Shown: piece by piece, positions 1 through 12,525 of the stretch | How positions within the stretch are numbered: the stretch's first letter is position 1 | Layout of the letters: every line of letters starts with the position of its first letter | Source: a virus | Lineage: Duplodnaviria; Heunggongvirae; Uroviricota; Caudoviricetes | Direction: 5' to 3' (one strand) | DNA length: 12,525 bases | Virus record (IMG/VR): IMGVR_UViG_2711768034_000010 | Position numbers and translations under genes: made by a program | The notes under the pieces: model-generated | The model's input: the letters and a program-made list of their open reading frames with translations, nothing else | What the model was told of the DNA's origin: nothing | Database searches by the model: none

Positions 1-282
1 CGCCAGTTCGCCCGGATGTTGGGACTTGAACCGAAGAACACGGCGGTGCGGAGTCCGGAGAGTAACGGAATAGCAGAGAGCTTCGTGAAAACGATAAAGC
101 GTGACTACATCAGTATCATGCCCAAACCAGACGGGTTAACGGCAGCAAAGAACCTTGCAGAGGCGTTCGAGCATTATAACGAATGGCATCCGCATAGTGC
201 GCTGGGTTATCGCTCGCCACGGGAATATCTGCGGCAGCGGGCTTGTAATGGGTTAAGTGATAACAGATGTCTGGAAATATAG
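1..282 (+). CDS. insD: IS2 transposase OrfB (InsD-type, rve integrase-core) C-terminal part; 5' end lies outside the window
   Basis: Frame-1 ORF open from base 1 to the TAG at 280-282. Translation ...[20 protein letters not shown]...[29 protein letters not shown] matches my memory of the IS2 InsD C-terminus. Confidence 0.75.
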
Positions 283-293
283 GGGCAAATCCA
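1..293 (+). mobile_element. IS2 (IS3 family) right end, partial; the element continues beyond the left window edge
   Basis: Transposase C-terminus is followed by GGGTTAAGTGATAACAGATGTCTGGAAATATAGGGGCAAATCCA ending at 293, which I recognise from memory as the IS2 right terminal inverted repeat. Not verified by alignment. Confidence 0.75.
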
Positions 294-666
294 ATGATCT
301 AGCGGCGCGACGTAAAGCGGCGTTGAAAGCAATTATAGTGACCGGCCGGCATTGGTACTTCACACGGTTAGAATGGCTCTGAAATAAAAAAACATCTTCT
401 GGATAGCGTTCTCTTCTACGAGCAATGATCCCCTCCACTGGAGGGGTTGATTTAACACGTAGCTCCTTCAGGTGACCCTGTTTTCGTATCAGTATCAAGT
501 CACCATCAATATCATCATATCGAATACTCAGCAGCCTTCCAGCGCTTAAACCCGTGTGAAAAATTAACGCCCACAAGTCAGCCCATGTATCTGAGATGGA
601 AACAAGATTGCTGTTAATAGTTAAAAATTGCTCAAAACTTATTGTTTTCTTACCGTTCACGAACAA
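294..666 (-). pseudogene. Tyrosine recombinase catalytic-domain fragment, 3' end cut by IS2 and no proper start
   Basis: Minus-strand ORF 253..666 contains FHTGLSAGRLLSIRYDDIDGD (box-I-like region with Ser where the Arg is usual) and RPVTIIAFNAALRRAARSL (patch preceding box II). The reading frame runs into the IS2 terminus at 293 before any HxxR...Y motif. The ORF opens with TTG directly after an in-frame TGA (679-681), so no N-terminal core-binding domain is encoded. Confidence 0.5.
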
Positions 667-743
667 ACCAAACTGTTTTCAAAGCTGAATGAATTGATTA
701 AGCCAAACGTAACATATCAGGAAAAGTAGTGAAATCTTTGCCT

Positions 744-956
744 TCAAGTCGCCGGGAGGTACTTGTAGATTGTTTTCACGTCCACGCCTGTCACATCAGC
801 CACCTGCTGCCGGGTAGCGCCGTTCTCCAGCATTCTGCGGCACCGCTCCACCACTTCTTCAGTCATTATCCGGCGGCGGCCGCCGACTCTCTCCTGCTCC
901 ATCGCTGCGGACCGACTCGGATGCATTCGGCAAATTCTAGGCCGTGATTTTTCCAA
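744..956 (-). pseudogene. Serine recombinase (Hin/Gin/Pin-type) C-terminal HTH remnant; catalytic domain absent
   Basis: C-terminal 45 aa GGRRRIMTEEVVERCRRMLENGATRQQVADVTGVDVKTIYKYLPAT resemble the C-terminal HTH of DNA invertases (compare Gin ...GGRPRAINKHEQEQISRLLEKGHPRQQLAIIFGIGVSTLYRYFPAS). The ORF starts with TTG; an internal ATG at 902 would give 52 aa. No upstream resolvase catalytic domain in frame. Overlaps the 3' end of the 266-aa gene. Confidence 0.35.
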
Positions 957-1737
957 TCCTCTCCATCAGATATGCCAGGATGACATCCAGTGTGCTGGTC
1001 CCATATGCATATTTGCCGGGGAAAACCAAACATTCTGACAAAACGGATGTTAACGGAGACACTGAACCATTGCCTGCTCCGCCAATACTCATTTTTTGAG
1101 ACGGGCTATACGCTGGGATTGTATAGCCCGTCACTTGTCGGCTGGTCACTGCAGACTGATCTGACCGCTGGTATGCAATTGCATAGGATCCAGCAGCCTT
1201 GTTAGAGCACATAACTACAGCGCAGAATAAAGATTGCCCTATATTGTTAGGAGTAAATGCCAGATCGGCCTCGATCCCTCCATTCAGAAAAATCGGGAAT
1301 GAACCTGCTGACGTTGTACGAATGCCGACGCCATGAGGTGTGCTTTCCTGGGTTGCGATAACCGCTCTGTCCTGTGGCGTAGCCGGAAGCGCCCCACCTG
1401 GCAGCTGATAGATGAATGCAAAAGTATTGATGTTTGCGTCCATAACCACCGCCGTATCACCAGCCATGCCGGATGCACCGGAGAAATTAAGCCCCTGCAA
1501 AACAGAACCATTCAGCTTTGTGGATGGCTCGAGGGTCTCCAGTGACTTGAAAAGTCCGCCATCTAATCGGTTAGAGATAGCTACTACTTTTGCACCAGAC
1601 CCCATTTTTAGAAACTCTGTCTTCACTGGTGTCCATACTGATGGGGATAGTTCTGAGATCGCTTTCTCTGCCGCTGTTTGTGAGTACACAGGGAGTAAGG
1701 GGTTATTCAGTCCAGTTAGTGTGTAAATCAGTCTCAT
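937..1737 (-). CDS. Hypothetical protein (266 aa) translationally coupled downstream of the tail-type esterase gene; possibly tail-fibre associated
   Basis: ATG at 1737 lies 9 nt after the upstream stop, with GAGGA overlapping that stop (minus strand TGAGGATAAAAAATG). Long ORF with no antisense alternative of similar length. No family recognised. Confidence 0.55.
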   Translation of the reverse strand: MRLIYTLTGLNNPLLPVYSQTAAEKAISELSPSVWTPVKTEFLKMGSGAKVVAISNRLDGGLFKSLETLEPSTKLNGSVLQGLNFSGASGMAGDTAVVMDANINTFAFIYQLPGGALPATPQDRAVIATQESTPHGVGIRTTSAGSFPIFLNGGIEADLAFTPNNIGQSLFCAVVMCSNKAAGSYAIAYQRSDQSAVTSRQVTGYTIPAYSPSQKMSIGGAGNGSVSPLTSVLSECLVFPGKYAYGTSTLDVILAYLMERIGKITA

Positions 1738-1746
1738 TTTTTATCC

Positions 1747-3741
1747 TCAGAAAACGTTAATACGAAAAGCGGGGAGCCAGTCGTAAAGAGTCACGGATGT
1801 GTCATACACCCATATGATTCCAGCGGAAGATCGAACACACCCTCTTGCACCAAGAGTCCGCCCGGAAGGTTTTACAGATGCGCCGCTCTGAAGTGGGTTT
1901 TCTGCTGTCGCATAGGAAACGCGCCCAAAACGTCCAGAGGGGGCGGTCGCCAGGTTAATCAGCACGCCCTTGCCGTCCGAGCTGATCGCGATGCTCGATA
2001 TAGCAGGTGGAGCACCAGTCTCATCCGTGTAGCTAAAGCCGTAATTGGCCAGACCGGAGGTGTTGATCGTAGTCGTGTCCAGCACCAGGTTCGTATACGC
2101 TGGGACATTGATTTGTATCTGCGTGGGTGAGTTCCACACGAAACTGGTCGGAACCATCCCTGACCAGCCGCTCGTAAACCACTCCTGGAGAAGCGCTCTC
2201 GCCACAGCTGCTCCGCGCCGGTTCTGGCCCGCACACGTCAAGTGCAGACCGTCTGAAATAAAATCGTACTGGTACAAACTATTGACCAGCCTGAATTGCT
2301 CTTTTCCGTGCAATCGCGTCGACGCCAGTCGCGCGTACTGGCCTGTAAATGCACCATGCCCGTCATTGACATACCCCAGCTGGGTAATGGCGATAATCGG
2401 CGGTTCGTTTTGACCCGTTCTTGCGATGATGTCGCTGGTGATTTGTCTCTGGTACTGCCTCATCCGTGATTCATACATTCCTTCTCGTAATCCTGACCAG
2501 TCCTCGTCGGACTCTCCCTGCATCCAGTCAACGCAGAGAACAATCGGCAGCCAGCCGCGTGCTTTACAGGCCGTTACGCAGTCTTCGATTGAATCGAGCA
2601 GATACTGATATACCTGGTTACCCCGTTTCTGGTACTCGTAAGCCTGACCAGACTGCGCACATACGATTGATAGCGTGCGCGGCATGATTCCGGTAGCTGC
2701 AGCCATATCGCGAATGAAGGTGTTCGCGAGGCCGCTTGCGGCCGTTTCTTTATCTGTCCCACTTACTGCCTCAACCAGTGGCACCAGAGTAGTGCTGCGT
2801 GTCCCTGTACGCCTAACCCCGCCGCTGAGCATGAAAGCGTTATCAGGATATATCGGCGTTGCTGCGACAATGGTTTGATCGGCGTCAGGACAATATCCTC
2901 GAGCGTTGGATTGCCCAGCAGTCACAAAGATAAAACATACAGGCACTGTCTCTGAGTAGGGGTACACAGTAGACCCTGACAAATGAAGTCCATACTCAGG
3001 GAGCTGGTTGGCATCATCGTCGCCACCACCACCGCCATTTCCGTTATTAACAGCTACCAGGCCACCGTCTGAGTAAATCCAGTGCTTCCCACCAACCGTA
3101 TAAGCTTCAACGATCTGGTTTGTGGTTGAATCAACCGTCATCCGCCACACTTTTTCACCGCCAATAAACTGCGGTATAGAACCCTCCCGGCCCAGCGCAT
3201 AGAGTTCGGATTCTTGTTGGGTTAAAAGTTCGTAATATTTTCCGTCAGGACCGATTTGAATTAATCTGCCGCTTGTATTTAAAAATGGAGCCACGCGGGA
3301 AGTCTCCGGATCATATGCTGCCAGGGTCACGCTGTCTGGCGATACCTGGTATGCGTAGTCGTCACGAACCATCCGCCGTCCGGTTGGCTGCAGCGTTCCA
3401 GCGAGGTTGATATACTCATCGGCCAGAGAGCTTCCGTCCTGACTGCGGACATAGGTTGTTGAACCTGCCGGAATATTCGCAATATCCGCCTGCGCCGCCG
3501 CCAGCGTCATGTACTGCCGGCTGAGAGGGATCAGGTTTTGGCGGGCTTCATCAATAACAGCGTCGGTAGCAGCTGCCATTTTTTTAGTAGCCCCAATTAT
3601 CGTATCCTGGGCGTTACCAAAACGATCTATAAAAGTATCGCTTTCGCTGTTCAGGAAATCATCGTACGCCAGGGCGTTATCATTCAGATCCTTCATGCTA
3701 TTTGAAGGTCTTGGATTGCCGGTATTATATCTTTTGTCCAT
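1747..3741 (-). CDS. Large tail-type protein with central SGNH/SASA-like esterase domain (putative O-acetyl esterase tailspike or tail fibre)
   Basis: Long minus-strand ORF. Motif FVTAGQSNARGY (GQSN block I of sialate-O-acetylesterase-type SGNH hydrolases) and, about 220 aa later, FISDGLHLT (DxxH block V). Start chosen at ATG 3741 (AGGA 7 nt upstream); in-frame alternatives at 3759 and 3810. Confidence 0.65.
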   Translation of the reverse strand: MDKRYNTGNPRPSNSMKDLNDNALAYDDFLNSESDTFIDRFGNAQDTIIGATKKMAAATDAVIDEARQNLIPLSRQYMTLAAAQADIANIPAGSTTYVRSQDGSSLADEYINLAGTLQPTGRRMVRDDYAYQVSPDSVTLAAYDPETSRVAPFLNTSGRLIQIGPDGKYYELLTQQESELYALGREGSIPQFIGGEKVWRMTVDSTTNQIVEAYTVGGKHWIYSDGGLVAVNNGNGGGGGDDDANQLPEYGLHLSGSTVYPYSETVPVCFIFVTAGQSNARGYCPDADQTIVAATPIYPDNAFMLSGGVRRTGTRSTTLVPLVEAVSGTDKETAASGLANTFIRDMAAATGIMPRTLSIVCAQSGQAYEYQKRGNQVYQYLLDSIEDCVTACKARGWLPIVLCVDWMQGESDEDWSGLREGMYESRMRQYQRQITSDIIARTGQNEPPIIAITQLGYVNDGHGAFTGQYARLASTRLHGKEQFRLVNSLYQYDFISDGLHLTCAGQNRRGAAVARALLQEWFTSGWSGMVPTSFVWNSPTQIQINVPAYTNLVLDTTTINTSGLANYGFSYTDETGAPPAISSIAISSDGKGVLINLATAPSGRFGRVSYATAENPLQSGASVKPSGRTLGARGCVRSSAGIIWVYDTSVTLYDWLPAFRINVF

Positions 3742-3781
3742 ACCTGTTCCTGTCTTCATCTTTTCAATGAAGCAATTAAGA

Positions 3782-3810
3782 TTGACGCCCCGCCCCTTCA
3801 GGGCTAACAT
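3782..3810 (+). promoter_or_regulatory. Candidate sigma70 promoter for the regulator/acyltransferase operon
   Basis: TTGACG (3782-3787), 17-nt spacer, TAACAT (3805-3810), about 33 nt upstream of the ATG at 3843. Hexamer match by eye only. Confidence 0.3.
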
Positions 3811-3842
3811 CGCCTTACGTGTTTAAACGGTTAAATAAGAGA

Positions 3843-4106
3843 ATGATTTTAATAAATAAATACACCCCTCCAACGCAGGAAGATTTAGCCAGACTGAAAT
3901 CCGCACTAAATTACTCCGGAAACCAAATGGCAGGGCTCGCAGGTGTAGCCAGCGATAGCCAATGGCGGAAATACACTGGCGGAGAGAGCCCCAGGGTAAT
4001 GTCAAGACACATACTGTTTTATATTGCAGCTCAGCTTGTTCTGTCTGATGAGCAACTTAACAATGTAATAAATAAAATGCGCGATATTGGCGCGGAGATA
4101 AAATAA
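3843..4106 (+). CDS. Small HTH (XRE/Cro-like) protein, 87 aa, translationally coupled to the acyltransferase
   Basis: ATG at 3843 within an ORF opening at GTG 3819. Segment GNQMAGLAGVASDSQWRKYTGGESPRVMSRHILFYIAAQL has an HTH-like pattern. Stop TAA (4104-4106) overlaps the next ATG (4106-4108). Confidence 0.55.
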   Translation: MILINKYTPPTQEDLARLKSALNYSGNQMAGLAGVASDSQWRKYTGGESPRVMSRHILFYIAAQLVLSDEQLNNVINKMRDIGAEIK

Positions 4107-5197
4107 TGCTTGGCCTAATAAGGTTTTTTTTGGCATCGTGCGTCATTGCTTTTCACTTAACGGCTCGCATACCTGCACTTGGCAACTTTGCAGTGAATTG
4201 CTTCTATGTTATTAGTGGTTTTTTAATAACATACATTTTGCATGAAACATACAAGTTCAACTTCTCTATGTTTTGGAAAAATAGAATACTGAGGTTATTC
4301 CCGGCATATATATTTTTTCTCGTCATGGGCTTTCTTATTATAAAATTAATTCCATCCGCAAAGGAATTCCACTCAAACTGGACAGGCAATTTCTTACCTG
4401 GAGATTTATTAGGAAACCTCTTAATCTTCCCCTGGGCTTTCCTTTCTGATAATGCTGTAGCAAATCCATTCGGTGCCTTTTCATCCATTTATCACTTTGC
4501 TATTGATGGTAATAGATTCAGAATAGTCACATCATCATGGTCAGTGGGTGTTGAGATAACATGTTATTTTTTATTGTGGCTTTTCATAGCCCGAAATAAA
4601 TTTACAGCCATTACGTCGATTCTGCTTTCACTGCTTTATCATGCTTACGTATATGTAGTACACCATTCTTTTGATATGGCGTATTTCCCATTCCTTGCTG
4701 CAACACTTCCTTTTAGCATGGGTTCTCTGGGTTATTTTGCCCATAGAAAGTTCAAAGCTATGTATCTTTCTCCACACAAAGCTTTTTTAATAACATTTAT
4801 TTGCATCGGGATTTTTATTACCAATTGGCATTTATATACAATTAATTCATTAGGTCAGTACAACATAATACTTTACTACACCAATAATGTAATAGCATTG
4901 TTTACAACCCTGGTATTATTAAAAATAAAGACAAACATACATCTTGAGAAAATACTCAAGTGGTTTGGTGACCTGGCCTATCCAATTTTTCTTTGTCAAT
5001 ATTTTGGTGGATTTCTAGCATGGCTTGCTATTGGTGGTGAAAATCGTGGCTTATCCATCTTTTTATTAGGCTACCCAATATCAATTGCACTTGGGATCGT
5101 TTGTGTAATATTAATAGACAAGCCACTAATTAAAATTAGAGCAAAAATAAGGGCGGACGCTCAAAGCAAAAATAATCAGGAAAACTCTTCAAGGTAA
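4106..5197 (+). CDS. Acyltransferase family 3 integral membrane protein (O-antigen/glycan O-acetyltransferase type, Oac/OafA-like)
   Basis: 363-aa strongly hydrophobic ORF with N-terminal signature FYVISGFLITY typical of acyltransferase_3 proteins. AT-rich relative to flanks (17/60 G+C hand-counted at 4801-4860). Confidence 0.85.
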   Translation: MLGLIRFFLASCVIAFHLTARIPALGNFAVNCFYVISGFLITYILHETYKFNFSMFWKNRILRLFPAYIFFLVMGFLIIKLIPSAKEFHSNWTGNFLPGDLLGNLLIFPWAFLSDNAVANPFGAFSSIYHFAIDGNRFRIVTSSWSVGVEITCYFLLWLFIARNKFTAITSILLSLLYHAYVYVVHHSFDMAYFPFLAATLPFSMGSLGYFAHRKFKAMYLSPHKAFLITFICIGIFITNWHLYTINSLGQYNIILYYTNNVIALFTTLVLLKIKTNIHLEKILKWFGDLAYPIFLCQYFGGFLAWLAIGGENRGLSIFLLGYPISIALGIVCVILIDKPLIKIRAKIRADAQSKNNQENSSR

Positions 5198-6018
5198 ACT
5201 AAACCATTCGCTCCTTTTCCTGATGAATAGTTACCATTCCCCCCGGCACCACCTGAGCCGGGGAAACCGCCATCATCGCCAGAACTACCGAAGTGGCCAT
5301 TGCCACCCGTTGATGAAAATGCAGATCCTCCAGCCCCGCCAATAAAAGCATCAGAACCATAATACAGACCACCTTGAGATATTCCGCCAGTAATATTTAA
5401 AATGTTCCCGCCACTTCCGATACCTCCAGCAGGAACTGTAGCCCCGCCACCACTCCCTCCAGTAGCTGAGATTAAACTCCCGAACCTTGTATCACCACCA
5501 TTCCCGCCTTTAGACGAGACACCAGCAGCAACAGCACTGCCACCAGTACCTATCGTCACAGATATAGTTTCGTTATCAGAAATATTAAATAACCCTTCCG
5601 AAAATCCACCAGCACAACCTCCAGATGCGCCCACACTAACTGGAGCATTCTGGCCACCTCCCCCCGCTCCCCAAACTTTCACCCGCACTCTTTTCGTCCC
5701 TTTAGTTGGAGTGTAAGTCCCTGACTTAGTAAAGGTGACAATATTAAGCAGGCGACCGCCACCAATCGCTTTAAGAACCTGTGAATCATCATCAGGATCA
5801 AGCTCAAGCCCCGCGCCCTCAACAACGTTTATGTGAACCTCGGCCAGATCTGAGGATGGCCGGGGAACGGCCCGCAGTTGCTCAATAATCGCCGCTCTCG
5901 CTGCCTGCTGGAACTTGCGCCCTGTCTCGCTTACCAGATGCCTGCCTTTCAGCGGTCCCTTGCTCGGGGCGCGCCAGTAACTATTTACGCTCGGTGGAAA
6001 TGGTAAAGTCAGTTTCAT
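5176..6018 (-). CDS. Chimeric ORF: RusA-like N-terminus (about 45 aa) fused to a glycine-rich C-terminal region
   Basis: N-terminus MKLTLPFPPSVNSYWR...GRHLVSETGRKFQQAARAAI parallels RusA (ITLPWPPSNNRYYR...RTHVSAEGQAYRDNVARII), but RusA's catalytic Asp cluster is not found. The remainder is Gly-rich (VKVWGAGGGGQ..., GGSGGG...). Good SD (GGGGG) 7 nt before ATG 6018. The 3' end overlaps the convergent acyltransferase by 22 nt. Confidence 0.5.
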   Translation of the reverse strand: MKLTLPFPPSVNSYWRAPSKGPLKGRHLVSETGRKFQQAARAAIIEQLRAVPRPSSDLAEVHINVVEGAGLELDPDDDSQVLKAIGGGRLLNIVTFTKSGTYTPTKGTKRVRVKVWGAGGGGQNAPVSVGASGGCAGGFSEGLFNISDNETISVTIGTGGSAVAAGVSSKGGNGGDTRFGSLISATGGSGGGATVPAGGIGSGGNILNITGGISQGGLYYGSDAFIGGAGGSAFSSTGGNGHFGSSGDDGGFPGSGGAGGNGNYSSGKGANGLVYLEEFS

Positions 6019-6027
6019 TTAGCCCCC

Positions 6028-6867
6028 TTAAAGGATCGCTACAACGTCTTTTGCGACTTCCCGCGTACTGCTTTTGCAGGAGATCGAACGGCGCGCGTTG
6101 ATGAATTGCAGGTTAAAACCATGCTCCCGGTACAGGTCGAGAACCTTCGGTACAGATGAGTTAGAAATCACTACCCGAGCCCCACGGTGAAAGGCTGATA
6201 CGCATTGCTTCGCCAGGTCTACCTGGTTCTCCCAGTTAAAACCACCAGCGGCGTAGGCGGTGAATCCGGTTGTTCCCGGCATCGGTTCGTAAGGCGGATC
6301 GCAGTAAACCACATCCCCTTTCCCGGCCAGGCTGATTGTCCGGCGGTAATCAGCCGTCATGAATACGCAGTTATGCGCCATAGCCGCGAAGGCTTTCATC
6401 TCATCCATCGGGTAATACGGAGCCTTGTAGCCTCCCCAGCCCACATTGAACTTGTTCGCCTGGTTGTAGCGCATCAGACCATTGAAGCAATGCCGGTTGA
6501 GATACAGGAATGCAGCTGCGCGTTCAGTAGCATCCAGCGTCTGAGAGTTGAACTCGGAACGGATCAGCTCATAGCGCTCTGGTGACCGCATGTGCTCGAA
6601 CATCCAGCGGGCCTTCAATTCCACTTCATCCGGCACGACCGCTAACATCTGATACAGATTAATCAGGTCCGGGTTAACGTCCGCCAGCAGGTAATCTGCG
6701 TGCTTTTCGCTGTTCAGGAATACCGACCCACCACCAACGAATGGCTCTACACGAACTGCACCGGCCCTGCTCCACCAGGAACTGGCCGCGCTACAAGTTG
6801 CGACCTGCGGTATTGTGTTGATAAACTGTTCATGCGTTAGTAATCTCCACTGATAACGACACGCCAC
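6028..6867 (-). CDS. N6-adenine DNA methyltransferase, Dam (D12) family
   Basis: Motifs VEPFVGGGSVFLN (FxGxG AdoMet site), FLYLNRHCFNGLMRYN, VVYCDPPYEP (DPPY catalytic) and INARRSIS align with E. coli Dam from memory. Start is GTG at 6867, the only in-frame start before the FxGxG motif; the N-terminal 40 aa align poorly to Dam. Confidence 0.85.
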   Translation of the reverse strand: MACRYQWRLLTHEQFINTIPQVATCSAASSWWSRAGAVRVEPFVGGGSVFLNSEKHADYLLADVNPDLINLYQMLAVVPDEVELKARWMFEHMRSPERYELIRSEFNSQTLDATERAAAFLYLNRHCFNGLMRYNQANKFNVGWGGYKAPYYPMDEMKAFAAMAHNCVFMTADYRRTISLAGKGDVVYCDPPYEPMPGTTGFTAYAAGGFNWENQVDLAKQCVSAFHRGARVVISNSSVPKVLDLYREHGFNLQFINARRSISCKSSTREVAKDVVAIL

Positions 6868-6894
6868 GACGCCAGGAGCTGCAACTCGCTGGCG

Positions 6895-7347
6895 TCACTT
6901 CTTTTTGCGTGAAAAAAGCGTGATGATTGCGGCAATCTCTTCTTCACGAGCTGCCAGGTGACGGCGGTGATGCACCATGATTTCTTCGGCCTCGTGCCTT
7001 TCAATAACGCCATCTTCAAGCGCCTGTTCGATAATCTGATCAACCTGCCCCCTGGCGGCAGAGGTACGCATTGCCCGGCTAAACAAGTCCACGCGGTCCA
7101 GTTCTTCCAGGTGCGGAACATCCACCAGCAGAGCACCACGACGGCGGGCAAAATATTCAGCCAGGTGAGATGTATTCGAGATGTCCTCCATCGCTTCCAG
7201 TTCGCTGACTTCGAAGAAACGACAGCCGTTTTTCTCGTAAAGGTTGTTGTTAAACTGCGTCACCGTCATTCCCAGTGCGCCAGCCATTGCTTCGCGCCCA
7301 CCTGGATATGCTTTGCACATAGATTTCACGACTTCTTTGAGGTTCAT
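6895..7347 (-). CDS. Phage CII-like regulatory protein (YdaT/CP76-type assignment tentative), 150 aa
   Basis: ATG at 7347 preceded by AAGGAG with 6-nt spacing (minus strand GAAAGGAGTAGGTATG). Lies immediately downstream of the Cro-like gene, as in lambdoid early-right operons. Family assignment from memory only. Confidence 0.55.
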   Translation of the reverse strand: MNLKEVVKSMCKAYPGGREAMAGALGMTVTQFNNNLYEKNGCRFFEVSELEAMEDISNTSHLAEYFARRRGALLVDVPHLEELDRVDLFSRAMRTSAARGQVDQIIEQALEDGVIERHEAEEIMVHHRRHLAAREEEIAAIITLFSRKKK

Positions 7348-7375
7348 ACCTACTCCTTTCAAACTCGGGTGGTAG

Positions 7376-7639
7376 TTACAAATTTGATGCAGTGACATTA
7401 AGCTTTCGCATTGCTGCACCTCTTAAATAGGCCCAGTCAATGTCAGGACGAAGCTCTTCGCAGGTGACAGCACCACCAGTAGCTTTCTCAATCGCAGGAC
7501 ATCGTTCCGCAGGTATTTGCCTAATGCCCGTTGTCCATTGATTCACTGTTGGTGATGAGATGCCTAGATTCCTTGACAAAGCGGCTTGTCCCCCAACAAT
7601 GCGGCAGGCTTCACTGATTGCTTCAAGGCTACTTCTCAT
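7376..7639 (-). CDS. Cro/YdaS-like HTH protein, 87 aa
   Basis: ATG at 7639 with AGGA upstream. Sequence LSRNLGISSPTVNQWTTGIRQIPAERCPAIEKATGGAVTCEELRPD matches the YdaS/Cro-like DUF1019-type HTH as I remember it. Divergent from the repressor gene. Confidence 0.7.
   Translation of the reverse strand: MRSSLEAISEACRIVGGQAALSRNLGISSPTVNQWTTGIRQIPAERCPAIEKATGGAVTCEELRPDIDWAYLRGAAMRKLNVTASNL

Positions 7640-12525: not shown

Follow-up and report, generated by a model that had tools for sequence, protein, structure and literature searches.

Our reading of the stretch of DNA analysed here (12,525 nucleotides in all, the window), which we hold with considerable confidence, is that it encodes the distal receptor-binding protein, with a predicted O-acetylesterase tip, of a temperate myovirus prophage, that this protein is stranded at its present location, and that the acyltransferase (AT3) operon divergent from its gene is a separate element. 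This phage combines a lambda-like head with a contractile tail of the Mu/SfV type. The features to which we refer are the following:

1747..3741, minus strand: predicted receptor-binding tail fibre or tailspike gene, 664 aa (WP_001565623.1; RefSeq name 'sialate O-acetylesterase')
3370..3741, minus strand: N-terminal virion-anchor module of the fibre, aa 1-124, 87-93% identical to fibres with unrelated tips
2995..3369, minus strand: middle beta-rich stretch of the fibre, aa 125-249, with a Gly/Asp-rich linker at its end (aa ~232-243)
1750..2994, minus strand: C-terminal 415-aa module of the fibre, a predicted SASA-type O-acetylesterase (aa ~265-520) and a beta-sandwich domain (aa ~525-664)
937..1737, minus strand: partner gene of the esterase cassette, 266 aa, starting 9 nt past the esterase stop codon
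3843..4106, plus strand: HTH-like open reading frame of 87 aa at the head of the acyltransferase operon (PHROG 20491, E 3.3e-30), divergent from the fibre gene
4106..5197, plus strand: Acyl_transf_3 (AT3) membrane O-acyltransferase (PF01757; PHROG 3333 'O-acetyltransferase')
5176..6018, minus strand: deletion scar, in which the N-terminus of RusA (nt ~5832-6018) is fused to the C-terminal ~218 aa of a 261-aa glycine-rich tail protein
11309..12286, plus strand: integrase gene, beside tRNA-Ser(CGA)
12399..12488, minus strand: tRNA-Ser(CGA), the prophage attachment site (ARAGORN, Rfam, and chromosomal context yodB ... mtfA)

The fibre reading frame extends over 1747..3810 (minus strand; 687 aa), and initiation at the ATG at 3741, the start used by RefSeq, gives the 664-aa product. 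An AGGA lies 6 nt to the 5' side of this ATG, and the residues MDKRYNTGNP open all of the paralogous fibres (8/8), in agreement with the same start; we therefore dropped the longer form beginning at ATG 3810, and 3741 is the likely start of the gene. The segment FVTAGQSNARGY includes GQSN at aa 276-279 in the 664-aa numbering (nt 2905-2916), and DGLH is located at aa 497-500 (nt 2242-2253); Ser278 (codon at nt 2908-2910) and His500 (nt 2242-2244) are 222 aa apart. There are 275 residues N-terminal to GQSN (298 in the 687-aa form) and 164 C-terminal to DGLH, which confirms the ~220-aa motif spacing and the ~290 N-terminal and ~170 C-terminal residues given in an earlier note on this DNA.

The fibre protein matches PHROG 4201 ('tail fiber protein') over its full length (E 1.3e-66), its closest homologues are K. 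pneumoniae prophage proteins (84-93% identity), and dN/dS values of 0.05-0.17 relative to phage homologues indicate purifying selection. No signal peptide or hydrophobic segment was found in the protein. The anchor (aa 1-124) is common to at least seven other tail fibres; its high similarity to the fibres of EC20, W21, 22F46 and 20KM2222 runs to residue ~125-130, and the remainder of these proteins is otherwise unrelated. At the nucleotide level the breakpoint relative to E. coli relatives is at ~3370-3377, with the E. coli match present only from ~3370 onward. Fibre residues 7-54 match residues 6-53 of the phage Sf11 tail protein gp13 (E 0.0037), a similarity also recovered by Foldseek, and the gp13 N-terminus is ordered in the solved tail structure 9occ. 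The gene order in EC20, W21, 20KM2222 and HS is gp46, baseplate J, YmfQ, a glycine-rich tail protein and then the fibre, and in Klebsiella phage ST16-OXA48phi5.2 the fibre homologue comes after baseplate J and DUF2612. The full-length profile match, the shared anchor, the gp13 similarity and the position in the tail operon bear out the earlier description of a tail-type protein and support its being virion-anchored.

Downstream of the anchor, the middle stretch is 79-83% identical to its Klebsiella and AV124 homologues, and its beta structure is modelled at low confidence. A K. pneumoniae contig shares 98-100% nucleotide identity over 440-2990 and 70-78% beyond, placing a recombination breakpoint at ~2990. 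The same C-terminal module is also found behind other N-termini, including an 840-aa Tail_spike_N form, a 780-aa form and an 840-aa Vequintavirinae protein. The protein consists of three exchangeable parts, of which the anchor would dock on the baseplate, followed by the beta-rich middle and the C-terminal esterase with its beta-sandwich.

The assignment of the C-terminal module rests on a Pfam SASA match (PF03629; 44.6 bits against a curated cut-off of 24.8 bits, E 1.8e-11) that covers profile positions 4-226 of 226, and GQSN, QGE and DGLH are all present, such that the complete SGNH/SASA core noted earlier is confirmed. To score conservation we aligned the protein with 133 distant relatives (25-55% identity); Ser278 is kept in 130/130 non-gap rows and His500 in 134/134 rows, as expected if the Ser of GQSN and the His of DGLH are catalytic. 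Gly276 and Gln277 are conserved in 95-96% of rows. The QGE at aa 408-410 lies within WMQGESD (aa 406-412), aligned to WYQGESD of 2apj, with Gly409 conserved in 87% and Glu410 in 93%. Asp497 is kept in only 65% of relatives, and the predicted mechanism may therefore be a Ser-His dyad instead of a triad. PDB profile searches with the module match the cyanophage Pan3 tailspike (9vyh, E 3.5e-36) and the SASA esterase 2apj (E 1.2e-10); the Pan3 match also supports a place for the protein in the virion. A profile search to enlarge the fibre alignment returned mainly the known close Klebsiella sequences, and the AlphaFold2 model of the whole fibre is of low confidence (mean pLDDT 61), although it has alternating beta and alpha structure over aa 268-522; with this model as query, Foldseek recovers 9vyh and, at E 2e-8 to 1e-5, three acetylesterases (7kmm, 2apj, 1zmb), in keeping with an alpha/beta/alpha SGNH fold. 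Because the model is poor, the evidence for the fold comes mostly from sequence profiles. At E<=1e-3 the 415-aa module matches 1271 representative clusters, each as one stretch, and in 122 of the 133 relatives it ends no more than 15 residues from the C-terminus; by these comparisons the 'esterase + beta-sandwich' module is a C-terminal unit of hundreds of phage proteins.

From what is known of characterised esterase fibres, we propose that the protein would be carried on the virion, probably in trimeric form, where it would attach to an O-acetylated polysaccharide of the cell surface (capsule or O-antigen) and remove the acetyl groups by ester hydrolysis. Ser278 would be the nucleophile and His500 the base, with Glu410 (in QGE) and Asp497 assisting, so that the phage could recognise and pass the glycan layer without depolymerising it. 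Both the trimeric state and the predicted deacetylase activity on a surface glycan are drawn from this analogy. What the analysis shows directly is which domains the protein holds, that its catalytic residues are conserved, that its modules are exchanged, that esterase and partner genes are linked, where the prophage sits and that it has decayed.

The RefSeq name invites a quite different interpretation, namely that this is a sialate O-acetylesterase of the NanS-p type that, as in EHEC Stx prophages, is released on induction and frees sialic acids of host mucin (Neu5,9Ac2) from their acetyl groups, so that the bacterium can feed on them. The two share the Pfam SASA domain, on which NanS-p of 933W (p42) also scores, and both are prophage-encoded. 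However, 933W p42 is built of DUF1737 (E 4.3e-18), SASA and DUF6645 (E 1.4e-74), and neither flanking domain is present in the window fibre, which instead begins with a tail-fibre anchor and ends in a C-terminal domain of another kind; the choice between a virion anchor and a NanS-p architecture, raised in the earlier note as a check, thus falls to the anchor. Profile comparison of the two recovers the QGE block only (probability 16%), and a tblastn search with the fibre against 50,697 phage records including 933W (NC_000924) gave no 933W match; the sole Escherichia records that it returned were AV124 and two siphophages matching the anchor only. Moreover, the 933W gene is located downstream of stx and upstream of the lysis genes, whereas the fibre gene occupies a tail-fibre position after the baseplate genes. 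We consider the NanS-p interpretation extremely improbable, and the database name misleading in that it suggests sialic-acid metabolism for what we regard as a phage receptor-binding enzyme.

The prophage occupies the tRNA-Ser (serU) site of E. coli and is decayed, with its late genes gone and all of the head and tail genes missing from the window. Upstream, intact relatives have a complete operon for baseplate, tail and head, and homology to them stops at 5831. The scar reading frame documents the deletion, with PHROG 34 (RusA) matching aa 1-63, and PHROG 863 and Pfam Gly_rich_2 matching aa 81-280. Alignment and a repeat search at the left end, which is interrupted by an IS3 fragment, gave no convincing repeat as a left attachment site. 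With the head and tail genes lost the fibre cannot be mounted here and is a stranded relic, and this copy would today have either some other function or none at all.

One such function would be an exapted role, in which esterase and partner are kept for use by the host, for example to remodel acetylated capsule or LPS of the cell itself following leakage or lysis. The acyltransferase-esterase-partner end has been retained in two independent deletion derivatives of this prophage, one being E. coli HS and the other the window/PCN061 type, and the reading frames are intact and 100% identical across 16 genomes. Nonetheless, this identity says nothing about selection, given the recent or clonal appearance of the locus, and retention could equally be due to chance or to linkage with the acyltransferase, itself likely to be a selected conversion gene. 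The protein lacks an export signal and the late promoter and operon context have been lost, and we regard exaptation as very unlikely.

The gene at 937..1737 invariably accompanies the esterase. It is directly 3' of the esterase, with 72-73% identity, in ST16-OXA48phi5.2 and the Vequintavirinae phage AV124, and also immediately 3' of it in other K. pneumoniae and E. coli contigs. Its family comprises only 22 clusters, full-length members are at least 68% identical, and dN/dS is ~0.1-0.2. A profile search of Pfam, PHROG, NCBIfam and the PDB gave no match, hhalign gave no similarity to the partners in two other cassettes, and the AlphaFold2 model, built from 16 close homologues, has a mean pLDDT of 29. 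By synteny and identity, the esterase and its 266-aa partner are a two-gene cassette that moves horizontally, and the most likely role of the partner is that of an assembly factor, or else of an accessory subunit, specific to this cassette. On a more speculative view, the cassette-specific genes of 250-460 aa located 3' of each tip could constitute a new class of fibre accessory subunits.

The acyltransferase reported earlier in this region is genuine: PF01757 scores 57.2 bits (cut-off 31) over profile positions 6-323 of 326, and with at least nine hydrophobic 19-mers the protein has a multi-pass profile; the gene has a GC content of 35%, and the product contains His17 and an RxxR motif. It is not, however, the immediate neighbour of the fibre gene as had been stated, as the 87-aa HTH-like gene stands between the two; this is annotated as a 'transcriptional regulator' in strain W21 and runs right up to the start of the acyltransferase gene. 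When the surroundings of the divergent region were scanned for promoters and terminators, sites were no commoner than expected by chance. The acyltransferase is present in 32 of 5426 E. coli genomes, at an identical position in all, and its best match in the phage collection, which contains no close homologue, is only 28.6% identical (a Vibrio phage). The HTH and AT3 genes form a separate lysogenic-conversion moron that is fixed in the phage backbone.

The earlier note had paired these genes as receptor editors, with the esterase serving adsorption and the acetyltransferase serving lysogenic conversion and exclusion. In its general form this proposal is that the acyltransferase acetylates the same surface glycan that the fibre deacetylates, such that lysogens would be marked or protected and the phage's own fibre could read or remove the mark. 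The genes are divergent and ~100 bp apart measured from the small reading frame, fibres with the close version of the anchor adjoin this acyltransferase in 32/32 of the E. coli complete genomes that carry it, and esterase types account for five of the eight tips on that anchor and for 26 of the 32 genomes. But a one-to-one match of substrates predicts something other than what is seen, since a near-identical acyltransferase (358-362 of 363 residues) adjoins eight different fibre tips, of which three are SASA-module types, two are GDSL types, and one each is a beta-helix, a CotH-domain protein and a protein scored as unknown; the five esterases are mutually dissimilar and three tips are not esterases. 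The tip scored as unknown is the 22F46 'TolB' protein, which has GQSL and DGLH strings and was considered as a possible esterase, but profile comparison finds it unrelated to the SASA module.

The cassette also occurs apart from the acyltransferase. The cassette is 98-100% identical in K. pneumoniae, and esterase and partner are present in the complete Klebsiella phage ST16-OXA48phi5.2, in whose record no acyltransferase is annotated anywhere; the virulent coliphage AV124 and other E. coli and Klebsiella prophages likewise carry the esterase cassette without an adjacent acyltransferase. Another esterase cassette is known both with this acyltransferase (Ec1117) and without it (CFS3246). Esterase tips are also the commonest enzymatic receptor-binding type of temperate Klebsiella phages (PMC13123978), and the base rate is therefore high. 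Finally, as cited in PMC13123978, the G7C esterase fibre requires the acetyl group for infection, so that acetylation would create the target of such a fibre and not exclude it. These comparative data argue for independent assortment, with the acyltransferase an apparently independent passenger and not a dedicated partner of the esterase, and the paired-editor proposal is unlikely. A related reading, in which a fixed O-acetyltransferase and a set of swappable tips act as writer and eraser on one glycan, we find about equally doubtful; were it true, the prophage would acetylate the host glycan and block other phages, and its esterase-tipped relatives could still read or remove the mark and in this way infect converted hosts.

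The stranded fibre extends the esterase-tip strategy of Klebsiella prophages to E. coli. The 98-100% nucleotide identity of the cassette in both genera points to very recent exchange, and probably to a common acetylated glycan receptor. The combination of one anchor and one acetyltransferase with eight tips is a natural experiment that can be used to map tip-glycan specificities, and the same set is suited to a direct test of interaction between a prophage acetyltransferase and esterase fibres.

Esterase tail fibres are already well described, both in G7C and in Klebsiella prophages. G7C gp63.1, as cited in PMC13123978, acts in a similar way: it is an SGNH-type esterase on the virion that, during adsorption, removes acetyl groups from surface polysaccharide and leaves the chain uncleaved. 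G7C, however, is a virulent N4-like podovirus in which a second tailspike branches off gp63.1; gp63.1 is not among the top 50 Foldseek matches to the low-confidence fibre model. The tailspike of the cyanopodophage Pan3 (9vyh, an entry of three chains of this sequence) has the same SASA esterase and beta-sandwich module at residues 313-742 of 745, but with 14-16% identity in the Foldseek alignment, a cyanobacterial host, a podovirus virion and another N-terminus. The acyltransferase resembles those of the Sf6 Oac type in being an AT3-only multi-pass membrane protein of ~330-360 aa and a low-GC temperate-phage moron, but differs in lying antisense within the tail-fibre block and not beside int/att, and in being preceded by its own HTH reading frame. 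The nearest parallels are the SGNH/SASA-domain tail fibres of K. pneumoniae prophages (PLoS Biol 2026, PMC13123978), two of which are active on p-nitrophenyl acetate, one being the SASA-domain (PF03629) protein 164_08, a KL2 predictor; SASA-like prophage tailspike esterases are also described in PMC12115436. We found no peptide matches in the supplementary tables of PMC13123978 that would link the esterase cluster of the window to a K-locus. Like the window fibre, 164_08 is a temperate-phage tail fibre with a C-terminal SASA-type esterase, and the two share the anchor segment RQNLIPLS(K/R)QY..LA.AQADIANIPAGSTTYVRS...GTLQPTGR, although the 164_08 esterase domain belongs to another SASA subfamily (ITDGQSLSNG...) and the window fibre, unlike those of the Klebsiella prophages, is found in E. 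coli and inside a defective prophage.

The features of the window discussed here are:

1-292: end of an IS3-family element (3' end of the transposase gene, rve_3 domain), adjoining the distal end of the prophage
937-1737, minus strand: partner gene, 266 aa, starting 9 nt past the esterase stop
1747-3741, minus strand: fibre gene, 664 aa
3843-4106, plus strand: HTH-like ORF, 87 aa
4106-5197, plus strand: acyltransferase-3 (AT3) gene
5176-6018, minus strand: fusion ORF, RusA N-terminus (nt ~5832-6018) and tail-protein C-terminus
12399-12488: tRNA-Ser(CGA), at which the prophage is integrated

The fibre ORF is confirmed as real, and the start at 3741 is preferred because it has an AGGA 6 nt upstream, agrees with the RefSeq call and is common to all of the paralogous fibres, each of which opens with MDKRYNTGNP. 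The earlier note described a tail-type protein with a complete SGNH esterase core, and the data bear this out: the protein matches Pfam SASA at 44.6 bits (gathering score 24.8), with GQSN at residues 276-279 and DGLH at residues 497-500, spaced 222 residues apart, preceded by 275 residues and followed by 164. Conservation of the catalytic Ser and His, on which that reading had been made to depend, was assessed by aligning the C-terminal 415 residues with 133 relatives. These came out of a search run exhaustively over 1.84 billion representatives, 1271 of which matched at E ≤ 1e-3.

Conservation of esterase residues in the alignment
Ser278, nucleophile: 130/130 non-gap rows
His500, base: 134/134 rows
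Gly276 and Gln277, block I: 95-96%
Glu410, QGE block: 93%
Asp497, possible triad Asp: 65%

Because Ser278 and His500 are conserved in the relatives, the esterase reading stands. The gene is under purifying selection (dN/dS 0.05-0.17), and no signal peptide was found in the protein.

Four lines of evidence mark the fibre as a virion receptor-binding protein. Residues 1 to ~125 share 87-93% identity with fibre N-termini from other E. coli prophages built on this backbone, the remainder being unrelated, and residues 7-54 align with the start of Sf11 gp13, one of the chains seen in the solved Sf11 tail; the segment is an anchor. The C-terminal 415 residues behave as a single unit to which relatives align as one stretch, ending no more than 15 residues from the protein C-terminus in 122 of 133 relatives, with N-terminal extensions of 1 to 1230 residues ahead of it. 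At 82-90% identity the module also occurs behind other N-termini: AV124, a virulent phage of the Vequintavirinae, has it in a protein of 840 aa, and prophages have it in 780-aa and 840-aa (Tail_spike_N) forms. The module profile matches the tailspike of cyanopodophage Pan3 (PDB 9vyh, E 3.5e-36; three chains of that sequence are present in the entry) and the plant SASA esterase 2apj (E 1.2e-10), and Foldseek with a weak model of the fibre returned 9vyh, the Xanthomonas acetylesterase 7kmm, 2apj and 1zmb.

The alternative NanS-p architecture is ruled out. NanS-p of phage 933W consists of DUF1737, SASA and DUF6645 and is placed between stx2 and the lysis genes, whereas the fibre has neither DUF1737 nor DUF6645 and lies in different gene surroundings. 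Profile comparison of the two aligns the QGE block only (probability 16%), and a tblastn search of the fibre against 50,697 phage records including 933W did not match 933W, the only Escherichia matches being AV124 and two siphophages, the latter through the anchor alone. The protein owes its RefSeq name, 'sialate O-acetylesterase', solely to what the Pfam domain is called.

The fibre is a mosaic of three parts, and its breakpoints can be mapped. Window positions 440-2990, a stretch that takes in the esterase module and partner gene together with DNA downstream, are 98-100% identical in nucleotide sequence to a K. pneumoniae contig (GCA_047965025.1); beyond ~2990 (residue ~250) identity falls sharply to 70-78%. 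E. coli relatives align only from ~3370 (residue ~124) through the acyltransferase to 5831. This pattern indicates that the esterase cassette, comprising esterase and partner, moved between genera very recently. Since the module is nearly identical in both hosts, one may speculate that E. coli and K. pneumoniae share its target glycan, perhaps a capsule of Klebsiella type or an O-antigen common to both.

The partner gene is an obligate companion of the esterase. Both AV124 and Klebsiella phage ST16-OXA48phi5.2 have a 72-73% identical 266-aa gene 3' of the esterase, and a 266-aa gene is directly 3' of it in other K. pneumoniae and E. coli contigs. The family is narrow (22 clusters, the full-length ones at least 68% identical) and under purifying selection, and nothing in Pfam, PHROGs, NCBIfam or the PDB matches it. 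The other tip cassettes each carry, downstream of the tip, an unrelated gene of their own that codes for 250-460 aa (comparison loci L004, L005, L006, L007, L017, L019 and L020), and the one in 23CRST046 has a weak match to Laminin_G_3, a ConA-like lectin domain (E 7.5e-5, below the gathering score). We infer that the partner could help to assemble the fibre or serve as an accessory subunit, in either case specific to its cassette.

The window comes from an E. coli chromosome and matches the yodB-mtfA region of strains such as PCN061 at 99.9% identity, and the match to other E. coli genomes begins at position 293. The prophage is defective. It retains the early genes for an integrase, a ParB-like protein, a RacR-like repressor, a Cro-like protein, YmfL and a Dam methylase. 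In the fusion ORF, RusA breaks off after ~63 residues and is followed by the last ~218 residues of a glycine-rich tail protein of 261 aa; therefore one deletion took out everything from rusA to the tail genes, the lysis and head genes included. Fuller relatives in EC20, W21 and 20KM2222 preserve the original architecture, with a lambda-like head (terminase, portal, S49 protease, decoration and capsid proteins) and a contractile Mu/SfV-like tail (sheath, tube, DNA-circularisation protein, gp46, baseplate J, YmfQ and the glycine-rich tail protein). In E. coli HS the same prophage, again at serU, has been shortened by an independent deletion (L014/L015; NC_009800.1 2062552-2082159): this derivative keeps terminase to protease and the baseplate genes of the late operon and lacks the early genes and part of integrase. 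Acyltransferase, esterase fibre and partner survive in both derivatives.

Elsewhere in the window a 41-nt direct repeat (7673-7713 and 9612-9652; 73% identical, palindromic core ATTAGGCTAAGCCTAAT) flanks the RacR-like repressor gene (7741-8217) and a low-GC (36-40%) gene at 8373-9542 annotated 'type I restriction endonuclease'; the repeats may be operators or borders of another inserted module.

The acyltransferase gene near the esterase is also confirmed as real. It is on the opposite strand, as the earlier note had it, but is not the immediate neighbour, since the HTH-like ORF intervenes. The HTH and AT3 genes lie antisense between the genes for the glycine-rich tail protein and the fibre, with a 22-nt overlap between the 3' end of AT3 and the tail-protein gene. 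Late transcripts heading for the fibre gene in an intact phage would have to cross this operon in antisense. The unit has a GC content of 35-43%, against ~50% in adjoining genes. Its antisense position inside the tail-fibre gene block suggests putative mutually exclusive expression of HTH-AT3 and fibre, in lysogeny versus lytic growth. Of 5426 complete E. coli genomes, 32 have the unit, and these are also the 32 with a close copy of the anchor; the AT3 protein is identical among them at 358-362 of 363 residues, and the fibre tips come in eight versions.

Fibre tips in the 32 genomes
SASA module, window type: window/PCN061 type and HS, 16 genomes
Distant relative in the same module family (hhalign E 7e-31): 20KM2222, 1 genome
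Distant relative in the same module family (hhalign E 3.8e-20): 23CRST046, 1 genome
GDSL_2, type 1: EC20 group, 5 genomes
GDSL_2, type 2: Ec1117 group, 3 genomes
Right-handed beta-helix tip: W21 and LR881940, 2 genomes
CotH-domain tip: ES2, 1 genome
Unassigned tip annotated 'TolB-like': 22F46 group, 3 genomes

The 22F46 fibre (L006:3812-5923, 'TolB family protein') was considered as an esterase and rejected, as profile comparison shows no relation to the SASA module; its GQSL (residue 209) and DGLH (residue 664) strings are probably chance matches.

The earlier note proposed that esterase and acetyltransferase form a receptor-editing pair, the one for adsorption and the other for conversion and exclusion. 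The series of one anchor, one acetyltransferase and eight tips argues against a dedicated pair. The window's esterase cassette is also found with no adjoining acyltransferase in a Klebsiella temperate phage (whose record has no acyltransferase annotation anywhere), a virulent coliphage and other prophages; an Ec1117-type GDSL cassette, with an identical partner protein (WP_053287103.1), sits without acyltransferase in a different backbone in strain CFS3246; and no close homologue of the window AT3 was found in the phage collection. With one AT3 beside eight tips, and cassettes occurring without it, the modules thus assort independently of one another. That five of the eight tips are esterase types is suggestive of functional coupling, but SGNH domains are reported to be among the most prevalent enzymatic receptor-binding protein domains in temperate Klebsiella phages (PMC13123978), so the base rate of esterase tips is high. 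A single AT3 with one acceptor specificity is unlikely to feed five dissimilar esterases. Moreover, G7C infection requires the acetyl group, in the summary given in PMC13123978, and acetylation would therefore create rather than abolish the target of an esterase fibre. We consider coupling very improbable.

In the intact ancestral virion, the fibre, probably trimeric like 9vyh, would dock by its first 124 residues and present an esterase/beta-sandwich head to O-acetylated capsule or O-antigen. Ser278 would attack the acetyl ester with His500 as base, and deacetylation without chain cleavage would let the phage recognise and progress through the glycan layer. None of this can happen in the present window because the particle genes are lost; most simply, the fibre and partner are relics linked to the acyltransferase, which is plausibly a selected conversion gene.

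Esterase-tipped tail fibres are already established in several systems and the window protein is a further example, to which we add, modestly, a corrected annotation, mosaic breakpoints, an obligate 266-aa partner and the eight-tip series. G7C gp63.1 is an established fibre of the same kind, Acinetobacter phage Aristophanes has an esterase-tipped tail fibre (PMC8471582), and prophage tailspike esterases are reported in Acinetobacter and Klebsiella (PMC12115436). In a 2026 survey of K. pneumoniae prophages two fibres were active on pNP-acetate (PMC13123978), and one of these, with a SASA domain, has part of the anchor of the window fibre.

Follow-up and report, generated by a model that had tools for sequence, protein, structure and literature searches.

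The question raised by this locus is why a prophage would carry a gene for a small helix-turn-helix (HTH) protein directly in front of a gene for an acyltransferase-3 (AT3) membrane protein, and what such a regulator controls. By modifying the O-antigen and lipopolysaccharide (LPS), genes carried by phages have an influence on the serotype, on the targets of vaccines and on the host range of phages, and to our knowledge the control of stand-alone conversion genes is mostly not known outside the gtr operons. The two genes lie in a window of 12,525 nucleotides, which is the whole stretch of viral DNA (Caudoviricetes) that was analyzed. In an initial annotation of the sequence, they had been described as a moron with an unusual, dedicated regulator that may render O-acetylation conditional. 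According to the analysis described here, the region is probably a reduced version of a portable lysogenic-conversion cassette which is found in temperate phages and regulates its own expression.

Gene structure and composition of the cassette

The cassette consists of two genes on the forward strand. The first (3843-4106, ATG at 3843 and TAA stop codon at 4104-4106) encodes an XRE-type HTH protein of 87 aa, which matches PHROG 20491 (E 2.4e-30). The second (4106-5197, ATG at 4106-4108) encodes a stand-alone acyltransferase-3 membrane protein of 363 aa, matching PF01757 and PHROG 3333 (O-acetyltransferase). Since the TAA of the HTH gene and the ATG of the AT3 gene share base 4106, stop and start codon overlap in the sequence TAATG at 4104-4108. 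The overlap had been noted in the initial annotation; the hexamer ATAATG itself is located at 4103-4108. Together with a GGAG ribosome binding site inside the end of the HTH gene (4094-4097), 8 nt ahead of the AT3 start codon, it forms a coupling junction (4094-4108, forward strand) that tightly links the two genes. Family-wide, the gap between the HTH and the acyltransferase gene is mostly -11 to +39 nt. An alternative GTG start codon of the HTH gene at 3819, resulting in a protein of 95 aa, was rejected, as it is without support in any homologue and M1 is invariant across the family. Neither a terminator 3' of the AT3 gene in the window nor a match to Rfam RNA elements in the window cassette or in full modules was found.

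The pair had been described as AT-rich among genes of higher G + C content. This applies to the acyltransferase gene with a G + C content of 0.351 (17 of 60 positions at 4801-4860), but not to the 87-aa ORF (0.432), which resembles the intergenic region (0.436); the flanking tail genes reach 0.527 and 0.521. Marked AT-richness is thus limited to the acyltransferase gene.

The acyltransferase-3 protein

The identification of the second gene product as an acyltransferase-3 was verified by the Pfam model Acyl_transf_3 (PF01757, E 1.8e-15, 57.2 bits against a cutoff of 31), to which residues 4-336 align over profile positions 6-323 of 326. The domain spans nearly all of the 363 aa, and a crude hydropathy count revealed at least six transmembrane (TM) segments. 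Two motifs could be read from the translation, R6-X10-H17 and R60-I-L-R63, of the kinds described for AT3 proteins as R/K-X10-H in TM1 and RXXR in the first cytoplasmic loop (PMC9558356). No second Pfam domain, including a fused SGNH domain, was found in the protein, and by its sequence it is of the stand-alone 'AT3-only' type. A tblastn search of the phage collection (E <= 1e-5) returned only a Vibrio phage and two uncultured phages, and no Shigella or coliphage record was matched.

The O-antigen is a candidate substrate of the enzyme; the HS-type strains of E. coli are O9. This idea is supported by context: the gene is located near a tail-fibre gene, the fibre encoded next to it has an esterase domain, and LPS enzymes occur as alternative cargo.

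The 87-aa HTH protein

The initial annotation had made its reading depend on the conservation of the small ORF. In total, 194 homologues were collected, mostly with a length of 86-90 aa. Across the family, pN amounts to 0.21-0.27 and the saturated pS to 0.73-0.97, and the entropy at codon positions 1, 2, and 3 is 0.59, 0.36, and 1.51, respectively. Judged by these substitution patterns, the 87-aa ORF is a genuine and strongly constrained gene.

The AF2 model (pLDDT 93.9) comprises five helices at residues 12-22, 26-33, 38-45, 55-66, and 69-82; it was built after the addition of beta-proteobacterial relatives, as 30 close homologues alone gave a pLDDT of 59. It contains the helix 2-turn-helix 3 arrangement of a five-helix XRE fold, which is predicted with confidence, and consists of a bare HTH domain without a sensor domain. 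The top Foldseek matches are the HTH domain of AcrIF24 (26% identity), Aca10, Aca1, HigA, C.AhdI, and CapH; C.EcoT38IS is also found among the fold matches, and of the best 50 PDB matches listed, most belong to XRE-type HTH proteins or to other small HTH regulators of phages. At the sequence level, a PDB profile search likewise resulted in AcrIF24 (E 0.015), and an hhalign comparison with the HTH domains of 434, P22, and SinR gave an alignment in register (probability 27%, E 7e-4). The XRE models of Pfam stayed below threshold (HTH_31, E 0.04, 14.6 bits against a cutoff of 27). Judged by the model, the nearest structures are small autoregulators of accessory operons, and by analogy to Aca or C proteins we infer negative autoregulation.

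Promoter and operator-like dyad

A consensus scan of the region revealed the promoter proposed in the initial annotation, a sigma-70 type promoter on the forward strand (3782-3810) with the -35 hexamer TTGACG at 3782-3787, a spacer of 17 nt and the -10 hexamer TAACAT at 3805-3810. It matches 9 of the 12 consensus positions, a match that by itself is not above chance (4 promoter-like sites in 3400-5600 vs. 6.7 expected). The prediction is credible because sequence and spacing are homologous to a promoter that is conserved across the HTH gene family from Enterobacterales to Burkholderiales, TTGACA-N2-3-TAGCACCAAAGGGGCTA-TTAT. A near-identical version is present in another prophage slot of E. coli (L302).

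Within the promoter, a partly degenerate 7-3-7 dyad (CCGCCCC-TTC-AGGGCTA, 3790-3806) is located in the spacer and covers the first two bases of the -10 hexamer; it is the putative operator of the 87-aa protein. By direct reading, it carries three mismatches to TAGCNCCNNNGGNGCTA, the distal arm CCGCCCC matching at 5 of 7 and the proximal arm at 6 of 7 positions. Due to this degeneration, repression may be weak or lost in the lineage of the window. In a search of about 12 kb around each gene, the family dyad was found once per locus and always upstream of the module, with a second copy in front of the cargo in three loci. Conversely, a scan of viral contigs identified the HTH gene of the family within 700 nt after 36 of 40 dyads in promoter context. 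In beta-proteobacteria, the dyad has the reverse-complement sequence of its enterobacterial counterpart, and in distant subfamilies the position of the dyad is kept while both arms are changed symmetrically.

At the fourth position of the half-site, the base sorts without exception with the residue found two positions ahead of the invariant Trp. Among 105 distinct pairs, in which the classes are not phylogenetically independent, His is combined with A (10/10), Ser, Asn or Gln with C (85/85) and Arg with G (10/10). With its promoter-proximal half-site TAGCCCT and Ser39, the cassette of the window fits the C class. In this sequence comparison, covariation is thus seen between the dyad and the residues at the beginning of the predicted recognition helix.

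An interpretation of the dyad as an RNA hairpin was rejected, as it lies upstream of the predicted transcription start, retains an A/C asymmetry, which in a hairpin would form a mismatch, and occurs in reverse-complement orientation in beta-proteobacteria. In contrast, the true hairpin found after an upstream gene of full modules (see below) has GNRA or UUCG loops and a T-run.

The promoter is located in an intergenic region of 101 nt (3742-3842), as the RefSeq start of the divergent tail-fibre gene corresponds to position 3741 of the window, in agreement with the PHROG alignments. The start codon of this gene is 40 nt away from the -35 hexamer. A start at 3810, which gives the longest mechanical ORF (687 aa), was excluded by RefSeq annotation and homology. 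The intergenic region bears directly on the proposal of the initial annotation that the regulator may put O-acetylation under conditional control, through phase variation or in response to stress. In principle, a regulator encoded ahead of a conversion gene could integrate signals, and phase-variable O-antigen modification has precedents such as the gtr operons. On the other hand, direct reading of 3742-3842 revealed no GATC sites and no OxyR-type arrangement, and the promoter is not flanked by invertible repeats. Moreover, the T8 tract at codons 7-9 of the AT3 gene is invariant in 15 loci, and the 87-aa protein is without a sensor domain. Phase variation thus found no counterpart in the sequence, and conditional control of this kind appears highly improbable.

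Distribution and cargo of the cassette family

In temperate phages of gamma- and beta-proteobacteria, homologues of the HTH gene stand first in a portable cassette. A census of the enterobacterial cargo comprised 44 distinct partners, of which 22 are AT3 proteins and 9 hexapeptide acetyltransferases, the others including GT25, Wzy_C, and WaaZ. By class, 31 of the 44 are acetyl- or acyltransferases and 3 more are LPS enzymes, and about a fifth of the cargo is without a known family. Examples are a hexapeptide acetyltransferase together with HtrL in Salmonella, an SGNH hydrolase in Burkholderia phage phiE131 and an acetyltransferase in Burkholderia PE067. Judging from these gene neighbourhoods, the HTH gene is preferentially followed by genes for surface-glycan enzymes throughout the family. 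In about a third of the enterobacterial-type loci (35 with an HTH identity of 58% or more), a downstream gene is absent altogether.

The regulator can therefore not be regarded as dedicated to AT3, and the comparison of synteny suggested in the initial annotation revealed that the 87-aa protein does not always accompany acyltransferase-3 genes. Nor is the pairing unusual: the cassette is a widespread, previously uncharacterised phage module with interchangeable cargo, and its gene trio had already been noted, without explanation, in Serratia phage vB_SspM_BZS1 in 2020. In this phage (genes p24-p26), it was described that p25-p26 pairs always adjoin acetyltransferase genes in Serratia prophages (Bujak et al., 2020, PMC7556043).

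The many loci without cargo bring up an alternative in which the main targets of the HTH protein are others and are reached in trans: it could repress related superinfecting phages in the manner of an immunity repressor, control LPS genes of the host or activate its own operon, with the AT3 gene simply being co-transcribed. In such loci it must do more than dose an enzyme; same-type dyads in related phages could be cross-recognised, and the protein has a weak similarity to the phage repressor RstR (NCBIfam, E 0.049). Against this, within the approximately 12 kb searched, the dyad is found only at the module promoter or directly before the cargo, and its placement in the spacer and -10 hexamer of a promoter close to the consensus is as typically seen for repression rather than activation. 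A role mainly in trans is therefore considered unlikely.

In most loci, an ORF of 57 aa with a coiled coil and a C-terminal TM helix is conserved just upstream of the HTH gene, separated from it by a weak terminator hairpin. It was lost repeatedly while promoter, HTH gene and cargo were kept, namely in the window, in locus L124 and in loci L131/L136 as compared to BZS1. The window thus carries a reduced variant with a partly degenerate dyad and no gene for the 57-aa membrane protein; by sequence, it belongs to the PHROG 20491/BZS1 p25-type module without the 57-aa gene and the 5'UTR element.

The conserved upstream ORF would also fit an ancestral toxin-antitoxin-like or exclusion module, of which the HTH protein of the window would be an orphan antitoxin-type partner irrelevant to AT3. 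HigA-type antitoxins are among the structural neighbours, and the 57-aa/HTH pair occurs without cargo in lambdoid prophages of Klebsiella. For a type II system, two genes in this order and separated by a weak terminator hairpin are atypical; the 57-aa protein has no match in Pfam, and the PADLOC search for defence systems matched neither it nor the HTH and AT3 proteins. No toxin family adjoins the HTH gene in the window, as would be expected for a HigA-like protein. Furthermore, the repeated loss of a toxin would be plausible, but the persistence of an orphan antitoxin together with promoter and cargo is unexpected. This origin is regarded as distinctly unlikely, and the conversion cassette remains the preferred reading.

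Prophage context

The cassette has a lysogeny-type arrangement, on the strand opposite to the tail genes and with its own promoter, and its classification as a moron is retained. Upstream, the divergent tail-fibre gene (1747-3741, reverse strand; PHROG 4201, tail fibre) encodes a SASA/SGNH acetylesterase domain (Pfam SASA, E 1.8e-11), and its distal part varies among strains with the same cassette. An obligatory functional pairing of AT3 and esterase tail fibre was rejected, as the same cassette adjoins beta-helix, CotH-like, and TolB-like fibres. Downstream, a convergent gene for a glycine-rich tail protein (5176-6018, reverse strand; Pfam Gly_rich_2) overlaps the 3' end of the AT3 gene by 22 nt. 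Its product matches PHROG 863 and, on residues 1-63, PHROG 34 (RusA). Homology of the window to intact prophages stops at 5831. The fusion of a RusA N-terminus to the glycine-rich tail gene indicates a deletion junction near 5831/5832 and hence a defective prophage; non-fused, intact arrangements are present in W21 and HS. By megablast, no near-identical sequenced phages were found, and the cassette was detected only in E. coli chromosomes (32 of 5426 genomes). The window thus contains a reduced cassette copy within a defective E. coli prophage.

In such a prophage, from which genes for head, tail, and lysis functions have disappeared, the cassette might itself be a decaying, non-functional remnant. 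The degenerate dyad and a sister variant of the E. coli HTH protein (P0018) that has lost invariant residues including Trp41 would agree with this, and the few, mostly non-synonymous substitutions in the E. coli clade (locus L096, pN 0.020, pS 0) together with the losses in P0018 hint at relaxed constraint. Against decay, both ORFs are intact in 32 of 32 cassette-bearing E. coli genomes with identities of 95-100%, the HTH protein of the window retains all family-invariant residues, AT3 retains its catalytic motifs, and the same cassette is present in an apparently intact prophage (W21). Decay is therefore judged very unlikely.

Comparison with known systems

The cassette of BZS1 occupies the same genomic slot: it is flanked by Mu-like tail genes, runs on the strand opposite to them and points away from a tail-fibre gene that encodes a putative deacetylase domain. 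It has an HTH protein of the same family (67% identity), an AT3 gene downstream and the same type of promoter and dyad. In contrast to the window, BZS1 has kept the 57-aa gene, a structured 5'UTR and the hairpin between the genes, and its dyad is perfect; the two AT3 proteins are related only as members of the same family.

The closest solved structures and best PDB sequence matches are provided by the HTH domains of Aca proteins and AcrIF24, although the sequence similarity is borderline (E 0.015-0.02). Aca proteins bind an inverted repeat in the strong promoter of their operon and thereby damp expression, and they share with the 87-aa protein the conservation of a small HTH protein beside interchangeable accessory genes in mobile elements. 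Unlike in aca operons, no anti-CRISPR gene is present, the HTH gene precedes its cargo instead of following it and the cargo consists of glycan-modifying enzymes. By analogy, the 87-aa protein may work in an Aca-like way, but it is not classed as Aca, its partners being AT3, other glycan enzymes or the 57-aa membrane protein. C proteins such as C.AhdI are also small XRE-type HTH proteins that are encoded first, are often translationally coupled to an enzyme gene and autoregulate through a dyad at their own promoter, as would be the case for the 87-aa protein. The cassette differs in that it has no restriction enzyme, operator sequence and spacing are not those of a C-box, and a two-operator switch between activation and repression is not evident.

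As for the cargo, Oac/OacA of Sf6, OacB-D and Oac of phiV10 are likewise stand-alone AT3 proteins of temperate phages encoded beside tail or integration genes, on the strand opposite to the structural genes, AT-rich and with the R/K-X10-H and RXXR motifs, yet they have not been described with a leading HTH gene. The gtrABC operons, which are subject to Dam/OxyR phase variation, are also prophage-borne O-antigen modification modules expressed in the lysogen; they encode other enzymes, whereas the cassette is without GATC/OxyR sites and has its regulator encoded inside.

Proposed regulation and significance

According to the preferred reading, the near-consensus sigma-70 promoter (3782-3810) would drive transcription of both genes in the lysogen as one bicistronic mRNA, which runs antisense to the tail genes. 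The 87-aa XRE-type protein would bind, as a dimer, to the 7-3-7 dyad (3790-3806) that fills the spacer and overlaps the -10 hexamer, and would thereby repress its own promoter. Such negative feedback would keep expression of the translationally coupled second gene low and steady, and the operon anatomy points to constitutive expression damped by autorepression. AT3 would then O-acetylate a surface glycan, most likely the LPS O-antigen or a related polysaccharide, and this would alter the receptor for the tail fibres of its own phage family and for other phages.

A broader reading is advanced more tentatively. The HTH gene and dyad promoter, in full copies together with the 57-aa tail-anchored protein and a structured leader, might form a self-regulating expression chassis, an analogue of acr-aca, which carries interchangeable receptor-modifying enzymes beside the tail-fibre genes of beta- and gamma-proteobacterial temperate phages. 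Cargo and the tip of the adjacent tail protein are sometimes swapped together, and this would link phage binding to the disguise of the lysogen.

The window itself, as a reduced copy in a defective prophage, is of modest significance. If the proposed regulation is true, the family would provide a compact autoregulated expression unit with a simple repressor-operator specificity code (His-A, Ser/Asn/Gln-C, Arg-G), and one conserved regulator-operator pair would control many different enzymes of glycan modification in prophages of Escherichia, Salmonella, Klebsiella, Citrobacter, Serratia, Burkholderia, and Bordetella. The HTH gene with its dyad promoter would furthermore constitute a sequence signature for new surface-modifying genes, which would be useful for gene discovery because of the cargo without a known family.

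The gene pair and its small HTH protein

The pair consists of an 87-aa HTH ORF (3843-4106, plus strand) and a 363-aa acyltransferase-3 (AT3) ORF (4106-5197, plus strand). As stated in the initial annotation, the two overlap: the TAA stop of the first and the ATG of the second have one base in common, and a GGAG lies 8 nt upstream of this ATG. The ATAATG at this junction exists, but its position had to be corrected to 4103-4108. Since RefSeq places the start of the neighbouring tail-fibre gene at 3741, positions 3742-3842 are intergenic, and the predicted promoter TTGACG-17-TAACAT is present within them. The pair had also been described as markedly AT-rich, which holds for the AT3 gene (GC 0.35) but not for the small gene (0.43), with 0.52 in both flanks.

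By its sequence, the 363-aa protein is a stand-alone member of the acyltransferase-3 family (Pfam, 57.2 bits, cutoff 31) and contains the R-X10-H (R6/H17) and RXXR (R60/R63) motifs described for it. Phase-variable O-acetylation had been suggested. A T8 homopolymer is present at 4124-4131 (codons 7-9 of the acyltransferase), but its length was invariant in 15 of 15 E. coli loci examined, and neither GATC in the intergenic stretch nor invertible repeats were found. Phase variation thus has no support. Conditional or phase-variable control of the cassette is very improbable.

The small ORF proved to be a genuine gene, with 194 close homologues, nearly all of 86-90 aa, and a conserved start. Compared with diverged homologues, pS is saturated (0.73-0.97) and pN low (0.21-0.27), and the entropy at third codon positions is three to four times that at second positions. 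Sequence models gave a mere hint of an HTH (HTH_31, E 0.04; hhalign, 27%). The AlphaFold model, for which the input was enlarged with beta-proteobacterial relatives, is a confident five-helix fold (pLDDT 93.9) that bears out the HTH prediction. Its nearest solved structures are the AcrIF24 HTH domain, Aca10, Aca1 and a phage 186 regulator, as well as HigA antitoxins, C.AhdI and CapH, all of them small regulators of accessory operons. On this predicted structure the protein is assigned to the XRE fold, although it lies below the sequence thresholds. By analogy, it would act like an anti-CRISPR-associated (Aca) regulator or a restriction-modification controller (C-protein), being a member of neither family.

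Genes downstream of the HTH gene

About 170 loci encoding HTH relatives were fetched; in those of enterobacterial type, the genes directly following the HTH gene encode 44 distinct proteins, which were classified. AT3 proteins account for 22 of them and hexapeptide (LbH) acetyltransferases for nine; GT25, Wzy_C, a WaaZ-type Kdo transferase, DUF1796/DUF4214 and T5orf172 occur once each, and the rest belong to no known family. Around one third of the enterobacterial-type loci have no downstream gene, as in a Klebsiella lambdoid prophage in which the module lies in antisense orientation, with Q on one side and the holin gene on the other. Contrary to the initial assumption, the regulator is thus not dedicated to the acyltransferase, nor is it always accompanied by one; the HTH gene is the constant part, surface-glycan enzymes being strongly over-represented in its interchangeable cargo. 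Beside the tail-fibre genes of Salmonella prophages, the HTH gene occurs together with an LbH acetyltransferase and an HtrL gene in convergent orientation, and in the Burkholderia phages phiE131 and PE067 it is found with an SGNH hydrolase or acetyltransferase, adjoining the tail fibre. L095, a sister locus in E. coli, is homologous to the window up to a point 13 nt short of the HTH stop and again from within the glycine-rich tail gene onwards, so that cargo and tail-protein tip were exchanged together.

A cassette that pairs HTH with WaaZ (Kdo III transferase), accompanied by tail-fibre-assembly remnants, has a fixed place beside slp in Citrobacter braakii (L164-L167). Its other side varies by strain (CP4-57-like island, mobilisable element, P2-like prophage or SIR2 island), and the site looks like an integration hot spot.

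Promoter dyad and its covariation with the HTH protein

A near-consensus promoter, TTGACA-N2-3-TAGCACC-AAA-GGGGCTA-TTAT, is located upstream of the module throughout the family, its spacer filled by a 7-3-7 dyad that overlaps the -10 element. In 81 loci of about 12 kb the dyad pattern occurs once per locus, always upstream of the module. Three loci have an extra dyad-bearing promoter directly downstream of the HTH gene, before the cargo ORF (L021:6314-6330; L152:6314-6330; L036:6277-6293), and the cargo there has its own regulated promoter copy. An independent scan of viral contigs yielded 119 exact dyad matches, 40 of them in promoter context and 36 of these with the HTH gene within 700 nt downstream. 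About ten further matches show this arrangement on the opposite strand, and the remainder are chance matches inside unrelated genes. In beta-proteobacteria, the dyad reads exactly as the reverse complement of its enterobacterial counterpart. These locus counts, the scan and the beta-proteobacterial form indicate that the dyad belongs to the HTH module. Set beside this placement, action of the HTH protein in trans, in immunity or host regulation, appears rather unlikely.

In distant HTH subfamilies the dyad keeps its position while both arms are altered symmetrically: TAGGCCC in Bordetella phage IFTN8 and Pseudomonas oryzihabitans, TAGACC in two Burkholderiaceae, TAGGCGG in PE067 and GTTCCC in phiE131. 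Among 105 distinct protein/dyad pairs, there is a perfect partition between half-site base 4 and the residue that stands two positions ahead of the invariant Trp, at the start of helix 3 (His-A 10/10; Ser/Asn/Gln-C 85/85; Arg-G 10/10), these classes not being phylogenetically independent. Such behaviour is expected of a cognate repressor-operator pair: the dyad remains dyadic, keeps to the non-transcribed promoter spacer and changes with the recognition helix.

The window promoter is homologous to the family promoter in sequence and spacing. Its dyad, CCGCCCC-TTC-AGGGCTA, has three mismatches (the dyad is CTGCCCC-TTC-GGGGCTA in another E. coli lineage) and, being partly degenerate, may exert weaker control. 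With Ser39 and the proximal half-site TAGCCCT, the window falls into the C class.

Elements of the full module

In most loci, a conserved 57-aa ORF (PHROG 6330; e.g., L168:6787-6960 and L172:5790-5963) and, after it, a short GC hairpin precede the HTH gene. The 57-aa protein has an N-terminal coiled coil and a C-terminal TM helix, without a match in Pfam or PADLOC. The hairpin has the form GCCCC-GNRA/UUCG-GGGGC with a T-run and resembles a leaky terminator. A toxin-antitoxin-like pairing of the HTH protein with the 57-aa protein is in keeping with the HigA antitoxins among the structural neighbours, but it is unlikely, and the 57-aa gene was lost repeatedly (compare Serratia phage BZS1 with locus L136).

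Downstream of the family promoter, a conserved leader forms a stem-loop (GGUAGCGN-loop-NCGCAGCC) followed by CCCGAAAGGA (L172:5737-5789; L168:6735-6786; about 55 other loci). Conservation of this 5'UTR element is strong all the way from Enterobacterales to Burkholderiales, with clear covariation at one pair (GC 18, AU 11, CG 9), and it has no Rfam family. The window lacks the 57-aa gene, hairpin and leader. That its cassette is a dead remnant is improbable.

Prophage setting

The window is a portion of a defective prophage that is flanked by yodB and tRNA-Ser(cga)/mtfA in strains of E. coli including HS and PCN061. The HTH/AT3 pair lies antisense to, and between, two tail genes. One encodes a tail fibre with a SASA/SGNH acetylesterase domain (1747-3741, minus strand), which directly adjoins the acetyltransferase gene. 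Such an esterase-fibre/acetyltransferase pairing has also been discussed for BZS1; it is not obligatory, since the cassette also occurs, in further E. coli strains, beside fibres whose distal parts are beta-helix, CotH-like, TolB-like or SGNH. Downstream of the fibre, a 266-aa ORF (937-1737, minus strand) has no match in Pfam, PHROG, NCBIfam or PADLOC. For p28, the protein that corresponds to it in BZS1, mass spectrometry was reported to show association with the virion.

The other tail gene is a single ORF (5176-6018, minus strand) in which residues 1-63 are a RusA N-terminus and the remainder is the C-terminal portion of a glycine-rich tail protein, with the junction near 5831/5832. In the intact relatives W21 and HS, YmfQ and baseplate J genes come next at this point. 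The fusion is a deletion scar, head, tail and lysis genes being gone, and the prophage is thus defective. A perfect 10-nt inverted repeat (ATCAGGAAAA ... TTTTCCTGAT) with a 30-nt loop (5175-5224) covers the 3' ends of the acyltransferase and glycine-rich tail genes, where the two converge; no canonical terminator was found there.

A second AT-rich island (8373-9542, plus strand; GC 0.35-0.40) follows a RacR-like repressor (7741-8217) on its downstream side. The 389-aa protein that it encodes (PHROG 4225, endonuclease) contains a nuclease domain of the type I restriction HSDR_N type. It has no PADLOC match and could represent a stand-alone moron with a defence or nuclease role.

Probable autorepression, and novelty of the cassette

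We consider an autorepressed cassette the probable explanation. A strong constitutive promoter would drive the cassette in the lysogen, and an HTH dimer would bind the dyad over the -10 element and repress it, giving homeostatic low expression of the translationally coupled polytopic membrane enzyme. This logic is shared with Aca proteins and restriction-modification controllers. We infer the binding by the HTH protein, the sign of the regulation and the substrate of the enzyme.

The pairing of HTH and acyltransferase, initially regarded as unusual, is not new: the module is widespread, and BZS1 carries the trio p24 (AT3), p25 (HTH) and p26 (C-terminal TM) at the same position among the tail genes (Bujak et al., 2020; PMC7556043), the only treatment found in our literature search. 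The cargo breadth, the conserved promoter-dyad, its covariation with the recognition helix and, as an analogy, the Aca/C-protein-like reading appear to be new. The window cassette is a genuine yet reduced member of a widespread glycan-modification cassette that is probably self-repressing.

Follow-up and report, generated by a model that had tools for sequence, protein, structure and literature searches.

An in-frame fusion of rusA to a tail-fibre gene is very probably the scar of a large deletion in an Escherichia coli prophage

How does an open reading frame come to begin as a RusA-like resolvase and to continue as a glycine-rich tail-fibre protein? The ORF in question lies in a prophage remnant within a stretch of 12,525 nucleotides (the window), at 5176-6018 on the minus strand including the stop codon, as defined by the ORF list, a three-way nucleotide comparison and membership of sequence cluster P0001. 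It starts with ATG and encodes 280 amino acids; the other two minus-strand frames contain 12 and 23 stops. The original prediction was that an internal deletion had fused rusA to a tail-fibre-like gene. We found that a single large internal deletion, of ~25 kb, in a prophage at tRNA-Ser(CGA) (serU/mtfA) of E. coli very probably (probability about 0.95) left this ORF as its scar. This is ordinary prophage decay and not a new kind of protein.

The 5' segment of the ORF (5832-6018, minus strand; codons 1-62 and the first base of codon 63) is derived from rusA and retains the native start codon. Over residues 1-62/63, the chimera has exactly the N-terminal sequence of a 125-aa RusA from intact lambdoid prophages and from Klebsiella and Escherichia phages. 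Compared to the intact rusA of L004 (MLI106K4), coding nucleotides 1-188 have only two mismatches, both synonymous, and the sequence from Dam through rusA up to the breakpoint has 98.3% nucleotide identity to L004 and ~97% to the phages. The spacing from the Dam stop codon to the start of rusA is the same as in the rusA relatives. Both synteny and nucleotide identity indicate descent from a rusA gene. The native Dam-rusA intergenic spacer (6019-6027, minus strand) contains AAGGGGG, a Shine-Dalgarno-like motif 5-6 nt upstream of the ATG, and by this reading of the sequence the translation signals of the fusion are intact. Scans around the ORF were uninformative, both for promoter-like sites (5 found, 3.0 +/- 1.6 expected) and for terminator-like sites (3 found, 3.3 +/- 1.8 expected).

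The RusA domain itself is incomplete. Its full length is ~120 aa, and only aa 1-63 of the chimera match: phrog_34, the RusA-like resolvase family, aligns there with E = 1.8e-12, compared to 2.7e-46 for the intact 125-aa homologue, and Pfam RusA (PF05866) was not reported for the chimera at E <= 0.01. The RusA likeness that was originally described is real, but it extends over 62-63 residues rather than 45. The catalytic aspartates had been described as missing, and we found that they are. D70, D72 and D91 of E. coli RusA align to D74, D76 and D95 of the intact homologue (alignment to 1Q8R/2H8C, with D70 numbering anchored by the D70N entry 2H8C). All three positions lie beyond the breakpoint and are absent from the chimera, in which RusA similarity ends after residue 63. 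We considered and rejected DDSQV (aa 77-81) as a retained piece of the RusA active site. It belongs to the conserved fibre adaptor and uses other codons, and its counterpart in the fibre of the E. coli MIN9 prophage is DPDDSTQV. AlphaFold2 pLDDT was mostly below 50 across the RusA-derived 69 aa, a value that rests on a very shallow alignment there (one RusA homologue).

The remainder of the ORF is derived from a tail-fibre gene. Residues 63-280 correspond to residues 44-261 of WP_001310746.1, a 261-aa glycine-rich protein, with 217 of 218 positions identical (99.5%; BLASTP). The glycine-rich continuation noted earlier is a known domain: PF21722 (Gly_rich_2) matches aa 99-276 with 37.9 bits, above its gathering cut-off of 24.3, and aa 99-280 are 31% glycine. 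PF21722, AlphaFold2 and Foldseek together delimit a whole distal domain, TNF-like and glycine-rich (TG), at 5176-5754 on the minus strand (aa 89-280 and the stop codon). Most of aa 90-280 was modelled with pLDDT > 90. In a Foldseek search, the fibre of cyanophage Pam3 (7YPX_A) ranked first with E = 4e-9, the Bxb1 tail tip and the TG domain of LTK/ALK came next, and a TNF-like beta-sandwich with a glycine-rich lattice was recognized, in the predicted structure only. TG domains are also present in S16 gp38, the Bxb1 tail tip and ALK/LTK. On the opposite strand, a proline-rich ORF (5402-5716, plus strand; 104 aa, 30% proline) was rejected as a gene. As had been suspected, it is a mirror artefact of the coding strand, which is rich in GGN codons and encodes a conserved protein family.

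The N-terminal part of the fibre is truncated. The first 43 residues of the 261-aa parent, out of an N-terminal module of ~66 residues, are missing, and the breakpoint cuts a predicted helix (residues 33-49 of the intact fibre). BLASTP and comparison to PHROGs identify aa 63-88 (5755-5830, minus strand) as the leftover C-terminal third of this adaptor module. Residues 2-66 of the intact fibre match the N-termini of many tail-fibre PHROGs, and the chimera, which lacks a complete N-terminal adaptor, does not have these matches. In the Pam3 gp24 fibre, trimerisation and docking depend on the N-terminal helix (PMC9608196), and by analogy the lost module would be the baseplate-docking part.

The change from one parent to the other occurs at a single nucleotide. 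The match to rusA (L004, L007 and the phages) ends, and the match to the glycine-rich gene (HS and 20KM2222) begins, at window position 5831 (minus strand). This base, a T in the coding strand and nt 188 of the coding sequence, is common to both parents. Mismatches to rusA start at coding nt 189, mismatches to the glycine-rich gene stop at nt 187, and from nt 188 through the stop codon the chimera matches the intact glycine-rich gene (HS, L001). On a larger scale, window 293-5831 is 99.98% identical to E. coli HS, with the megablast match ending at 5831, and window 5831-6749 is 98.3% identical to L004 20000-20918. Each flank is contiguous with a distant, separately intact gene in relatives, and the switch is abrupt. 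This nucleotide identity of 98-100% to two separate genes bears out the proposed fusion. The junction connects coding nt 188 of rusA with nt 131 of the fibre gene; since each lies at codon position 2, the 280-aa product is in frame. Its junction-spanning tryptic peptide is AVPRPSSDLAEVHINVVEGAGLELDPDDDSQVLK; one more cleavage gives PSSDLAEVHINVVEGAGLELDPDDDSQVLK. A homology-driven deletion was rejected: the microhomology at the junction is 1 nt, and the longest common word near the breakpoints, 6 nt, is located elsewhere. The event that linked rusA to the fibre gene was most probably an illegitimate (non-homologous) joining.

Relatives without this deletion have the two genes far apart. The prophage of E. 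coli MIN9 is near-complete, occupies the same tRNA-Ser locus, and has ~25 kb between the equivalents of the breakpoints, filled with a Q-like gene and genes for lysis, terminase, head, tail and baseplate. In the window, no Q, lysis, terminase, head or tail genes were found between the fusion ORF and the neighbouring genes, in agreement with the original prediction, and the baseplate and all tail genes are absent. In MIN9 and in the intact prophage of 20KM2222, the slot for the fibre comes after baseplate J and YmfQ, and rusA is on the same strand ~23-25 kb away, with Q-like, lysis, terminase, head and tail genes in the interval; the 25-kb figure for the deletion is drawn from proxies (MIN9, HS and 20KM2222). 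The parent fibre gene is in this position after the baseplate genes in HS and 20KM2222, and MIN9 has the corresponding slot, whereas the fusion ORF is not in such a position. The early region of the ancestral phage was probably lambdoid (int, ParB-like, repressor, cro, YmfL/CII-like, O-like, Dam, RusA, DUF968 and DUF1133), its head genes lambda-like, and its tail contractile and Mu-like. In the tail module, the last genes would have been those for baseplate J, YmfQ and a one-protein tail fibre of 261 aa consisting of an N-terminal adaptor and a TNF-like/glycine-rich domain. L004 and the Klebsiella and Escherichia phages share the early region but were rejected as a source of the fibre side; their late genes are those of an HK97-type siphovirus.

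The same junction would be left if two different but related co-resident prophages had been joined, or if it had formed stepwise instead of by a single deletion within one prophage. We consider this history unlikely. In its favour, phages with the glycine-rich fibre module are mobile: in 20KM2222 the prophage with this module sits at another locus, yciI/kch. None of 5426 complete E. coli genomes yielded the exact ancestor without the deletion (the query was the HS sequence upstream of terminase, which retrieved MIN9), and MIN9, with identities of 96-98% (early region) and 87-92% (late region), has another fibre C-terminus and other cargo. The remnant also has at least one other independent deletion, and the HS prophage has two. 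Against this, both the fibre side and the integrase/tRNA side are present in HS, at one and the same locus and with 99.9% identity to the window (293-5831 and 11708-12525), and MIN9 is a single phage with exactly this order of early and late genes at this site. Since HS shares both prophage ends but lost the early region instead, HS and the window are deletion derivatives of one ancestor. A single event is the simplest history.

The surroundings of the fusion are those of a decayed prophage. At the right end of the remnant are the integrase gene (11309-12286, plus strand; ORF list and profile match) and the adjoining tRNA-Ser(CGA) (12399-12488, minus strand). The same locus, on the mtfA side, is occupied in L002, L003, L004 and L007. 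Upstream of rusA in the early-right operon is the Dam methylase gene (6028-6867, minus strand), which lacks its first 29 codons and matches PF02086 from profile position 23. A second, smaller deletion, missing from the original prediction, accounts for the loss of the Dam motif PFLKWAGGK. Its scar, with TA microhomology, is at 6748/6749, 900 bp from the main scar, and 1.3 kb were removed: window 6748-7344 and 5831-6749 match segments of L004/L007 that lie 1.3 kb apart. On the other side, the convergent acyltransferase-3 gene (4106-5197, plus strand) overlaps the 3' end of the fusion ORF by 22 nt. This overlap is native to the parent fibre gene and is the same in HS and 20KM2222.

The chimera almost certainly has no function. 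Without equivalents of D70, D72 and D91, and with about half of the RusA fold missing, it would not be expected to cut junctions. A role as a fibre is not expected either, because the N-terminal part, which would do the docking if the Pam3 fibre is a guide, is truncated, and because no virion is present for the chimera to join. The rusA ribosome-binding site was kept in an early-right operon under repressor control, so the chimera would be made only if the operon were derepressed. Expression, or some function, is compatible with the sequence, in which the ORF is intact, in frame and preceded by a good ribosome-binding site.

It is conceivable, and in our view very improbable, that the chimera has been co-opted, that is, that it is expressed and that the intact TNF-like/glycine-rich domain or the RusA fragment serves the host. 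In a specific form of this idea, to which we give equally little credence, derepression of the early-right operon would yield a virion-free TNF-like/glycine-rich domain with a host role, for example in surface glycan binding. If true, this would be the birth of a new gene from a prophage deletion. The in-frame fusion with its translation signals fits this idea, as does the complete and confidently modelled glycine-rich domain, and there is another in-frame fusion to the same domain, on a metagenome contig (P0007). However, an in-frame outcome has a 1-in-3 chance. The chimera has no signal peptide-like start, belongs to a repressor-controlled operon beside a truncated Dam gene, and is found in only 10 of the 5426 genomes. 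By analogy with Pam3 gp24 (PMC9608196), trimerisation and docking would require the N-terminal helix of the fibre. Identity among the carriers is 99.9-100%, which leaves too little divergence for a signal of purifying selection on the chimera, in either direction.

We see hardly any chance that the ORF is a genuine phage gene, for a glycine-rich protein with a natural RusA-like leader, which had been offered as the alternative to a deletion. It is uninterrupted, has a real start codon and Shine-Dalgarno sequence, and is present in 10 complete genomes and in a cluster of 63 sequences. However, all carriers have virtually the same remnant, always at the same locus, and the structural genes are absent from it. 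A homologue with the full architecture in an intact phage would have spoken for a genuine gene; none was found. The combination of RusA and glycine-rich parts occurred only in cluster P0001, which is identical to the query, and no other RusA-bearing protein was present among 163 homologues, whose N-termini are instead of the tail-fibre kind, in three or more types. The intact 261-aa form is cluster P0002, with 138 members. Relatives in P0029 resemble error-ridden reads. The switch in parent similarity at a single base, with ~98% nucleotide identity on one side and 99.9% on the other, also argues against a genuine gene. Apart from the appearance of P0029, nothing specific favours an assembly or sequencing artefact (a chimeric contig), and such an error has next to no chance of explaining an identical junction in 10 complete genomes, from isolates of pig, dog, human, river-water and salad origin, sequenced independently in different laboratories.

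We conclude that the ORF, very probably the scar of an internal deletion, should be labelled a fusion pseudogene. In most carriers, PGAP/RefSeq annotates the RusA part as a partial pseudogene 'missing C-terminus'. Two annotations, each found in RefSeq for different genomes, should be avoided: a 'RusA pseudogene' together with a 170-aa 'glycine-rich domain protein' that begins at an internal start, and a 'hypothetical protein'. The locus is a cleanly resolved case of prophage decay at the tRNA-Ser(CGA)/mtfA hotspot, where sister lineages underwent independent illegitimate deletions, here with 1-2 nt of microhomology, and where integrase and repressor were retained together with an O-acetylation/esterase cargo module.

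The chimera can be compared to RusA (PF05866; E. coli DLP12 RusA, 1Q8R/2H8C), with which it shares the gene position after Dam in a nin-like region, the start codon and the ribosome-binding site. Residues 64-125 of RusA, and with them the equivalents of D70, D72 and D91, are missing from the chimera, which is a gene fragment, not a resolvase. Its other part, aa 99-276, scores above the curated cut-off of PF21722, a family whose members in Enterobacterales prophages are named 'glycine-rich domain-containing protein' or 'phage tail protein' by NCBI. At the N-terminus, members of this family have one of at least three kinds of tail-fibre adaptor module, whereas the chimera has a RusA fragment.

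The closest known counterpart of the 261-aa parent is Pam3 gp24 (7YPX/7YFW; PMC9608196). The two are alike in size and layout, with an N-terminal helical module followed by a TNF-like/glycine-rich domain; the predicted fold of the parent matches gp24 best (E = 4e-9, TM 0.52-0.58); and both genes directly follow the baseplate genes of a contractile-tail phage. They differ in that sequence identity is just ~24% and in that no chaperone gene follows the fibre in the E. coli prophages examined. The window protein differs further, by the loss of 43 N-terminal residues and the gain of a foreign N-terminus. As a by-product, Enterobacterales prophages, including those of E. coli, encode a compact 261-aa fibre whose predicted fold matches those of the 'simplified' Pam3 fibre and of the ALK/LTK glycine-rich domain.

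The remnant as a whole resembles the 'grounded' or cryptic prophages of E. coli (DLP12, Rac, Qin and e14; reviewed in PMC6379469). Like them, it lacks genes for replication, lysis and morphogenesis, has decayed by internal deletions and IS insertions, and has kept integrase, repressor and cargo genes. There is no difference in kind; what sets this remnant apart is a pair of breakpoints that fell in frame by chance, at the tRNA-Ser(CGA)/mtfA site.

Our results support the proposed fusion of rusA to a tail-fibre-like gene through an internal deletion. The evidence is the junction itself, which can be placed on a single base, the two parent genes, and relatives that have other genes between them. 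The ORF at 5176-6018 (minus strand) starts with ATG and encodes 280 amino acids; the other two minus-strand frames across it contain 12 and 23 stop codons. Its sole Pfam domain is PF21722 (Gly_rich_2; amino acids 99-276, 37.9 bits, cut-off 24.3), a stretch that is 31% glycine. In PHROGs, amino acids 1-63 match phrog_34, a family of RusA-like Holliday-junction resolvases (E = 1.8e-12), and amino acids 81-280 match the tail-fibre families phrog_863 and phrog_6202. That is, the RusA-like N-terminus is present, and it spans 62-63 amino acids rather than the 45 of the original prediction. The ORF had otherwise been described correctly: the glycine-rich domain, the antisense proline-rich ORF (5402-5716, plus strand; 104 amino acids, 30% proline) and the tRNA-Ser(CGA) at 12399-12488, which a tyrosine integrase gene adjoins, are all there. 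The proline-rich ORF is the reverse-complement mirror of the GGN codons.

We compared 5000-6200 of the window to 5426 complete E. coli genomes by megablast. The whole query matched in 10 of the 72 genomes with a match. In the non-carriers among the matches listed (10 of 62), including E. coli HS, similarity ended at 5831. A query of 5832-6900 matched prophages and phages in which a full-length rusA adjoins the same Dam gene, as in Klebsiella phages KpF5 and ST101-KPC2phi6.3 and Escherichia phage vB_EcoS-733R5. Base by base, coding nucleotides 1-188 of the fusion track the intact rusA of E. coli MLI106K4 with two differences, both synonymous, and from nucleotide 188 through the stop codon the fusion tracks an intact 786-nt glycine-rich gene of HS. 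Amino acids 44-261 of the product of this gene (WP_001310746.1) correspond to amino acids 63-280 of the fusion (217/218 identical). Position 5831, a T on the coding strand, is the single base common to both parents. It is codon position 2 in rusA and in the fibre gene and the fusion is therefore in frame, an outcome with a prior chance of one in three; ATC (Ile63) of RusA and GTA (Val44) of the fibre gave ATA (Ile). With 1 nt of microhomology, the junction suggests that the ends were joined illegitimately rather than by homologous or site-specific recombination.

The glycine-rich parent has the features of a tail fibre. Over its first ~66 residues, the intact 261-amino-acid protein has matches to many tail-fibre PHROGs at their N-termini (1858, 2617, 6859, 1833 and others), and the fusion has none of these. 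The fibre-slot protein of a prophage in E. coli MIN9 has the same N-terminal module (…GISPT…FN..Q.ELVNVVE..G..LDPDD..QVL.A…) and an unrelated C-terminus. Among family members, the glycine-rich C-terminal domain is joined to at least three different N-terminal modules, and a conserved GRLLN motif marks the boundary. Such modular combination of N- and C-termini is how tail fibres are usually built. In an AlphaFold2 prediction, amino acids 90-280 of the fusion had pLDDT mostly above 90, and the best PDB match by Foldseek was the fibre of cyanophage Pam3 (7YPX_A, E = 4e-9, TM 0.52/0.58), followed by tail-tip proteins of mycobacteriophage Bxb1 and the TNF-like/glycine-rich domain of LTK/ALK. The N-terminal helices of Pam3 gp24 dock the fibre on the baseplate and make most of the trimer contacts (PMC9608196). 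When the intact E. coli protein is modelled, residues 33-49 form a predicted helix, which the breakpoint (43/44) interrupts. A mildly notable by-product of this analysis is that enterobacterial prophages are predicted to encode a compact TG-domain tail fibre like that of Pam3.

Relatives show what lies between the two parents. E. coli 20KM2222 has an apparently intact prophage of ~44 kb at a locus other than the window's. There, the identical 261-amino-acid protein comes after baseplate J/gp47 and YmfQ, at the end of a Mu-like contractile-tail module behind lambda-like head genes, and rusA is on the same strand 23 kb upstream. MIN9 has a near-complete prophage of ~41 kb at the window's own site, between tRNA-Ser/mtfA and yodB, that matches the window at 96-98% on either side of rusA and Dam. 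Its early genes are int, ParB, repressor, cro, YmfL, DUF4222, HTH (O-like), Dam, RusA, DUF968 and DUF1133. These are followed by lysis genes and Rha, then terminase, gpW, portal, S49 protease, decoration protein and capsid, and then sheath, tube, tape measure, DNA-circularisation protein, baseplate, J, YmfQ and the fibre slot. The distance from nucleotide 188 of rusA to codon 44 of the fibre-slot gene in MIN9 is about 25.0 kb, and a second estimate assembled from HS, 20KM2222 and MIN9 is ~24.5 kb. Both estimate the length of the deletion from relatives; the exact undeleted ancestor of the window's prophage was not found.

In E. coli HS, the prophage ends are those of the window: 293-5831 matches at 99.98% and 11708-12525 at 99.9%. 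What is gone there is the early region, from within int to a gene just upstream of terminase, so the window and HS lineages descend from one ancestral prophage at the tRNA-Ser site by independent deletions. Relative to 20KM2222, a further 7.8 kb (capsid to DNA-circularisation genes, in the head and tail region) is absent from HS, which retained the intact 261-amino-acid fibre gene. The HS copy (NC_009800.1, 2062568-2082159) thus differs from the window in its pattern of decay.

Only these 10 complete genomes have the rusA-fibre junction; they come from isolates of pig, dog, human, river water and salad, and their copies of the remnant are virtually identical. An assembly artefact was ruled out, as the junction recurs in independent assemblies. 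In a collection of 5.8 billion proteins, the sole full-length match was an identical cluster of 63 members; the intact form has 138. The PGAP annotation of the region takes one of two forms. One is a pseudogene ('RusA family… incomplete; missing C-terminus'), accompanied in part of the genomes by a 'glycine-rich domain-containing protein' that is called separately from an internal start; the other is a single hypothetical protein. A 1554-nt metagenome contig encodes a 442-amino-acid protein in which the N-terminal part of a Mu-like DNA-circularisation protein (PF07157) is fused to the ~87 C-terminal residues of the same glycine-rich fibre, at 100% identity. This, too, looks to be an in-frame fusion by deletion, one that arose independently in another phage copy of this type.

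The chimera has lost what its parents would need to function. The catalytic residues D70, D72 and D91 of E. coli RusA (1Q8R; numbering fixed by the D70N mutant 2H8C) align to D74, D76 and D95 of the intact 125-amino-acid RusA, all beyond residue 63. The RusA-derived segment, for which the alignment was shallow, had pLDDT mostly below 50. Most of the adaptor module is gone from the fibre side, and the prophage remnant has no genes left for a baseplate or any other part of the virion. The fusion kept the rusA start codon and Shine-Dalgarno sequence (AAGGGGG), 9 nt past the Dam stop. It sits in a cro-YmfL-Dam' operon opposite a RacR-like repressor gene (7741-8217), so any expression should depend on derepression. 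We conclude that the deletion produced the fusion ORF as an inert side product and infer that it has no function.

The pentapeptide DDSQV occurs in the fibre adaptor (fusion amino acids 77-81; 5776-5790) and around catalytic D95 of MLI106K4 RusA (amino acids 94-98). We rejected it as a retained active site because the two proteins use different codons for it and it is conserved among fibre N-termini that are unrelated; its presence in both proteins is a coincidence, and a potentially misleading one.

The remnant has a second deletion scar, with 2 nt (TA) of microhomology, at 6748-6749 within the ORF at 6028-6867 (minus strand). The deletion removed about 1.3 kb that MLI106K4 and MIN9 have: DUF4222, the O-like HTH replication gene and Dam codons 1-29, including PFLKWAGGK. 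As a result, the remnant has no replication initiator, and the annotated 'DNA adenine methylase' has a replaced N-terminus and is probably inactive. All 10 carriers also have this scar.

The remnant contains other genes. The product of 1747-3810 (minus strand) is a 687-amino-acid tail-fibre-family protein with a SASA/SGNH O-acetylesterase domain (phrog_4201). It is accompanied by a 95-amino-acid ORF (3819-4106, plus strand; phrog_20491) and a membrane acyltransferase-3 (4106-5197, plus strand; PHROG 'O-acetyltransferase'). This region, 1747-5197, looks like a serotype-conversion-like cargo module that survived prophage decay. A phage that both O-acetylated the host surface and bore a deacetylating fibre would merit study in its own right. 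The gene for the esterase fibre is followed, immediately downstream, by a 266-amino-acid ORF (937-1737, minus strand) that had no Pfam or PHROG matches and is conserved in HS and the carriers as 'hypothetical protein' WP_001237226.1. Between the repressor and ParB-like genes, 8373-9542 (plus strand) encodes a 389-amino-acid protein with an HSDR_N domain (type I restriction enzyme R N-terminal), named 'type I restriction endonuclease' in RefSeq, that may be a prophage defence or cargo gene.

Insertion sequences have also entered the remnant. Window 1-292 corresponds to the C-terminal part of an IS3-family transposase (ORF 16-282) that is absent here from all 10 carriers. Their matches all begin at 293, so the window's strain has an extra IS insertion; it sits in a conserved attL-side remnant with fragments of an integrase (253-666) and an HTH gene (744-956). 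In 7 of the 10 carriers, 89% of the window is covered and the remnant has an annotated ISKpn26 transposase; at one carrier locus, an IS is in place of 8448-9553.

Our results do not support the alternative in the original prediction, that of a genuine gene with a RusA-like leader. Resident prophages are well known to decay by deletion (reviewed in PMC6379469), and the fusion of rusA to the fibre gene is one more case.
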